Made by a program: the position numbers and the translations under genes
Part shown: one piece after another, positions 1 through 64,000 of the stretch
Layout: every line of letters begins with the position of its first letter
How positions within the stretch are numbered: the stretch's first letter is position 1
The notes under the pieces: model-generated
Told to the model about the DNA's origin: nothing
Databases searched by the model: none
What the model saw: the letters and a program-made list of their open reading frames with translations, nothing else
Source of the DNA: a virus
Lineage: Duplodnaviria > Heunggongvirae > Uroviricota > Caudoviricetes
Virus record (IMG/VR): IMGVR_UViG_3300003310_000099
Location: 106,295-170,294 of that record
DNA: 64,000 bases
Strand: one strand, 5' to 3'

Positions 1-280
1 CAGAACCGTATAGTAATCGGTAGGTGGTTCCACTGCTGCCAATTGTTGTTGGGTATGCTAATGCGTTGGTAGCAGTACCGTCTTCATATCTTATATCAAA
101 ATTGACAGTACCACCATCTGTATTGTTATAGCCATACCAATTGGTGTTGGCATTTTGTATTTCGACTTCTGTATGTATAAGACCTGGAATATAGGTAGTC
201 CCACCCTCAAAAGTGGTGTAAGACGTACTGCTATTCCAGGTTCTTATAGTTGCGTTCGTTCCTGTATAAATTGCTGGCAT
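1..280 (-). CDS. Hypothetical protein, Ser/Thr/Asn-rich N-terminus (partial, runs off the window start; not in the ORF track)
   Basis: Manual translation from ATG at 280: MPAIYTGTNATIRTWNSSTSYTTFEGG..., open to base 2; lies directly downstream of the 299-661 gene. Confidence 0.6.
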   Translation of the reverse strand, partial: MPAIYTGTNATIRTWNSSTSYTTFEGGTTYIPGLIHTEVEIQNANTNWYGYNNTDGGTVNFDIRYEDGTATNALAYPTTIGSSGTTYRLLYGS

Positions 281-298
281 TATCCACCTGCTACTTGT

Positions 299-661
299 TT
301 AGCCACCACAAACCTGCGCAATGGGCAAAAAAATAACTTCTTCAGCTTCCGCATCGAACTCATCCATGACTTCGGAAGTGGCACGGCCATTAGTACCAAC
401 CCAATATGGCACAAGACCTTTAGCGACACATTCATCAAACATAGCCTTGGCGTCTTCAATCTGGTCTATATCACGACTATCCCAGACGATACGCTTATCG
501 CCATCCTTGGCGGTTAGAATACGGAAGATACCTTGTCCCTTTTTGGGGACTTCGTTATCTTTCAATACTCTCAGTGTAGCAGGAATTCCAATTTTTTCAA
601 CTAAATTTGAGTTTTTAATTACGGGTGCTTCAATATAGTCTTGAAAAGCGGTGGTCATCAC
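299..661 (-). CDS. Hypothetical protein ending in C-terminal Gly-Gly
   Basis: 120 aa ORF in a tightly packed minus-strand operon; ends EVIFLPIAQVCGG*. Confidence 0.75.
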   Translation of the reverse strand: MMTTAFQDYIEAPVIKNSNLVEKIGIPATLRVLKDNEVPKKGQGIFRILTAKDGDKRIVWDSRDIDQIEDAKAMFDECVAKGLVPYWVGTNGRATSEVMDEFDAEAEEVIFLPIAQVCGG

Positions 662-1215
662 TCCCCCTTTTTAAGTAGTTTGTCCAATTCTTTCTCAACA
701 TCATCAAAGTCACATTCCAAGTTATCAAGCTTGGCGGCAGCGGCATTTGACCTTTGGATAAAATCTTCCAAAGTCGCTTCTAGATTCTTATCAAATTCAA
801 CCACTTCCAGACATGCATCGTCTAGAACTTGCTGGATGGAACTTTTCAGTTGCTTATTTGCTTTTTTGCTGAAGTCATTAGCATTGACTAGCTTGAAGGA
901 ATAAGAAGCATCAAACAAATCGGACAACCTTAAGTCGCCGTAATTGTCTTTAAAAAGCTTCTCAGCTTTGATTCGCGGTTTAAGATTGATTTCAAGATCA
1001 ACTGCGATATGAACTGTGCTGCTGAGTGGTAGAGACTTGAATTCAGCTTTCAAATCTACCAATTTCTGAGCGAAGTTCTTCGCTTCTTTGGATTTCAAAT
1101 ACTTCTCTTTTGCAGCTTTTTGGTCTGCAATGTAGATCAAACTAATTTGCTCAGTGACTTTAGAGCGAAGTTCATCTAGTTCTTCAGCACTCAGTTTGGT
1201 TAAATCTAGGTCCAT
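658..1215 (-). CDS. Hypothetical coiled-coil protein
   Basis: 185 aa, heptad-like Leu/Glu/Lys pattern, 4-nt overlap with the next gene. Confidence 0.75.
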   Translation of the reverse strand: MDLDLTKLSAEELDELRSKVTEQISLIYIADQKAAKEKYLKSKEAKNFAQKLVDLKAEFKSLPLSSTVHIAVDLEINLKPRIKAEKLFKDNYGDLRLSDLFDASYSFKLVNANDFSKKANKQLKSSIQQVLDDACLEVVEFDKNLEATLEDFIQRSNAAAAKLDNLECDFDDVEKELDKLLKKGE

Positions 1216-1232
1216 TGACTCATACTCCTTGG

Positions 1233-1592
1233 TTAAGATTCTCTGCCATGAATTTCAATCCAACGCTCACGCAAAAGATTATCTCTTATCAAATCTTTAT
1301 CGGACTTGATAACAACACCATCTCTGGTGCCATATTTGGCTTTATCCAGTTGCTTAGTGATTGGTTCTTTGCTACAAGCAGACTTTGGCGGGCAAATATC
1401 TTCTACTGGATCACCGCTACTAAAGCGGCCATCTTCCTTAATAACACCATCTTTGATACATCTTTGGTGTTTATGGTGGCATAGAGGGCATTCAACCCAA
1501 ACTACCCGATCCCAATCCATACTTAAACGGAATCGGATGTAGGTAGAGCAGTTGCCACAATACCATTCTTGGAAAACCTTTTCATCGTACAT
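1233..1592 (-). CDS. Hypothetical zinc-ribbon protein
   Basis: CGNC ... CPLCHH motifs; 119 aa. Confidence 0.7.
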   Translation of the reverse strand: MYDEKVFQEWYCGNCSTYIRFRLSMDWDRVVWVECPLCHHKHQRCIKDGVIKEDGRFSSGDPVEDICPPKSACSKEPITKQLDKAKYGTRDGVVIKSDKDLIRDNLLRERWIEIHGRES

Positions 1593-1594
1593 AT

Positions 1595-2146
1595 TTATTT
1601 CTCATTAGGGGTTAATGGCTTCCGCTGCTTCCACTCTTTAATCTGTTCCTTGGTTCCAGCTGGTGTGTTGGTCTTTATAAAACCAGAATTTGAATAATCG
1701 GGATATCCACCCTTCATATTCTTTTTAATAACGAAGTTATAGCCACTTTCCCAATCAAGGGCTGACCATGTTTTCGGCTTTCTGAATAGCCAACGCCAGA
1801 AGCGTTCAAACCACCCTAATTTTGGTGGAACAGCTTCGCAAATCCCTCTAACGATCTTTTCGTGGAGAGTTTTGCCTACTGGAAACAACTTAACTTCGCC
1901 TTCACTAATCACATTGTAGAAGTATCTTTCAATGGGCTTTAACTTCCTGGCTTCGACCATTAAAGCTGTTTTGGTATTATAGTCTTGGGTTTCTTCTACT
2001 AAACGCCAGGTATCACGATACTCTTCGCATAGTGAGCATGGCTTCTGGCAAACTGTTTGCCCAGAGTGGTATTTGACAGGGGTGAAAAGTGGTTGCGTTG
2101 GCATGATACGGATTACGGTATCACCCAACTTTTCAATTGTGAACAT
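1595..2146 (-). CDS. T4 gp32-like single-stranded DNA-binding protein paralog (short)
   Basis: CSLCE ... RYFYNVI ... KLFPVGKTLHEKI ... GYNFVIKK..GGYPDYSNSGF matches the gp32-type core as I recall it; no acidic C-terminal tail. Confidence 0.55.
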   Translation of the reverse strand: MFTIEKLGDTVIRIMPTQPLFTPVKYHSGQTVCQKPCSLCEEYRDTWRLVEETQDYNTKTALMVEARKLKPIERYFYNVISEGEVKLFPVGKTLHEKIVRGICEAVPPKLGWFERFWRWLFRKPKTWSALDWESGYNFVIKKNMKGGYPDYSNSGFIKTNTPAGTKEQIKEWKQRKPLTPNEK

Positions 2147-2147
2147 T

Positions 2148-2525
2148 TCACTTCCTCTTGGAGAACGTATTCAATTTGCCATAGTCTTTACTAACTTTGA
2201 TTGCCTGGATAGAGACTATAACATCGAATTCGTCGTTTTCAAGACGAGTTTCCACAGAAATGTTGGTATTGTTGGTGGTGTCGATATATTGCCAGATTGC
2301 TGGCTCCCCACGCAGTTTATCCCAAGCTTTGTACCAAGCGCCAAGGGGAACAGCGGCTTTTAGCTTGTTCTTGTCGTCATGGAAATGAACTTCGCCATTA
2401 CTTTCATGAATGCGGAAACCGCCAAAGGTAGTGCCGCCTTCTTTTTTGTCTTTTTTTTCTACGGTCGTCTCACGTTCACCACCCATTTTCTTACCCCTTA
2501 GTTTGTTGAGTAGTTTTTTTAACAT
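2148..2525 (-). CDS. Hypothetical protein
   Basis: 125 aa ORF, operon-like spacing. Confidence 0.7.
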   Translation of the reverse strand: MLKKLLNKLRGKKMGGERETTVEKKDKKEGGTTFGGFRIHESNGEVHFHDDKNKLKAAVPLGAWYKAWDKLRGEPAIWQYIDTTNNTNISVETRLENDEFDVIVSIQAIKVSKDYGKLNTFSKRK

Positions 2526-2703
2526 TTTCCAATATCTTGTCTAGATTTAATGTTTGGCAAGCTGGGCATAGGTCAGCTTTATAGGTGCCGATATATCCAT
2601 TGGCAAGAGAATTGATTTCTATGGCTAACCAGCCTTCTTCATAAAAACCGTAATATCCATTATGGAGTTCACAGGATTTTTTACAAATCAAGCAGGTTGC
2701 CAT
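2491..2703 (-). CDS. Small Cys-containing hypothetical protein
   Basis: CLIC ... CPAC; 70 aa. Confidence 0.55.
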   Translation of the reverse strand: MATCLICKKSCELHNGYYGFYEEGWLAIEINSLANGYIGTYKADLCPACQTLNLDKILENVKKTTQQTKG

Positions 2704-2840
2704 ATTAAAAGTAGGGTAGGTAGGATTTTAACCTACTTCTTCTTCCTTATCGAGGAAGCCGTGTTATCTCGAAAGTAGTTTCCAGAGCCTATGTACACTT
2801 GGTTCTGGGCTTGCTTTTACACACCACTACCCCATAAAAT

Positions 2841-3082
2841 GTTGGTTCCCGTAGCCAGCCTTCTGTTTTATTCCTGCATTTATCTCATCTTTCGATGGGC
2901 AGTCTATTACGACACGCCAGCACCAACCCGACCCTCAGACGCCCCACTCACGGGCTAAGGTCTGTTTGGCTTGCACGGATTGTGGTACAAACGATACTTG
3001 CATTTCTGCTTTCTCTCCCACAGCGAGTGGATGTGGGCTGAACTTCCTCTAGCTTTACAGCCAGCGCAGGATCAGAACCAAC
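2841..3082 (-). ncRNA. rnpB: RNase P RNA, compact form with a strongly reduced specificity domain
   Basis: Manual folding of the minus strand. P1 GUUGGUUCU(3082-3074)/GGAACCAAC(2849-2841). P2 UCCUGC/GCAGGA. P3 CUGGCU-GUAA-AGCUAG. CR-I GAGGAAGUUCAGCC and CR-V ACAGAAGGCUGGCU form P4 with the universal bulged U. P5 CAC/GUG. P6 pseudoknot CACUCGC(3029-3023)/GUGAGUG(2951-2945, loop of P17 GCCC/GGGC). GCAAGCCAAACAG J5/15-P15; GGU in L15; CR-IV AGAUAAAUG. Confidence 0.9.
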
Positions 3083-3088
3083 AAGGTC

Positions 3089-3116
3089 ATCATAGCACGA
3101 ATTTGGCAGTTGTCAA
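3089..3116 (-). promoter_or_regulatory. Sigma70-like promoter driving the RNase P RNA
   Basis: TTGACA-N16(ends TGC)-TATGAT; predicted +1 about 7 nt downstream is G3082, the first base of P1. Confidence 0.75.
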
Positions 3117-3469
3117 GACTCCTTCACAACCTTCAAATCTGATTCATCAAGAGGGACTAAATTAAACCTTAAACGGCCATCCACCAATTCTGGGTCTAGA
3201 ATTAAATGAAAACTAAACCTTGTTTTAGCTTCCATTAATGAATCAAAAAGTTTCTTGTGATCCAAAACCTCTTGACAATATGCGTATTGGAACCCACCCC
3301 ACTTGGCCGCTTTGTCATATTTTTCTTTTGTGGAAAACAACGGTATCAAAATACCGTCATTACAACTGATCGCAACCAGTTGTTGTGTAGTTGGATTTAC
3401 AGGGAACCAAGCCCCCGTCAAATCTGACCGTATGAAAGTGTCTCCAATTTTTATCATGGTTGATACCAT
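3113..3469 (-). CDS. Hypothetical protein
   Basis: 118 aa ORF, overlaps the upstream gene. Confidence 0.65.
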   Translation of the reverse strand: MVSTMIKIGDTFIRSDLTGAWFPVNPTTQQLVAISCNDGILIPLFSTKEKYDKAAKWGGFQYAYCQEVLDHKKLFDSLMEAKTRFSFHLILDPELVDGRLRFNLVPLDESDLKVVKES

Positions 3470-3780
3470 ACCTCTGGATTGATCCTTCTTGCTACTCTGA
3501 GAGCTATAAGCTGCTGTGCCCGATGTACAGCATCTACAAATTCCTTATTGTCAGCGTCAGAGCGATTCTCCAAATTAGTAAAAAGACTGAAAGCTTCAAC
3601 CAACTTTTTTAGAATCTCTTGTTCTTGGACAGTGAGCTTGACACCAGCCAGAATATCAATTTCTGGTATTTTGATTTCTGGGAATTTATAACCCTCAGAT
3701 GGCGGTGTAAAATAAGGCCAATGTCCAGGCCAAATCGGATTTACACAACAACCTAAACAAACTGGCTGTTCTGTTGACAT
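3454..3780 (-). CDS. Hypothetical helical phage protein
   Basis: 108 aa; C-terminal helical hairpin EFVDAVHRAQQLIALRVARRINP. Confidence 0.7.
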   Translation of the reverse strand: MSTEQPVCLGCCVNPIWPGHWPYFTPPSEGYKFPEIKIPEIDILAGVKLTVQEQEILKKLVEAFSLFTNLENRSDADNKEFVDAVHRAQQLIALRVARRINPEVWYQP

Positions 3781-3806
3781 TATACCATTTTCCTTTGCTT
3801 TGTAAA
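3779..3806 (-). promoter_or_regulatory. Putative promoter (16-bp spacer class)
   Basis: TTTACA-aagcaaaggaaaatgg-TATAAT; the -10 box overlaps the ATG at 3780. Confidence 0.5.
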
Positions 3807-3811
3807 GCCAC

Positions 3812-4063
3812 TTAAGTCTTTGGAGCGAAGACAGTTACGACATTTTCTACTCCACACCAAGAACATTCGATGGTAAATTTCTTTTCTTGGGCAAATTTCT
3901 TGCAAGCAAATTCATTACGTCCAGAACATAGCCAGCATTTAAAGTGCAGAGCCTTAAATCCTTCAGGGATTTGTTTTTTTGGCGTGACTTTTGGTTTTTC
4001 ATCTTTTTTAGAAAAAAACAAGCTGGCTAGAAAGTCTGAAACAGCTTTATAAATTGATTGCAT
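3812..4063 (-). CDS. Small zinc-ribbon protein
   Basis: CWLC ... CSWC; 83 aa. Confidence 0.65.
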   Translation of the reverse strand: MQSIYKAVSDFLASLFFSKKDEKPKVTPKKQIPEGFKALHFKCWLCSGRNEFACKKFAQEKKFTIECSWCGVENVVTVFAPKT

Positions 4064-4077
4064 CCATCTATTTATGC

Positions 4078-4317
4078 TTATCTCATTCGCCTTGTAAACT
4101 TTTTATTTTTTGTTGATGCTCTATACTTTGGATGTTCATATTTGTCACCACAAAGGTCACATGCAAATGCAAGAATAGTCTGATTTTGCCATGTTTCTCT
4201 GACAAATTGCGCATGAATGAAGCCGCCACATGCGCATTTCATTGGGTAGTCCTTGAAGCATTCGGAGCATCTACGATCCCCTGCGATATGTTGTGCATTA
4301 TTAACTAAAAAAGCCAT
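4078..4317 (-). CDS. Small Cys-rich hypothetical protein
   Basis: CSEC, CACG, CDLC motifs; 79 aa. Confidence 0.65.
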   Translation of the reverse strand: MAFLVNNAQHIAGDRRCSECFKDYPMKCACGGFIHAQFVRETWQNQTILAFACDLCGDKYEHPKYRASTKNKKFTRRMR

Positions 4318-4364
4318 GTTTATACTCCGCTCTAAATTTATTTAGTTGGAAAGAACTACCTTTG

Positions 4365-4372
4365 TATAAATA
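4365..4372 (+). promoter_or_regulatory. Putative T4-type late promoter TATAAATA
   Basis: Exact T4 late -10 consensus just upstream of the plus-strand block; related ATAAATA/CTAAATA precede ORFs at 1592, 4063, 4317, 32359, 46705, 62454. The AT-rich background weakens this. Confidence 0.4.
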
Positions 4373-4387
4373 ATATACTGTAATTAG

Positions 4388-4996
4388 ATGGAAAAAACAA
4401 TGGGAAGTTTCAGAGAATTCTTGCAGGGACAGAATATTGACGAGTCCCAAATTGATGCAATTTACAATAAAGCTCATATAGCCGTTGAGCTTGCCAAAAT
4501 ATATGACCGTACCGTAGACAGGCGAGATTTGCTTAATAACATAGCTGTTATAGCCAATTTAGCAGCAGGAGCTTATGGAGTATATAATTCTGGGGAGAAC
4601 CGCAAGATTATGCAACCACAGCTGCAACAATCATTAATCTATTATGGTAAAGTTACCCCTCAGAATCTTAATAATATACCAAAAGCAACAATTAAAAAGT
4701 ATTACCCACAAATAAAAGACGATCAGATTAAAAATACAGACACTATCCATGTCAACATTAGAAGAATCCTTAATGAGTTGCCTAATGATGAAGATAGAAT
4801 TATGGAAATAGCTTCAACTATTTTACATGAAGCGACTCATGAATGGGAAAGAGAAAACCAAGGAGTAACATCAGAAGTTGGACCTTTGAAGACGGAGGCA
4901 GCTTTTAAGGCATGGATGCAGGGACCAGGCAAACAGGTATTGCAGGGTCTGATGGCTAAAAATAGAAACTTGTTTCAACCGCAAAATAGTGGTTGA
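4388..4996 (+). CDS. Putative HExxH zinc metalloprotease
   Basis: IASTILHEATHEWE motif; N-terminal MGSFREFL. Confidence 0.6.
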   Translation: MEKTMGSFREFLQGQNIDESQIDAIYNKAHIAVELAKIYDRTVDRRDLLNNIAVIANLAAGAYGVYNSGENRKIMQPQLQQSLIYYGKVTPQNLNNIPKATIKKYYPQIKDDQIKNTDTIHVNIRRILNELPNDEDRIMEIASTILHEATHEWERENQGVTSEVGPLKTEAAFKAWMQGPGKQVLQGLMAKNRNLFQPQNSG

Positions 4997-5014
4997 TTTT
5001 ACTATGTTAATAAA

Positions 5015-6058
5015 ATGATTCCACTTTCATGTGAGCAATATGCAAATGACGCAACGACCGCATTAGCTGCGCCTGTGTCTTTGATAGATTTATCCATAAC
5101 GGTTACATCCGTTGCTGGTTTTCCAGCCACTGCACCTTTCCGCATCATGATTGATAGTGAAGTCATGATGGTTACGGCTATGGCTGGGCCTGTTTGGACC
5201 GTAACTAGAGGTATTGAAGAGTCAGTTATAACGACACATCCTATCAGTACCGACGTACATCAAACTTTGACTAATCTTGGTCTTTGTGCATTTAGTGAGT
5301 GCAGGTTTGCAACGGATACAAGGGTTAATTTGCCACCTCCAGAGCTTGAGGGCAGGTTATTTATAACACAAAATCCAGGCTGGTATCTTTATAGAGAGAA
5401 TGGTGTTGCTTGGCGAGCATGGGGTCCAATTTTTCAGTTATATGAAGGTATAGATTACGAGGAAGAGTATTGGGAAATCATTAATTTTAACGATGGTACT
5501 AATCCTTCGGCTGGATTGGGTAATGAACAAGGGGGCGTAGTATTTGGTGTCGATCCTAATATTGGTTTGGGCGAAAACGTTAGATTATTGGTTCAAGATG
5601 TTAGTGCAGTAGCTCCAGCATCACCACCATATACAGTTACAATAGCATTCACACCTTCTATAGACCCGATCAACCAGACCTATTGCGGCATGGTTTTTAG
5701 GGAAAGTACAACAGGTGCATTCATCTTCTTTAAGTTCATGTACGACACAACCAGCGTGCTTAAAAGAGACATTGTAATGTCTGTTGACAAGTATACAAAC
5801 CCCATTGCTTTAGTAAGTTCTTATGCGACTTTGAGTGCTGGCACTCTGACTTCACCGATGGTATGGTTCAGGATGGAAGATGACGGTGTTGATTTAAGTT
5901 GGTATTTCTCTAATGATGGACTTAACTTTATGCTAATCACTACCCAAACCAGAACTGACTTTTTAGGAACAGGCCCAGATCAAGTTGGTATTGCAATTGG
6001 TACAAATAATACTACTGGTGGCGCAGCTATGAATGTTCATTCTTGGTTAAAGGAATAA
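5015..6058 (+). CDS. Putative virion structural protein, paralog family A (N-terminal ANNA.TTL domain plus lectin-like beta-sandwich)
   Basis: Shares motifs with 6060, 8534 and 26373 ORFs (PYTVT.AF.P, CG..FRE..TG, WFR..DDG.DL..Y.SNDG..F, PDQVG). Confidence 0.6.
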   Translation: MIPLSCEQYANDATTALAAPVSLIDLSITVTSVAGFPATAPFRIMIDSEVMMVTAMAGPVWTVTRGIEESVITTHPISTDVHQTLTNLGLCAFSECRFATDTRVNLPPPELEGRLFITQNPGWYLYRENGVAWRAWGPIFQLYEGIDYEEEYWEIINFNDGTNPSAGLGNEQGGVVFGVDPNIGLGENVRLLVQDVSAVAPASPPYTVTIAFTPSIDPINQTYCGMVFRESTTGAFIFFKFMYDTTSVLKRDIVMSVDKYTNPIALVSSYATLSAGTLTSPMVWFRMEDDGVDLSWYFSNDGLNFMLITTQTRTDFLGTGPDQVGIAIGTNNTTGGAAMNVHSWLKE

Positions 6059-6059
6059 T

Positions 6060-7061
6060 ATGGCATTTACTGAATATTTTGCTAATAATGCTGTCACTAC
6101 ACTCGCAGCACCTGTGACTCTAATTGATGTTACAATAACAGTCAATGCGCCCACATTTCCATTTCCTGTAAATTTTCCATATAGAATAAGAATTAACAAT
6201 GAGTACATGCTGGTAACATCGGCAGTGGGACTTGTCTGGACTGTTACAAGGGGGCAAGAAGGCAGCACGATTACCACTCATGCAACAAACGATACGCTCG
6301 CTAATGTTTTTACGCGCGAGAGTTTGATTAATTCTGCATTCATATATTGTCAAGTTGGCACAAGAGCAGCATTACCTCTACCTGAATATGAAGGTCGGTT
6401 TTATTTTCAGGATGATCCAGGTATTTATATCAAAAGAGATGATGGTGACGCTTGGGACTCTTGGGGACCAGTTTTTGAGTTATACGAACCTGATGAAGTG
6501 GGTTACGCATGGGTGAACCAACAAAGTGCAACAACTTCAATTACTTATGGTGGTGTACTTTTGAGTAGCCCACCACCTGGAGGTGCTGGGGATAACATAA
6601 ACATTCGTGTTAAGACGGCACCAGCAACACCTTACACGGTCAAGGCTGGGTTTATACCTACTCTTTATCCAGTTGACCAGACAAGCTGTGGATTAATTTT
6701 CAGAGAAATTGCTACAAGCAGGCTTATATTTTTCAGGTTGATGTTTGATACAACATCAACTTCTAAGACAGATTTAGTGTTGTCAGTGGATAAATACACT
6801 AACCCAACGACTTTATCGGCTAATTATAAAGTTGCTACTGCAAACGTAGTCAAATCGCCGTTGTTTTGGTTTAGTATTGCTGATGATGGAGTGGATTTGA
6901 CGTTTAGTTATTCTAACGACAATATTGATTATACTGAGTTTTATCAGGTTGCTAGGAATGATTTTTTCACAACAGGCCCAGATGAAGTGGGGTATGCTAT
7001 AAATAGCAATACGACTTCTGGCAATGCTATTATGGCTTTGTTGTCGTGGTTAGAAATTTAA
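6060..7061 (+). CDS. Putative virion structural protein, paralog family A
   Basis: Full-length similarity to 5015-6058 and 26373-27326. Confidence 0.6.
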   Translation: MAFTEYFANNAVTTLAAPVTLIDVTITVNAPTFPFPVNFPYRIRINNEYMLVTSAVGLVWTVTRGQEGSTITTHATNDTLANVFTRESLINSAFIYCQVGTRAALPLPEYEGRFYFQDDPGIYIKRDDGDAWDSWGPVFELYEPDEVGYAWVNQQSATTSITYGGVLLSSPPPGGAGDNINIRVKTAPATPYTVKAGFIPTLYPVDQTSCGLIFREIATSRLIFFRLMFDTTSTSKTDLVLSVDKYTNPTTLSANYKVATANVVKSPLFWFSIADDGVDLTFSYSNDNIDYTEFYQVARNDFFTTGPDEVGYAINSNTTSGNAIMALLSWLEI

Positions 7062-7072
7062 GGAGATAAAAT

Positions 7073-8530
7073 ATGCCATATCCAGTATATCCAACAGTCC
7101 CTCACCCATGCGGACCAGGACCAGCTTGGACACCACCTCCAAACACTGGCTCCTCTGCTGGACTTGGTTTATATTTACAAGATGGTAACGCACCACCATT
7201 TGTATTATTTGATATGTGCAGAGGCGCAAATGGGGACTTTAAAGGAGATTTTGTTGTTTGTGGAGCAGGTACTAGGAATGCTGGTTCTGGTAACATTAAG
7301 TTTTTCTTACCACCAAAGGTTGACCCAAGCAGCGTTGCAGGTTTGGAAGCAGTGTGGCTTATTATTAACACATATGTTTCCGATAATGTTACTGACCCAA
7401 CTGGTCCAGAACCTTATGTTCTTTCACACTCTTCTGGTGGTCCAACTGAAACTTTAATTAACGGTTTTGCGTTTTGGTGTGGTTCTACATGTTGGCTCAA
7501 CCCAGCAAGCGGGCCACCTTCATTTCCTGTTACAACTTATTTGAGGAATAGGATATATGCCTGGGATGTAACAACATTCGTACAAGGTAGAGGGTCAGGA
7601 AATTATACTATTTCAGGATTACCAAATAACCCTACAATGCCTTTAGGTACAGATGGTGACAGACTTCCTGGTTGTGCTAGTAGTCAAGGAGCTATTTTAT
7701 ATGCCATTTATAAATACCCTGATAATGCAAATCAGAATCCCAGATATATTCAGGCGTGGCTTGGTGCAAAATTAATGGCAAATGGTGGTCCTTGGGGCGG
7801 GGTAGGAATTGAATCGCAAGCTTTCGACCAACAGCCTGTATCATTAAATTTCACAGGTAATGCAAAAATTACCTTGGCTGCTGGCGATACCCAAACAGCT
7901 GTTGATGGGGATAGAGCAAACGTTAATAATACTAATTTCTTGCCATCCAATAATGCATTTAAAAAAATTGGGCCATCTTTATCAGTTATTACGCAGAACA
8001 TGTCTAACATTTATGCTGGGGATAATAACTCAGTCATCGTAGAGACTTCCAATGATTGCATATCATGGTTTTTCTTTGCCATATCAGCTGACGAAACTCA
8101 GCCAAAAGCTAATTTCAAGCCTGTTTTTTGTGTTTCAACAAAATTGAGAACGGATATTGATTCGCTGCTCAACGGTCAAATTACAGTGTTTAGTAACGTA
8201 TCAACAAACCCACCGCCACCCAATTGCATAAATAAAGGCGAGATATTTCCGCCTGCTCCTTTTTATATCAGGATTGATAAAGAAATATTGTTAGTGACTT
8301 CAAAGGAGGAATTAGGGGGTGATGATCCTGGTGATCCAACAGGCTGGAATGTAATAAGAGGTGCAGGTGGAACTACACCTGCACTACATGATGCTGGAGC
8401 TTGTGTTAAATTAGTAATGCCAATTGAAGCAAAGTCTCAAATGCAAGCAGCTTTAGCAAGAAGAGGTATGCCAAGGTCAAGACCTGGGCCAGGCAGACAA
8501 AATGGTGGAAATAGAATACAAGGATTTTAA
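7073..8530 (+). CDS. Putative structural protein with a DUF3344-like domain and a C-terminal family-A domain
   Basis: RIYAWDVT, PGC.SSQGA.LY.IY motifs shared with 9228; C-terminal FYIRIDKEILLVT...WNVIRGAGGTTPALH matches the N-domain of family A. Confidence 0.5.
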   Translation: MPYPVYPTVPHPCGPGPAWTPPPNTGSSAGLGLYLQDGNAPPFVLFDMCRGANGDFKGDFVVCGAGTRNAGSGNIKFFLPPKVDPSSVAGLEAVWLIINTYVSDNVTDPTGPEPYVLSHSSGGPTETLINGFAFWCGSTCWLNPASGPPSFPVTTYLRNRIYAWDVTTFVQGRGSGNYTISGLPNNPTMPLGTDGDRLPGCASSQGAILYAIYKYPDNANQNPRYIQAWLGAKLMANGGPWGGVGIESQAFDQQPVSLNFTGNAKITLAAGDTQTAVDGDRANVNNTNFLPSNNAFKKIGPSLSVITQNMSNIYAGDNNSVIVETSNDCISWFFFAISADETQPKANFKPVFCVSTKLRTDIDSLLNGQITVFSNVSTNPPPPNCINKGEIFPPAPFYIRIDKEILLVTSKEELGGDDPGDPTGWNVIRGAGGTTPALHDAGACVKLVMPIEAKSQMQAALARRGMPRSRPGPGRQNGGNRIQGF

Positions 8531-8533
8531 CAT

Positions 8534-9220
8534 ATGGCTGAGATAGAAGTTACTGGAAGAATATGGACCGATTCGTTCCCTGGTTGGTCTTGGTATCGAG
8601 ATGATGGCACTGCATGGAAAAAGTGGGGCCATTTCAATGAATTAAATGAACCAGACCAAGGTACTTTTTCTTGGGTCAATCAGGGTGCAGCCACCATTGA
8701 TTCCACTTATGGCCCATCTGTTCTTAAAGCACCCGCTCCTGGTGGTGCTGGTGATGATGTACACATGAGGGTCCAAACACCTCCTGCAACACCATATAAT
8801 ATGTTTGTTTGTTTTATGCCCAATATTGAATCAGTTAATCAGACTAGTTGCGGTGTTGTTTTAAGAGAAAGCTCCACTGGTAAATTCATATTTTTCAGGT
8901 TTATGTTCGATACAACATCCATTATTGCCAAAAGTGATGTTATATTTTCAGTAGACAGATACACTAATCCTACCACTTTAAGCGGTAATTACACTGTCAG
9001 AAGTGCAGGTTTCTTGCGTGGTTCAGTGATTTGGCTAAGAATTACAGATGATGGAACGGATTTAACTTGGTCATATTCGAATGATGGAGTTAATTTTGTG
9101 GAAGTAACTTCACAAAGTAGAACTAATTTTCTGGCATTAGGCCCAAATCAAATAGGGTTTGCCATAAATAGTAATACTACTAGTGGATCAGCTGGAATGA
9201 CTCTGCTATCTTGGAATTAA
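8534..9220 (+). CDS. Putative virion structural protein, family A lacking the N-terminal domain
   Basis: Aligns by eye with the C-terminal two thirds of 6060-7061. Confidence 0.6.
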   Translation: MAEIEVTGRIWTDSFPGWSWYRDDGTAWKKWGHFNELNEPDQGTFSWVNQGAATIDSTYGPSVLKAPAPGGAGDDVHMRVQTPPATPYNMFVCFMPNIESVNQTSCGVVLRESSTGKFIFFRFMFDTTSIIAKSDVIFSVDRYTNPTTLSGNYTVRSAGFLRGSVIWLRITDDGTDLTWSYSNDGVNFVEVTSQSRTNFLALGPNQIGFAINSNTTSGSAGMTLLSWN

Positions 9221-9227
9221 GGAGTAT

Positions 9228-11282
9228 ATGGCTTTTGAGTTACATTCAGATATTGGTTGCCCTTTGTGTAAACTTGGCAATCTTAATTTTGGCAACTTGG
9301 AATCACAAACCTGTCCAATAGGCACGCCTGTAGGTCCGTATAACCAATTAAGCCAATTCCTTGATTCGACAGGTACTCGTAATTTCTGGCTAACAGGTGT
9401 CGGTACAAGAGATGTAGACACCAACACAACCGTTACTAATATAACAACCCCAGACTTTACAGCATTCTCTCCAGCAGGCACATCCATATCTGACGCTTAC
9501 ATATATTGGAACATACTTGCATCAACCGATGTAACCGCAGATACGATTATATTTGATGGAAATGGACCATTTACAGGAACACTTGTTGGTTGGTGCAATG
9601 ATACATGTTGGAAGCCTTTTAATGATGGTAGCAATACCGATGGTGCCGACCCTCCACAACCTATATACAACCGAGTCTATCGCTATAATGTATCCGCTTT
9701 TGTATCTTTAACAGGTGGTACTTATCGTGTAGAACTTCCTGGTATTAGCACTAATGCTTCTGTGGCAACTGCTAGTTCTGATTCTGCTCATTATCCTGGT
9801 TGTAATGGTAGTCAGGGTGTAGCTTTACTAATTCTTTATGAAGATGGCACGACAAGAAGAATTATCGTGCATGATGGTTGCGTATTACTAACTAGTCCTA
9901 GTGCTGGTTTTGGCGGTGTTAGCACTTATGATGTAACGATTGACCCAGGTTTCTTCATCCAGAATGCAGTTATTGCAAACGCTTGTGGAGATGTACAAAC
10001 AGAATATTCTGATTCATTAAAATACAATGGTACAGCCTTCCCGACTAATGGTTTTGGCAGTTATTTTAATCCTAATGCTAATGGTGGTGACGTACTTCAA
10101 AGTACAAATCTATTATTCACTGGTGCAGGGGCTGGGCCTAATGCTAAAGAATCCGTAATTTTAGCAGACTTCCCAACGCCAGCTATTGCTAACTGTCCTA
10201 ACACTACACAGATTGATATTACAAGTGGTGTTGAGTGTTTAGATTGGTTCTTGCACGTTTATGCTGCTGAGGAATCTGTTTGTTGTACAGATGCTCCTAA
10301 TCCTACAGGTCTTTACAACCAATTAAATCTATTTAGAAGTTATCTTGGAGAAGCTGATTCCGTACTTGCTGGAATAGGCACAAGAGATACTGATATGGTA
10401 ACTACTGGTACAGGTATAATGATTAATATTCCTGGTCCTGTTATAGAAGCATATCTTTATTGGAACGTTTTTGTGGCTAACACCCATCCGATTGCTACAT
10501 TTGAAACAGTAGAGTTTGACGGAGTGCTGAGTACGGGTACTTATGTTGGTTGGGGTGATAACACTTGTTGGTGTGCTTGTGATCCTGGCGATGAAAGCAA
10601 TACAGCATGTAATCTTTCTGCGCCTATTAAAAACAGAGTTTATCGTCTTGATGTTGGACCAAGTGGCACCAATCAGGTAACTGGTTCTAATAATTATCCT
10701 GTTAAATTACCAACCACTGTGCTTAGTCCTTTGCCATTATGCACTAAATGTCCTGATACGCCACATTATCCTGGTTGTGCGGGAAATCAGGGTGTGGCCT
10801 TGTTCGTCATTTATGGTGATCCAGGCAATTTAAGACATATTCTTTTGTATGATGGTTGTGCAGTTGTTATTCCAGATGTATTTACCCCTTATTCGCTGCA
10901 AACACCAGGGACTCAACAGAGTTATACAATTCCTGTTAATTCTACTTTCTCTACAGAAGCGATGATATCTTTGGCAGTAGGTGATGCTCAAAGTGATTTT
11001 GCTGATAATCTCCTTTGGAACAATCAACTTTTGCCACCGACACCAAACCATTTTACACCTAACGAAGGTAATTTGTTATATATTGACACATTGCCAGTAA
11101 AAGCTTATGCAGGGCCATGTTGTGGCAAACCTGGCAATACTGTAACGGTTTCAACACCTGATGATTGCTTGAGTTGGTTTATATTTGCATATAAAGCAAA
11201 GAAATGTTGTACACCAGAGAATACAGTGCAATGTGCCCAACCTGTAGTTTCAAACAATAATCAGCACTTTGTAAGTCCTTAA
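9228..11282 (+). CDS. Cys-rich protein with two tandem DUF3344-like domains (putative structural/adhesin)
   Basis: Two internal repeats of AY.YWN, W..NTCW, NRVYR.(N/D)V, HYPGC.G.QGVAL, DCL.WF. Confidence 0.5.
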   Translation: MAFELHSDIGCPLCKLGNLNFGNLESQTCPIGTPVGPYNQLSQFLDSTGTRNFWLTGVGTRDVDTNTTVTNITTPDFTAFSPAGTSISDAYIYWNILASTDVTADTIIFDGNGPFTGTLVGWCNDTCWKPFNDGSNTDGADPPQPIYNRVYRYNVSAFVSLTGGTYRVELPGISTNASVATASSDSAHYPGCNGSQGVALLILYEDGTTRRIIVHDGCVLLTSPSAGFGGVSTYDVTIDPGFFIQNAVIANACGDVQTEYSDSLKYNGTAFPTNGFGSYFNPNANGGDVLQSTNLLFTGAGAGPNAKESVILADFPTPAIANCPNTTQIDITSGVECLDWFLHVYAAEESVCCTDAPNPTGLYNQLNLFRSYLGEADSVLAGIGTRDTDMVTTGTGIMINIPGPVIEAYLYWNVFVANTHPIATFETVEFDGVLSTGTYVGWGDNTCWCACDPGDESNTACNLSAPIKNRVYRLDVGPSGTNQVTGSNNYPVKLPTTVLSPLPLCTKCPDTPHYPGCAGNQGVALFVIYGDPGNLRHILLYDGCAVVIPDVFTPYSLQTPGTQQSYTIPVNSTFSTEAMISLAVGDAQSDFADNLLWNNQLLPPTPNHFTPNEGNLLYIDTLPVKAYAGPCCGKPGNTVTVSTPDDCLSWFIFAYKAKKCCTPENTVQCAQPVVSNNNQHFVSP

Positions 11283-11968
11283 AAGAAATTGGGCATGGAG
11301 AGTTGAACTACATCAACATTTGGCACAAGAGGAATCCTCCCATATTTCGGGAGGATTTCCTTTAAGGCTTGAGTGTATTCCTCATCTTTCCAGCAATCGT
11401 GCCACATAATGTCAGACATTCTTTTCATTCTATTACTTCCAATCCTCTTCCATACGCTGTACGTTTTGGCTATGTTGAAAATGTCATATTCAATGGAATC
11501 TGTGTTTTTGATGATGACTTTCTGTAAATCTTCCAGGTGATTGAGCCAATGGCTGACTTGGTAGGCTACACATTCTGTTCTGAGAGGAAATCTCCAGTAG
11601 TCACAGCGATTGCCGTAGGTATGGCTTGGGTCGGTTTGGATGGTTTCTATGAGGCTTTGGGTCCAGTCGAAGAGTGGAATTAAGCGTCTGGACATTTTGA
11701 CTAGTATATCAAAATTGTTCTTATTTGCCCATAATAAGCCATTATAGAGGGCAGAAACATCTCCTGCAAAATGGCCTCTTCTGAACGATGTGGACATAAA
11801 ATCGCATTGGTATAATCTACATATGTTGAGTAGATTTTCGTCACCGCTTGAGTCATCATGAACAAGGACAGGAACTTTGACACCGTTCTTTTTCATAACT
11901 TCCATAGCGAGTTGAATATGTTCTGGGGTGCCAAAGGTGCTTATTGTCAGACAAATTGAAGGATTCAT
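11279..11968 (-). CDS. Putative GT-A fold glycosyltransferase
   Basis: VLVHDDSS, RRGH..GD motifs; inside the glycosylation island. Confidence 0.55.
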   Translation of the reverse strand: MNPSICLTISTFGTPEHIQLAMEVMKKNGVKVPVLVHDDSSGDENLLNICRLYQCDFMSTSFRRGHFAGDVSALYNGLLWANKNNFDILVKMSRRLIPLFDWTQSLIETIQTDPSHTYGNRCDYWRFPLRTECVAYQVSHWLNHLEDLQKVIIKNTDSIEYDIFNIAKTYSVWKRIGSNRMKRMSDIMWHDCWKDEEYTQALKEILPKYGRIPLVPNVDVVQLSMPNFF

Positions 11969-11997
11969 ACTACTTAATTTAGTGTAATGGGTAAAAT

Positions 11998-12969
11998 ATG
12001 ATTTCTATAATGTGCCATCTTTATCATCATTATCTCTGGGGTGAGATTAGTGATTCCATAGCAAAAATCAAAACTGAAAAACAATTATATGTGAATTTAA
12101 CTAACGACAGGCCAAGCGAACAGATTAGCAAAGAAATTAAAAACAAGTTTCCAGATGCTAAAATTTTAGTTAGTCCGAACCAAGGCAAAGACATTGGTGG
12201 TAATCTAAGATTGATTGGGCAATGGTTGGAGGAAGGTTCCCCTGGAGAGTTGATGATTCTGTGTCACAGTAAGAACAAAAATGATAGTTGGAGAAGGGAG
12301 TTATTCAATGCTGTGTCCAGCAATTATGCTCCTTTTTTGTTCGACAATAATCCTAGTGTAGGTATGGCTGGGCATAAAAATTGGGTTTATCATCGTGGAG
12401 AGGATGTTAATTCTAGGTTTTACAAGAACTATTGTATGAAGTTTGGACTTAATGACACTGGTATGGATTTTGTTGCAGGCACTATGTTCGCCGTTCGCAG
12501 TAGTATTTTTAGAGATTTTTTCTCAAAACACAATCCTGTTGCTTTGGCGAATGAACTAGAAAATGGGGATGTGAATGAGCCTTCAAAAACTCATGCGTGG
12601 GAGAGGTTGTATGGGGAGGTTGTCAAACATTATGGGTACATAATAAAACCCATTGAACACTGTGAAGACATAGACCCTAATATTTTAGAGTCATATAATG
12701 AAGAGTATTACTTGGCAACCAATCCTGATGTTAAGCGGGTGGTGCTTGCCAACGACTTCTCTTCTGGGCTTATACACTATATCAGACACGGCAAATCTGA
12801 ACTGCGAATACCTTGTGAGGGATTTAAGTTTAAGCAATTTAGTGAAAAATACTACTTAGACAATAATTTGGATGTGCTGGTTGCTATCAAAAAAGGTCAG
12901 TTCAAAAATGGGTATGACCATTATTTAAAACACGGGCATAAAGAAAATAGGAAATATTTATATGAGTAG
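11998..12969 (+). CDS. Rhamnan synthesis F (RgpF)-like glycosyltransferase with two C-terminal NPDV repeats
   Basis: NQGKDIGG, LCHSK, WRREL, FVAGTMF..R, HAWERL motifs. Confidence 0.7.
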   Translation: MISIMCHLYHHYLWGEISDSIAKIKTEKQLYVNLTNDRPSEQISKEIKNKFPDAKILVSPNQGKDIGGNLRLIGQWLEEGSPGELMILCHSKNKNDSWRRELFNAVSSNYAPFLFDNNPSVGMAGHKNWVYHRGEDVNSRFYKNYCMKFGLNDTGMDFVAGTMFAVRSSIFRDFFSKHNPVALANELENGDVNEPSKTHAWERLYGEVVKHYGYIIKPIEHCEDIDPNILESYNEEYYLATNPDVKRVVLANDFSSGLIHYIRHGKSELRIPCEGFKFKQFSEKYYLDNNLDVLVAIKKGQFKNGYDHYLKHGHKENRKYLYE

Positions 12970-13912
12970 TATTACTTTTAAGCACAGTGGGCAATTAGGG
13001 GATATTATTTATTCTTTGCTCACTGTTAAGACTTTATGCGGTGATAGCAGGAAAGCTATTTTTTATATTAGTTTATATGAGACTATAAGGATGCACTGGT
13101 TTGATAGCATTAGAATTGTTTACGGTATGGATAAGGATTCTTATAATTTTATAGCTCCGCTAATTGCATCTCAATCTTACATTGAAAAAGTTTTAGTACA
13201 TAATGGGGAAAGAGTAAATTATGATTTTGATGTTAGTTTGTTTAACTATAGGGCTGGAATCGTCAAGCAAACTAACATCATTAATTACTATGACAACATA
13301 GATTATAGTAAAGTTGATAAGTGGTTAACTCTGCCAAAGATTGATGGCTTTCCTAGATTCAATATTCTTAACAGGACAAGAAGGTATAGGAATGATATTT
13401 TAAACTATGCTGAGGTAGCTAAGAAGTTTTGTTTTATAGGATTGCGATCAGAGGTAGATTTTGATATTCCGAGGATACAAGTACAGAATGCATTACAAGT
13501 AGCAGATGTGTTGAATCACTGTCATTGTTTTGTTGGCAATCAGTCTTTGGCGTATGCGATTGCATGGGGGCTTGGTGTTGAGAAAAGGGCTTTGGAAATC
13601 GGTCCAGTTGCTAATGTCAAGGATCAAAACGGATTCAAAATACAAGATAATGAAGATTTGTTTAGTTTTTGTTCTACCGTAAAGACTGTTAATGAAGATT
13701 TAAATAGGTGTGTTTTTCCTATACGAAAATTTGATATCGGTGCTGTTGATATGAATAGGTATAAAAAATTTGATGAAGTGTTTTATTTAAACAGTAATCC
13801 AGATGTTGCTAAAGCTGTGATGTTTGGTGGATTGAAGTCAGGTGAAGAACATTACATCATGAATGGTAAAACTGAAGGCAGAAAAGCAAGATACATCAAT
13901 GGAAATTTTTAA
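12962..13912 (+). CDS. Putative GT-B (GT9-like) glycosyltransferase with a C-terminal NPDV repeat
   Basis: HSGQLGDIIYSL N-terminus; FVGNQSLAYAIA. Confidence 0.55.
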   Translation: MSSITFKHSGQLGDIIYSLLTVKTLCGDSRKAIFYISLYETIRMHWFDSIRIVYGMDKDSYNFIAPLIASQSYIEKVLVHNGERVNYDFDVSLFNYRAGIVKQTNIINYYDNIDYSKVDKWLTLPKIDGFPRFNILNRTRRYRNDILNYAEVAKKFCFIGLRSEVDFDIPRIQVQNALQVADVLNHCHCFVGNQSLAYAIAWGLGVEKRALEIGPVANVKDQNGFKIQDNEDLFSFCSTVKTVNEDLNRCVFPIRKFDIGAVDMNRYKKFDEVFYLNSNPDVAKAVMFGGLKSGEEHYIMNGKTEGRKARYINGNF

Positions 13913-14759
13913 TTTATATGTTACCAATCAACCTAACGTGGGAGACAATAATTGTTCTCCTTTATTGTATTTTAAATTTCCTTTTGATATCAATATCGTT
14001 AATATTTTAGATTTAAGAAAGAAATTCGATGAGGATTTTTACTTTAAAAAATATCCAGATGTTGCGAAAGCAGTTTATTTAGGGCAGTTTAAATCGGGGT
14101 ATGACCATTATGTTAGGCATGGCAATGTTGAAAAAAGACTGTTTAGATTTTTCCCAGAAAATAGCACATTTATAATTGGTGGCGGCGGTGTGATGCATTT
14201 CAAGGAATTAGAGTTGTTGGCTAAAAACAAAGGTAGCAGCAGATTAATTTCTTGGGGAATAGGACATAATACCCATGATAGTAGTAAAGTTAGCTGGCCT
14301 GAATACATGTATTTGTTTGATTTGCATGGAATTAGAGATTGGGGTAATCCCTGGTCATGGGTGCCTTGTGCAAGTTGCATGAGTCCTTTGTTTGACTTAT
14401 CATATGAAACTAAATTCGATATAGTGGTATACGAACATGGTGACATGCCACTTAGCGTAGGAAAGTTCCCAAAAATGTCTAATTTCCATAATAGTTTTAG
14501 CAAGGTTGTTAGTTTTTTAGGAAGTGGTGATGTTGTCGTGACTAACACATATCACGGAGCTTATTGGGCAACTTTACTTAATAAAAAAGTCTTTGTAATA
14601 AACCCTTTTAGCACAAGATTTTTAGGGTTCAGACACATGCCGTTATTATCTAATGATTTGAATGACGTGGATAACGCAAGATCATATCCTATGGCTTTAG
14701 CTGAGTGTCGAGAAGCTAATTTGAAACATTATGATAAAGTTTTGTCATATTTAGTTTAG
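13899..14759 (+). CDS. Polysaccharide pyruvyl transferase-like protein
   Basis: NVGD, IIGGGG, WGIGHN, GIRD, VVTNTYHGAYWA.LL.KKV; start moved to the ATG at 13899. Confidence 0.6.
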   Translation: MEIFNLYVTNQPNVGDNNCSPLLYFKFPFDINIVNILDLRKKFDEDFYFKKYPDVAKAVYLGQFKSGYDHYVRHGNVEKRLFRFFPENSTFIIGGGGVMHFKELELLAKNKGSSRLISWGIGHNTHDSSKVSWPEYMYLFDLHGIRDWGNPWSWVPCASCMSPLFDLSYETKFDIVVYEHGDMPLSVGKFPKMSNFHNSFSKVVSFLGSGDVVVTNTYHGAYWATLLNKKVFVINPFSTRFLGFRHMPLLSNDLNDVDNARSYPMALAECREANLKHYDKVLSYLV

Positions 14760-15334
14760 TTAAAATATGCTATTTGAAAAAAGGAATCATTAATTTTATA
14801 TGCCCATTGCTGTGACCCAATTTTAATGAGTGAATTTTTGTCAAAATATTCATTTACAGCTTTAATAACCCCAGGCCAACCTCCGATGTAGTCGTCTCCA
14901 CAAATCCAACCTCCTGTTTTAACTTTCGGCAACCAGTTTTTTATGTCTGATTTTACGGCATCGTATTCGTGCCCAGCGTCAATATAAACTATATCAAAAT
15001 GTTTATCTGGGAACAATGCACTGGCTGGAGATGTTGGACTTTTTATCAAATTGATCTTGTCAATTATTCTAGATAGATTATTTTTAGCAGTTTCGTAAGT
15101 GGTTGTGCCATGCCCAATGTTGTATGTGTCTGAAAACCAGTCAATGGCATGATACTCAAATGTGTGACCGTTATTTAATAGCTCAACTACCCACATTGCC
15201 GTCTGTCTTCCTTTCCAGACTCCCAACTCTGCAATCTTGAGATGAGTGGGTGATTTTGGAAGCATCATTTTGAGTAATGCTAATTGGTCGTGTTTCGTAC
15301 ACCAACCATGAATGTTTTCATAGAAATGTTCCAT
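14756..15334 (-). CDS. Class I SAM-dependent methyltransferase (Methyltransf_24-like)
   Basis: AELGVWKG; DIVYIDAGHEY...D...W...K.GG.ICGDDY. Confidence 0.8.
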   Translation of the reverse strand: MEHFYENIHGWCTKHDQLALLKMMLPKSPTHLKIAELGVWKGRQTAMWVVELLNNGHTFEYHAIDWFSDTYNIGHGTTTYETAKNNLSRIIDKINLIKSPTSPASALFPDKHFDIVYIDAGHEYDAVKSDIKNWLPKVKTGGWICGDDYIGGWPGVIKAVNEYFDKNSLIKIGSQQWAYKINDSFFQIAYFN

Positions 15335-15365
15335 GTATTATATATATATTTCAGGGGGCTTATTT

Positions 15366-16115
15366 ATGGAATTAGGGATTTGTTTAATTGCCAAAAATGA
15401 AAAAGAGTGCTATTTAAGGGAGTGGTTGGATTATCATTTTTTGGCTGGGGTGGATTTTGTATGCATTTATGATAATGACAGCGATATTCCAATTAAATCA
15501 ACTTTGTCAGATATTAAAAATTTGGAGGTAGTGCATTGGCCTGGCAAATATGTGCAGCACAATGCGTACATGAATTTTTTACAAAGATACAAGAATAAAA
15601 TTAAGTGGGGTGCTTTTATCGACGCTGATGAATTTATTGTATCAAAATGCGGAAACATAAAAAAGAATCTAGCAGGCCATTCCAAATTTGGTGGGCTTGG
15701 CTTGAATTGGCGTATATTTGGGTCGAATGGACTAATTGAAAATGAAAGTAAATCACAAATTAAAGCATTCACAAAACGAGCGAAAGATGTTTTTCCCCCA
15801 AATAGACACATAAAAACGATAGCACAACTAGGTGTGACTGCGAATTGTTTGACACCACATCATTTTTCATATAATTCAGGATATTTTTGCGCAAATGAGT
15901 TAGGGCATCCATGTAATGAGCCATTTGCTAATTTCACGGCGCAATACATATACATACATCATTACTATACAAGAAGTTATAATGAATATCAACAAAAACT
16001 ATCTAAAGGACGTGCAGATGGTCCAATGGGACGGGCAGAATTCAAGGCATATGATTTGAATGAAATGGAAGATTTGACGTTGGTAAAATTATATGAAAAG
16101 CTTAAAGGAGTATGA
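15366..16115 (+). CDS. Glycosyltransferase family 92/2-like
   Basis: IAKNE..YL.EW..YH..G, IYDNDS, FIDADEF, K.I, IHHY.TRS; start moved to 15366. Confidence 0.75.
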   Translation: MELGICLIAKNEKECYLREWLDYHFLAGVDFVCIYDNDSDIPIKSTLSDIKNLEVVHWPGKYVQHNAYMNFLQRYKNKIKWGAFIDADEFIVSKCGNIKKNLAGHSKFGGLGLNWRIFGSNGLIENESKSQIKAFTKRAKDVFPPNRHIKTIAQLGVTANCLTPHHFSYNSGYFCANELGHPCNEPFANFTAQYIYIHHYYTRSYNEYQQKLSKGRADGPMGRAEFKAYDLNEMEDLTLVKLYEKLKGV

Positions 16116-16885
16116 TGCGTAAAGGTGTGTTTTCGATGTGCAGGGATGAGGCGGGACATTTACCGATCTGGCTGAACTATTATTCCCAATATTTCGATGT
16201 TAAAGATATTTACATCATGGATAATAATACAGTTGATGGTTCAACTAAGAATTTACCATGTAATGTATGGGCTGATCCTCATCCGCATGTGGATATGAAT
16301 TGGGTTACTGAAAAGGCTAATTGGTGGCTTTATTGGTTTTTAAAAACTTTGACACCCAAGTATGATATGATGTTATATGCCGATATGGATGAGATTTATT
16401 ATCATCCAAACGGTTTAGATAAATTTATGGAATCTTTACATTCAAGCGGGTTTAAAGGAGCTATTCGTCCCAAAGATAGTTATGAGATATATCATTGTGC
16501 CACTGAGGAGCCTGATTTAGACCTTAGTAAACCAATTTTACAACAGAGAAAATATGGGAAAGATTTGTTTAAAGCTAATGGTTGGACTTGGCGAAAAGCA
16601 ACGTTAACCAACATTCCTTTGAGATGGACTCCAGGTTTTCATGATGTTGCTGACTCAAAAGGCTATCCTGTTAAAATGGATGATGATTACAAACTAATTC
16701 ATTTACATTTCATGGATTACAAAATATGTTTAGAAAGACATGAAAAGCGTAACAGGCTTCATTGGTCCCATCCAAATGGAAGTCATGGTAGAGTGGTCGG
16801 GAATCAACTAAAAGCTTGGTTTTCTTATCGAGGCATGTTGTTGCCAGATAACATCAGAAATATTAATTTACAGTATTATAAATAA
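16112..16885 (+). CDS. Glycosyltransferase family 2-like
   Basis: W..YY, IMDNNTVDGST, YADMDE, LIHLH..D motifs. Confidence 0.65.
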   Translation: MMRKGVFSMCRDEAGHLPIWLNYYSQYFDVKDIYIMDNNTVDGSTKNLPCNVWADPHPHVDMNWVTEKANWWLYWFLKTLTPKYDMMLYADMDEIYYHPNGLDKFMESLHSSGFKGAIRPKDSYEIYHCATEEPDLDLSKPILQQRKYGKDLFKANGWTWRKATLTNIPLRWTPGFHDVADSKGYPVKMDDDYKLIHLHFMDYKICLERHEKRNRLHWSHPNGSHGRVVGNQLKAWFSYRGMLLPDNIRNINLQYYK

Positions 16886-16890
16886 AGCCT

Positions 16891-17445
16891 ATGAAAAAAG
16901 TAGTTGAAAGATATGTGTTTACTAGGGATGTAGTAGATAAAACTGAAGAACAATTAAGTCATTTGCGACAAATTGAAAGATATTGCATGATTAGACAGTG
17001 GTGCAGGGGTAAAGTTCTTGATTTCGGTTGTGGTAGTGGTTACGGAACATATATTGTGTCAAAAAATAGTGATGTGAAATCAATTTTAGGATATGATATA
17101 AGCGCAGAAGCAATAGCTTGGGCTGGGGATAATTTTTCTAATTATAATCTCCAGTATACTTCAAAATTGGAAAATACCAATTTTGACATGTTATTGGCAA
17201 TTGAGGTTGTTGAACACATTTTAGATAAAACATTAATTCCAACGGTTGCCAAAAACTTAGAAGTTAAAGAGATTATTTTGTCCTATCCTTCTAAAAAAAC
17301 TACTCACTATAACAAATTTCATCATTATGATTATAACACTCAGGAGCTTCTTGATTTGTTCGTTGGCTACAAATTGCTAAGAGAAATAAACTTTCACGAA
17401 GAATGTAAAATATTGATGTTGATTAAAGATACCATTGCTTCATAA
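16891..17445 (+). CDS. Class I SAM-dependent methyltransferase
   Basis: H...Y, KVLDFGCGSGYG, GYDIS, EVVEH. Confidence 0.8.
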   Translation: MKKVVERYVFTRDVVDKTEEQLSHLRQIERYCMIRQWCRGKVLDFGCGSGYGTYIVSKNSDVKSILGYDISAEAIAWAGDNFSNYNLQYTSKLENTNFDMLLAIEVVEHILDKTLIPTVAKNLEVKEIILSYPSKKTTHYNKFHHYDYNTQELLDLFVGYKLLREINFHEECKILMLIKDTIAS

Positions 17446-18078
17446 CATTAGGATTTTTTCAGAAGACAGTATTCTAGTTTCTTTATGGTATTGCTCTTTT
17501 ATTAACTTAATTTGCTCAGGAGAATGAAAATAATGCAAACCATGATAGCCTAAAGTTCCTAATTTAAAATACTTTTCACAACAAAACTCTCTTGCGGCTT
17601 CTTCGGGTGCCATTTTAGCACTAACACTTTTCAATCTATGGTGGAAAAAAATGTCTTCTGGTTCACCATACTTGGTGTATTTATGGTTTTTCAAAACCTC
17701 TATCATTTTGGATTTAGAACGTATTGATAAACCACCATTGTAATGACCTCCAGACGGACCTCCTATCCAATCCCATTCCAAAAACTTATCAATACCACGC
17801 CTTAATAACATGCTATCATGCTGAAATATCAAAATCTTCTCATGAGGTATCTGATTCCAGAAATCTTCAGTTGCCAACAAACCACTGTAAGAATCTCTGT
17901 CCAAGTTCCTATTAAGGTTTATCTTGATTGCATCTAATCCTTCAAATGCCCTGACATTAAGATAATGAAAAATGTATAACTGCCACCTGTCATCCAGCAT
18001 TTTCATGTGGTTGAGGATGATGGACTTTAAATCGGGGATGTTCCGAGTTTCCACGATAACTGCTGCGTATTCTGACAT
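17440..18078 (-). CDS. DUF5672-like (GT-related) protein
   Basis: ILIFQHDS, WDWIGG, NGGLSIRS, EDIFF motifs. Confidence 0.65.
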   Translation of the reverse strand: MSEYAAVIVETRNIPDLKSIILNHMKMLDDRWQLYIFHYLNVRAFEGLDAIKINLNRNLDRDSYSGLLATEDFWNQIPHEKILIFQHDSMLLRRGIDKFLEWDWIGGPSGGHYNGGLSIRSKSKMIEVLKNHKYTKYGEPEDIFFHHRLKSVSAKMAPEEAAREFCCEKYFKLGTLGYHGLHYFHSPEQIKLIKEQYHKETRILSSEKILML

Positions 18079-18092
18079 TTACAGGTATTTAC

Positions 18093-18120
18093 TTTACAAA
18101 TCTGGAATTTGTAGTAAAAT
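18093..18120 (+). promoter_or_regulatory. Putative promoter (16-bp spacer class) upstream of tRNA
   Basis: TTTACA-aatctggaatttgtag-TAAAAT. Confidence 0.6.
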
Positions 18121-18193
18121 AAGCCTGTCCAGACTTAAATAGTGTAGAGGAATTCTGTACAGGTCAGGATACCTTAGCTGTACCTAGTGGTTT

Positions 18194-18265
18194 CTCAGCG
18201 TAGCCTATTGGCGAGGCACTTCCCTCATAAGGAAGCTTAAGTGAGTTCGATTCTCACCGCTGAGA
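18194..18265 (+). tRNA. tRNA with CAT anticodon (elongator Met or Ile2); CCA not encoded
   Basis: Acceptor CTCAGCG/CGCTGAG, D-stem GCCT/AGGC, anticodon arm CTTCC-CTCATAA-GGAAG, T-arm GTGAG-TTCGATT-CTCAC. Confidence 0.9.
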
Positions 18266-18368
18266 CTTTCCCGTTTCGGTTGTACGCAACCTATGTCTTC
18301 ACAAGTGTTTGCGTAGTGTCACTTTCTTTTACGGGTAGTAGTAATATATAAAGGAAACGGAGGTATTT

Positions 18369-19013
18369 ATGAGCAATCTTATGGCTCAGAGGAAGGTTTT
18401 GGTACTCAATAGGGGCTGGAATCCTATTGCCGTTGTTAGCCTCGAAAAGGCTATGTGTCTCGTCGTGTCTACCTACAAGAACGATGAGCCAAAGGCTAGG
18501 ATCATGGACCCAACTACGGACTTCAAGCTTTACAGTTGGGAAGATTGGGCAAAGCTAATCCCAACGGAAGGCGAATTGACACTCCGTAGTGCCAAGGCCA
18601 ACTTCCGTATTCCTGAAATTATCTTGCTTAGCCGCTATAACAAGCTGCCACAGCAAAGAGTGCATTTCAGCCGTAGGACCATCTACCGTAGGGACGGCAA
18701 TCAGTGCCAGTATTGCGGGGCTAAGCCAGGGACCGCAGAATTGAGCATTGACCACGTTATCCCAAGGTCCAAGGGTGGTAAGACGGAATGGACCAACTGC
18801 GTCTTGGCTTGCACGAACTGCAATCGCAAGAAGGCAGACCGTATGCTCAGTTGGAGAAACACCGCTGACGAAGTAAATATGAAGCTTCTCAAGCAACCAA
18901 AGAAGCCAAAGTTCACTTTCTACAAGGGCGACTACCGTTGCAAGTCCTGGGAAAGTATCCTTGGAGTCTGTTATTGGGAAACTGAGCTAACCAATGACAT
19001 GGATGAAGCTTAA
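18369..19013 (+). CDS. HNH endonuclease (McrA/HNH_5-like)
   Basis: VLVLN, RD.NQCQYCG, SIDHVIPRSKGG, NCVLAC..CN.KK. Confidence 0.9.
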   Translation: MSNLMAQRKVLVLNRGWNPIAVVSLEKAMCLVVSTYKNDEPKARIMDPTTDFKLYSWEDWAKLIPTEGELTLRSAKANFRIPEIILLSRYNKLPQQRVHFSRRTIYRRDGNQCQYCGAKPGTAELSIDHVIPRSKGGKTEWTNCVLACTNCNRKKADRMLSWRNTADEVNMKLLKQPKKPKFTFYKGDYRCKSWESILGVCYWETELTNDMDEA

Positions 19014-19015
19014 CG

Positions 19016-19050
19016 AATAAGGGGTGATTAAATCACCCCTTATTTTTTTT
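19016..19050 (+). terminator. Intrinsic terminator between convergent units
   Basis: AATAAGGGGTGATT-A-AATCACCCCTTATT followed by a T run. Confidence 0.8.
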
Positions 19051-22000
19051 TAATTACCAGCTGATCCCTGCCCATAAGTCACTGTCCAAGGTGGACAAGC
19101 ACCAGAACTTGCACAAGTCGTACAGGTTGTAACACAAGCACAATTACATGGCGACGGTGCAGGTGGAGTTGGTCCTGGCAAACTTGCAGCCAATGCAGCA
19201 CCTATATAAACTTGTCTCAAATAAGCCTGGGCTGTAAATGGCTCTGGTGGTGGAGGCGGCGGTTCAGGCTCTGCCAAAGCAGCCGCTATAATGGTAAGCC
19301 CTCTATATATGTCAGCAGTCCAGCCAGCTTGCGGTGGAGGCTGATCCATAACCTCAAAGAAGAATTGAGTGATCTGTTCTAGTGGATTTGGCGGATCAAC
19401 GTTGAATACTTCTGCATATTCCTGTGTTACCCTCAAATCGGATGGGTTTACATCAAGAATATACTTCCTACGCATACCAATACCCTTGGTAGTAGTGTAT
19501 TGGTTCAATGGCGTACAATGCATTATAGAATAATTGGTTTGGCCAGTTGAATGTGTCTGGTGAATATCACCACGCAACCCATAAGTGCTTGGCCAAGTAA
19601 TCTTAACCAAACCATTTGCTCCTGTTGCACCACCACCAACTCCAAATGTACTTCCACCACCACCAGCACCACCACCTGGATAGCCGCCTGGACTACCAGC
19701 AGTGCTTGGTGTTCCACCCGCACCGCCTGTTCCACCGCCTGGAGCAGCACCACCGTCACCACCGCTAACAGGAGAACCAACAACCCCGTTATAACCGTCA
19801 ATACCATCTAATACGATATCGCCAGTGCTATTTGCAGCCAAACCACCTGTTCCAGCAGAACTTCCAGTTGCACCAACGCCGAAGTCTGCACTTACCTGGC
19901 CACTATTAAAATCAGATACAGTACCGTCTATGCCATTTCCTGTGCCACCAATACCAACTTGGACTGGATATGTTGTCGCAGGAGTAACGTTTAGTAAAGA
20001 TGCCGCATAAGCTGCACCACCACCGCCACCACCACTATTATTGCCTGCACTGCCATCACCACCACCGCCACCACCAGAAATACATTCAACATATATTTCT
20101 GTGACTTTTGCGGGCACAGTCCAATTCTGTGATTCAGTGAAACTTGCCTGAATCATTCTTCCGCAAAATGGGGGATTTGGTGGCACATCTGGAATATCTG
20201 CTGCCGCTAAACCAGCAGCATAAAGTGTGTATTTGGTGTATAATGGTGCTGTAAATGGTGTTGGTTGTGGAATATCTGCTGCCGCTAAACCAGCAGCATA
20301 TAGAACATATTTACTATACAATGGTGCTGTAAATGGTGTTGGTTGTGGCGAGTCTTCAGTGAATGCCCACTTCCTACGCATACCAATACCCTTGGTAGTT
20401 GTGAATTGGTTTATAGGACAATTATGGGAAATAGAATTACTAGTTTGCCCTGTAGTATGAGTTTGGTGAGCAATATGCCTGTTACCAAAACCTGGGATAC
20501 TTATACGCATCCAGCCAGGACCACCTAAACCGCCTGGACCGCCAACATCAGCACCACCACCGCCACCACCACCGCCAGCGCCAAAACCGCCATTACCGCC
20601 ACCAGCACCAACGCTATTATCGCCTTGTCCACCATTGCCGCCGAAGCCACCCGTTGGACTATCGCCACCATTACCACCAGTAGAGAATGTAAGTGGAGGA
20701 ACCCAACCAACACCAGGGAACCCGTCAGCACCATTGATTACAATATCACCAGTACCACTTCCACCAAGAGTTGCAAAGCCAGCATTACCAACAACTGTAA
20801 AGTCAAAATTAGTGTCTGATTCGGAGCCAGGACCGCCAACAGAAATAGTGTAAGTATTACCTGGAATTACAGGTACAATAGATTCAGCGTAACCGCCAGC
20901 ACCACCACCTCCACCACCTGGCCAACCTTCAGTTATACTGGTTGCACCACCGTTGCCGTTAGCACCTGCACCTTGGCATTGAACCCTAACAGAAGTAACA
21001 CCTGGAGGCGCGGTCCAAGTTGTATTTATGGTTTCTGAGGAAGGTATATAATCAGTGGTAATATAGTTACCACACAAAACAGGAGGTGGAGTAGGAGCAG
21101 GTTCAGGAAAAGCTGCCAATATAGCGGCAAGAAACCATTTTCTACGAAAACCAATACCTTTGGTAGTGGTCTGATTATTCATTCCTTGGCAATGTTGGAT
21201 GCTAAAATTGGTAGACTGTGTGGAATGAGTCTGATGGAAATTGCCATTTTGTCCAAATGTACTTGCGTGAGTGATTGTTATTAAACCATTAGCCCCAGCC
21301 CCACCTGGGAATGTGGTTGGATCATTAAATCCAGTTCCACCACCACCGCCACCACCTGCTACAAAACCTGGATTTCCTGCGGAAAAACTGCCACCATCAC
21401 CACCATTACCAGCAAATGCGCCGCTACCGCTACCGCCACTAGGATTTCCGCCGTCACTACCATTGCCGCCTGGACCAGCACAACCACCACCACCGCCTGC
21501 TATTTCGCTATTAACCGCCCCTGATTCGCCACCTGTGCCGCCATCAAATGCAACATCACCAAATCCAGTGCCACCATCACCACCTGCCAAATTTGGGACA
21601 CCAGTGCTGCCTTGACCATCATTGCCTGGACCGCCTGATGCCAAGAATCCGAAGTCAGTAGTAAATCCAGGTGTGCCAACAGTATAGGCAAATACATCAC
21701 CAGGAGTAACATTTAATAAAGATGCACCGTAGCCACCACCACCACCACCTGAGCCACCGTAATGACCATCAAAATCACCGCCATCACCACCATTACCGCC
21801 TGGACCATAGCATTCAACATATATTTGATGAACGCCTTCGGGGACCGTCCAATTACCTGAACCAGAGGTTAAATTAACAGATATTGGATGACCACAAATA
21901 GGTGGTGGAGGTGGTATGGGTGGAGGTGGCACAAGAGCCGCCGCCATTAATGGTTTATTTCTTGTGCTAATGCCCTTACTGGTAGTCCACTGATTAAGTG

Positions 22001-24035
22001 GGACACAGTGAGATATACTACTATTGGTTTGCCCTGTTTGGTGAGTCTGGTGATTAGCAGTTGGGTATCTTTGGGTTGAATATCCGCCTCTTCTACCAAA
22101 TTGGTTGACATAAAATACTCTTACCCAACCTTCACCACCAAATCCACCAGTAGCTCCTGCTGCGCCGCCTCCACCTCCACCACCACCTAACGTACCATCT
22201 TCGCCATCAATACCATAATCATTACCGCCAGCACCACCAAGCCCACCAGCACCAGGGCATTCTGGTGGTCCACCATCTTCACCTGGAGGGCCAAGATCAC
22301 AAGTTGGTCCAGGTTGGGGGCTAGTATCTCCAGCAACGAATATTTCACCACTATTGAAATCAATACCAGTTCCATCAATTACAATCGGATAACTTTGACC
22401 TGGAATAACACTGACAATATAATAAGAACATTCACCACCGTTACCCCCACAGCCGCCGAAGTCATCTCCACCTTGGGCACCACCTTCGCCATTACCCTGT
22501 ATTTGTAGGATTATTTCATAAACACCATAAGGTGCAACCCAAGTAAAATTATTTCCGTTGACGAAGGTTTGTTGTTTGAATGGTTGGTTAAGATTATATA
22601 CTACATCAAAATTTTCAGGGTCGGAACATGGTTGCGGCGAAGGCGACGGTATTAACGTAGGTGGGAATGGACCAGCCAATCCCGCCGCAATAATAGGCTT
22701 CCTTCTTAAACCAATGCCCGTTGTAGTTGTGTATTGATTAAGGGGAGTATTATGAGATATTGAGTTATTAGTCTGTCCTGTATTATGTCTGCGGTGGATT
22801 TTTTGTTGCCATCCTAATCCAGCACATAATTGCACTATACCTAAACCTGGACCGCCCTGGCCAGGAGTGCCAGAAGTTTCGGTATTACCACCAGCACCAC
22901 CGCCACCTGCACCAATACCTTGTCCATCTTCACCATTAGTATCACCATCCCAAATACCACCTGCCGCCCCGCCGCAGCCAATACCGCCACTATAATTTCC
23001 GAATCCCTCATCAATGCTAGGACTACCCATGCCGCCATTTATAGTATAATCACCAGTAGCAGTACCACCTTGCGGCGTGCCACCCGCTCCACCATAAGCC
23101 CCACCAGAATCCGTGCCAGCGTCAGTGACATTGACGGGTATAGTGTCAGGAAAAACAGGGTCCAGAATTGTTTCGTCTATAGCAAAACCACCACAACCAC
23201 CACCTTCGCCCGACTCACCACCACCACCACCACGACCATAAGCATAAGTGACCGCTCTTACAATTCCTCTAGGCACTCTAACAGTAGCAAAGGTATTGGC
23301 AGGGAAGATTGCATCTTGGACTATAATGGTTCGATAAGGGAAGTCGCAAATAGGACGTGGCGTATAATAAAAACTACATAATGTAGTTCCCCACTCAGGA
23401 CCGAAAGCATTGTTGTCAATTACTTTTGTAGCGTTATAGGTTCCAATGGCTGTTGTTGAAAGATAGCCGTCATTTAAGACGACATTTTCATCAAAAATAG
23501 GATCAATTTGTTCGGTGCCATCAGTGAAACCGCCGCCCCATGCTCCAGCCAAATCAACTTGGTGAAATACTTGGAGAGCAGCGTAAAAGAATTCATTAGG
23601 GTCGATGGAGGCTGTAGCATTAGCGGTATCCGCTGGACTCTCCTGACCGAAACTGCCAGAAGATACATCCAAATGCCAGTTAATATCACCAGCATTGGCT
23701 CTTACGACTCGATATATGATTTGTGTGTCGTTAGGATTGCCAGTGAAATTAAATGTCAATACGTCATTGACGCCTAGAAACCCCAAAGCATTATCTAAGT
23801 ACCAAGTCTCAATGTAAACGTCGTGATCGTTGAATGCACCGCCAACCGCTGCTTGACTTAACGAGGTCAATACACCAGTATTATTGGTAATGGAACTGAC
23901 TTCAGTTCCATTACCAATATGTGCAACAGTTACAATAAGTAAATCATGCGGGAGGAGGTTAAGTAAAACAGTTCCAGTGCCAGTTGCACCGAATGTCTGA
24001 CTTTCTGTTCCCGCAACGAAAGTCGTAAACGGCAT
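19050..24035 (-). CDS. Large glycine-rich fibre-like protein with five His-triad linker repeats
   Basis: Repeated WT(V/A)P.GV..I.V.C.G.GG.G ... V.PG..Y glycine-rich modules separated by HQTH.TGQTN.SI.H..PLNQ.TTTKGIG.RRK. Confidence 0.65.
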   Translation of the reverse strand: MPFTTFVAGTESQTFGATGTGTVLLNLLPHDLLIVTVAHIGNGTEVSSITNNTGVLTSLSQAAVGGAFNDHDVYIETWYLDNALGFLGVNDVLTFNFTGNPNDTQIIYRVVRANAGDINWHLDVSSGSFGQESPADTANATASIDPNEFFYAALQVFHQVDLAGAWGGGFTDGTEQIDPIFDENVVLNDGYLSTTAIGTYNATKVIDNNAFGPEWGTTLCSFYYTPRPICDFPYRTIIVQDAIFPANTFATVRVPRGIVRAVTYAYGRGGGGGESGEGGGCGGFAIDETILDPVFPDTIPVNVTDAGTDSGGAYGGAGGTPQGGTATGDYTINGGMGSPSIDEGFGNYSGGIGCGGAAGGIWDGDTNGEDGQGIGAGGGGAGGNTETSGTPGQGGPGLGIVQLCAGLGWQQKIHRRHNTGQTNNSISHNTPLNQYTTTTGIGLRRKPIIAAGLAGPFPPTLIPSPSPQPCSDPENFDVVYNLNQPFKQQTFVNGNNFTWVAPYGVYEIILQIQGNGEGGAQGGDDFGGCGGNGGECSYYIVSVIPGQSYPIVIDGTGIDFNSGEIFVAGDTSPQPGPTCDLGPPGEDGGPPECPGAGGLGGAGGNDYGIDGEDGTLGGGGGGGGAAGATGGFGGEGWVRVFYVNQFGRRGGYSTQRYPTANHQTHQTGQTNSSISHCVPLNQWTTSKGISTRNKPLMAAALVPPPPIPPPPPICGHPISVNLTSGSGNWTVPEGVHQIYVECYGPGGNGGDGGDFDGHYGGSGGGGGGYGASLLNVTPGDVFAYTVGTPGFTTDFGFLASGGPGNDGQGSTGVPNLAGGDGGTGFGDVAFDGGTGGESGAVNSEIAGGGGGCAGPGGNGSDGGNPSGGSGSGAFAGNGGDGGSFSAGNPGFVAGGGGGGGTGFNDPTTFPGGAGANGLITITHASTFGQNGNFHQTHSTQSTNFSIQHCQGMNNQTTTKGIGFRRKWFLAAILAAFPEPAPTPPPVLCGNYITTDYIPSSETINTTWTAPPGVTSVRVQCQGAGANGNGGATSITEGWPGGGGGGAGGYAESIVPVIPGNTYTISVGGPGSESDTNFDFTVVGNAGFATLGGSGTGDIVINGADGFPGVGWVPPLTFSTGGNGGDSPTGGFGGNGGQGDNSVGAGGGNGGFGAGGGGGGGGADVGGPGGLGGPGWMRISIPGFGNRHIAHQTHTTGQTSNSISHNCPINQFTTTKGIGMRRKWAFTEDSPQPTPFTAPLYSKYVLYAAGLAAADIPQPTPFTAPLYTKYTLYAAGLAAADIPDVPPNPPFCGRMIQASFTESQNWTVPAKVTEIYVECISGGGGGGDGSAGNNSGGGGGGAAYAASLLNVTPATTYPVQVGIGGTGNGIDGTVSDFNSGQVSADFGVGATGSSAGTGGLAANSTGDIVLDGIDGYNGVVGSPVSGGDGGAAPGGGTGGAGGTPSTAGSPGGYPGGGAGGGGSTFGVGGGATGANGLVKITWPSTYGLRGDIHQTHSTGQTNYSIMHCTPLNQYTTTKGIGMRRKYILDVNPSDLRVTQEYAEVFNVDPPNPLEQITQFFFEVMDQPPPQAGWTADIYRGLTIIAAALAEPEPPPPPPEPFTAQAYLRQVYIGAALAASLPGPTPPAPSPCNCACVTTCTTCASSGACPPWTVTYGQGSAGN
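20191..20348. repeat. 78-bp tandem duplication within the fibre gene
   Basis: Two near-identical copies encoding PQPTPFTAPLY.KY.LYAAGLAAADI. Confidence 0.85.
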
Positions 24036-24049
24036 CTACCTCCCAAAGA

Positions 24050-24478
24050 TTATACAGTCGAAAGCTTCTTGCCTTCAAAGATTACAGTGAAGTTAGCTGG
24101 CGTTGAATCCAAAGCATCACCAGTGCTATTGACAACCATTAGTTGCCAACGAGAAGGCAATACTTCAATACTCATAGATACAGTGTAATCTGTGGCATTA
24201 TCGACTGCTGGGAAGTTGTCGATCAAGGTTGCTGTTGTTGGGTTGTCGGTGTCAAATGCTGTACCAGTGCCATCCAAACAACGAAGCATGTAAACATCTA
24301 GTGTGCCGCTGCCCGATACGGCTGCGCCTGTTCGGAAGGTAATCTGAACATCTGCACCAATATACAAAGTGCTGGAGTTGTTGATCGTGCTAGAAACCGC
24401 AGAGTCACCATCTGCCAAGCTCGCTAGGGTAATAGTAATCGCCTGATTACTCGTTAATAATTGCTGGATTGTTGCCAT
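24050..24478 (-). CDS. Hypothetical (probably structural) protein
   Basis: 142 aa, Thr/Ser/beta-rich, SD-like AGGAG upstream. Confidence 0.65.
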   Translation of the reverse strand: MATIQQLLTSNQAITITLASLADGDSAVSSTINNSSTLYIGADVQITFRTGAAVSGSGTLDVYMLRCLDGTGTAFDTDNPTTATLIDNFPAVDNATDYTVSMSIEVLPSRWQLMVVNSTGDALDSTPANFTVIFEGKKLSTV

Positions 24479-24550
24479 AATTCTCCTAATTTAATAAAAT
24501 TTAATAGGCTCTGAGTTATATATCCGCCTACTTATTATTTTGAATCATTC

Positions 24551-26365
24551 TTATTGCAAATATGAAGGACATTTACAAGTCCTTATAGTTTGCATTGTAG
24601 GTGGCAGTATAATAGGTGGCGGCTCAAATGCAGCAAACACCTTTCTTCTCATGCTAATACCTTTAGTTGTAGTTTGCTTATTTAAAGGAACGCAGTGCGG
24701 TATACTGAAGTTGGTTTGGCCAGTTTGATGAGTCTGGTGTATTGAACTTGGGTAATTGTTATCAGTCTCCGTAAATGCACCAAACTGCTTAACAGTAAAT
24801 ATACGAACAAATCCTTCACCGCCATAACCACCAAATGCACCAGCACCACCACCGCCACCACCACCGCCTAATACACCATCTTCGCCATCAATGCCGTACC
24901 ATGTACCGCCAGCACCGCCGTAACCGTTATCACCACCAGCTTGTGGGCAAAATGGCCAATCGCCATCTGTTCCTGGAGGGTCAGGACCACAAACCCCAAA
25001 ATTGCCTGGTGATGTATCTCCAGCCACAAATATTTCACCACTGTTAAAATCAATGCCAGTACCATCAATTACGATAGGATAGCTTTGCCCTGGAATTACT
25101 TGAACAACATAGTAACCACATCCACCAGCAACGCCGCCACAACCACCCTGATCGTCGCCACCTTGTTGTCCACCACCACCGTTGCCCTGGATAAATAGTA
25201 TTATTTCATATACACCATAGGGTGCAACCCAAGTGAAGTTTTCGCCGTGAGCGAAAGTTTCTACGTTGTATATCTTATTCGAATCAGGGAAATTATCTCC
25301 CAAATTGCAAACTGGTCCCTTAAATGGATTTGGATAAGCAAAATAGCACCAAGTTATTTTTACAAGTCCTGGCAGTCCATCTTCGCCTTGGCCACCATTT
25401 ACGCCACCATAGCCACCACCACCGCCACCTACGCCCCAACCAGTGCCTAAACTGCCATTACCACCAGTAATAGGACTCGGAAAGCCGCCTGAACCGCCAT
25501 CCCCAAATTGGCTATTACCGCCTTGACCACCATAACCCTCTGTAAAACCTATAAATCCGTCTTGTCCATCTATAGTAACATCACCACTAGACCCAGCCGC
25601 AGTGCCGCCACTGGTGCCAGATGCAGCTTCAGCACTTACAGTTACAGACCCGACGCATTCGCTACTGCTACTGTCGATGGTGATACTAAATAGTTCAAGT
25701 GCTGTAACAGCAATTGTTGAGTAAGCATAAGCACCAGCCCCACCACCTTGCCCGCCTGTTAATGTGGTGCCATCTGCACCCTGACCGCCACTACCAATAC
25801 ACTCTACTAAAATAGAAGTAACACCTGGCGGGACATAGAAATCATAAGTAATGGTTTCAGATGGCTCTCCATATATGATACGGGTGCCAGTTTCATGTTG
25901 GCAAACTAAAGGAGTTACGGGCGGCACAGGCAAAGCTCCAGCTGCCGCCGCAGCAAACACCTTCCTTCTCATGCCAATACCTTTGGTAGTCGTCCACTGA
26001 TTTAACGGATTATCATGCGGTATTGAATCATTGGTTTGTCCTGTATCGTGTCGCTGATGGATATTCCCACGATAACCAAATGGTGGAAGTGGGGATGGAG
26101 CAGGCATAGGAATCAGAACTTCAACCGCAATTTGTGTAACAAGGGCATTGGGATCGGCAGAACCAAGAGTTTCAACTGCATTTTGAGTTACACGAATGTT
26201 TGGATCGGCAGAACCAAGAGTTTCAACTGCATTTTGAGTTACGCGCGCATTGGGATTACCAGCACCAAAAACTTCCACCGCATTTTGTGTGACTAGCACA
26301 TTTGTAGTCGATGAAGTTTCAGCAAGTATTAAATCGCCTAGTTCGGCTGGTAGGATACTACTCAT
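24551..26365 (-). CDS. Glycine-rich fibre-like protein, paralog of 19050-24035
   Basis: Two glycine-rich modules, two His-triad linkers, N-terminal VTQ.AVE repeats. Confidence 0.65.
   Translation of the reverse strand: MSSILPAELGDLILAETSSTTNVLVTQNAVEVFGAGNPNARVTQNAVETLGSADPNIRVTQNAVETLGSADPNALVTQIAVEVLIPMPAPSPLPPFGYRGNIHQRHDTGQTNDSIPHDNPLNQWTTTKGIGMRRKVFAAAAAGALPVPPVTPLVCQHETGTRIIYGEPSETITYDFYVPPGVTSILVECIGSGGQGADGTTLTGGQGGGAGAYAYSTIAVTALELFSITIDSSSSECVGSVTVSAEAASGTSGGTAAGSSGDVTIDGQDGFIGFTEGYGGQGGNSQFGDGGSGGFPSPITGGNGSLGTGWGVGGGGGGYGGVNGGQGEDGLPGLVKITWCYFAYPNPFKGPVCNLGDNFPDSNKIYNVETFAHGENFTWVAPYGVYEIILFIQGNGGGGQQGGDDQGGCGGVAGGCGYYVVQVIPGQSYPIVIDGTGIDFNSGEIFVAGDTSPGNFGVCGPDPPGTDGDWPFCPQAGGDNGYGGAGGTWYGIDGEDGVLGGGGGGGGAGAFGGYGGEGFVRIFTVKQFGAFTETDNNYPSSIHQTHQTGQTNFSIPHCVPLNKQTTTKGISMRRKVFAAFEPPPIILPPTMQTIRTCKCPSYLQ
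26118..26303. repeat. 51-bp (17 aa) tandem repeat, about 4 copies
   Basis: VTQNAVETLGSADPN.R units; identical 41-bp core at 26151 and 26202. Confidence 0.85.
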
Positions 26366-26372
26366 TGTCTCC

Positions 26373-27326
26373 TTATGTTATTTCCCATGATAATAGTGTT
26401 GCACCAACATTGCCCTGATTAGCTTCATTGCCTACATGGAAACCAACATTATCAGGATTAGTAACAAAACCATCTCGGTCAAAAGTATGAAAATGAGCAA
26501 AATTAAACCCATCAAAACTATTGCTAACCGCTATGTCTGTTCCGTCATCAAAAATTCTTAACCAAACTAGCGGTCCTGAAATTGGAGTGTTTGCTTGTAC
26601 TACAGTTGAAGAATAAGTCGTCGGGTTTGTTAGGTTGAATATGCCAAGTTCATTTGGAGTTTGGCCATATTGTATCGTGGTTAATGTTCCAGTCGAAGAA
26701 TCACGAATAAATATTCCACATCCGCAATAATTAAAACGATTCATACAAGGAGTGAGAGCAACTGTTAATGTGTATGGTGTTGCGGGCATTGCCATATATC
26801 TTGCTGAAGTACCGCCATTATTGCCAGGCACCGACAAGTGGATTCCACCATTCACTTCCGAAACAGTAGATGCACCTTGATTCAACCATGTAAAATCACC
26901 GTTTACTGGTGGCACAAAGCGATAAACTGGTCCAAATGTCTGCCAGACAGAACCAGTATCACGATAAAACAATACACCATTGGTTGGCCAATAAGTAACT
27001 CCTTCTTGAGTATTAGCAGGCAAATTGGCAACTGTATCAGACTGTACGTTATCTGCTCTAAATTGCTGCAATGCACCAGCAGTCAATACTTGAGAAACTG
27101 TTGCACCATTAGCATGACTTGCGGCAGTTGTGCCTTCAATACCCCTAGTTACAGTCCAGTTTGGAGTGCCAGCCCCACCAGTAACCAACAGAAGTTCAGA
27201 ATCAATCTTAATTCTATAATTTTCGTCGGGTGAAAATGGCGTTTCATCAACAACCGTTAAACTGGTCTGCACATTGTCAATGCCACCCGATAATGTCGTG
27301 GTCGCATTATTTGCAAATTGCTCCAT
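26373..27326 (-). CDS. Putative virion structural protein, paralog family A
   Basis: MEQFANNATTTL ... YRIKIDSELLLVT ... WTVTRGIEGT; lectin-like C-domain as in 5015/6060/8534. Confidence 0.6.
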   Translation of the reverse strand: MEQFANNATTTLSGGIDNVQTSLTVVDETPFSPDENYRIKIDSELLLVTGGAGTPNWTVTRGIEGTTAASHANGATVSQVLTAGALQQFRADNVQSDTVANLPANTQEGVTYWPTNGVLFYRDTGSVWQTFGPVYRFVPPVNGDFTWLNQGASTVSEVNGGIHLSVPGNNGGTSARYMAMPATPYTLTVALTPCMNRFNYCGCGIFIRDSSTGTLTTIQYGQTPNELGIFNLTNPTTYSSTVVQANTPISGPLVWLRIFDDGTDIAVSNSFDGFNFAHFHTFDRDGFVTNPDNVGFHVGNEANQGNVGATLLSWEIT

Positions 27327-27338
27327 ATGTTTCCTTTA

Positions 27339-28343
27339 TTAGCTAATTACTTCTTGACCAAATTCTGCTGCATTGACCCCAGCTACTACCCAAGCGGCAG
27401 AAGTATCAGGGTCTTCTTCATAAACCTGAACCGTGGTAGCATAATTATCGAGAACGGAGAACGTATTCCCCGTATAATCCGTGCCACCCGAACGAACAAC
27501 TGGCGCAATCTCTCTAGCTCCTGCATTGTCTTTACGATTAAGGATATTAACCTGCAACCCCTTAATGCCTGTAGTAATTCCAGTCAAATTACCAAATGCG
27601 TAAGTGTCCACATCGCCTGGCGTACTACTCGAAACATAAGAGGTATCACCATCTGGTGGGATTTCATTAACTTCAGAGAAGTTTGGTGGGGTTAGAGGAG
27701 TCCAATCTGTAGTTGTTCCTGCACCTGTTGGCATAATAGCTTCAACTCGATTATCGCCAAGGAAGTCATTATTTACAGCACCTGTAGTATCACAAATATA
27801 AACATCATCATACTCGCAATGGTCAGACAGAGCAAAGAATTTAAAATTGTTAGAATTAGCATTGCCAGTAGTTTGCGTGTTAACATTTGTTACATTTATA
27901 TCTTGTACACCGTTTACCAGCACTTCAACACTCCCTGTGGATGAATTAATCGTTCCTTTTACCTCGATGTAATACCAAACACCATTAAGTAGAGTTGCTG
28001 ATCCGCTACTTCCCGTGATAAAATTGCCATTTTGAGTTGCATAAAGTTGTCCACTCGCACCAACTCGAATATCAAGTTGTGTAGTGCCGCCATCCATAAA
28101 TGCTACGACACCTTCTGTTAAATTATTGTTTTTCTTGTAGCCAAAACCGATGATCCAAGTGCTTAAAGGGGCAAATGATTGCCATTGAAGAGTGTTTTGA
28201 CAACGTATAGAGTATCCAGCAATACGTCCAGCACGAAGAGTACAACTTGCCGCTGATGCATATTTGTACGCCAGATAAGCATCTATGTTATTGGTTAATG
28301 TTGTGTCAAACGTCTCAAATCCTTCTATCCATCTTAGTGCCAT
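27339..28343 (-). CDS. Putative virion structural protein, paralog family B (EGF(D/E) N-terminus, ConA/LamG-like)
   Basis: MALRWIEGFET; WYYIEVK, DDVYICD.TG..NN.F.G, P.G.G, P.T..AW, G; shared with 28374 and 29857. Confidence 0.6.
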   Translation of the reverse strand: MALRWIEGFETFDTTLTNNIDAYLAYKYASAASCTLRAGRIAGYSIRCQNTLQWQSFAPLSTWIIGFGYKKNNNLTEGVVAFMDGGTTQLDIRVGASGQLYATQNGNFITGSSGSATLLNGVWYYIEVKGTINSSTGSVEVLVNGVQDINVTNVNTQTTGNANSNNFKFFALSDHCEYDDVYICDTTGAVNNDFLGDNRVEAIMPTGAGTTTDWTPLTPPNFSEVNEIPPDGDTSYVSSSTPGDVDTYAFGNLTGITTGIKGLQVNILNRKDNAGAREIAPVVRSGGTDYTGNTFSVLDNYATTVQVYEEDPDTSAAWVVAGVNAAEFGQEVIS

Positions 28344-28373
28344 AATAATCTTCCTTTATTTTATATATATTTC

Positions 28374-29357
28374 CTAACCAACTTCTGAGCCAATTTGCAT
28401 TGCATTTACCAAAGTTTCAGTCCAAGCATTGTCTGTCACTGGTTCACGCTCAAACACGCTTTGATAATTTAAGTAAGCACTTGTTACACTTATGCTTGTG
28501 GCTGCTCCTAAATTAACACCACTTTTAATTAATGCAACCCAATACGCAGGGTCAGTGTTGTCGTATCTGGCTACTGCATTAATCATGATACCTGGAATGA
28601 CAAGTGTATCACCTACAGTGATTGTTGGGACTGTGTATAAATCTTGCACACCAGTTGTTCCACTATAAACATAACTTGTATCCCCATCGAATGGTTGTTC
28701 ACTTACTGCTTCCCAATTTGTTGCTGCGCCAACCAAACTGAAGTCAGTTACATCCCCTGGACCATTAGGGAATAGTGTTAGTATTTCGCCATCTTCAATA
28801 AAACTGGTGTTATAAGTGCCTAGATTGTCACAGATATAAAAATCGTCATAACCAATTATGTCAGCACCGCCACCCAATAAGGTTACGCCTTTACCTAGAC
28901 CAGAACCTGTTAATGTAAATCCTACTGGTGATGAGAATATTTCATCCCCATTGAGTCTGATTAGAATGTTGCCAGCGGCGGTTGATGAAAAATCTTGTAC
29001 AGAAACTTCAAAATAGACCCATGTGTTTAATGGAACTGGTTGGCTTGAGTATGTAGTAGTGGCAGAATCTATATAAACAAGGTTGTTAATAGTATTGATT
29101 CCTATGTCCATGATAGGATTGTCCAGGCTATCAAACCAAGACATAATGGGTCCAGTGGTGGTTAGAAATAAAGAAAACCCAACGGTCATACCACTTGCTG
29201 GAGTGATTGATTTTGTGAGCGTTTCAGTTAAAAGGGATGCTGAGAAGCCGCTGAATCTACCTGGATCGAGTGTTACGACATTGGCATTATCCCATTTATA
29301 CGAAGATTGGAAACTCACAGGACCATATGAATCGAATCCTTCTAGGAATTTAATCAT
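28374..29357 (-). CDS. Putative virion structural protein, paralog family B
   Basis: MIKFLEGFDSY; YDDFYICD, P..GDTSYV, P.T..AWT. Confidence 0.6.
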   Translation of the reverse strand: MIKFLEGFDSYGPVSFQSSYKWDNANVVTLDPGRFSGFSASLLTETLTKSITPASGMTVGFSLFLTTTGPIMSWFDSLDNPIMDIGINTINNLVYIDSATTTYSSQPVPLNTWVYFEVSVQDFSSTAAGNILIRLNGDEIFSSPVGFTLTGSGLGKGVTLLGGGADIIGYDDFYICDNLGTYNTSFIEDGEILTLFPNGPGDVTDFSLVGAATNWEAVSEQPFDGDTSYVYSGTTGVQDLYTVPTITVGDTLVIPGIMINAVARYDNTDPAYWVALIKSGVNLGAATSISVTSAYLNYQSVFEREPVTDNAWTETLVNAMQIGSEVG

Positions 29358-29371
29358 GCAGTATTTAGGAT

Positions 29372-29860
29372 TTAGAAAGCAAATCTAAATCCAAAACTAT
29401 AACGATCTGTGTCAGACCAGACACAATGCCAATATAACTTGTCTTTTCTTACTTCAAATAACCGACAATTCCACCCTGCTTGTTCCCATTCGGTGTAGAT
29501 TTTGCCATCAATAGCATATCGAAAGAAGCTTTTATTGCTTTCCTTGCAATATGTTGCGTAAATTCTATAGCCTTCGTGACTGGAGTTGGTATGCCAGTTC
29601 ATAAAGCCGCCTGGTGGGTAGTAGAATTTGCCAGTTTGGACAATGAATTCTTTGTTAGGCATGAGAGATTGGAACAATTTTGTATCGAGTGGCAGGAATA
29701 GTGAATAATAAAGACCTTCAGAACTGAAGTTAATATCTTCAGAAGGAAGGTCTTTCATTTCTAGTTTTGGGGAGCCAAATTCAATTTTAAGTGATGGTTG
29801 CGTATGAATCGCTTGCTCAAGGTAGATGGCAAGTTCAGGATTCATGTCAATTTTCATCAT
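29372..29860 (-). CDS. Cupin / 2OG-Fe(II) oxygenase-like protein
   Basis: YYPPGGFMNWHTN ... WHCV ... R.SFGF double-stranded beta-helix pattern. Confidence 0.55.
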   Translation of the reverse strand: MMKIDMNPELAIYLEQAIHTQPSLKIEFGSPKLEMKDLPSEDINFSSEGLYYSLFLPLDTKLFQSLMPNKEFIVQTGKFYYPPGGFMNWHTNSSHEGYRIYATYCKESNKSFFRYAIDGKIYTEWEQAGWNCRLFEVRKDKLYWHCVWSDTDRYSFGFRFAF

Positions 29861-32262
29861 AAAGTAAACACCATTAGTGTATTTTCATTTGGGAACGTTT
29901 GTCCTTCTGCTCGCTGCCCTAAAACATACCCAAGATTTAATGGATTAATGTGTATTTCCTGATAGGTTGAGCAACTGCGGAATGTGCCACCGTAAGTAGG
30001 GTGATATACACAGTCTAATGTTTGCAATACATTCAAACTATTATGATCCACTTGTATAATCTTATCGGCATCATTGACCAATGAATCAGTAAGTCGCAAG
30101 TAAACCTTATTTAACCAGTAGGCCAATCCTCTAGTTCCAGGGCGATGTTCATTAGAATATGCGTCATAAGCCTGTCTGCTCAATTCCGTAAATGTAGTGG
30201 CATCCCATCTAACAATCTCAATATCAGTTGGGAATGGACCAGTGGTATCATATTCAGTAGTAAGGATTACATTAGATTCTTGGTCATAAACAATTGCTTC
30301 AAATCTCTTTCCTGCGCCTACGGCTTCCTGATCTACCAGTAATAATGTAGATTCATCTACTCGATAAAGATTGTCATTGTCAATAAAATAGATATAACCA
30401 GCAGGAGCGGCCAAAGCCATTTGTTTAGCCGTTAAGGTATTAACGCCAGTGTCGATGTTTCTTGTTAGAGACATTGTACCTGTAAAAGCATTGATTTCTG
30501 CAATGTACATTTCATTGAGCAAATCATTTAAGACGTAAATTATGCCGCCATTACCTGTTGCGGGCTTTCTTGCAGAGTCTATACCTATGTTTCCATAGTT
30601 TAAGGAATCATGAGCGGTGGACCCGTCAAAATCATATCTTTGAGTGTAACCTCTATTAGTAGTATAACTATAAGGAATGGCTAATTGACTTAAAATATCA
30701 ACACCACGCATTGGCGGATTGCCGCCCGCAGAGTATTCAGCGTCAAAATTAAGAGCAATGTCAAAGTGTTGTTGTGACAATCCATCGCCTTCATTAACCC
30801 ATGTTGCAAAGACTTGAGCTTCAATTGGATAATAACAAGTTCTGGTAAGGTAATGACCACCAGCAGTGAAGGTTGAGAAGGTTTGTTGATCGACCAGAGC
30901 TAACTTCAACACCTGCATAGCACCAGGAATAATCGTCCAGCTAGTGCTTGGTGAAGTGCCAGGTCCACCTGTGCTACTAGTACAACAACTTCCTAATACT
31001 GAAACAACATAATAGTAATAAGTTGTGCCGTTCACCACTGTAGTATCAACATAACTTCTCGCATTTTCTGTTTCAATAAACTCATCGCCTTGTATACAGG
31101 TAGCAATTGGAACGCCTACACCACCAACTGTTGTGCTTCTATAAATTGTGTAGCAATCTGGAGTTGGACCAATGGTTGGTGGGTTCCAAGCGATGGTAAT
31201 TTGACCGAATCCTTTGATGACTTGAACATCTTGTGGTGGTTCTGGGCAACCGCCAATAGATACACCTGCCTGCATACTGTTTACACCCACTTCAGTCCAA
31301 GGCGCATTAGTAACTGGATTTAAGTCTAAGTGTCTTTGTATACTTTGATAACCAGATGAAACGAAGTAAGGACAACTATCTGAGTCAGTGGCACCTATCC
31401 TTATAGGCAAGCCAACCTGCCCGTAGCCAGATTTGTCTTTTTTAACAACTGCATTCACTACAACCCCACCTATTTGATTGCCTGGGGTGATTACTAAACC
31501 GCCACCAACATACAAATCTTTTTCACCAATAATTCTGGATTCTACATAGGTGGCACCTGGAGTTAGGACTGGATTATTGACGGCCTGATAATTCATGCCA
31601 GCACCAACTGGAGTTAATTGAATTACAGCACCATTGGCGGTAGGCATTACAGTTCTTATTTTAATAGCCCCCATAAAATTGTTATTTGCTGGACCCGTAG
31701 TATCAGCAATATAAACATCATCATATTGCTGATCGCCATCTCCATTAAATACACATGTACAAATAGTGTTCAGAGTCGCATTATTAAAATCACGTCCAAG
31801 GGGACTTGTGTATAAAACGTGAATCAATGCTCCAACCGTAGCACGAACACGAACAGCGCCAACAGGGGCATTATCAATAGCTTGACTTACTTTAACTTCT
31901 ATGTAGCTCCACTGATTTAATGGGAGATTGAAAGTAGTCAAATCAACAACAGCATTGAAATCTTCGATATAAATGGTTGTAAAGCCAGTTAAGCCGACAT
32001 TAATCACAGCTTGATCTTCTTTATTATAGATTCTGATAATTTTATAGTTTGCAGCACCTGTGTTGGTAGGTTTTATAGCAAAGCCTACGATCATGGTTGT
32101 GGAGTCTGCGACGGTTTTTGATATGAAATCTCCGCTATTGACTTGGATGCCGTAGCCAGTTCTGCCTGTGACACGGGGAGCGGTGGTCAGTCGATTCCAT
32201 TTGTACCAAAGTGGAATTGGATTTGGGTATGAATCAAACCCTTCTGTGAATAATAATGCCAT
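29857..32262 (-). CDS. Family B structural protein extended with a fibronectin type III domain and a beta-rich C-terminus
   Basis: MALLFTEGFDSY; FN3 signature PPQDV..I.W.PP...YTIYRS...YVDTTV.NGTTYYY.V. Confidence 0.6.
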   Translation of the reverse strand: MALLFTEGFDSYPNPIPLWYKWNRLTTAPRVTGRTGYGIQVNSGDFISKTVADSTTMIVGFAIKPTNTGAANYKIIRIYNKEDQAVINVGLTGFTTIYIEDFNAVVDLTTFNLPLNQWSYIEVKVSQAIDNAPVGAVRVRATVGALIHVLYTSPLGRDFNNATLNTICTCVFNGDGDQQYDDVYIADTTGPANNNFMGAIKIRTVMPTANGAVIQLTPVGAGMNYQAVNNPVLTPGATYVESRIIGEKDLYVGGGLVITPGNQIGGVVVNAVVKKDKSGYGQVGLPIRIGATDSDSCPYFVSSGYQSIQRHLDLNPVTNAPWTEVGVNSMQAGVSIGGCPEPPQDVQVIKGFGQITIAWNPPTIGPTPDCYTIYRSTTVGGVGVPIATCIQGDEFIETENARSYVDTTVVNGTTYYYYVVSVLGSCCTSSTGGPGTSPSTSWTIIPGAMQVLKLALVDQQTFSTFTAGGHYLTRTCYYPIEAQVFATWVNEGDGLSQQHFDIALNFDAEYSAGGNPPMRGVDILSQLAIPYSYTTNRGYTQRYDFDGSTAHDSLNYGNIGIDSARKPATGNGGIIYVLNDLLNEMYIAEINAFTGTMSLTRNIDTGVNTLTAKQMALAAPAGYIYFIDNDNLYRVDESTLLLVDQEAVGAGKRFEAIVYDQESNVILTTEYDTTGPFPTDIEIVRWDATTFTELSRQAYDAYSNEHRPGTRGLAYWLNKVYLRLTDSLVNDADKIIQVDHNSLNVLQTLDCVYHPTYGGTFRSCSTYQEIHINPLNLGYVLGQRAEGQTFPNENTLMVFTL

Positions 32263-32274
32263 GCTTTATGTAGC

Positions 32275-32302
32275 TTTACATTTGTCAAATTTGTGGTATA
32301 CT
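32275..32302 (+). promoter_or_regulatory. Putative promoter (16-bp spacer class)
   Basis: TTTACA-tttgtcaaatttgtgg-TATACT at the strand-switch point. Confidence 0.65.
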
Positions 32303-32358
32303 ACCCAGATGGACTAGTTTCAGAGGTGGAAATTTTTGAAAAAATACATAAATAGGTT

Positions 32359-32814
32359 ATGTCATGGAAAGATTTTTTAGCATGGTTACTCTCGCTTTTA
32401 GTAAAGCCTACCCCTCAACCTGCGCCTATACCGACGCCAACGCCTGCGCCTAATAGTTTCATAGAAAAACTTCTAATTTTACACAATAATCATAGAAAAA
32501 GCGTAGGTGTTGGCCCCTTGACTTTGAATACTAAATTAACAAACGCCGCACAGAAACACACGGATTGGATGTATAAGAACAACAATTTAAACCATAATCA
32601 AAACGGCAAAAATCCAGGTCAACGAATTACTGAGGAAGGCTATAGATGGTCAACATATGGTGAAAATATTGCATCTGGTTATTCTACACCAGAGGCGGTA
32701 TTTTCAGGATGGTTGAAATCTGCTGGGCATAGGCGTAACATAGAATCTGCTGCTTACAAGGATGTGGGATTCGGTTATGCTGGAAAATACTGGACGGTAG
32801 ACTTCGCAAAATAA
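32359..32814 (+). CDS. CAP/SCP domain protein
   Basis: HN..R, AAQ.H...M, GENIA, W..S.GH..NI, VGFG; Pro/Thr linker at the N-terminus. Confidence 0.9.
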   Translation: MSWKDFLAWLLSLLVKPTPQPAPIPTPTPAPNSFIEKLLILHNNHRKSVGVGPLTLNTKLTNAAQKHTDWMYKNNNLNHNQNGKNPGQRITEEGYRWSTYGENIASGYSTPEAVFSGWLKSAGHRRNIESAAYKDVGFGYAGKYWTVDFAK

Positions 32815-32821
32815 GGAGATT

Positions 32822-33007
32822 ATGGATAATCCTATTCGAGAACTTAACAACGAAGTGGTTGAACTTTACGGCAAACTAGCTAAGTTAGAGTATGAGCTAG
32901 AAACACTAGACGTTAAAAACGAGGCGATGAAAGATGCAAACGCACCAACAGTTAGTCCAGAAGATAAAAGAAAAAGCCCTAACAAAGGGGGAATTCAGGT
33001 TAGCTAG
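32822..33007 (+). CDS. Small hypothetical coiled-coil protein
   Basis: 61 aa, SD AAGGAG upstream; overlaps the pyrE start, so its 3' end is uncertain. Confidence 0.4.
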   Translation: MDNPIRELNNEVVELYGKLAKLEYELETLDVKNEAMKDANAPTVSPEDKRKSPNKGGIQVS

Positions 33008-33455
33008 TGGCATAATGAGCGATTATTATGTCGATATGAGTAAAGTAGCTTTTAGTTGTGACGGTCTTTGGCTTATTGTCCAATCCATCAATGAATCAGT
33101 AGATTGGACGCACGTTCACAAGATAGGTGGTCCAGCCATTGGCGCACTACCCATAGTTGTTGCCTTGATGGACACGAATGATATGCATGGGTTCTTGATC
33201 CGCAAAGCAGAAAAGGATTACGGTAAAAAGGACTTAATCGAAGGTTGTTTGGAAAAGGGTGATAATGTCATATTAGTCGAGGATGTAACCACATCAGGCG
33301 GTTCACTCCTCAAGGCTGTTAAAGCCGTTCAAGAATTTGGTTGCACAATCAAACAAGTTATATCAGTCTTGGATAGAAATCAGGGAGCGACTGAATTGTT
33401 TGAAAAAGAAGGTATTCCATTTAAGTATTTGGTATCAATTGAAGAAGTTTTATAG
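32934..33455 (+). CDS. pyrE: Orotate phosphoribosyltransferase
   Basis: G.FRLASG..SDYYVD, RK.EKDYG, VILVEDVTTSGGS PRPP-binding motif. Confidence 0.9.
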   Translation: MQTHQQLVQKIKEKALTKGEFRLASGIMSDYYVDMSKVAFSCDGLWLIVQSINESVDWTHVHKIGGPAIGALPIVVALMDTNDMHGFLIRKAEKDYGKKDLIEGCLEKGDNVILVEDVTTSGGSLLKAVKAVQEFGCTIKQVISVLDRNQGATELFEKEGIPFKYLVSIEEVL

Positions 33456-33511
33456 TGCTGTATGCAACGTATTTTATTATATAAAAACGTGTAGCATACT
33501 ATTATAATAGT

Positions 33512-34231
33512 ATGACTAAGAAAATTGAATATCAGAAGCGAGTGGCGCTGGGGTTATGCCTTCAATGCGGTAAGTTTGAGCGAGCAGAAAACAAAAAAAA
33601 CTGCCTAGCTTGTAATAAAAAATTAGCAGAGAGATATAAGAAAAATAGAGAAAAGGGAATATGTGTTAATTGTGGATTGGCTGCATTGCCTAATAAAACA
33701 AGATGCCAAAGTTGTGGCGATAAACAAAAAGAGTTAACGCAGACGAGAAGGAGTGCTTGGGAGAAAAAGAAATTATGTAAGAAATGTGGACGTAATGCTG
33801 TAATCAAAAAATCTCACTGCGATATTTGTCTTAATAACTTTAAAAAATTGAGAAAAGAAAGAAAATCTTTAGGGTTATGTCAAGCTTGTGGTGCTGCTGC
33901 CGATGGTAAGTCTAGGTGTGCTAGATGCTTAGAAATAAACAAAAAATCAATGTATCGTTTAAAGCTAGAAGTTTTTACCGCATATGGTGGTGCATTCTGC
34001 AAATGTTGTGGAGATTCACATATTGAATTTTTGGCATTAGATCACATGGGAAATGATGGTGCGGAACATCGACGCCAAGTGACTAATTCAGGTGTTTATC
34101 GTTCATTAAGGCAAAAAGGCTTTCCAAAAGGATACCAAGTTCTCTGTCACAATTGTAATTGGGCCAAATACGCATACGGTGAATGTCCTCATCAGAAGGA
34201 GAGAAAAAATGTTGTTGCAAGACCTTGTTGA
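33512..34231 (+). CDS. Cys-rich repeat protein with a C-terminal HNH-type endonuclease domain
   Basis: About six GLC..CG...C..C units, then CKCCG...LDH.GNDG..HR...QVLCHNCN.AK. Confidence 0.7.
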   Translation: MTKKIEYQKRVALGLCLQCGKFERAENKKNCLACNKKLAERYKKNREKGICVNCGLAALPNKTRCQSCGDKQKELTQTRRSAWEKKKLCKKCGRNAVIKKSHCDICLNNFKKLRKERKSLGLCQACGAAADGKSRCARCLEINKKSMYRLKLEVFTAYGGAFCKCCGDSHIEFLALDHMGNDGAEHRRQVTNSGVYRSLRQKGFPKGYQVLCHNCNWAKYAYGECPHQKERKNVVARPC

Positions 34232-35129
34232 AAAAAATTTGATTAAACCTCCAGACTGGTTGCCCAGCAACTGTCATTATTTAACAATTATGGGCAGTAC
34301 GGCTTATGGTGTGTCATCAGACACTAGTGATATGGATATATATGGGTTTGCTATCCCACGCAAAGAAACTGTTTTCCCTCATTTGAGTGGCGTGATCTTT
34401 GTGCCCATTAAGCAAGGTTTTCAGATTGGTTTTGGCGATGAACCTGAAATCTTCCCACAATGGATTGAGCATGGTGTGGTCGATGAAAGTGCGTTAGGTG
34501 GCAAAGGTCGTGAATATGATTTCACAATCTTTAACATCGTGAGATACTTCGATTTATTGATGGATAATAACCCCAACATTATCGACAGTCTTTTCACACC
34601 GCTAGAATGCGTGCTACATTCGACCTATGTTGGTAATCTTATAAGAGAAAATAGGGAAGTTTTCTTGCACAGAGGGTGCTACCAGAACTTTAAGCAATAT
34701 GCTTACAGTCAGTTGCACAAGATGACCAGCAAAAAGCCAACTGGCAAGCGTAAGAAGATTCGGGAGAAGTTTGGGTTCGACGTTAAGTTCGGATACCATC
34801 TTGTTCGGCTTCTCAACGAAGTGGAACAACTTTTGGTCACTGGTACAATGGATTTGCGGCATAATAACGAACAGCTAAAGGCCATTCGCCGTGGTGAAAT
34901 GCCAGAAGCCGAAGTGCGTAAGTGGGCGTCTGACAAGGAACGTCAATTAGAAGCTCTTTATAGCAAGTGCGAACTTCCAGCAAAGCCTCGCAAAGAAGAA
35001 ATCAAGAAGTTGCTGCTGGAGTGCCTCGATTATCATTATGGAAGCCTTGAGAAATGTATTGAGCTTCCTGATAAATATAAGACAGCTTTACAAGAGGTAA
35101 AGTCAATTATTGATAAAGCGGGGGTATGA
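34209..35129 (+). CDS. DNA polymerase beta-superfamily nucleotidyltransferase (RlaP / PF10127-like)
   Basis: GSTAYG....SDMDIYG, NPNII, D.KF.YH.VRLL; start moved to 34209. Confidence 0.75.
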   Translation: MLLQDLVEKNLIKPPDWLPSNCHYLTIMGSTAYGVSSDTSDMDIYGFAIPRKETVFPHLSGVIFVPIKQGFQIGFGDEPEIFPQWIEHGVVDESALGGKGREYDFTIFNIVRYFDLLMDNNPNIIDSLFTPLECVLHSTYVGNLIRENREVFLHRGCYQNFKQYAYSQLHKMTSKKPTGKRKKIREKFGFDVKFGYHLVRLLNEVEQLLVTGTMDLRHNNEQLKAIRRGEMPEAEVRKWASDKERQLEALYSKCELPAKPRKEEIKKLLLECLDYHYGSLEKCIELPDKYKTALQEVKSIIDKAGV

Positions 35130-35383
35130 AAAACTTTTGGTTAGATCGAAGACCTAAAATTGTCCAAATGATGGACATATACAACCCAGACGTATATCAG
35201 AAATGGTATATATGCAAACCTAATCCAGACGCCAATCCTTATATAGGATACAGCAGTCAATCGTTATTCCTGCATAAGGATGGCGTCTGGAGAACTACTA
35301 CATGGAACAGTGAGACAAGTCAATATACTGGCTATTTCGATACATGGGAGGAAGCATACGATTGTCTAATGAAAAAAAACTAA
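35126..35383 (+). CDS. Hypothetical protein
   Basis: 85 aa, 4-nt overlap with the upstream gene. Confidence 0.6.
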   Translation: MKNFWLDRRPKIVQMMDIYNPDVYQKWYICKPNPDANPYIGYSSQSLFLHKDGVWRTTTWNSETSQYTGYFDTWEEAYDCLMKKN

Positions 35384-35418
35384 ATAATTATTGGCTCGAT
35401 AAGAAGAAAGAAAAAGAA

Positions 35419-35447
35419 AAATCCTCATCTAAAGAAGATGAGGATTT
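35419..35447 (-). terminator. Intrinsic terminator hairpin
   Basis: AAATCCTCATCT...AGATGAGGATTT, followed on the minus strand by a T-rich tract, downstream of 35487-36458. Confidence 0.65.
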
Positions 35448-35486
35448 GAAAAGACTACAGTTTAGAGTAATGCCTAAAGCTTTCTT

Positions 35487-36458
35487 TTATCCCAAAATAT
35501 AATCCACAAATTGAATTTCAAGTGGTGGGATTATTTCTTTCCTAGCAATTTCAAAGGAAGCAGTGTAGTGGGATTTAATTCTTTGTGATACTGCTGGTGT
35601 GTTATTGAAAAATGGGTCGATCTTATCTTTTACGATATGAGGACCATTTGTAATTCTAAATCCAGCAGCTTTGAACAGTTCTTCGTATTCTTGTGTAGGG
35701 TGTTTAATTGTTCTCACTTCATCTTGCGTGAATCCCATATGTTCTATTTCTTTTTTAGTAAACACTATATGAGCAAACGCCTTGTTTAATTTATGGTATA
35801 AATGGGTTCCGTGACGAGAACACCAGGGGTGGTTTCTCACATATACTTTTGCATTAGGTGCCAATAGTTCTTTAACGTTTTTTAATTGATTAATTAAGTC
35901 TTCTTTAGGCATTATCATATGATCTATAACATCGTACATTAATAAGACATTATAGGGGCCAGAGTTTTTAACTATATTCCAATCTGTTGTGTATATGACA
36001 TTATTTGTCTTTTCCCAACTGTTCCATTTTTCACTGTGTTTAACATCGTAACCTACTGATAATTTGGGTTTTTGTTGACGTGATCTATTAACTACATGGC
36101 CTTCGCCACAGCCAAAGTCTAAGAATTTAAGTCCTTCCAGGTGAATGTCGATAATTAGGTCTAGGATGCCTTCTGCACGGTCTTCTTTATCTTGGTCGGA
36201 ATTTACGTCGCAGATGAGTGAAGGGTCAACAGCTGGGGGCCAGTTGGCCGAATTAAGTAACTTGACTAATTCAGCAAAGACTGGATCATTGGTGTTGAGA
36301 GCAGGGGAAAAGTCTATATTTAATACATCTGCCATTTCTTCTATTTGTTTAGGCCCAACATGACCGCCTTGTTTTAATTGAGCCATTAAATCTTTAATTC
36401 TCGCATCCTGTAATTCTATGGTTTTTTCAAGCTGAGCCAATTTTTCATTGATTTCCAT
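35487..36458 (-). CDS. Class I SAM-dependent methyltransferase with an N-terminal coiled coil
   Basis: KFLDFGCGEG, YDVIDH, HPWCSRHG. Confidence 0.75.
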   Translation of the reverse strand: MEINEKLAQLEKTIELQDARIKDLMAQLKQGGHVGPKQIEEMADVLNIDFSPALNTNDPVFAELVKLLNSANWPPAVDPSLICDVNSDQDKEDRAEGILDLIIDIHLEGLKFLDFGCGEGHVVNRSRQQKPKLSVGYDVKHSEKWNSWEKTNNVIYTTDWNIVKNSGPYNVLLMYDVIDHMIMPKEDLINQLKNVKELLAPNAKVYVRNHPWCSRHGTHLYHKLNKAFAHIVFTKKEIEHMGFTQDEVRTIKHPTQEYEELFKAAGFRITNGPHIVKDKIDPFFNNTPAVSQRIKSHYTASFEIARKEIIPPLEIQFVDYILG

Positions 36459-36469
36459 TTTACCTCTAC

Positions 36470-37288
36470 TTGTATTATTATATGAAAATAACTGCTATTC
36501 TCAATGCATATGACGTACCTGTTACACTCGACACATTGGATTCCATACGTTGTCATATGACCGATCAAGTTTTGGTTTTAGTAGATGGTGTTGCTTGGCA
36601 TTCCTTTAAAAATGTGGAGCTTCCTGCTCATAAGCTTAAGGGTCTTAACCACGGGTGGTTTAAAGCACCGTATCGTAATATAATGTTAAGCCTTCTAACA
36701 GCATATCGTAATTTCCCCACAACCGATTGGTATTGTTATTTAGAACATGACTGTTTAATTACATCCTCAAATTTCAAAAAAGATTTGATTGAGGCTGAAA
36801 AAAACAATGTTTGGTGCTTAGGCTGTGATTTTAGAAGGAAACAAGAATTAAAAGTTGATTTATCTTATTTGGAAAAAATCATAAAAGAGAAGCCTGAAGA
36901 ATATGTATACTTGTTAGGCTCTTGTATTTTCTATCATAGAAATTTTATTAAATTAGCAGTTGAAAATGAATTTTTTGAAAAATTCTTATTCTACACGAAT
37001 GAGTTTAAGAACGGATTTTTCCCGTTTTACACAGCTTGGGACTTGACAGAGCATGTTTTACCTAGTATGGTAAGGCATTATGGTGGGGAAATATTGCAAC
37101 TTTCGGTCTACAATGAAGATTTCAAAAAATGGGCTGGAAACTATAGACGATATCCGATAAGATACCGACCCGACATTGAGTACGAACCAGAGTTTTTTCT
37201 ACAAGCGTCAATCATTCATCCAGTCAAGAGTTACACGGACCCCATAAGGAATTTTTACAGGGCAAAAAGACAAAAAGAGGAAGTCTAA
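36470..37288 (+). CDS. Putative glycosyltransferase-like protein
   Basis: LVLVD, WYCYLEHDCLI DxD-like region. Confidence 0.45.
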   Translation: MYYYMKITAILNAYDVPVTLDTLDSIRCHMTDQVLVLVDGVAWHSFKNVELPAHKLKGLNHGWFKAPYRNIMLSLLTAYRNFPTTDWYCYLEHDCLITSSNFKKDLIEAEKNNVWCLGCDFRRKQELKVDLSYLEKIIKEKPEEYVYLLGSCIFYHRNFIKLAVENEFFEKFLFYTNEFKNGFFPFYTAWDLTEHVLPSMVRHYGGEILQLSVYNEDFKKWAGNYRRYPIRYRPDIEYEPEFFLQASIIHPVKSYTDPIRNFYRAKRQKEEV

Positions 37289-37596
37289 TGGAATTTTTAA
37301 ATCAAGTAGCTAAGGTTGGCAAAGAGATATTTAATGATATTGCCAATAAACATGAGAATGGTGAATTTCTGCCTGAAGTCACGGCAGTAGACCCGAATTT
37401 GCATAGAGAAAAGCAAGAAGTGCTAGTTTCATATTGCGATACACTGGTTGAATTAGGCCATGTAATGCATGAAGAGTGTAAAATAAAAGCTGCGGATAAA
37501 TTCGACACACTAATCGCTAAATTAAAAAAGACCCGTTCTAGGGAACGCTCTCTATTTTGGAAAGCTTTTAATCTTGATATCGGTGGGGATCATTAA
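37288..37596 (+). CDS. Hypothetical protein
   Basis: 102 aa, TAATG overlap with the upstream gene. Confidence 0.6.
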   Translation: MEFLNQVAKVGKEIFNDIANKHENGEFLPEVTAVDPNLHREKQEVLVSYCDTLVELGHVMHEECKIKAADKFDTLIAKLKKTRSRERSLFWKAFNLDIGGDH

Positions 37597-37618
37597 CGCA
37601 CTTACAGCATTCATAACA

Positions 37619-37730
37619 ATTTTTGCAAATGCTGCATTGGTCTTCTGGGTTGCCATAGGTTCTTAGTAGCCATCATCATCAGTTAACATGATGGAGTATA
37701 TGAAACTGGAAATGCAGCATTTGCAAAAAT
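37619..37730. repeat. Perfect 20-bp inverted repeat with a 72-bp spacer
   Basis: ATTTTTGCAAATGCTGCATT (37619-37638) / AATGCAGCATTTGCAAAAAT (37711-37730); inner CCATCAT/ATGATGG hairpin. Confidence 0.85.
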
Positions 37731-37809
37731 CGAAATTTCTGGTCAATTTGCCCATTTCAATATTTATCGAAATAAATTTGACTTTTCACAGAAATCCAAT
37801 ATTATTTCA

Positions 37810-38067
37810 TTGCCTACACCTAACAAGGATTCATCCGTGAAAAGCAAGAAAACCGTGCTTCTTTGTAAAGTGGTGCAGGACGAGTTAAATAATAACGGAT
37901 ACTTGAAGCCAAATCAAGTGGTAGTTGGCCTGGATAGCTCACTGTATTTAACTGGTAAAGTGCGGACTTATTTTCATAGACAGATGGCTATAGCTGTAGC
38001 AAAGAAAATAGGAATTGAGATACGGGATGAAATTCTAGTCCAGAAATCTCCAGCTTTACAAAGCTGA
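37810..38067 (+). CDS. Hypothetical protein (start uncertain)
   Basis: 85 aa ORF following TTGACT-N16-TATTAT (37778-37805). Confidence 0.45.
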   Translation: MPTPNKDSSVKSKKTVLLCKVVQDELNNNGYLKPNQVVVGLDSSLYLTGKVRTYFHRQMAIAVAKKIGIEIRDEILVQKSPALQS

Positions 38068-38082
38068 GTTTTGTGCTATACT
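38055..38082 (+). promoter_or_regulatory. Putative promoter (16-bp spacer class)
   Basis: TTTACA-aagctgagttttgtgc-TATACT; the ATG at 38089 coincides with the predicted +1 (leaderless). Confidence 0.65.
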
Positions 38083-38088
38083 ATTCGC

Positions 38089-38721
38089 ATGAGCTACATT
38101 TATCCACCACGACCTAAAGGCGCAGTACCACCACACGAACTCCCTTACTTTGAGAGTCAGGGCATGTGGTGCGTGCAACGTAAGTACAAGGGGGCAAGGT
38201 GCGTAATCACTATTGGTGAAGATTCAGTGGTGAATTGTTACGGTCGGCACGGTCGCAATTTTCTAGCATATTCAATGCCAGAATCCGTGAAAAGAGAAAT
38301 TTTGGCATTGCCTGGATTGCAAAAAGGTGTTAAATACGCTTTTGACAGTGAAGTAATGATTAAGACAAAGGCGGAAGACACCAAGGGCAAGGTCATTCTG
38401 TTTGACATTCTACAGCGTGATAAGTATTTCTTTCTCAACCCAAATCAAAAACAGAGACTGGAATTGCTCGATGAAATCTGTGGCAAGCCGAGAAAGCTTG
38501 ATCCTTGGAGGGGTATGGCTTATCAGATTTCCGAAAATGTATTGATGGCTCCGACCTATTTTTCAAATTTCTTAGAAGAATTCAATAAAGAGCTTGGTGA
38601 AGAAATTGAAGGTTTAGTTTTACGCAGGCTAAGTTCTGTGATTGACAGTTACGGCGACAAAGAATACGAAGTCACTTGGATGATTCGTTGTCGCAAGCCT
38701 GCTAAGCATTGTAACTTTTAG
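38089..38721 (+). CDS. ATP-dependent ligase-type nucleotidyltransferase domain (no OB fold)
   Basis: Motif I QRKYKG.R, III FDSE, IIIa LFDIL, IV EGLVLR, V RCRK. Confidence 0.7.
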   Translation: MSYIYPPRPKGAVPPHELPYFESQGMWCVQRKYKGARCVITIGEDSVVNCYGRHGRNFLAYSMPESVKREILALPGLQKGVKYAFDSEVMIKTKAEDTKGKVILFDILQRDKYFFLNPNQKQRLELLDEICGKPRKLDPWRGMAYQISENVLMAPTYFSNFLEEFNKELGEEIEGLVLRRLSSVIDSYGDKEYEVTWMIRCRKPAKHCNF

Positions 38722-38726
38722 GAGTC

Positions 38727-39926
38727 TTGCAAATGGAACTATCCAAAGTAGCGGTAGTAGATGGCAAAGAATATGACTTGCCCGATGGCTTTGAACCGTT
38801 GGGCGAAGATGGTCTGTTCCTTGCCGATTTTGATTTGCTTGAGTTGGCAGACGAACCCGACTTGCTTGAAGTGGGAAACGCCAAGGATATTCAATTCTTT
38901 AATCCCCGACACTTGGGCAAGGGCGAAGATGAAGGCATAGCTATAAAGGGACAAGGCTTCAATAAGGAAGAGATGCACGAACTTCTGAATGATATTCAGA
39001 AGAATGGCCTTGAATACCACCTTTGCGGTTTCTGGACCAAGAAGGATGAGAAGATCAAGGTTAAGGTCAACGACGGCGAACGACGTTTTCGCTGCCTGGA
39101 CCACATGCGCCGCAAGGAAGAAAAGGTTTGGTCCCCAAAGGACCAGCAGTTCATGTCGGCCAAGGAAGTCTACGCCAGAATTCCCATCAAAGTTAAGTCC
39201 ATGAGTGAAGAAGAAGCACTCATGCGTGCCTGTGCGGTGAGCGAGACTTCGGTGAAGTGGGGTGACGCAGCATTAGCACGACTCGTTAAGATGTTGTATG
39301 CTGCTGGCAAGGGTGATGAAACCATCTGCAAGGTGGTGAACAAGGGTCCACAGTGGGTTGCCGAAACCTACGCTTTGAATAACCTTGACGATATGTGCTT
39401 CGGTTACTTGCTGCAAGGTAAGATCAACCGAGCCGTTGCCAAGCAGTTGCTCAAGATCACTGATGAGAAGGAACGCCAGCAACGCTGCATCGACGCTTTC
39501 AATGATGCTGTAGCCAACAATGCCACCGCCGTAGTTGAGGCTGAAGCCGCAGTTGAAAAGGCTGAGAACAAGGAAGAGTTGGCGCGGGCCGAACTTGAAG
39601 AAGCCAAGCTCAACGGTGCTGATGCCGAAACCATTGCAGCCTTGGAAAAGAAGATCGTTGACGCTGGCACCAAGGTCAAGGCCAAGAAGCAAAACCGTGC
39701 AGCTTCTGTTAAGCCAATGGCCAAAAGCAAGAATTTGAGAAACGCAACTGGTGCTGCTAAGGCTATGACTGTGGCCAAGGTCAACAAGCAGTTGACTGGC
39801 ATCAAAGAACTGATTGAAAAGAACGATGAGACTTATGCTCCTGTCTCAACTCTCAAGGTAGTTCAGGTGGTGCTGAAAGCCTTGCTGAGTGGTGATGACT
39901 TGAAGGAAGCATTGAAGTCCATTTAA
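38727..39926 (+). CDS. ParB-like N-terminal domain protein with a C-terminal coiled coil
   Basis: FFNPR ... EL..DI...GL ... VNDGERRFR. Confidence 0.6.
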   Translation: MQMELSKVAVVDGKEYDLPDGFEPLGEDGLFLADFDLLELADEPDLLEVGNAKDIQFFNPRHLGKGEDEGIAIKGQGFNKEEMHELLNDIQKNGLEYHLCGFWTKKDEKIKVKVNDGERRFRCLDHMRRKEEKVWSPKDQQFMSAKEVYARIPIKVKSMSEEEALMRACAVSETSVKWGDAALARLVKMLYAAGKGDETICKVVNKGPQWVAETYALNNLDDMCFGYLLQGKINRAVAKQLLKITDEKERQQRCIDAFNDAVANNATAVVEAEAAVEKAENKEELARAELEEAKLNGADAETIAALEKKIVDAGTKVKAKKQNRAASVKPMAKSKNLRNATGAAKAMTVAKVNKQLTGIKELIEKNDETYAPVSTLKVVQVVLKALLSGDDLKEALKSI

Positions 39927-39947
39927 GTGACTGTGGTTTAGAAAACC

Positions 39948-39986
39948 GAAACGGACCAACAGTAAAATGTTGGTCCGTTTCTTTTT
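39948..39986 (+). terminator. Intrinsic terminator
   Basis: GAAACGGACCAACA-GTAAAA-TGTTGGTCCGTTTC-TTTTT. Confidence 0.85.
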
Positions 39987-40006
39987 ATACATGCATATAT
40001 ACTGTA

Positions 40007-40699
40007 ATGAATAAGCAAGAATGGCTTAAAGAAAGAAAAGAAAAAGGTTTGTGTTACAATTGTTCAAATGAAGCAGTGCATAACAAAACTCGTTGTGCTA
40101 ACTGTCAAATTAAAGATAGTCAAATCGCAAAAAATAAGGCAAATAAAAGAAAGTTACAAGGCATATGCATCAAATGTAGTAGTGTGACTGTGAATGCTTA
40201 TTGTGATAAGTGCAATATAAAATGTAAAAAAGATCGCATACACAGACTATCCTGTGGCATTTGTGCCTACTGTAAAAAAAATCAAAAGGTCAATGGCAAG
40301 ACTCACTGCCAATCATGTATAAACAGAAAAAAAGCGAAACATAATGACAAGAAAGCGAGTGGCATCTGCTGTGGTAGTGGATGCCATAATCCACCGCAAT
40401 ACAATAAAACCAGATGTAATGAGTGTGTTGCTAAATTAAAATCTCGTTACGCACAATTACGGCTAGAGGTTTTGACCCACTATGGTTTAAAGTGCAATTG
40501 TATGTGCGAATGTACAATTAGCAATATCAAACATTTGACTATAGATCATATAAACAATGACGGTGCCAGTCACCGAAAAACAGTCGGTTCAGGTGAAAGT
40601 TTTTACAAATGGATTATCAAGAACGATTTTCCAGATTTTCTCCAGGTTCTTTGTTGGAACTGTAACTGTGCTAAGCAATATTTTGGGGGGTGCCTTTGA
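40007..40699 (+). CDS. Cys-rich repeat protein with a C-terminal HNH-type domain (paralog of 33512-34231)
   Basis: GLCYNC/GIC..C repeats; LTIDHINNDG..HR...QVLCWNCNCAK. Confidence 0.7.
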   Translation: MNKQEWLKERKEKGLCYNCSNEAVHNKTRCANCQIKDSQIAKNKANKRKLQGICIKCSSVTVNAYCDKCNIKCKKDRIHRLSCGICAYCKKNQKVNGKTHCQSCINRKKAKHNDKKASGICCGSGCHNPPQYNKTRCNECVAKLKSRYAQLRLEVLTHYGLKCNCMCECTISNIKHLTIDHINNDGASHRKTVGSGESFYKWIIKNDFPDFLQVLCWNCNCAKQYFGGCL

Positions 40700-40980
40700 T
40701 TTTAGTGTGTCCACATTGCGGAACTGAAATTGACGAAGCCCTTATCAATGGATTAGCATCCTGTACAAATTGTAAACGAGTATTTGATAGTAGCCTATCA
40801 AGCCGACTCCTCTCAGCCTCATGGCTAGTTCGCAAAAACAATTATCACGGAATTGACCAACTCATCTCCGATACCAAGCTTCCCGAACACGAAGCCATCC
40901 TTGTCTACACCTTCTGTGTGGACAACTGTTACTCCCAAGAAGAATTCTTCCACGCTTTGAAGGAATTGGGGATTCAATAA
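40690..40980 (+). CDS. Zinc-ribbon hypothetical protein
   Basis: CPHCG ... CTNC. Confidence 0.65.
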   Translation: MPLILVCPHCGTEIDEALINGLASCTNCKRVFDSSLSSRLLSASWLVRKNNYHGIDQLISDTKLPEHEAILVYTFCVDNCYSQEEFFHALKELGIQ

Positions 40981-41039
40981 ATACATATTTTCCTGATTGG
41001 AATTATTGCTTCCTTACTATTGTAATAAAGGAGGAAATA

Positions 41040-41876
41040 ATGTATTGTAGAAATTGTCCTAAATGCAATAAAGAAATTGCCTACACTATTAAAGGCAACC
41101 GTGATAAAGCAGAAAAAAAGAAACAAATGTGTCGTAATTGCTCCAATAATGAACTTGGCAAAAAATATATCGGGGCTGGCAATCCTTTTTATGGCAAAAG
41201 ACATTCTTTGACCACTGTGGAAAAAATGAAAAATAAAGATATGTCTTATACACATACTAAAAGTTTTAGACAAAGAAGGAGAGATACCTCAAAAAAAGGC
41301 CGTGAGAACCCAATGTATAACACATCTGTTTATGAACTTTGGGTTGTCAAATACGGTGAAAAGACAGCGGGCGAGTTGTTGGCGGCTACCAAGAAGAAAT
41401 GGTCAATTGCTGCTTCTGGCACAAATAACCCAATGTATGGCAAGCCACCCCCGCAAGGAAGTGGCAATGGTTGGAAGGGATGGTATAAAAATTGGTTTTT
41501 TCGTAGTTTGCGCGAATTATCATACATGATAAATGTTATAGAAAAAGAAAATCTAAAATGGCGGTCGGCAGAAACTAAAGACCTTAGAATTAATTATATT
41601 AATTGGGATGGCACCCCTAGAACTTACTCAGCAGATTTCTTAATTGAAGAGAAATATTTAGTTGAAATTAAGCCAGAAAAATTGAAATCGAGTAGAACTG
41701 TCAGATTAAAGCAACTCGCAGCTATTGAATTTTGCCGAAAAAATAACTTAGAATATAGATTACTTGATATAGCTTTATTGACAAATGAAGAGTTTTTAAG
41801 ATTATATAAAAATAATGAAATAAAATTTACCGAACGATATGAAAAAATGTTTTTGGAGGGATATGAAAATGGGTAA
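41040..41876 (+). CDS. Free-standing homing endonuclease (NUMOD3 repeats plus TnsA-like PD-(D/E)XK domain)
   Basis: NPFYGKRHS, NPMY, NNPMYGK; FRSLRELSY, Y..DF.I, VEIKP. Confidence 0.7.
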   Translation: MYCRNCPKCNKEIAYTIKGNRDKAEKKKQMCRNCSNNELGKKYIGAGNPFYGKRHSLTTVEKMKNKDMSYTHTKSFRQRRRDTSKKGRENPMYNTSVYELWVVKYGEKTAGELLAATKKKWSIAASGTNNPMYGKPPPQGSGNGWKGWYKNWFFRSLRELSYMINVIEKENLKWRSAETKDLRINYINWDGTPRTYSADFLIEEKYLVEIKPEKLKSSRTVRLKQLAAIEFCRKNNLEYRLLDIALLTNEEFLRLYKNNEIKFTERYEKMFLEGYENG

Positions 41877-42378
41877 AGTATATTTGTTGGTAGGGCACAT
41901 TGCTTCTGGCAAATCGACTTATTGCAAGAATGCAGCCAAGGAAGGCTTCATCATATTAAATGATGATTCTATAGTCAATTTACTACATGCCGACGACTAT
42001 ACTCTTTACGATAAGAATTTGAAAATTCTTTACAAGAGTATTGAAACCAGTATTCTTAGTCTTGGCCTATGTCTAGGCAAATCAATCATCATAGATCGTG
42101 GTTTGAACGTCAGTATCAAAGGCAGGCAACGCTGGATTGCTCTTGCCAAGAGTTATGACGTTGAGTGTCATGCCATTGTTATGCCAATGGACACACCAGA
42201 AGTTCATGCCAAACGGCGTGCCAAACATGATGCCCGTGGGCATGACTACAACTACTGGTTAGATGTTGCACAAAGTCATTTTTCTTCATATAATAAACCT
42301 ACCATTGAAGAAGGATTTGATAAAGTACATTGTCTCGGATTCTCTGACATATTAAACGGGAAGGTAATAAATGACTAA
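41869..42378 (+). CDS. P-loop kinase (AAA_33 / polynucleotide kinase-like)
   Basis: GHIASGKST Walker A; IIIDR; RR...R; start at 41869 after SD GGAGG. Confidence 0.75.
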   Translation: MGKVYLLVGHIASGKSTYCKNAAKEGFIILNDDSIVNLLHADDYTLYDKNLKILYKSIETSILSLGLCLGKSIIIDRGLNVSIKGRQRWIALAKSYDVECHAIVMPMDTPEVHAKRRAKHDARGHDYNYWLDVAQSHFSSYNKPTIEEGFDKVHCLGFSDILNGKVIND

Positions 42379-43225
42379 GCTGCTAGATGGATTAGCACTA
42401 GCCAATATCTATAAGGAAAAAATCAAGGCCACTATAAAAGAATTTGATCTAAAGCCTAGATTGGATGTAGTGCTAATTGGTGATGATGAAGCTAGTGTAA
42501 TCTATATAAATAAAAAAAGAGAAGCTTGTAATGAAGTAGGCATAGAGGCTGCATCTTATGAATTTTCAGCAGAAGAATTTCAACATGCTAAGCAATATAT
42601 TGAATATTTAAATGAAATGAATCAGGTGAGTGGGATATTGGTGCAATTGCCACTGCCAAAATCTTGCGACCCAAATGAGATTTTTGACATAATTAATCCT
42701 CTGAAAGACGTGGACGTATTTTCACCTACTAATGTCGGTTTGCTTGTTCAGAATAGACCTAGATTCCTACCGCCTACTCCGTTAGCCGTACAGAAGCTAA
42801 TTTTAGATAACGGCTTAACCATTAAGGGCAAACATGTTGTTGTCATTAATAGAAGCAATGTGGTAGGCAAACCATTGTCTTCCATGTTGATTCAAGATAA
42901 TGTAATGGCTAATGCGACTGTAACTGTTTGCCATGATAATACACCACCATATATTCTAAAGCAGATTTGCCTGTCAGCAGATATAATTGTGGTTGCTGTA
43001 GGCATTCCTGGTTTCCTTACAGTAGACATGACCAGAGAGCATCAAATCATTATAGATGTTGGTATAACCAGAGTTGGCAAGAGGGTTCTAGGAGACGTGC
43101 ATCCTGAAGTGAAAGATAAAGTAATGGCGATTACACCAGTGCCAGGTGGTGTTGGGCCAATGACTGTTGCAATGTTATTATACAACACTGTTGAAGCAGC
43201 TAAATTACAGAAAGCACAATCATGA
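42371..43225 (+). CDS. folD: Bifunctional methylenetetrahydrofolate dehydrogenase/cyclohydrolase
   Basis: GILVQLPLP, KDVD, PPTP, RSNVVGKP, ITPVPGGVGPMTVAML. Confidence 0.95.
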   Translation: MTKLLDGLALANIYKEKIKATIKEFDLKPRLDVVLIGDDEASVIYINKKREACNEVGIEAASYEFSAEEFQHAKQYIEYLNEMNQVSGILVQLPLPKSCDPNEIFDIINPLKDVDVFSPTNVGLLVQNRPRFLPPTPLAVQKLILDNGLTIKGKHVVVINRSNVVGKPLSSMLIQDNVMANATVTVCHDNTPPYILKQICLSADIIVVAVGIPGFLTVDMTREHQIIIDVGITRVGKRVLGDVHPEVKDKVMAITPVPGGVGPMTVAMLLYNTVEAAKLQKAQS

Positions 43226-44190
43226 AGATTAGAATTTTTAGTTTAAATGCTGACAAAGCTTTTGCTGAGTCTATTTGTGATTATTTAGACATAAGCCTTT
43301 CCCCTCACACTGAAAAGTATTTCCCAGACAAAGAACCATATCTTAAATCTGACGTGAATGTAAGAGGCGATGATGTATATGTTGTCACTTCTCTATACAC
43401 AGATGAGACTGAAAGCGTCAATGATAAGTTTGTGAAATTATTGATATTCATAGGTTCACTAAAGGATGCTTCTGCTGCCAGAATAAATTTGGTTGCGCCA
43501 TATTTGCCGTTTCAGAGGGCGGATCGCAAAACAGAATCCAGGGCACCAATCACCACGAAGTATTTTGCAACGATGCTTGAAGCGGTTGGGACAAATCGTA
43601 TTTTGTCAATGGATGTTCACAATTTGAGCGTATTCCAGAATTCGTTCAGGATTCCTACCGATAACTTGGAGGCAAGGAACCTGATGGTCGATTTTGTTGC
43701 TTCTGAATTATCTGATGCTGATATTTCCATCCTTTCCCCAGATAGTGGTGGTGTGGGTAGGGCTGACCGCTTCAGGAAAAGACTTGCAGTAAAATTGAAT
43801 CGGAAAATTGATTTGTCTCACATGGGCAAGATCAGAGAGGGTACAATTGTACATGGGGACGAAATTACAGGGGATATAGCTGGAAAGACTGTGCTAGTGG
43901 TAGATGACATGATTGCTAGTGGTGGCACACTGGTAACAGCGGCTTCCACCATTGAAAAGCACAAGGGTACGCTGTGGGCAGCTTGTGCAACTCATCCGCT
44001 ATTTGTAGGAAATGTGAACGAAAACCTGGCAAAAATCAACAAGGTGATCGTGACGGACACTATTTTGCCCTGTCGGATTGACGACAAAGTAAAGGGCAGA
44101 TTGAAAGTGCTTTCGACCACCAAGCTATTTGCAAGGGCGATTCGTCGCATCCATGACCAGGGTGGGTCTATTAGCGATCTTCTGAAATAG
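43222..44190 (+). CDS. prs: Ribose-phosphate pyrophosphokinase
   Basis: F.D.E, VRG.DV, PY.P.QRADRK, SPD.GG..RA, VVDDMIASGGT, A.ATH. Confidence 0.9.
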   Translation: MKIRIFSLNADKAFAESICDYLDISLSPHTEKYFPDKEPYLKSDVNVRGDDVYVVTSLYTDETESVNDKFVKLLIFIGSLKDASAARINLVAPYLPFQRADRKTESRAPITTKYFATMLEAVGTNRILSMDVHNLSVFQNSFRIPTDNLEARNLMVDFVASELSDADISILSPDSGGVGRADRFRKRLAVKLNRKIDLSHMGKIREGTIVHGDEITGDIAGKTVLVVDDMIASGGTLVTAASTIEKHKGTLWAACATHPLFVGNVNENLAKINKVIVTDTILPCRIDDKVKGRLKVLSTTKLFARAIRRIHDQGGSISDLLK

Positions 44191-44371
44191 GATGAGCGGA
44201 AACCGTTTCCAGTTCAGACCTTAGAACGGTTACGTCCTTGTCGGCTTCAATACCAACACGCACTTTGTTCTTGTTGTCGATACGGACTATGGTGATTTTT
44301 ATGTCCTTTTGTCCAGGTTTTTTGATGAGGATTGTCTCGTCTTTTTTTCGGCTTAATACCAGCATGTTCAT
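44171..44371 (-). CDS. csrA: Carbon storage regulator CsrA/RsmA homolog
   Basis: MLVLSRKKDETILI...I.ITIV.I...VRVGIEA.KDV.VLRSEL. Confidence 0.85.
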   Translation of the reverse strand: MNMLVLSRKKDETILIKKPGQKDIKITIVRIDNKNKVRVGIEADKDVTVLRSELETVSAHPISEDR

Positions 44372-44452
44372 GTCCTTTCTTTAAACTAAAAAGCTCCAAC
44401 ATCTTTACCAGAGTAAGTTTAGAGGAATTCTTAGAAAATTTTTGGTCAGCCC

Positions 44453-44480
44453 TTTACAAGTCAGGTTTTCGGGCTATTAT
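44453..44480 (+). promoter_or_regulatory. Putative promoter (16-bp spacer class)
   Basis: TTTACA-agtcaggttttcgggc-TATTAT. Confidence 0.6.
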
Positions 44481-44579
44481 ATGAGTGTCGGATATGGACG
44501 GCGACTGAATAAGTGGTTCAAGGCTCCCACCTTCAAATCGCCATAAACCTAAATGGGCCTTACGCATCTGGAGAATATC

Positions 44580-45023
44580 ATGAGTCTCAAGGCTAAGTTT
44601 GAAAAGCTGGAAAAGTTGGAAGCCGAAGCTGCCACGTTGAAGGCAGAACTGCTTTCGGAATTGAGCGGTGGGGCTATTGCAAAGCCGAAGGCTGCTGCAA
44701 AGCGAACGCCCAAGAAGAAGACAACGCAGTTGGCCCCTGCCTCTGCGGATGGCACTACCCCGCCAGAAGCGGTTGCCGACGCACCGAAGCGTGTCTCTCT
44801 CAAGAGCATCGTTCAGTCCATTCTCGCCAAGAATCCCGATGGTTTGGACCTTGGCGGCATCGTTGCAGAAGTTCACGGCATGACGGAGCGAAAGGAATAT
44901 GTCTCCAATGCAAAGTCCCTTTCCGCCGTGGTTTCCCAAGCTGTCACTGCTCTCAAGCAGGAAAACGTCATCGTTCACGACCGCGAATCCAAGAAGTATT
45001 CGCTGCCAACGGTTGCGGCCTAA
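44580..45023 (+). CDS. Putative DNA-binding protein (coiled coil, Lys/Ala linker, winged helix)
   Basis: KPKAAAKRTPKKK linker; SLKSIV..IL...PDGL....IV..V; start at 44580 after GGAG. Confidence 0.55.
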   Translation: MSLKAKFEKLEKLEAEAATLKAELLSELSGGAIAKPKAAAKRTPKKKTTQLAPASADGTTPPEAVADAPKRVSLKSIVQSILAKNPDGLDLGGIVAEVHGMTERKEYVSNAKSLSAVVSQAVTALKQENVIVHDRESKKYSLPTVAA

Positions 45024-45032
45024 CCAAAACAC

Positions 45033-45070
45033 AATAAAGCTAGCGGTATGATGCCGCTAGCTTTATTTTT
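45033..45070 (+). terminator. Intrinsic terminator
   Basis: AATAAAGCTAGCGGTA-TGA-TGCCGCTAGCTTTATT-TTT. Confidence 0.75.
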
Positions 45071-45083
45071 AGGAGGATTCCAA

Positions 45084-45470
45084 ATGGATAACATTTCCCT
45101 GTCTGAAATCAACAAGCAGCTGGACACGAAGAATCAAGAAGTTGAAACTTTGAAAGCGGATATGGACACTGCGAAGCAATTGCTTGCTTCGATTGAAATC
45201 CGACTGCAAAAGGTTGTTGGTGAGCCTGTTGCCACCAAGCCTCCAGAAAAGAAGTCTCTTCGCATGGCTATCTCAGAAGTCCTCAGCAATGCCAATGAAC
45301 CTCTGACTGTTGCCGAAATTGCTGAGCTTGTTCTTGAAGGCGGGTACTATACCCAAAGCAAGGACAATTTCAAGAATATCGTGCAACAAGCTTTGAGCGG
45401 TGACGAATTCCGCCGAGTTACCAAGCCAAAGCAACGCCCATCACGCTATGCAATGGAAAACGACGTGTAA
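45084..45470 (+). CDS. Putative DNA-binding protein (coiled coil plus winged helix), resembles 44580-45023
   Basis: SLRMAISEVL..ANEPLTVAEIAELV...GY; start at 45084 after AGGAGG. Confidence 0.55.
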   Translation: MDNISLSEINKQLDTKNQEVETLKADMDTAKQLLASIEIRLQKVVGEPVATKPPEKKSLRMAISEVLSNANEPLTVAEIAELVLEGGYYTQSKDNFKNIVQQALSGDEFRRVTKPKQRPSRYAMENDV

Positions 45471-45473
45471 ATT

Positions 45474-45500
45474 AAAGGGGGAGCTTAGCTCCCCCTTTTT
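45474..45500 (+). terminator. Intrinsic terminator
   Basis: AAAGGGGGAGCT-T-AGCTCCCCCTTT then T-rich. Confidence 0.75.
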
Positions 45501-45542
45501 CTTTTGCCTAAAAATAAATAGCTTAGCTGTACCAAGTAAGTC

Positions 45543-45947
45543 ATGACCATCCAAGAAATTCTTAAAAACGTACACACCGTTCCGAATCCATCTATCGGCA
45601 TTGATCTTGATGGGACGATTGATGAATCACCAGTATTCTTCAGTCTTCTGTCAAATTTTTGGCCTGGAAAGGTGTACATCATTACTTACCGTGATGATCT
45701 TCCAGGTATTAAGAACGACTTAGCCAAGTACAACATCAAGTACACTGATATTATTTCTGTTGACTCTTTTCCTCAAAAAGCAAAGGAGATTGACAGGCTT
45801 GGTATTTCAGTCTTTTTTGATGACATGGATGAGGTTCTAAAACATATCAAATCTAATGTCACTGTATTGAAAATTCGTAACGAGGGAAACTTCGATTACG
45901 ATGATAAGCGTTGGGTGTATAGTGAAGACACAGGGAGACAGATTTAG
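45543..45947 (+). CDS. HAD-superfamily phosphatase-like protein
   Basis: GIDLDGTI (motif I), IITYR, K, FFDD (motif IV). Confidence 0.7.
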   Translation: MTIQEILKNVHTVPNPSIGIDLDGTIDESPVFFSLLSNFWPGKVYIITYRDDLPGIKNDLAKYNIKYTDIISVDSFPQKAKEIDRLGISVFFDDMDEVLKHIKSNVTVLKIRNEGNFDYDDKRWVYSEDTGRQI

Positions 45948-46705
45948 ACTTCAGACAAAGCAGGAAGTCCAAGTCTCTCCCTGTTTTTGTGTATTCTATC
46001 CATTACTGGCCTTGCTCTAAAGTCTTTTGTCACATTAGGGCCAAGATCATGGAAGACTATTTTTCCAGTCTTGAAATCTCTTGCTATGTTGCTTGGGCCA
46101 GCATCATCATGTGTAAACCCTGTGTTGAAATATAACTGATTAATTGCATCCATTGCTGATATAATGTAAGGTATAATGGATGCGGGTTTGTTGTATTGCC
46201 TTGCTGCTTGAGTTGCAAGTTGTCGTTTCTTATCATCTGGAAAGTGTGTGAAATGAGGGTCTTTTTCCCTTAACTCGTCCATTAAAGCTGTAGCAATATC
46301 AGCAGCATCCTTCAATTCTTGTTCAACATTTATATTAACATACTTTTGTAAAATAGCCCATAGTGGTGTACTTGGCACTCGCCAGACGCTAATAACAGCA
46401 GCAGGCACATCCTGCCCAATAGATGCCTTGGCAACATTAGCCTCTACTCGATTGCGAGTAAATTTCACTACCTTATCACCTAAAAAATAAGCCCGTCCAC
46501 CGCCACCTCCTTCTGCAAAGCGGGGCAGTTGTCCAGGCTTATAATTCACTCCATTCTGTTGTAACCATGTATGAAATGAATTTGTGGGGTCCAGCCAGAA
46601 TCTTTCCGTTCCTGTTTGTGATTCTTCCCTTGATACTTCAAACAGGAAAATATGTTTTAAAACATAATTCACACTATATGATGCTTCCCACAATTTAAAA
46701 TTCAT
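45944..46705 (-). CDS. Protein kinase-like (PK/APH fold) protein
   Basis: GGGGGRAY Gly-loop, VVKFT, E, HDDAGPSNI catalytic loop, HDLG. Confidence 0.65.
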   Translation of the reverse strand: MNFKLWEASYSVNYVLKHIFLFEVSREESQTGTERFWLDPTNSFHTWLQQNGVNYKPGQLPRFAEGGGGGRAYFLGDKVVKFTRNRVEANVAKASIGQDVPAAVISVWRVPSTPLWAILQKYVNINVEQELKDAADIATALMDELREKDPHFTHFPDDKKRQLATQAARQYNKPASIIPYIISAMDAINQLYFNTGFTHDDAGPSNIARDFKTGKIVFHDLGPNVTKDFRARPVMDRIHKNRERLGLPALSEV

Positions 46706-46720
46706 GCCATATTTAGTGCA

Positions 46721-47284
46721 TTACTTAGGGAAAAATCCATCCATAAGTCCTTGTGCCAAAGAATCTTTGTTTGGACCTATCTCAAAAAATGAATCTTGAG
46801 TAGTCTTTTGTATAGAATCCTTATCGGGCTTAGGCTTTCCATAACCTTCCAATTTAAGCGTTCCGTAAAAAGCTGGTGCTTTCTTTGAGAAAGTAGCGCC
46901 CATGACGACAGTATCAGTTAATACTGAATCAGCATACATTCGCCAACGCTTATCGAAAGTGCCCATAAATAGAACACAATTACACCCTAATGGGAGTTGT
47001 TCCATATGAACAGTCGAATACTTCTTCGGGAAATTAGTTTCCAACAATTCATTAATTTCTGGTGGTGTCACTAACCAAAAATAGCCTTTAGCCCCCTTAA
47101 ACAATAAGGTACTCGCCAGTTCTCTCAACTTTAGATAAAGAGCTTCGTGTTTCGGTTCATCGAAGGAATGCCAGTCAGCAGTGACTTGGGTTCCAGCTTG
47201 TTTGAGGACAAGATCGACAATTTGTCGATTGAAAAAGGCATCATTAGGTTCTTCTAAATCTTCTGGTAAATTAACTCTACGCAT
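46721..47284 (-). CDS. Short paralog resembling the C-terminal half of T4 gp23-type major capsid protein
   Basis: NRQIVDLV; KGAKGYFWLVTPPEI..LLE; MGTFDKRWRMYAD; VVMG; YG.L.L. Confidence 0.5.
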   Translation of the reverse strand: MRRVNLPEDLEEPNDAFFNRQIVDLVLKQAGTQVTADWHSFDEPKHEALYLKLRELASTLLFKGAKGYFWLVTPPEINELLETNFPKKYSTVHMEQLPLGCNCVLFMGTFDKRWRMYADSVLTDTVVMGATFSKKAPAFYGTLKLEGYGKPKPDKDSIQKTTQDSFFEIGPNKDSLAQGLMDGFFPK

Positions 47285-47849
47285 TATTCTCCTTTGTAGA
47301 TTCCATAAGTGCTTTTACATTCTTGTTACAAAAACCATGAGTTGTTCTGTTAATAAATTCATAAATAACTCCAGTCAATTCAGATGGCTTTGTAAATACT
47401 TGGGTTAAAGGCGGATCAGTACAAGTTAAAGGCTTATCGCTGGAAAATTCCGCATAACCCTTTTCCTTCCATTCTTTCATTGTTTCTTCGACAGATTCCA
47501 CTTGGTACGCCATGTGATGTATGCCGCCAATCCCACCTCTTGCGGCGACCCAATCACCAACAATACTGCCTGGCGCGCCGTCACTGACGAATATTTCTGG
47601 TGGCATGTGGTAGATTTGTAGGCCAGCCTTTCTTCCCGTATCTGACTCAAAATAATGGGTTTCACCACAAAGCCAAGGTGGACTGCCAGGGAGTTTTTCT
47701 GGTGGTTCCAAGGCAATGCACTCGGCACAAGTTCCATCGTCAAAATCTATGGTAAATCTTTCCTGAATCTTGTATCCTAGAGCATCTATGAAAAATTTGG
47801 CGGTTTTTTCTCTATCTTTTACTCTGTAAGCAACGTGGTCTAATCTCAT
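47277..47849 (-). CDS. VOC/glyoxalase-superfamily protein (HPPD C-domain-like)
   Basis: LDHVAYRV, GGIHHMAYQV, LTQVFT, YEFINR. Confidence 0.75.
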   Translation of the reverse strand: MRLDHVAYRVKDREKTAKFFIDALGYKIQERFTIDFDDGTCAECIALEPPEKLPGSPPWLCGETHYFESDTGRKAGLQIYHMPPEIFVSDGAPGSIVGDWVAARGGIGGIHHMAYQVESVEETMKEWKEKGYAEFSSDKPLTCTDPPLTQVFTKPSELTGVIYEFINRTTHGFCNKNVKALMESTKENNA

Positions 47850-47880
47850 GTATCGCCTCCTTTTATATTAGAGTGTAATT

Positions 47881-48747
47881 ATGAATTTTAAATTAGCTAC
47901 TTTTTTTGGCATCCCTCTCAACATTAACGTTTTTACCCTTTTATTTATTGTGTGGATATATTTAACAAATCCAGATCAATTTATAGATGGATTGCCAATA
48001 AAAGTTAATCTATTTGCTGCTATTACTTTTTGTATTATGCTAGTATTCGTTATCATGCATGAATACGGTCATTGTTTAATGGCTAGAAGGTTAGGATGGA
48101 AAATAAACGATATTACCATATATCCGCTTGGTGGACTTGCAAGCATGGAATCTGCCACTTGCAAACCAAGAGATGAAATTCTGGTCACTGCTGCTGGACC
48201 TCTTGTAAATCTGGTACTTGCATTCTTGTTTGCTGTAGCGACAATTACCACATTTTTAATTAACCAAGATGCGATAGCAGTCATTATTACCTTTTTTGCC
48301 TTTATGATGATGAATGTAATTCTTTTTACATTCAATCTTTTGCCTATTTTTCCTATGGATGGAGGAAGATTGCTCAGGGCTTGTCTTACCTACCGCTTGG
48401 GTTATGAGAAGGCAACTCGGTTCACGGTTATTTTTAGTCAAATCTTGGGATTAATTCTAATCGTAGTTTGTTTCTTTTATGGTTTTTATCTGACTGGTGT
48501 TCTTTTGGGGCTGGTGGTACTGGCAGCACAACGGGAAGTGACGGCGGCGAGCATTGTTGGCAATCTACAGGAAATCAGAAGAAAATCTGCAATTATACTA
48601 AATAATCCTGAACTTGAAAAATGCAGTCTAGCTGAATTAATTTTAGTCCTCAAGGCTGTAGAAGATGAAGAAACTAAACAAAGACTGCAAACAGAAGAAC
48701 TCCTGCCACTACTTGAAGCCTTCAACGAAGAAAGAACAGCCATTTGA
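47881..48747 (+). CDS. Site-2 protease (peptidase M50)
   Basis: HEYGH, AGPLVN, FNLLPIFPMDGGR, multiple TM segments. Confidence 0.9.
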   Translation: MNFKLATFFGIPLNINVFTLLFIVWIYLTNPDQFIDGLPIKVNLFAAITFCIMLVFVIMHEYGHCLMARRLGWKINDITIYPLGGLASMESATCKPRDEILVTAAGPLVNLVLAFLFAVATITTFLINQDAIAVIITFFAFMMMNVILFTFNLLPIFPMDGGRLLRACLTYRLGYEKATRFTVIFSQILGLILIVVCFFYGFYLTGVLLGLVVLAAQREVTAASIVGNLQEIRRKSAIILNNPELEKCSLAELILVLKAVEDEETKQRLQTEELLPLLEAFNEERTAI

Positions 48748-48771
48748 CAAAGCTGGGATTCGTGGTATAGT
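48744..48771 (+). promoter_or_regulatory. Putative promoter (16-bp spacer class) for clpX
   Basis: TTGACA-aagctgggattcgtgg-TATAGT. Confidence 0.7.
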
Positions 48772-48813
48772 AAGTAGTGTGGACTTAACAACTTAAAGCG
48801 TAAAGGAGATTCA

Positions 48814-50118
48814 ATGGCGACAAAAGGGAAGCGGAAGGTTATCCATCATTGTGATTTTTGCAGTAAGCCCGAAGATGAAGTAGGGCGTCTTGTAGAGGGT
48901 CCAGGTGGCCCTAATTATGGAAAGGTCGTTGGGGAATCACCAGCTTATATTTGCGCCAAGTGCCTTGAAAAATGCATCGCACTTTTAGAATCAAAGTCAT
49001 GCGGCGTGAGAACCGCCAAGATTCCTAGCCCAAAAGAACTGGTTAAGAAGCTCAGCCAACACGTCATTGGCCAAGATCGTGCCAAGAAAGTTTTAGCAGT
49101 TGCAGTGTCGAATCACTATAAGCGTCTGATTGACGATGAGCGTGTTCGCCAATCCAAGAATTCCAGCGACCCGCTTGACTCCGTAGTAATCGACAAGAGC
49201 AATGTTTTAATGCTCGGCCCTACTGGTTGTGGCAAGACTTTATTGTGCCAAACACTCGCTAAACTTCTTGATGTTCCTTTTGCCATTGGTGACGCAACCA
49301 CTTTAACTGAAGCTGGTTACGTTGGTGAAGACGTTGAAAACCTTTTGCTGCGTTTGATTCGTGCTGCTGATTTCGATTTGGAAAAGGCTCAAACTGGCAT
49401 TATTTACATTGACGAGATTGACAAGATTGGAAAGACCAGTCAGAATGTGTCAATCACAAGGGATGTTTCTGGTGAAGGTGTGCAACAGGCATTGCTCAAG
49501 ATGCTTGAAGGCACTACTGCCAACGTACCACCTCAAGGTGGACGAAAGCATCCTGAGCAACAGTACCTGCAAATCGACACTACGAATATCTTATTTATTT
49601 GTGGTGGTGCTTTTGTTGGGCTTGAAGACATTGTGAGCAAACGACTTGGTAAAAAGAGCATTGGTTTCGGCGTCAATATGGAAGAACACGATTACGATGA
49701 ACATAAGAGACGAGATTGGCTTCTTGCCAACACCACTCCAGATGACTTGATCCATTTTGGATTGATTCCTGAATTGGTAGGACGTTTGCCAGTTATTGCA
49801 CCATTGAACGAATTGAGCGAAGAGTCACTGATTCAGGTGTTGACTGAGCCGAAGAGTGCTTTGCTCAAGCAGTATACCAAGTTGTTTCGCTACAATAACG
49901 CAAAGCTTGAATTCACAGAAGGTGCAATTCGAGAAATTGCAAAGAAGGCTCTCAAGTTGAAGACTGGAGCCAGGGCTTTGCGGGGTGTTGTCGAAGACTT
50001 GATGCTTGAATGGCAGTATGAAATGGAAGATGGTCAAGGCAAAACTTATGTCGTGACCGAAGAGGTGGTCAAGGGTGAGTCCCCTTTAGTGCCATCGGCA
50101 GCTAAAGAAGCTGCCTAA
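48814..50118 (+). CDS. clpX: ATP-dependent Clp protease ATP-binding subunit ClpX
   Basis: N-terminal C4 zinc finger, [43 protein letters not shown] loop, GARALR. Confidence 0.97.
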
Positions 50119-50137
50119 TTGTTAAGAAGAATATAAA

Positions 50138-50179
50138 TATAGTATATTAATATGAAAGTTTTCATATTAATATACTATA
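50138..50179. terminator. Perfect 20-bp AT-rich inverted repeat after clpX (terminator or cruciform)
   Basis: TATAGTATATTAATATGAAA-GT-TTTCATATTAATATACTATA then CTTTT. Confidence 0.55.
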
Positions 50180-50216
50180 CTTTTCTTGTTAATGCTATTG
50201 AGTATTTGGAGCAAAA

Positions 50217-50876
50217 ATGACAAAGATTTGCGCAATTTCGGACCAACATGGAAATCTTCCCAAGATTCCTTCTTGCGATCTTCTGCTCATTGCAGGTGAT
50301 CTTTGTCCTACGTCTAATCATACTTTATGGTATCAACAAAATTGGTTAGAGTACAATTTTAAGGAATGGATACGGGACGTAGACGCAAAGAAAAAGGTAT
50401 TTATTTGCGGCAACCATGACTTTTTCTTTGAGAAAGCCCCTCAACAAGAAGTCCAAAAAACCTTGAGCAAGATACCTGCTACTTATCTCCAAGATGATGA
50501 AGTTGAGTTTGAAGGTTTGAATATTTACGGAACTCCTTGGCAACCCTATTTCTTTGATTGGGCGTTCAATCTATATGAACACGATTTAGAGAAGAAATGG
50601 GCTTTGATTCCAAAGTACACTGACATTCTCATTGTACATGGTCCACCGCATAATTACGGTGATTATGCACCACGTCCAAGAGGACAGGGTGGTGAGCATA
50701 CAGGTTCACCTTCTCTTTTAGAGAAAATTAAAGAGATTGAACCTAAGCTTGTAGTTTTTGGCCACATCCATGAAGGGCGTGGTGAGTGGGATTTGGGCAA
50801 AACCAAATTGGCTAATGTTACCATCTTAAATGGAAGATATGAGATGGTTCATGAACCTTGGGTTTACAATTTATAA
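50217..50876 (+). CDS. Calcineurin-like metallophosphoesterase
   Basis: ISDQHG, IAGD, GNHD, VHGPP, VFGHIHEG. Confidence 0.9.
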   Translation: MTKICAISDQHGNLPKIPSCDLLLIAGDLCPTSNHTLWYQQNWLEYNFKEWIRDVDAKKKVFICGNHDFFFEKAPQQEVQKTLSKIPATYLQDDEVEFEGLNIYGTPWQPYFFDWAFNLYEHDLEKKWALIPKYTDILIVHGPPHNYGDYAPRPRGQGGEHTGSPSLLEKIKEIEPKLVVFGHIHEGRGEWDLGKTKLANVTILNGRYEMVHEPWVYNL

Positions 50877-50877
50877 C

Positions 50878-51333
50878 ATGCAATTACTCTTCGTATACGG
50901 CACCCTCAAGACTGGATTTGAAAACAATTCAGTCTTAGAGGGGATGTTCGTCTCGACTGCTAAAACACTGCCATATTATAGAATGTATGATTATGGCCAG
51001 TTTCCAGTTTTGAAAAAAGACAAATTTGGAGTTGAAATCGAGGGAGAACTATGGTTAGTTAGAAACCTGGAGGCTCTTGATGAATTTGAAAGTAATCTTT
51101 ATTGCAGAGAATTAATTCTTTTAGATAAGCCAAGCGTTTTTGCATATGCGTATTTATTTAATTACGCTGTAGATGGTCTGATGGATTGTGGCTCTAATTG
51201 GCAGAAGGAATTAAATCATGATGACCCACAAAAATCAACTGACGGAAAGACAGGTGGAAAAGATTTGGTTGATGGATATCTTCGATTCGAGGAAACATCA
51301 CAAGATCATTATGGCACAGATGCCAGAATATGA
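50878..51333 (+). CDS. Gamma-glutamylcyclotransferase (AIG2/YtfP-like)
   Basis: LFVYGTLK.G, P.L, I.GE, LD.FE; start at 50878. Confidence 0.75.
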   Translation: MQLLFVYGTLKTGFENNSVLEGMFVSTAKTLPYYRMYDYGQFPVLKKDKFGVEIEGELWLVRNLEALDEFESNLYCRELILLDKPSVFAYAYLFNYAVDGLMDCGSNWQKELNHDDPQKSTDGKTGGKDLVDGYLRFEETSQDHYGTDARI

Positions 51334-52045
51334 TCTTTATCTACAAAATAAGCAAAAGATTCTCAATAGCAAACAGGTCGGTAATGATTACAATTTCATG
51401 CGTACAGAACCATTATTGACCAGGAAGCAGGAATATCACCTGTTCCGTCAATATAACTATTTAAAATACAAGGTAATTAATTCCGCAAAGCCTAAACCAG
51501 AATACTTGGCCAGGATCAAGGAAATCAGGGATATTGTAGTTTGTGCTAATAGCAAACTGGTTATGTCCGTATTAAAACAACAGAAGTATAAGGATTTTGA
51601 AAGTGCTTTGAGTGATGGTTATTACGGTTTGATTGATGCAGTGGATTTATTTGATTTCCGTAAGGAATTTAAGTTCGCAACTTATGCGTATTGGGCTATT
51701 CAGTCTAAGATTCGATACTTTAGTAATTTAGAACTTAAAGAACGTAACCACACTACGCAGGATGATTTCTTGGAATTCCATCCTGGCAAGGATGAAGATG
51801 ATATTGTCGTAAGCAACGAGGAAAGATTAATTTTGGAAGATAAGTTAAGACATATTTCGGAACGTGAAAGAAAAGTCATTATAAGCTATTATGGATTATG
51901 TAATGAGGAAAGATTAGGGCTTAAGGAGATAGGACAGAAGTTTAAAATCAGCAAGGAAAGAGTCCGACAAATTAGAATACAGGGATTGATAAAAATTCTA
52001 GGGAGAGGATTTAATGAAAAAGAAAAACTCGCATTTTGCTGTTGA
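51218..52045 (+). CDS. Phage-encoded sigma70-family sigma factor
   Basis: LLT..QE..L, N..LV, G..GLI.AV..FD.....KF.TYA.W.I (region 2), LSERER.V....YGL, EIG..F.IS.ERVRQI (region 4). Confidence 0.85.
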   Translation: MMTHKNQLTERQVEKIWLMDIFDSRKHHKIIMAQMPEYDLYLQNKQKILNSKQVGNDYNFMRTEPLLTRKQEYHLFRQYNYLKYKVINSAKPKPEYLARIKEIRDIVVCANSKLVMSVLKQQKYKDFESALSDGYYGLIDAVDLFDFRKEFKFATYAYWAIQSKIRYFSNLELKERNHTTQDDFLEFHPGKDEDDIVVSNEERLILEDKLRHISERERKVIISYYGLCNEERLGLKEIGQKFKISKERVRQIRIQGLIKILGRGFNEKEKLAFCC

Positions 52046-52802
52046 AAGTCCACAATACCAAAATTGCCAAGTGCTTAATCCAGACGGACAGTTGATGTTC
52101 CGTTGTTCGGAAAAGAAAGCCAATTGGTATTTGTCCAGAAATTTAGGCATCAAGCTTGGGGAAAATCCGCTCGTTGTCAAACTAAATTTCATCCCCAAGG
52201 GGCCTGGTCATGTTGATGACCCTTATCATCTCCAAGAAATGGAGAATAAATGCGTTGTATGTGGTACTCCCGATGATCTAACCCGTCACCATATTGTTCC
52301 CTATTGCTACAGACAGTTCTTTCCAATTGATATCAAGAATCATCGTGCATACGATGTGATGGCTATGTGTGTTGCTTGTCATCATGCATACGAAAAAGAA
52401 GCTGATATTCTTAAAGAGAAAATTGGTGAGGAATATGGTATGCCTGTTCACGGTGCGGGTATCAGATATGACAAGGAAGCAGGCCGTGCCAAGAACGCTG
52501 CACATGCAATCCTAGTACATAGTGATAAAATTCCGCCAAGTAGACTTAATGAACTCTACGAGCGTGTGAGTACCTATCTTGGCAGAGAAGTCACACAGGA
52601 AGATTTAAACGCACTGACCACGAAGGAACTGTATGACTTTAAAAACTATGTTCATCACGGGCAATATGTGGTGAGTAAAATGACGGAAGATCAGATTGAG
52701 CCATTTGTTAAAAAATGGCGGCAGCATTTTCTGGATACAATGCAACCTAAGCACATGCCTAAGATTTGGACGGTGGACCGTCCGATACTTTACAAAGCGT
52801 GA
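52014..52802 (+). CDS. HNH-like nuclease resembling the EXD2 C-terminal domain
   Basis: NCQVL.PDG....RC..KKA.WY; CVVCG...LTRHHIVP.CYR..FP...K.H...DV...C..CH. Confidence 0.55.
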   Translation: MKKKNSHFAVESPQYQNCQVLNPDGQLMFRCSEKKANWYLSRNLGIKLGENPLVVKLNFIPKGPGHVDDPYHLQEMENKCVVCGTPDDLTRHHIVPYCYRQFFPIDIKNHRAYDVMAMCVACHHAYEKEADILKEKIGEEYGMPVHGAGIRYDKEAGRAKNAAHAILVHSDKIPPSRLNELYERVSTYLGREVTQEDLNALTTKELYDFKNYVHHGQYVVSKMTEDQIEPFVKKWRQHFLDTMQPKHMPKIWTVDRPILYKA

Positions 52803-52816
52803 ATTTGTGCTATAGT
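52789..52816 (+). promoter_or_regulatory. Putative promoter (16-bp spacer class)
   Basis: TTTACA-aagcgtgaatttgtgc-TATAGT. Confidence 0.65.
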
Positions 52817-52822
52817 AGGAGT

Positions 52823-53263
52823 ATGAAAATGATCCACACCATCGTTATTGGCGACTGGTCCCATGACGGTCACAACCAGAGTGATATGTACTCTTTTGAG
52901 TGCAACGCCGAAGAAGCCGATATCAAGAAAGCTTATCTTCAGGCAGTAAAGAAGTCTGGTATTGCCTTGCATAACGACCACGGCAAAACCAAGTCAAAGG
53001 CTAGATCGGTCTGCTGTGAGTATGAAGACAATAATCTTAATGAAGATGCTGTTGATAAATTGAAAGCAATCGGTGTCAATTTTGCAGAAGTGGCCATTGA
53101 GGATGGTGGTGTTGGCCCAGAAGACATTGCCAAACTATTCTTCGGCATGGTTAAGAGCCAAATCCCAGGTTTTGAGTATAAATTGCTTAAAAGCCCGAAG
53201 ACTATTAACGGATTTTGGTCTAAAGATTTCAACTATAGTTTCGGCTATGGCTGTTATTTTTAA
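52823..53263 (+). CDS. Hypothetical protein
   Basis: Start at 52823 after AGGAG; IGDWSHDGH motif. Confidence 0.7.
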   Translation: MKMIHTIVIGDWSHDGHNQSDMYSFECNAEEADIKKAYLQAVKKSGIALHNDHGKTKSKARSVCCEYEDNNLNEDAVDKLKAIGVNFAEVAIEDGGVGPEDIAKLFFGMVKSQIPGFEYKLLKSPKTINGFWSKDFNYSFGYGCYF

Positions 53264-53321
53264 TTTTAATTTAATAAAAACTACTAAATTTACGATTTAA
53301 CTAACAACGACTAACAAACAG

Positions 53322-54911
53322 GTGAAACAAATGGCAAAGTTAGATAAGAACGAATATCCAAATAACTCTACGGCAGAAGACTTTCAGTGTTTTGGACCAC
53401 CAGCAACAGAAGACGGACAATTCGATTCGTGCAAGATTGCTGACCTTGGCTGTTTTACTCAAGACGGCAAGGATTCAAACAAATATTATCATGCTGCGGT
53501 AGTCCAGCACAAGAAGACTAAGAAATGGTATGTGTACTTCCAATGGGGACGTACAGGTGCCACAAATCCCACTTTTCAATTCGTTGAATGCAATGATGAG
53601 TCCGATGCACAGCGAACTTTCGCTGCCCAACTCCACGACAAGAATGATAAACGTGGACAATGGGTGACTATCGCTGGAATTCGCACTCTGCAAGCCAAGC
53701 CTAATAAAGATTGCTATTTGGTTCGTCCAATGGCCACTCGCTCAACGGGCTTGCCAGACGCCAAAACTATCAAGGTTAATGAAGGTGCTAAGGTTACTGC
53801 TGCGCCTACTACAACTACTAAGAGCAAATCCGTTTCTAAGGTTGATACGCATACTCTGCGTTTGATGCGTGATTTGAGCGTAGCTACGGTGTCTTATACC
53901 CGTGGTGTCATGGCAGACGCATCACTTCCAACCCAAAAGTCAATTGATGAAGCACGGCAGATTCTACAAGAGGCTCAAAAACGTCTTGTGGTTGTTGGTG
54001 CGAACATTGACCATCAGGTTGCAGATAAAGACCTGAATGAACTGACCCGTTTGATTTATAGTCGAATTCCCAAGAAGAAGGCTTTGCGTTGTGCAGCAAA
54101 TGAATGGATTTTGAACAAAGATACCATTTTCTCTTGGACGGCTGACTTGGATGCGTTTGAATCAGCACTTTATGTGACTGATATCAACGATGCGAAGCCA
54201 GATGAAGATGTGTTTGCTGGTATGCCAATTACTATGGAATGGGTTGATCCCACTTCTGCTATTGGGAAGTTTGCATATAATTGGTGGCCGAAAGCAACTG
54301 CAAATCGGCACGGCGGTCTTGGCAAGATGGTCATTAAAAATCTTTGGCGTGTACAACGCCGTGGCGACGACGCCAAGCTTTATAGCTGCCAAGATGCTGT
54401 TTTAAAGGACAAACCCTCTATCAAGGAGCGTCCTTTATTCCAGCCAGAACGTTCCGATTTGCAGGATGATTCACTGCTTAAGAAGTACAGGGACACCAAT
54501 ACTTCTTTGCTGTTCCACGGCACACGTTCCGTTAATGTTCCTGGCATTCTTCGTGAAAACCTGCGTCTACCCAAACAATTGGTTGGTGTAGTAATCACGG
54601 GTGCTATGTTCGGTCCTGGCATTTATTGGGCAGATGACTGGAAGAAGAGTGCTGGTTATACTTCATTGCGAGGTTCTTATTGGTCATCAGGTGACGGTGG
54701 CGTGAAGAACCGTGATGCCTTTATGTTTGCTGGGGATGTTGTACTAGGCAATCCGTATGTTGCCCCATACTCTGGTGGTTATACATCGGCACCTAAAGGC
54801 CACCATAGCGTTTATGGCAAGGCTGGTGCAAGTGGTGTTCAGAATAATGAATTCATTATCTATGACACCAAACAGTATCAGCTTCGTTACTTGATCGAAT
54901 TTGCCGCGTAA
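53322..54911 (+). CDS. WGR-domain poly(ADP-ribose) polymerase-like ADP-ribosyltransferase
   Basis: NKYY..., YFQWGRTG (WGR); LLFHGT, GAMFGPGIYWAD...KS.GY, NNEFIIYD..Q..LRYL (H-Y-E triad). Confidence 0.9.
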   Translation: MKQMAKLDKNEYPNNSTAEDFQCFGPPATEDGQFDSCKIADLGCFTQDGKDSNKYYHAAVVQHKKTKKWYVYFQWGRTGATNPTFQFVECNDESDAQRTFAAQLHDKNDKRGQWVTIAGIRTLQAKPNKDCYLVRPMATRSTGLPDAKTIKVNEGAKVTAAPTTTTKSKSVSKVDTHTLRLMRDLSVATVSYTRGVMADASLPTQKSIDEARQILQEAQKRLVVVGANIDHQVADKDLNELTRLIYSRIPKKKALRCAANEWILNKDTIFSWTADLDAFESALYVTDINDAKPDEDVFAGMPITMEWVDPTSAIGKFAYNWWPKATANRHGGLGKMVIKNLWRVQRRGDDAKLYSCQDAVLKDKPSIKERPLFQPERSDLQDDSLLKKYRDTNTSLLFHGTRSVNVPGILRENLRLPKQLVGVVITGAMFGPGIYWADDWKKSAGYTSLRGSYWSSGDGGVKNRDAFMFAGDVVLGNPYVAPYSGGYTSAPKGHHSVYGKAGASGVQNNEFIIYDTKQYQLRYLIEFAA

Positions 54912-54925
54912 AATGGAAGTAAGGC

Positions 54926-55117
54926 ATGATAAGTATTCGTTGCACTGAATTTAAATTGGTAGAAGGTGGGTCAATACCAATTGAGGTTGTGGATGGCGAG
55001 CCTTCTACTGAAGAAGTTATTAGTCTTATTGACAATGGGTTTGTTTTCACTCCATCTAGTGATGATTCCCCACCAGAATTTGTGGGACTATGGATAAAAG
55101 GTTTAGGAAATATATGA
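54926..55117 (+). CDS. Small hypothetical protein
   Basis: 63 aa in an operon. Confidence 0.5.
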   Translation: MISIRCTEFKLVEGGSIPIEVVDGEPSTEEVISLIDNGFVFTPSSDDSPPEFVGLWIKGLGNI

Positions 55118-55443
55118 AGCTTCCTATTCATCTTAGTATTGAAGGGGATACGATCTGGACTACTTATAAGTCCGAACTTGAAAAATTACAAAATGCTGAT
55201 GAACTGAAAGTTTTTGCTAAGCGGTGGGAAAACCTGCTTAATAATGTAAAAGAAGAGGATTTAACAGAAGAAGTGTTGAATAGTGTTAAAACCGAAATTT
55301 TGTTGGGAACGAATCAAACTTTGACCGCAGAGTTATTACTTCCTGTCAAAGTAATGAATGCTATGCTTATGGCTCAAAGATTTGTTGTTCCTTTGAATTG
55401 TGCTTTTATTCAAATGAACGGTGGATTAGGGGAATTTGAGTAA
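55114..55443 (+). CDS. Hypothetical protein
   Basis: Start at 55114 (ATGA overlap). Confidence 0.6.
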   Translation: MKLPIHLSIEGDTIWTTYKSELEKLQNADELKVFAKRWENLLNNVKEEDLTEEVLNSVKTEILLGTNQTLTAELLLPVKVMNAMLMAQRFVVPLNCAFIQMNGGLGEFE

Positions 55444-55454
55444 GGAGAACGTAA

Positions 55455-55655
55455 ATGGTTAAGGTACTTTGCCCTGATGGGCATATTATCGGTGTCTTTG
55501 ATTCCGCCGCCGATGTTCCTGAAAGGCTATGGAATCGTACTTGTTCCTATAATTATCCAACGAAAGAGTTGGAAATTATTGAAGTGACTGATCCTAAAGA
55601 TAAAGCACGATTGATGCCGACTCTTGAGGAAATGAGGAGGGAATATGGGCGTTGA
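55455..55655 (+). CDS. Small hypothetical protein
   Basis: 66 aa, SD AAGGAG. Confidence 0.6.
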   Translation: MVKVLCPDGHIIGVFDSAADVPERLWNRTCSYNYPTKELEIIEVTDPKDKARLMPTLEEMRREYGR

Positions 55656-56064
55656 TTATTACGCAAATTCTATCATTGGTGTCAGGATTCCTAATACCAG
55701 AGTTAAGACTAAGGTTCGTGGTTGTAATCATCCAGAAAGTAATGCTAAGTTTTGCCCTGAGTGTGGCAAACCGATGCATGTAGAAGATGATGCATTGCAT
55801 CCAATTATTGAGAAACTGGATGATTATCACAGCAAAGAAAAGATTCGATTGGTCTGGTCCACCGATCACGATGAAGCCTATGTTGGTTTCTTCAAAGGTG
55901 GTTCAGAAAGCAGCAGAAGCGGCGGTGCCAGGGATGCTGCCAAGGTTGAGCTTCCTGATAATATCAATATTCAGGAATTGAAAAATGCTTTAAAGGAAGA
56001 ACTGAAAGAACTTTATAACGAAAAAAATTTTGGACTTTGGACAATTTTATACTGTAGTTACTAA
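55645..56064 (+). CDS. Hypothetical protein with a zinc ribbon
   Basis: GCNH...FCPECG; SD GGAGG. Confidence 0.65.
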   Translation: MGVDYYANSIIGVRIPNTRVKTKVRGCNHPESNAKFCPECGKPMHVEDDALHPIIEKLDDYHSKEKIRLVWSTDHDEAYVGFFKGGSESSRSGGARDAAKVELPDNINIQELKNALKEELKELYNEKNFGLWTILYCSY

Positions 56065-56082
56065 CAAAAAAGGAGAATTACT

Positions 56083-56742
56083 ATGTGTCAGCATGTTGGT
56101 TTAATCGAAGACGTTGTGAATGATTTCGTCAATAACGGGCAGATGTTCACGGCGCATAATGTTACGGCAGAAGTTCGTAGACGCACCAAGGATCGGGTTG
56201 CGCATGATGATGTGAAGCGGGATGTTCACCGCATGTTCAATGACGGTCAGATGTTTAGCTACAATCGTAGTTTGGCATCTTTGCCAAATGTAAATCCGCA
56301 ACCGTGGGTGTATCATCCATTGACTGCTGATGTTTCTACTTATGACGGCAAGCCAAGCGTTGCTGCTACTGTGGCAACACCTGTATTTACAATGCCTACT
56401 CCAGTGGCAACACCTTCCAATTCGATGGATTCAACTCATAAGTTGGACACGACGGACAGGCTCTGTGTTCCAGCCAAGTTGGTGCGACAGGCTGGTTTCG
56501 CTGCGGGTCACATTGTTAATGTGCTTGCAATGCTCAATGACAAGGTGCTTGTGTTGACAAGTGCGGGAAATGCTGCTAAAATTGCAGCCTCGAATGCTGT
56601 TGACCATATTACAAATTACGTTGTTGACAGCTACGATAATATCCGTATTACTCGCGGAGCAATCCAAAAGGGGCATCTCAGTGGCACAGAATTTGAAATC
56701 GAAGGGGATAGTGAAAAAATCACAGTCCGCGAATCCAGCTAA
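56083..56742 (+). CDS. Hypothetical protein, possible C-terminal AbrB/SpoVT-like domain
   Basis: LD..DRLCVPAKLVRQAGF..G; second half VD.YDNIRI...AI..G.L.G..FEI. Confidence 0.55.
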   Translation: MCQHVGLIEDVVNDFVNNGQMFTAHNVTAEVRRRTKDRVAHDDVKRDVHRMFNDGQMFSYNRSLASLPNVNPQPWVYHPLTADVSTYDGKPSVAATVATPVFTMPTPVATPSNSMDSTHKLDTTDRLCVPAKLVRQAGFAAGHIVNVLAMLNDKVLVLTSAGNAAKIAASNAVDHITNYVVDSYDNIRITRGAIQKGHLSGTEFEIEGDSEKITVRESS

Positions 56743-56749
56743 TTTGATA

Positions 56750-57259
56750 ATGCGTGGCAAATACGATCAGGCGATTGTTTTACTTCGTGAAGAGTTAAAA
56801 CAATCGCCTGATTCTCATTGGGCGTGGTTTGAACTATCCTCCGCATACTATGAGAAAAAGCAATATAAGAAGGCTGTGAAATATGCTGAAAAGGCATTAG
56901 AGATAATGCCAGATTGTCCACTAGCACTATGGCATTGTGCAGGAGCATTATCCCATACTGCCAGCATTTTGGGGATGGATGAGAATTTTCAAAAGTCCTA
57001 CGACATTTACAAGCGATTAATCAAAAAAGGCGTTGCTGGCCTTGACCGCATGGATTGCTGTAACGAAGGGCATGATTACAACGTCGGGTTTATTAACGAT
57101 TGTCGCTTGTGCATAGGAATGTGTGCTTACGGTATGAATAAGTATAAAGAAGCCAAACGTTGGACCAAGCTTTTTATCAAGAAACATGACAAGAACTCCA
57201 TATACACGAAGAGTTTTGGAGAAAGAGTATTGAAGAGTATAGAGAAATATGAACACTGA
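56750..57259 (+). CDS. Tetratricopeptide-repeat protein
   Basis: YDQAI.LL...L...P...WAW..L...YY...Y.KA..Y..KAL...P. Confidence 0.7.
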   Translation: MRGKYDQAIVLLREELKQSPDSHWAWFELSSAYYEKKQYKKAVKYAEKALEIMPDCPLALWHCAGALSHTASILGMDENFQKSYDIYKRLIKKGVAGLDRMDCCNEGHDYNVGFINDCRLCIGMCAYGMNKYKEAKRWTKLFIKKHDKNSIYTKSFGERVLKSIEKYEH

Positions 57260-57275
57260 GTCGTGTATATAATAC

Positions 57276-57776
57276 ATGAGTTTCAAAGTATGGTTTGAAT
57301 CCAGTATAAATGACCTGTATGACAGTGCTGTAGAAGCGTATCCAAGAACCCAATTTAGACAGCATTCTGTTGATCCTATTAAAATAGTGGATTTATCTAT
57401 TGTGCCATTCAAAGGCATGAAAACCATATTCTTCAAAGGTTTAGCACAGAATGAAAAAACCGAATATAGCACGATAATGGTATTCAAAGAAGTCGATTAC
57501 TCAAAAGGCATCAAGTTAGTGGCGAATGATGGTGAGATTTACGAGTTAAAACCACTATCAGCTAGTAAAAATGATGTATTTTTAAGGTGCGATTGTGCAG
57601 ATTTCAGGTGGCGTTTCAATTATTATAATTACCTAGACCATTCGCTTTATGGCAAGAAGAGAAAAAAGTACGAAGGCGGGTCTTATCCTGCGAATCCAAA
57701 AGAACTCCCAGGTATGTGCAAACACCTAATGTCTTTAGCGAAAGCTTTAAGAGATTCGGGCATTTTGAAAGACTAA
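57276..57776 (+). CDS. SWIM-like zinc-finger protein
   Basis: LRCDCADFRWR ... MCKHL; N-terminal MSFKVWFES. Confidence 0.6.
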   Translation: MSFKVWFESSINDLYDSAVEAYPRTQFRQHSVDPIKIVDLSIVPFKGMKTIFFKGLAQNEKTEYSTIMVFKEVDYSKGIKLVANDGEIYELKPLSASKNDVFLRCDCADFRWRFNYYNYLDHSLYGKKRKKYEGGSYPANPKELPGMCKHLMSLAKALRDSGILKD

Positions 57777-57778
57777 AA

Positions 57779-58759
57779 ATGAGAATTACCAGAGATAAGA
57801 TTCGCGGCATGTTCTTAGGGGTCGCCATTGGTGACGCCCTTGGAATGCCATTTGAAAGCAAAAAATACGAAGATATCAAAAATAGCAGAAGGCTTAAAGG
57901 CTATCGTAGCAGTCGCCGTGGCAAGAAAGGTACTTGGACTGATGATACACAATTGACACTAGCTACAGCACTTGCCATAATTGAATCTGGCAAGATTGAC
58001 ATGGATAATATAGCAAATTGGCATGTCAAGGCTTGGAAAGACACCACAATGGGCTGGGGTGGTACTACCAAGGACGCTGTAAAGAAAATCTCTGAAGGGG
58101 AACATTGGTCAAAGTCTGGCGAATTCATTGGTCAGGAAAATAGAGGTTTTGGCAATGGCGTGCCAATGAAGGTTGCTCCACTCGCAGCTTATTTCGTTTT
58201 GACTAACAATTTTGGCAACTATAAGCAAATTCTGTTTGATTTCACATCCATAACCCACCAGACTAGCATAGCTGTGAGTTCTTGTCATGCTCATGTTGCT
58301 GCTCTTATGTATTGTTTGAACAGTACAGTAGAGGACTTCCGTGTTAAGGCATTTTTGCGAGAGGTCACAGCAGCAAGCTGTATTGGTAGAGATTATTACA
58401 CAAAACCTGTTGACGATATCACGGAAAAGCTTGAATCATTGTTGAAAATTTACGATGTTCCAGATTTGCTATTTGATGATGAACATCTGGTAAAAGAGTT
58501 TGGTGGTGGCACTTGTTACGTCTATAATTCACTGCCTTTTTCCTATGCGTTCTTTCTGCGTGGGCCATTTAGCATAGACACTTTATATGATGTGGCTTAT
58601 GCTGGAGGGGATGCGGACACGAACGCCTCTTTCGTTGCGAGTATGCTCGGCGCAATTTGTGGGACCACGATTTTCCCAAAATTGCTTATTGAGGGTGTAC
58701 AGGACAAATTGCAAATAATCAAAATTGCGGATTTGTTCTACGAGAAGTTCTATGCTTAA
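57779..58759 (+). CDS. ADP-ribosylglycohydrolase (ARH/DraG family)
   Basis: G.AIGDALG, WTDDTQLT, GNG..M, TH, GGDADT; start at 57779. Confidence 0.92.
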   Translation: MRITRDKIRGMFLGVAIGDALGMPFESKKYEDIKNSRRLKGYRSSRRGKKGTWTDDTQLTLATALAIIESGKIDMDNIANWHVKAWKDTTMGWGGTTKDAVKKISEGEHWSKSGEFIGQENRGFGNGVPMKVAPLAAYFVLTNNFGNYKQILFDFTSITHQTSIAVSSCHAHVAALMYCLNSTVEDFRVKAFLREVTAASCIGRDYYTKPVDDITEKLESLLKIYDVPDLLFDDEHLVKEFGGGTCYVYNSLPFSYAFFLRGPFSIDTLYDVAYAGGDADTNASFVASMLGAICGTTIFPKLLIEGVQDKLQIIKIADLFYEKFYA

Positions 58760-58762
58760 CAC

Positions 58763-58790
58763 TTTACAAGTTGAGAATTTGTGGTAAAAT
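58763..58790 (+). promoter_or_regulatory. Putative promoter (16-bp spacer class)
   Basis: TTTACA-agttgagaatttgtgg-TAAAAT. Confidence 0.65.
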
Positions 58791-58826
58791 GTATGAGGGG
58801 AATTTTTGTGTTCTCAGGAGAACGAA

Positions 58827-59276
58827 ATGGACACCACCCTGCCGTTCCGTAAGAACTATGACATTGTAATCACCAATCATTTGAGAGAGCGTTTTGTTGA
58901 GAGGTTTTCCAAGGAGAGCGAGCAATTTGTCCATCTGTATCGTTGCCGCCAAGAAAATTGCGATACCTGCAAGGATTTAACTTACAGGCTGCATAGTTTA
59001 GTCAATAGTAATAAACGGATGTGGGATCGGATCATCTGTGCTAAGATGCACGATGCCAAGGACGTAAAGATTTTCCAAAACGATTTCCAGTTCATGGAAA
59101 CCATGTACAGGAAGTATGGATATGACCGCTACAGCTTTTTGGTTGAAGGCGACATACTCTTTGTGGTAAATGGCATGAATGTAGGACTGACTTGTTTTAG
59201 TGCGAAGAATCCATTGAACGGTTCAATGGTGATTGCAAATTATCTCAAGCGTCCGAAGTATCGAAAGGGTGTATAA
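58827..59276 (+). CDS. Hypothetical protein
   Basis: Start after AGGAG; T.H..ERF.ER and C..C..C motifs. Confidence 0.65.
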   Translation: MDTTLPFRKNYDIVITNHLRERFVERFSKESEQFVHLYRCRQENCDTCKDLTYRLHSLVNSNKRMWDRIICAKMHDAKDVKIFQNDFQFMETMYRKYGYDRYSFLVEGDILFVVNGMNVGLTCFSAKNPLNGSMVIANYLKRPKYRKGV

Positions 59277-59533
59277 TGAATATCTTCATGCCTGTTGAGT
59301 CAAACGAAGAAGTGCTGGATGGTATTTTTGATTTTGGTGGCCGCATGGTCTATTCAAGCATCATTTATGCCATTCAGGGTATGGAAAATAAAGACGGTTA
59401 CATCATGGAAGGCCAGCTTTTGGATGAGGAAGAGATTAGAGAATGCATTTGCCAGTCGTTGATTGGCAACCGTTTCTCTAAATTCAAAGTTAAATGGATA
59501 GCTTCTTATAGTAAGAAGATGTTAGCAGCATGA
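59276..59533 (+). CDS. Hypothetical protein
   Basis: 85 aa, TAATG overlap. Confidence 0.6.
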   Translation: MNIFMPVESNEEVLDGIFDFGGRMVYSSIIYAIQGMENKDGYIMEGQLLDEEEIRECICQSLIGNRFSKFKVKWIASYSKKMLAA

Positions 59534-59823
59534 ACAAGCATTTTGCAGATAAACTGTTGGCGGGGGAGACAGTTGAATGCCGTCCGCGTGGCAATTCAAT
59601 GAAGCCCAAGATTGAATCTGGACAACTGATAACAATATCGCCAGATATATCTGACTTGCATAAGGGCGATGTAGTTTTTTGTAAGGTCAGAGGCAAATAC
59701 TTTGTGCATTTGCTCTCTGCAATACAGGGCGAGCGTTATCAAATAAGCAATAACCACAATCATGTGAATGGTTGGGTTGGTAAAAATGGCATCTTTGGCA
59801 AAGTGATAAAGGTAGAAGATTAA
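59530..59823 (+). CDS. Peptidase S24/S26-like beta-barrel protein
   Basis: RGNSMKP.I.SG, GDVVF.KV.G...VH. Confidence 0.65.
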   Translation: MNKHFADKLLAGETVECRPRGNSMKPKIESGQLITISPDISDLHKGDVVFCKVRGKYFVHLLSAIQGERYQISNNHNHVNGWVGKNGIFGKVIKVED

Positions 59824-59835
59824 CACGGAGGGGTT

Positions 59836-60075
59836 ATGTCAAAGGATTATGAAAAAGTAGATGCCTGTAAAGACGTACACGATTACATTGACTTGCTTGG
59901 GCAGCATCCTAAGTTTGTAATCTTTACAAAAGCAAATCGTTTGCAGGTAATTCACGAACCTACCAAGGAACAAATTAGGAAGCGTGGTAAAGCAAGGTGG
60001 AAGATAGCCCTTGTTACCAACAATCTTCATGAAGCTGACAAAGGTTTGATGGAAGCGTTTGGGAAACTGCCATGA
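59836..60075 (+). CDS. Hypothetical protein
   Basis: 79 aa, SD GGAGG. Confidence 0.6.
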   Translation: MSKDYEKVDACKDVHDYIDLLGQHPKFVIFTKANRLQVIHEPTKEQIRKRGKARWKIALVTNNLHEADKGLMEAFGKLP

Positions 60076-60260
60076 AAGAGAAAATTAGTCTGCCTTATGT
60101 TCCTTCCTGGTGTTATATGCCACCTGACGAGCATTTATGTGCTGGTGGTTGTTGGGGTATTCTTTATGGTGAAGTGGCCCAAAAAGGCAAGGAATACTGT
60201 AAAACCTGTGAATATAATGAAGACAACCTGAAAAAAGATGTGCCCTGTGGTGTAAGGTAG
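60072..60260 (+). CDS. Small Cys-rich hypothetical protein; 3' end overlaps the tRNA-like RNA
   Basis: LCAGGCWG, YCKTCEY. Confidence 0.55.
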   Translation: MKEKISLPYVPSWCYMPPDEHLCAGGCWGILYGEVAQKGKEYCKTCEYNEDNLKKDVPCGVR

Positions 60261-60421
60261 CACGCTTTGGTTGTGAAGGACAGGTTCGATTCCTGTATTG
60301 GTCTAAGCCCAGCTTAGGGTGCTAACCTACTATCTGGGTTTTAGGTTAAACTCCTAAATGTATAGTGTAAGGGTTGCACGTCTCAACCAAGGAAGTTAGG
60401 GTTCGAGTCCTTTCGGGGCAA
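60241..60421 (+). ncRNA. tRNA-like RNA with two D/T elbows joined by a shared anticodon-position helix (no anticodon loop)
   Basis: Acceptor TGCCCTG(60241-47)/CGGGGCA(60414-20); D-arm 1 GTGT/GCAC; 12-bp helix CTTTGGTTGTGA(60265-76)/TCTCAACCAAGG(60381-92) with one U-U; inner T-arm ACAGG-TTCGATT-CCTGT; inner D-arm GTGT-AAGGGTT-GCAC; outer T-arm TAGGG-TTCGAGT-CCTTT. Confidence 0.65.
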
Positions 60422-60425
60422 TGTT

Positions 60426-60782
60426 ATGAAACTTTTGATGGAAGTGGTCTGTTTTTTTAATCGTTTGTTAGGACACGAAGGCAAGACCGTGCTTGGCGGT
60501 ATTGTCCTAGATTCTGTAAAAGTAGGTGATGAAGTAGAGATAGTGACACCAACTCAACGCTGTAAGACAAAGATTCTAGGAATCAAGCATTTTGCTGAAG
60601 ATTTAACAGAGGCGGAAGCAGGCAAGAACGTCGGCCTTTGGTTTGAAGGAATTAACGACTTAGATTTCAGAAAAAAACATCCGCCAAACCCTTACGATCC
60701 AAATACTCAATTAATGGAGTTTTTGGAGTTTGGTAGTAAAGACAACAATGCGGATGAAGTAAGGATTTATAGGAATGAATGA
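60426..60782 (+). CDS. Stand-alone EF-Tu domain II-like protein
   Basis: G.V..VKVGDEVEIV...KTKILGI.HF...L.EA.AG.NVGL...GI; no GTPase domain. Confidence 0.65.
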   Translation: MKLLMEVVCFFNRLLGHEGKTVLGGIVLDSVKVGDEVEIVTPTQRCKTKILGIKHFAEDLTEAEAGKNVGLWFEGINDLDFRKKHPPNPYDPNTQLMEFLEFGSKDNNADEVRIYRNE

Positions 60783-60996
60783 GACTTTGAAAGAAGCTTT
60801 GATGTGGTTGGGAGTTTGGGTATTAGTTTTTGATTTATTTATTGTACTCCCGTTATTCTTTTATCTGAGAAGAATGTCTAGGAAGAAGTTCATATACATA
60901 GCGTATGTTTTGCATCATTGGTTGCAGAACTTTGACAAAGGTTATGGGCATCAAGAAGTAGAAAGGGACTTATTAAAGGTAAAAGATTATGTCTAA
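60775..60996 (+). CDS. Small membrane protein
   Basis: Hydrophobic N-terminal segment. Confidence 0.55.
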
Positions 60997-61207
60997 GGAA
61001 GATGTTATTCAGGCAGAAGGTAAAGTATTAGAAGCCTTGGCCAATGCTCAATTCAAGGTTAGGTTGGATACAGGTTATGAGATTATTGCGCATATATCAG
61101 GCAAGATGCGCAAGAATTTCATCAAAGTGATTCCTGGCGATAGGGTCGAAGTGGAAATTTCCCCCTATGATTTGACTAAAGGTAGAATTAGTCGCAGAAC
61201 AAGATGA
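60989..61207 (+). CDS. infA: Translation initiation factor IF-1
   Basis: [56 protein letters not shown]. Confidence 0.95.
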
Positions 61208-61213
61208 TTGTAT

Positions 61214-61286
61214 GCTCTTGTAGCTCAATGGCAGAGCGACAGTCTCTAAAACTGATTGGTTGAGGGTTCGAGTCCCTCCAAGAGCG
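61214..61286 (+). tRNA. Amber suppressor tRNA, anticodon CTA (Trp-like body); CCA not encoded
   Basis: Acceptor GCTCTTG/CAAGAGC, G73; D-stem GCTC/GAGC; anticodon arm (A)CAGT-CTCTAAA-ACTG(A), CTA at 61246-61248; T-arm GAGGG-TTCGAGT-CCCTC. Confidence 0.85.
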
Positions 61287-61289
61287 TTT

Positions 61290-62201
61290 ATGAATATTCC
61301 TAATTGTTTTGAAGACTCCACCAACATTCTATTTGCTGGAGTTGGCGGTGGTTTTGATATATTTGGTGCAATACCTATAGCCGTGACTTTAAGAGAAAAT
61401 CCAAAATACAACTTCGTTTTTTCGAATTATAACGGCAATGCAACGAAGTTCACTTGCACGGAATCCATATACCCAGAATCCAAATTAATCGAAGTCATTG
61501 ATAATCAATTTGCTCCTGGGGAGCCACGAATACCTATATATTCACTGCCCAAAGTGGGTGTTAAAGCATACGAAAAAATGTATGCAGAAATAATCAAGAA
61601 TCATAATATAGACACCATTGTAGCGATTGACGGTGGTGTTGACAGTCTAATGCGTGGTGATGAAGATGGTGCTGGCACCATTTTAGAGGATTTCGTCAAT
61701 CTCATTGCACTGGACCAAATGAAGCTTAAAAGCATTTTAGTGTGTTCAGGCTTCGGGACAGAAATGGAAGAAGAGATTTGCCATCATCATGTATTAGAAA
61801 ACATAGCACAGCTTATAAGTCAGAACGCATTCCTTGGCAGTTGTTCTTTAGTGAAAGATTCTGAGGCATATAAGTATTATAAGCATATTTGTGAATTGGT
61901 GTGGATACATGGTAGAAAAAGCCACATTCACAGCAAAGTGCTTAGTGCATCAATGGGCTTGTTTGGTGACAAAAATTATTACAGTGGCGTTGAAGCCAAT
62001 GTAATGGGCAGTCAAGGCAACAAAAACTATTTGTCACCATTGATGAGCATTTATTGGTTTTTCAATTTGGCTGGAGTTATGAAGAATAATCTGTTATACT
62101 CCAGACTGTTGAATACTAATACGAAAACTGATGCTTTGATGATGTTTCGTCAGTCGATTGATGAAATTGTCCGAAGGCCAAGAAAAGGCATACCATACTG
62201 A
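61290..62201 (+). CDS. DUF1152-like protein
   Basis: AGVGGGFDIF...P, DGGVDSLMRGDE...GT..ED, GFG.E; start moved out of the tRNA to 61290. Confidence 0.7.
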   Translation: MNIPNCFEDSTNILFAGVGGGFDIFGAIPIAVTLRENPKYNFVFSNYNGNATKFTCTESIYPESKLIEVIDNQFAPGEPRIPIYSLPKVGVKAYEKMYAEIIKNHNIDTIVAIDGGVDSLMRGDEDGAGTILEDFVNLIALDQMKLKSILVCSGFGTEMEEEICHHHVLENIAQLISQNAFLGSCSLVKDSEAYKYYKHICELVWIHGRKSHIHSKVLSASMGLFGDKNYYSGVEANVMGSQGNKNYLSPLMSIYWFFNLAGVMKNNLLYSRLLNTNTKTDALMMFRQSIDEIVRRPRKGIPY

Positions 62202-62293
62202 TGAAAGCAGCTATACTAATACTGTACATAATTGGCAGTGTCTGCTTTTTATTAGGCAGTATATTATCTCTCATATTACATTATAAAGAATAG
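62201..62293 (+). CDS. Small membrane peptide (30 aa, below the track cutoff)
   Basis: TGATG overlap with the upstream gene; hydrophobic; ends TAG. Confidence 0.4.
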   Translation: MKAAILILYIIGSVCFLLGSILSLILHYKE

Positions 62294-62296
62294 ACT

Positions 62297-62443
62297 ATGT
62301 TCAACCCGACCCCAGAACTTAAAAAAGGTTTTCATTTATCACTTGTATTGGCGTTCTGTCTTTTATATGCTTTGTTTTATCCTATGCACGCAATTCTTAC
62401 TTTTTTAATGGTACTTTGCGTGATGATTATTTTGAGGAAGTGA
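62297..62443 (+). CDS. Small membrane protein (48 aa, below the track cutoff)
   Basis: Two hydrophobic segments; fills the gap. Confidence 0.45.
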   Translation: MFNPTPELKKGFHLSLVLAFCLLYALFYPMHAILTFLMVLCVMIILRK

Positions 62444-62453
62444 TAAATAGTGC

Positions 62454-62942
62454 ATGTCAAAATTAACTGAATTTTATTTGGAAGAAGGAACAGACTGCGA
62501 AGGAAGAACACTGTCTGAAATCTGGCAGCACCGAGACGATTGGTTTGAAAGTTGTCACGATTACATCCAGTGGGTGTTCCCTTTGGCAGAGTTAAGTAAT
62601 TTCAATGAGAATGCACCTATTCTCACAGCAGAAGACATTGCTGAGTTTAACAATAACCCGAAGTTAGCAGATAACTTACTAACTTCTTTTTTCAGATTTT
62701 TGAAATTCCTTGGGTTGGAGTATAAGGACGACAAGGTTGTTAAAGCAGAGAACTATGACGACAGGATGTTCATATATCCAAATCATAACTGGTTCAGGAT
62801 TTCGAGGGTCTTGAAGTGCATGAAAATCTTGGGGCACAAGAAATACGCCTTGACATTCTTTGAATGTTTGGAGAAAATGCACATGATAGACCTAAATGTG
62901 ACAGAAAATACATTCTTGCACTGGAAAGAAGCTGTTCGATGA
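62454..62942 (+). CDS. Opioid growth factor receptor (OGFr)-like domain protein
   Basis: HDYIQWVFP..E.S.FN..AP.LT..DI..F; NHN.FRISR.L. Confidence 0.75.
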   Translation: MSKLTEFYLEEGTDCEGRTLSEIWQHRDDWFESCHDYIQWVFPLAELSNFNENAPILTAEDIAEFNNNPKLADNLLTSFFRFLKFLGLEYKDDKVVKAENYDDRMFIYPNHNWFRISRVLKCMKILGHKKYALTFFECLEKMHMIDLNVTENTFLHWKEAVR

Positions 62943-63046
62943 TGAAGCGGCTCATCAATGCTTTGGTAGCTTGGCTGCTCATATGCATGATGCTGTTGAC
63001 AGTGTACGGAGTATTTTTTGTTGTTGCTTACTTAACCAGAAGATGA
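62939..63046 (+). CDS. Small membrane peptide
   Basis: ATGA overlap; hydrophobic 35 aa (3' part of the 62864 track ORF). Confidence 0.45.
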   Translation: MMKRLINALVAWLLICMMLLTVYGVFFVVAYLTRR

Positions 63047-63050
63047 TATC

Positions 63051-63290
63051 ATGAATCTGCCAACTGTAAGTGAAGACTGCTGTTTCCCTATGGAAAGGGA
63101 AATCTTAGATGACGAATTTCTTGAAAGATATTCGGCTCATCTAAACAAAGTCAATCCTACAATAGCAGGTTTCGTAGAAGAATTTGCTAGTAGCTTACCT
63201 GAATGTTGTGCGAAGGCAGCATTACTAGCATCCTTCATTACTTATAGATTTCTTGAAAACCAAGCAGAAGCTGACGAAATGAAAGGGTGA
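63051..63290 (+). CDS. Hypothetical protein
   Basis: 79 aa. Confidence 0.6.
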   Translation: MNLPTVSEDCCFPMEREILDDEFLERYSAHLNKVNPTIAGFVEEFASSLPECCAKAALLASFITYRFLENQAEADEMKG

Positions 63291-63294
63291 AAAA

Positions 63295-63747
63295 ATGAGC
63301 GAAAGAACTGTTCACAAGGTTAATCCAGTCCAGATCAAGGGCGACGACCTGATGGCCTTTGTCACCTACGGCAAGGTTAAGGCTGTTGACGCCGATGGTC
63401 TAAGACTGATTGTTACTGATATTTACGGCAAGGAAATTAGCATTAAGGGCAAAGACCTTATTGAGAATTCTCTTTCTGCTGACCAGTATCAGGAAGAACA
63501 AAAGATCGGCAAGACCAAGGCCGAAGAAATCTTCACTACATCTGCAAACAAGCCATTGACCGTTGCTTTTGAGAAGGCTGATGGTTCCAAGCGTACTCTT
63601 CGTGGTCGCTATATCGGCCCTGGACCACTTGGCCGCAGTATGGTAGAAGATTTGGATATTGACGATCCAAAGGACCGTATGCGTCAAGTAGACAATAGAA
63701 CCATTGAGTGGTTCATTGTTGACGGAGTTAAGTATGTCGTCAAGTAA
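63295..63747 (+). CDS. Hypothetical protein, possible SH3/WYL-like beta-barrel
   Basis: LTVAF.KADG..RTLRG; highly expressed-type codon usage. Confidence 0.65.
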   Translation: MSERTVHKVNPVQIKGDDLMAFVTYGKVKAVDADGLRLIVTDIYGKEISIKGKDLIENSLSADQYQEEQKIGKTKAEEIFTTSANKPLTVAFEKADGSKRTLRGRYIGPGPLGRSMVEDLDIDDPKDRMRQVDNRTIEWFIVDGVKYVVK

Positions 63748-64000
63748 TTTGCCAGACGGTACACCCGTCGAAGACTGGATGGTGTCGGACAAACCTCCAA
63801 AACAAATTTTGGAGGAATATAAATGGCGTGGTTTTTCTGATGGTTTCCGTGGACAACCAGCAGCATCCGTGTCAAATTATGTCCAACCGCAAACCAGCTA
63901 CTTCGACGGGTTTAATGAAGGGCGTCAAATGCTGGAACGCATTCAAGAAGTCGCCCAAGAAGAATATCCTGATGATCCGATGGGCATGAATAAAGTCATG
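63734..64000 (+). CDS. Hypothetical protein (partial, runs off the window end)
   Basis: Manual translation MSSSNLPDGTPVEDW..., open to base 64000. Confidence 0.55.
   Translation, partial: MSSSNLPDGTPVEDWMVSDKPPKQILEEYKWRGFSDGFRGQPAASVSNYVQPQTSYFDGFNEGRQMLERIQEVAQEEYPDDPMGMNKVM

Follow-up and report, generated by a model that had tools for sequence, protein, structure and literature searches.

The RNA of RNase P trims newly made tRNAs; it belongs to the small group of universal ribozymes and is regarded as a cellular housekeeping gene. Its specificity (S) domain confers specificity for tRNA, the GGU motif and the A-rich J15/16 bind the 3' end and the cleavage site of the tRNA, and the regions P2/P3 and CR-IV/V bind the protein RnpA. 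Isolated catalytic (C) domains perform poorly unless protein and high Mg2+ are supplied, and the activity of RNase P RNA without protein requires unphysiological salt. The M1 RNA of Escherichia coli has about 377 nt, compared with 244 nt for the phage RNA described here, and the smallest bacterial RNase P RNAs have, to our knowledge, about 270-280 nt.

The type T RNAs of the archaeal family Thermoproteaceae (Lai et al. 2010) keep the C-domain, have lost most of the S-domain, and are active at a length of about 200 nt (PMC3579882). They occur in one archaeal family only, function with archaeal proteins, and have a P2 of 3 bp (7 bp in bacteria and 6 in archaea), a shortened P15, and a linker of 2 nt between P5 and P15 (PMC3579882). 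Engineered C-domains of the E. coli (CP RPR) and P. furiosus RNAs are catalytic alone; P6, or a mimic of it, is important for their activity and P18 is dispensable, but these are laboratory truncations of lower efficiency (PMC5839562). Among viruses, an RNase P-like RNA of camelpox orthopoxvirus, which infects eukaryotes, has a loose structural similarity only and did not cleave pre-tRNA in vitro (PMC3001073). No other virus-encoded RNase P-like RNA was found in the literature searched, nor was a description of a phage-encoded RNase P RNA, most subscription journals being outside the reach of that search.

Results

The window, the whole stretch of DNA that was analyzed, comprises 64,000 nucleotides of the 373-kb record of a bacteriophage. 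A first-pass annotation had proposed that a gap of about 400 bp folds into the catalytic-domain elements of RNase P RNA; all of the elements that it listed are present on the minus strand of an ORF-free gap of 409 bp (2704-3112), in a gene flanked by phage-type genes (Table I). The GC content of the RNA gene is 51.6%, as against 41% for the genome, its MFE z-score is -2.5, and each of the four phage genomes checked has one copy.

In searches with Rfam models, RNaseP_arch (RF00373) matches the RNA over its full length (model positions 1-288), with most of the P7-P12 model positions deleted in the alignment; the score of 26.3 bits (E = 1.8e-5 in 1 kb and 1.6e-6 per genome) lies far below the gathering threshold of 84 bits. 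Searches of the whole record gave no match at the RNA locus with the type A model (RF00010, gathering threshold 100 bits) at E <= 10 and nothing at the locus with the type B model (RF00011), and the type T model (RF02357, gathering threshold 60 bits) had no match at E <= 10 anywhere in the 373 kb. Support from covariance models, which had been named as a check of the proposal, is found for the archaeal model, below its threshold, but not for types A and T. At gathering thresholds, Rfam calls only two tRNAs in the entire window and does not call the RNase P RNA. The tRNA genes of the phage include those of tRNA-Met(CAT) at 18194-18266 and tRNA(CUA) at 61213-61287. A 12-bit match of RF00010 at G000:177328-177391 was rejected as noise.

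A family covariance model, R1, was built from 11 trimmed compact homologs from other viral contigs, with the sequence of the window excluded. R1 matches the window RNA over its full length (model positions 1-193) with 98.9 bits (E about 4e-26), whereas chance loci score 15 bits or less. The full-length matches of RNaseP_arch and R1 to the RNA exceed chance.

The RNA contains the pseudoknotted core that is universal among RNase P RNAs, with P1, P2, and P3 followed by a P4 that crosses P2 and is formed with a bulged U from CR-I and CR-V, a CR-IV that runs into P2, and a J2/4 that contains ACAGAA. Beyond this it resembles the bacterial type A RNAs (E. coli M1, the product of rnpB; RF00010) in P1, a 7-bp P2, a simple P3, the bulged-U P4, P5, a P6 formed between J5/7 and L17, a P15/P16 internal loop with AAACA opposite GGU, P17, CR-I, CR-IV, and CR-V, and hairpins at the P18 position with GNRA or GNRA-like loops. 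The two P18-position hairpins are optional: about half of the homologs have them and the compact ones do not (alignment A1). The GGU had been assigned to L15; it is present, and can be placed more precisely in J16/15, the 3' strand of the internal loop between P15 and P16, where type A RNAs also have it. Because CR-I is GAGGAAGUUC rather than GAGGAAAGUCC, its type A form, a U-G pair follows the bulge of P4.

The major difference from type A is in the S-domain. The segment enclosed by P7, estimated previously at about 32 nt, is exactly 32 nt, and therefore P8-P14 and CR-II/III are missing, including the P10-P14 and CR-II/III elements whose absence had been predicted. The RNA differs from type A also in being encoded by a phage whose genome has no rnpA. 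The comparison with type T made in the first-pass annotation is valid as an analogy, since both RNAs lack most of the S-domain, but the defining features of type T are not found: P2 has 7 bp rather than 3, and the linker between P5 and P15 is CAA, 3 nt rather than 2. These two features and the lack of a match to RF02357 indicate that loss of the S-domain took place in parallel with type T and is not shared with it.

Table I. Features of the phage RNase P RNA gene and its surroundings, in window coordinates
Feature	Position	Strand	Sequence or description	Basis
Miniature RNase P RNA gene	2840..3083	-	244 nt	Rfam RNaseP_arch and family model R1; coordinates script-checked
Predicted sigma-70-type promoter	3089..3116	-	-35 TTGACA 3116-3111, 16-nt spacer, extended -10 TGcTATGAT 3097-3089	
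P1	3083-3074 with 2849-2840	-	UGUUGGUUCU with GGAACCAACA	Script-checked
P2	3071-3065 with 2878-2872	-	UCCUGCG with UGCAGGA, 7 bp	Script-checked
P3 hairpin	3064-3049	-	GUAA loop	Script-checked
CR-I	3049-3040	-	GAGGAAGUUC	Columns invariant in alignment A1
P4	3044-3036 with 2860-2853	-	AG-U-UCAGCC with GGCUGGCU, bulged U	Script-checked
P5	5' strand 3035-3033; 3' strand within 2920..2976	-	CAC/GUG	Column pair counts
P6 pseudoknot	3029-3023 with 2951-2945	-	CACUCGC (J5/7) with GUGAGUG (L17), 7 bp	Own-partner pairing
P7	3022-3018 with 2985-2981	-	UGUGG/CCACA	Script-checked
S-domain remnant	3017-2986	-	32 nt; single GAAA-capped hairpin 3009-3000	Enclosed by P7
P15	within 2920..2976	-	GCC/GGU, preceded by J5/15 CAA	Covariation
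J15/16 and P16	within 2920..2976	-	AAACA; GACCUU/AGGGUC	Covariation
P17	within 2920..2976	-	GCCC/GGGC; loop GUGAGUG forms P6	Own-partner pairing
GGU motif	2928-2926	-	Inside J16/15 GGGUU 2929-2925	GGT invariant in A1
P18-position hairpin 1	2919-2898	-	GUAAUA loop	Alignment A1
P18-position hairpin 2	2897-2886	-	CAUC-GAAA-GAUG	Alignment A1
CR-IV	2885-2877	-	AGAUAAAUG, of the AGAUNAAUG type; runs into P2	Columns invariant in A1
J2/4 and CR-V	2871-2861	-	AUAAAACAGAA	Columns invariant in A1
CR-V	2866-2861	-	ACAGAA	Script-checked
Degenerate tRNA-like element	2712..2833	-	Begins 6 nt past P1	Fold and weak tRNA match
Hypothetical protein, upstream	3113..3469	-	118 aa	Homolog near the RNA in huge phage LR756511.1
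Small protein, downstream	2491..2703	-	70 aa, CxxC...CxxC	Translation

Homologs were collected from other viral contigs. The set used for covariation has 23-26 sequences, 23 of them in alignment A1, in which pairing was tallied helix by helix from the alignment columns, and at least 25 distinct sequences have the compact architecture. Compensatory changes in P4 and P6, the absence of which among homologs was to count against the proposal, are seen in these 23-26 sequences, as they are in P1, P2, P5, P15, and P16, and RNAalifold finds them at 20 of 25 pairs. For the 7-bp P2, pairing holds in all 23 sequences and in every one of the 161 cells, and 56 double changes occur; P1 is 96% paired, with 33 double changes. 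Pairing is 98% for P5, 95% for P16, and 91% for P15, compared with 10-73% in slid controls. It should be noted that these tallies are based in part on sequences chosen for complementarity in P4, which is complementary in 184 of 184 cells of A1; the four variable pairs of P4 are, in addition, complementary in 11 of 11 unique matches of a pattern that has no P4 requirement. The strands of P6 occur in 22 distinct variants, which pair best with their own partners (score of 14.6, versus 10.6 with partners from other sequences). Over all helices, 95.1% of cells are paired and covariation scores 0.746, in an alignment that was itself fitted to the model; shuffles have 67% and 0.22, respectively, and 0 of 500 reach the observed values. 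The core nucleotides GAGGAAG-UC, GGU, AGA..AUG, and UAAAACAGAA are invariant in the 23 sequences, as is the A-rich J15/16 that accompanies GGU.

The full-length Rfam match, the match to a model built without the window sequence, the compensatory changes, and the phage-type neighboring genes together support the view that this is an RNase P RNA encoded by the phage, with the catalytic domain intact and the specificity domain almost entirely gone. A decaying, functionless remnant of a captured cellular rnpB might also have lost its S-domain, and the next element downstream is a degenerate tRNA, but the conservation of the RNA makes this reading highly improbable: the same architecture, with its compensatory changes and invariant core, is maintained in at least 25 distinct sequences, and the promoter is close to the consensus. 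In contigs that are 90-95% alike, fewer of the listed differences are inside the RNA than in its flanks, and most of the changes fit the structure. Pairing is retained in three of the four listed changes at paired sites, the fourth disrupting the terminal pair of P16. Two GNRA loops remain GNRA, with GCAA in relatives replacing the GAAA of the hairpin at 2897-2886.

A second alternative is that the RNA is not catalytic but acts as a decoy or regulator, diverting or inhibiting the RNase P of the host by binding either the RnpA of the host or pre-tRNAs, as was once proposed for the orthopoxvirus RNA. The retention of the RnpA-binding regions P2/P3 and CR-IV/V would suit such a role, and the camelpox RNA, the sole viral RNase P-like RNA found previously, is inactive on pre-tRNA in vitro (PMC3001073). 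A decoy would, however, need neither the bulged-U P4 nor P6 nor P15-P17 with GGU, yet these are maintained under covariation across diverged phages, the conserved core of the phage RNA being complete, and a phage with 58 tRNA genes gains nothing from a block of RNase P. We regard this explanation as rather improbable.

Rfam detects the homologs incompletely. RNaseP_arch scores five of them at 22-49 bits, whereas seven of 12 homolog loci, including that of the huge phage LR756511.1, have no RNase P match at E <= 0.1 in a multi-locus search, and LR756511.1 searched alone has none at E <= 1. The copy in LR756511.1 was accepted because of its covariation and a score of 126 bits with R1. The pattern GAGGAAGTTC-N(140-170)-AAAACAGAA matched 52 loci in the scan; about 45 of these are chance matches in coding DNA that lack complementarity in P4, and they were used as negative controls. 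A pattern aimed at close relatives, AGTATCGTTTGNACCACAAT, had no matches in the viral contigs scanned.

The site at 3116-3089 matches the promoter consensus at 11 of 12 positions, has TG preceding the -10 hexamer, and is the top-scoring site within 2400-3500. Its predicted start of transcription, at about 3083-3081, coincides with the first bases of P1, in agreement with the +1 proposed in the first-pass annotation. Downstream of P1, the tRNA-like element has an acceptor stem of 7 bp (GGGGUAG/CUACCCU), a D-stem (GUGU/ACAC) that encloses a loop of 56 nt, an anticodon arm (CUUCC-UCGAUAA-GGAAG), and a T-arm (GUAGG-UUAAAAU-CCUAC). Its match to tRNA is weak (17.5 bits), and ARAGORN does not call a tRNA at 2712-2833. 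In relatives, the anticodon loop has the canonical sequence CUGAUAA, and changes in the acceptor stem retain pairing (2833 G>A and 2828 A>G, in the RNA sense). Homologs have a true tRNA that begins 4-10 nt past the RNase P RNA. The element at 2712-2833 may be a processing signal for the 3' end of the RNase P RNA.

Discussion

The phage RNA is probably a working ribozyme that matures the 5' ends of tRNAs with the aid of a host protein. Its homology, structure, conservation, and location in a phage are established, as is the absence of an RnpA gene from the phage, whereas its transcription, 3' processing, protein partner, and catalysis are inferred. The 373-kb record has 58 tRNA genes, of which 56 do not encode CCA, and a gene resembling that of a CCA-adding enzyme. 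In the mechanism that we propose, the sigma-70-type promoter of the gene would drive its transcription, a cut at the tRNA-like element that lies 6 nt downstream would free the 3' end of the RNA, and the RNA would join the RnpA protein of the host; the complex would then remove the 5' leaders of the 58 tightly packed and mostly CCA-less phage tRNA precursors. Recognition would be limited to little beyond the stack of acceptor and T-stems and the 3' end, so that the elbow of the tRNA would not be read. Maturation of phage tRNAs, relaxed specificity, and a protein borrowed from the host, which were among the possibilities raised in the first-pass annotation, are likewise inferred.

Location inside dense arrays of phage tRNA genes is typical of the family, being found in most relatives, although it does not define it. 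The copy in the window is outside such an array, among replication-type genes such as that of a gp32-like SSB. The closest tRNA genes lie at distances of about 5 kb and 15 kb and the main tRNA run ends at a distance of about 17 kb, which makes the link with tRNA processing weaker for this copy than for its relatives. Its setting, the loss of the domain that gives specificity for tRNA, and the noncanonical tRNA-like element directly downstream could be taken to mean that the ribozyme is active but retargeted, acting mainly on mRNAs of the phage or the host, on tRNA-like elements, or on other structured RNAs, for example in transcript processing or host shutdown. This is unlikely in our view, since GGU and the A-rich J15/16 are invariant, most relatives are located within tRNA arrays, and the 58 tRNAs of the phage need processing.

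The first-pass annotation saw no RnpA gene in the window, and this holds for the whole 373-kb record, in which no domain of RnpA, Rpp29 (PF01868), or Pop5 (PF01900) was found. The RNA might then function independently of a host protein, either protein-free or with an unrecognized phage cofactor that replaces RnpA. One candidate is the conserved 118-aa protein encoded just upstream, a homolog of which, recognized by eye in the translations (L001:1914-2240), is located near the RNA in LR756511.1. However, this protein has no RNA-binding signature, has no match in Pfam or PHROG, and is not RnpA; in LR756511.1 another gene stands between the RNA and the homolog, and protein-free activity would meet the salt requirement noted above. 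An unidentified partner has been thought possible for type T as well (PMC3579882). Host-protein independence is quite improbable on balance, and we favor the use of host RnpA. The downstream 70-aa protein belongs to no informative family and is not conserved beside the RNA of LR756511.1; nothing ties it to the RNA.

A bolder extension of the tRNA-processing role, which we offer tentatively and consider doubtful, is that the phage possesses an RNase P that is blind to the tRNA elbow and depends little on the host, having gained by the loss of its S-domain the ability to process substrates with which the host enzyme copes poorly. Such substrates would be the packed CCA-less pre-tRNAs of the phage and tRNA-like elements, including the one at the 3' end of the RNA itself, and the tRNA program of the phage would be freed from host RNase P RNA, perhaps during shutoff of host RNA synthesis or in the face of defenses that target tRNA. 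If this were true, a ribozyme gene would count among the mobile auxiliary functions of viruses, and the family would join archaeal type T as a second, independent case in which nature has tested how small the RNA of RNase P can be.

A family of this kind in large phages would add a ribozyme to the translation genes of huge phages, beside tRNAs, tmRNA, and CCA-adding enzyme. The enzyme, bacterial in style, would be natural and selected and would consist of the C-domain only, and so bears on the role of the S-domain and on the minimal RNA required for catalysis and for the binding of RnpA; what the family keeps and what it varies, P6 and the P18-position hairpins, respectively, parallels what matters and what is dispensable in the engineered C-domains (PMC5839562), the phage form differing from these in being natural and under selection. 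Because every Rfam model scores them below threshold, phage RNase P genes have been missed. At about 190-250 nt, the members of the family are compact enough to be useful ribozymes in structural and engineering studies, and the copy in the window is convenient for expression and end-mapping, since it has its own promoter and a tRNA-like element that possibly sets its 3' end.

The search of genome contigs yielded, among the matches listed, mostly RNase P RNAs of Micrarchaeota and Marsarchaeota, and no copy of the phage type was found among the candidates scored (82 per genome) in 30 genomes of the order of G003. The archaeal RNAs (RF00373, e.g. L104:5994-6229, 236 nt) are similar in size to the phage RNA and have in common with it the CR-I variant GAGGAAG(C/U)UC and the exact CR-V context AAAACAGAA-N4-GGCUACGG. 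They are nevertheless of another class, since, unlike the phage RNA, they keep the S-domain with CR-II/III and are without P15-P17 and P6. A true Micrarchaeota member scores 106.5 bits with RF00373, passing the threshold, whereas the archaeal RNAs score 13-19 bits with R1.

RNA Gene and Its Elements

An ORF-free gap of 409 bp (window 2704-3112) contains, on the minus strand, a 244-nt miniature RNase P RNA that extends from 3083 to 2840 and is almost certainly the gene of a genuine RNase P RNA homolog. The sequence of each element claimed in the first-pass annotation was verified by scripted extraction and all were found to be present; P7, which had been thought to enclose about 32 nt, encloses exactly that number, and the promoter predicts a start at the first bases of P1, as had been proposed. 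The RNA has an MFE z-score of −2.5, and no intrinsic terminator was found 3′ of it on the same strand.

Rfam searches at gathering thresholds do not report the locus. In E-value mode, RNaseP_arch gives a full-length alignment (1-288) to 2840-3083 with 26.3 bits (E 1.8e-5; 1.6e-6 per genome), a score below its gathering threshold. No match was found there to type T or to either of the bacterial models (A and B).

Features of the miniature RNase P RNA and related loci (elements P1 to CR-V from scripted extraction, window minus strand)
Feature	Position	Sequence or remarks
P1		UGUUGGUUCU/GGAACCAACA
P2		UCCUGCG/UGCAGGA
P3		GUAA cap
CR-I		GAGGAAGUUC
P4, bulged U		AG-U-UCAGCC/GGCUGGCU
P5		CAC/GUG
P6, 7-bp pseudoknot		CACUCGC with L17 loop GUGAGUG
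P7		UGUGG/CCACA, 32 nt enclosed
P15		GCC/GGU
J15/16		AAACA
P16		GACCUU/AGGGUC
P17		GCCC/GGGC
J16/15, GGU motif inside		GGGUU
Two additional hairpins	P18 position	
CR-IV		AGAUAAAUG
CR-V		ACAGAA
Promoter	3116-3089	TTGACA-16-TGcTATGAT; consensus at 11/12 positions; best site in region
Degenerate tRNA-like element	window 2833-2712	begins six nt past P1
Conserved hypothetical protein, 108-118 aa	window 3113-3469 (-); L001:1914-2240 (+), in LR756511.1	motif PLF(S/T)..EKY..AA.WGGF
Family member L066	3810-4021 (-)	GAGGAAG begins 16 nt past CCA end of tRNA
Phage-type miniature RNase P RNA	L182:6720-6980 (-), CAZIWB010000009.1 (203 kb)	64.8 bits; 14-tRNA array
tmRNA gene	L010:1261-1644 (-), another viral contig	97 bits; ~1.2 kb from miniature RNase P RNA
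Archaeal example L104	5994-6229	236 nt, 106.5 bits, above Rfam threshold
PolyA_pol/CCA-adding enzyme family ORF, 508 aa	G000 (whole record):C1:333410-333892 (-) (L202/L203), outside window	family matches 54 and 41 bits

Homologs and Covariation

With blastn, a match of 83 nt was obtained in the 595-kb uncultured huge phage LR756511.1, and the pattern AAAACAGAANNNNGGCTACGG has matches in 17 viral contigs. Sixteen of these, representing 11 unique sequences, have GAGGAAGTTC at 130-215 nt upstream, followed by four bases perfectly complementary to the four free bases, which is covariation of P4 in a set unselected for P4 pairing; about 45 chance matches of a looser pattern, used as a control, are in coding DNA and lack this complementarity. 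Two more patterns raised the number of unique homologs to 25, the set of 25-26 sequences being a sample limited by the search patterns. R1, a covariance model trained on 11 compact homologs with the window excluded, scores 98.9 bits at window 2845-3079 (E about 4e-26, a rough value because calibration was shortened). For 12 held-out homologs the scores are 63-110 bits across the whole model, except that L066 (63 bits) matches only in part; chance loci score at most 15. By this model there is a single copy per genome in the window phage, LR756511.1, a 248-kb contig, and a complete phage of 469,617 bp that has terminal repeats. The match in L066 is confined to positions 15-160 and a separate stretch, 169-189; the 5′ strands of P1-P3 appear to be absent, and L066 could represent a truncated or a rearranged family member.

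RNAalifold, applied to a MAFFT alignment of 23 trimmed sequences, recovered P1, P2, P5, P15, and P16 in part, with compensatory changes in 20 of 25 pairs. Column counts show all 161 cells of P2 paired, with 56 double changes, and pairing in 97.8% (P5), 95.2% (P16), 91.3% (P15), and 95.7% (P1) of cells, which falls to 10-73% when the partner is shifted by one or two columns. For P6, represented by 22 distinct strand variants, the J5/7 segment has a mean score of 14.6 against its own L17 region versus 10.6 (S.D. 2.6) against those of other sequences. In an alignment of 26 sequences fitted to R1, 95.1% of cells are paired versus 67.0% in shuffles (26-43% in slid controls), and the covariation score of 0.746, versus 0.220 shuffled, was reached in none of 500 shuffles; because this alignment is biased toward the model structure, more weight is placed on the counts from the MAFFT alignment and on the unbiased P4 result. 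Compensatory changes of the kind sought in the first-pass annotation are seen across 23-26 homologs, in P4 as complementarity and in P6 as preference for its own partner.

Relatives that are 90-95% alike, from soil and bioreactor metagenome contigs, span window 2650-3133, and their listed differences within the RNA fit its structure. In the RNA sense, A>G at 2840 (P1), C>U at 3023 (P6), and A>G at 3007 (a small hairpin) form wobble pairs; GNRA is kept in two loops (GUAA to GCAA in P3, and GAAA to GCAA); and other listed changes are in linkers or the variable S-remnant hairpin. One change unpairs the terminal pair of P16. That the RNA is a decaying relic is very improbable.

Class of RNase P RNA

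In its catalytic domain the RNA resembles bacterial forms: P2 is 7 bp long, P3 is a simple hairpin, the P15/P16 internal loop contains GGU as in type A, P6 is present, and the P18 position has optional hairpins. P2 has 6 bp in archaea; the defining features of type T, found only in Thermoproteaceae, are a P2 of 3 bp, a P5/P15 linker of 2 nt, and a shortened P15 (PMC3579882). In contrast, the linker here is CAA, P2 is longer, and RF02357 (type T) has no match, ruling out type T identity. A regular type A RNA is likewise ruled out, since P8-P14 and CR-II/III are missing, in agreement with the earlier claim for P10-P14 and CR-II/III, and RF00010 (bacterial A) has no match.

RNaseP_arch is probably the best-matching model because fewer of its peripheral helices have to be deleted, and may also gain from features that the phage family has in common with Micrarchaeota/Marsarchaeota RNAs (L082-L201 of genome_contigs, matches listed): the CR-I variant GAGGAAG(Y)UC / GAGGAAGCUC and an identical CR-V context, AAAACAGAA-N4-GGCUACGG. 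These archaeal RNAs, of only about 236 nt, keep CR-II/III and lack P15-P17, and R1 gives 13.6 bits on L104 and up to 19 bits on others among the matches listed. Theirs is a different reduction, and the common motifs could reflect either common origin or convergence.

Genomic Setting and Probable Function

The window corresponds to positions 106295-170294 in an IMG/VR virus record of 373,404 bp (41% GC; estimated completeness 98%, CheckV). Genes in the window match phage families, among them several PHROGs, tail-fibre-type proteins, and a gp32-like single-strand DNA-binding protein. Most relatives carry the RNA within dense tRNA arrays, a tRNA starting 4-10 nt past P1, whereas the window copy is solitary, the nearest tRNA gene being ~5 kb away; it is a family member with its own promoter, outside a tRNA array, and followed by the tRNA-like element. 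The latter combines an acceptor stem of 7 bp with anticodon and T arms and a D-stem that closes a 56-nt loop; ARAGORN calls no tRNA at 2712-2833. The two changes listed for the acceptor 5′ strand in the metagenomic relatives preserve base pairing, and these relatives have the canonical anticodon loop CUGAUAA (GAU, Ile-type). We infer that the element is a relic of the tRNA-array arrangement, at which RNase P cleavage would release the 3′ end of the ribozyme. CAZIWB010000009.1, binned with a Cellvibrionaceae (bacterial) MAG, probably derives from a jumbo phage or a prophage whose host may be the bacterium of that MAG, and the tmRNA gene in L010 indicates that several translation-related RNA genes are clustered in these phages.

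The RNA is predicted, with reasonable confidence, to be a working ribozyme that would pair with host RnpA and mature phage tRNAs, leaving the elbow unread. Isolated C-domains are catalytic, with P6 important for activity and P18 dispensable (PMC5839562), which parallels the parts kept and varied in the phage family. Of the 58 tRNA genes in the record, most lie at 27-92 kb on the plus strand, and 56 lack an encoded CCA, which fits the presence of the CCA-adding-enzyme-family ORF. Retargeting of the ribozyme to substrates other than tRNA is unlikely. Domain searches of the whole record found no RnpA, archaeal Rpp29, or archaeal Pop5, extending the earlier remark that no RnpA gene is visible in the window; activity without the host protein, or with an unrecognized phage protein, is improbable, marginally more so than a role as a decoy for RnpA or pre-tRNA. 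The sole viral precedent found, the camelpox RNase P-like RNA, is inactive (PMC3001073). No description of a phage-encoded RNase P RNA was found by full-text literature searches or in RNase P reviews, the P Finder paper, or huge-phage papers, subscription journals being poorly covered. Besides a family member in the setting described above, the window contributes explicit testing of the type T alternative and the Micrarchaeota comparison.

The conserved hypothetical protein encoded upstream of the RNA in both the window phage and LR756511.1 has no Pfam or PHROG family. Separately, a tRNA with anticodon CUA (amber suppressor) at window 61213-61287 (+) is labelled tRNA-Pyl by ARAGORN, and the ORFs of this genome read normally in code 11.
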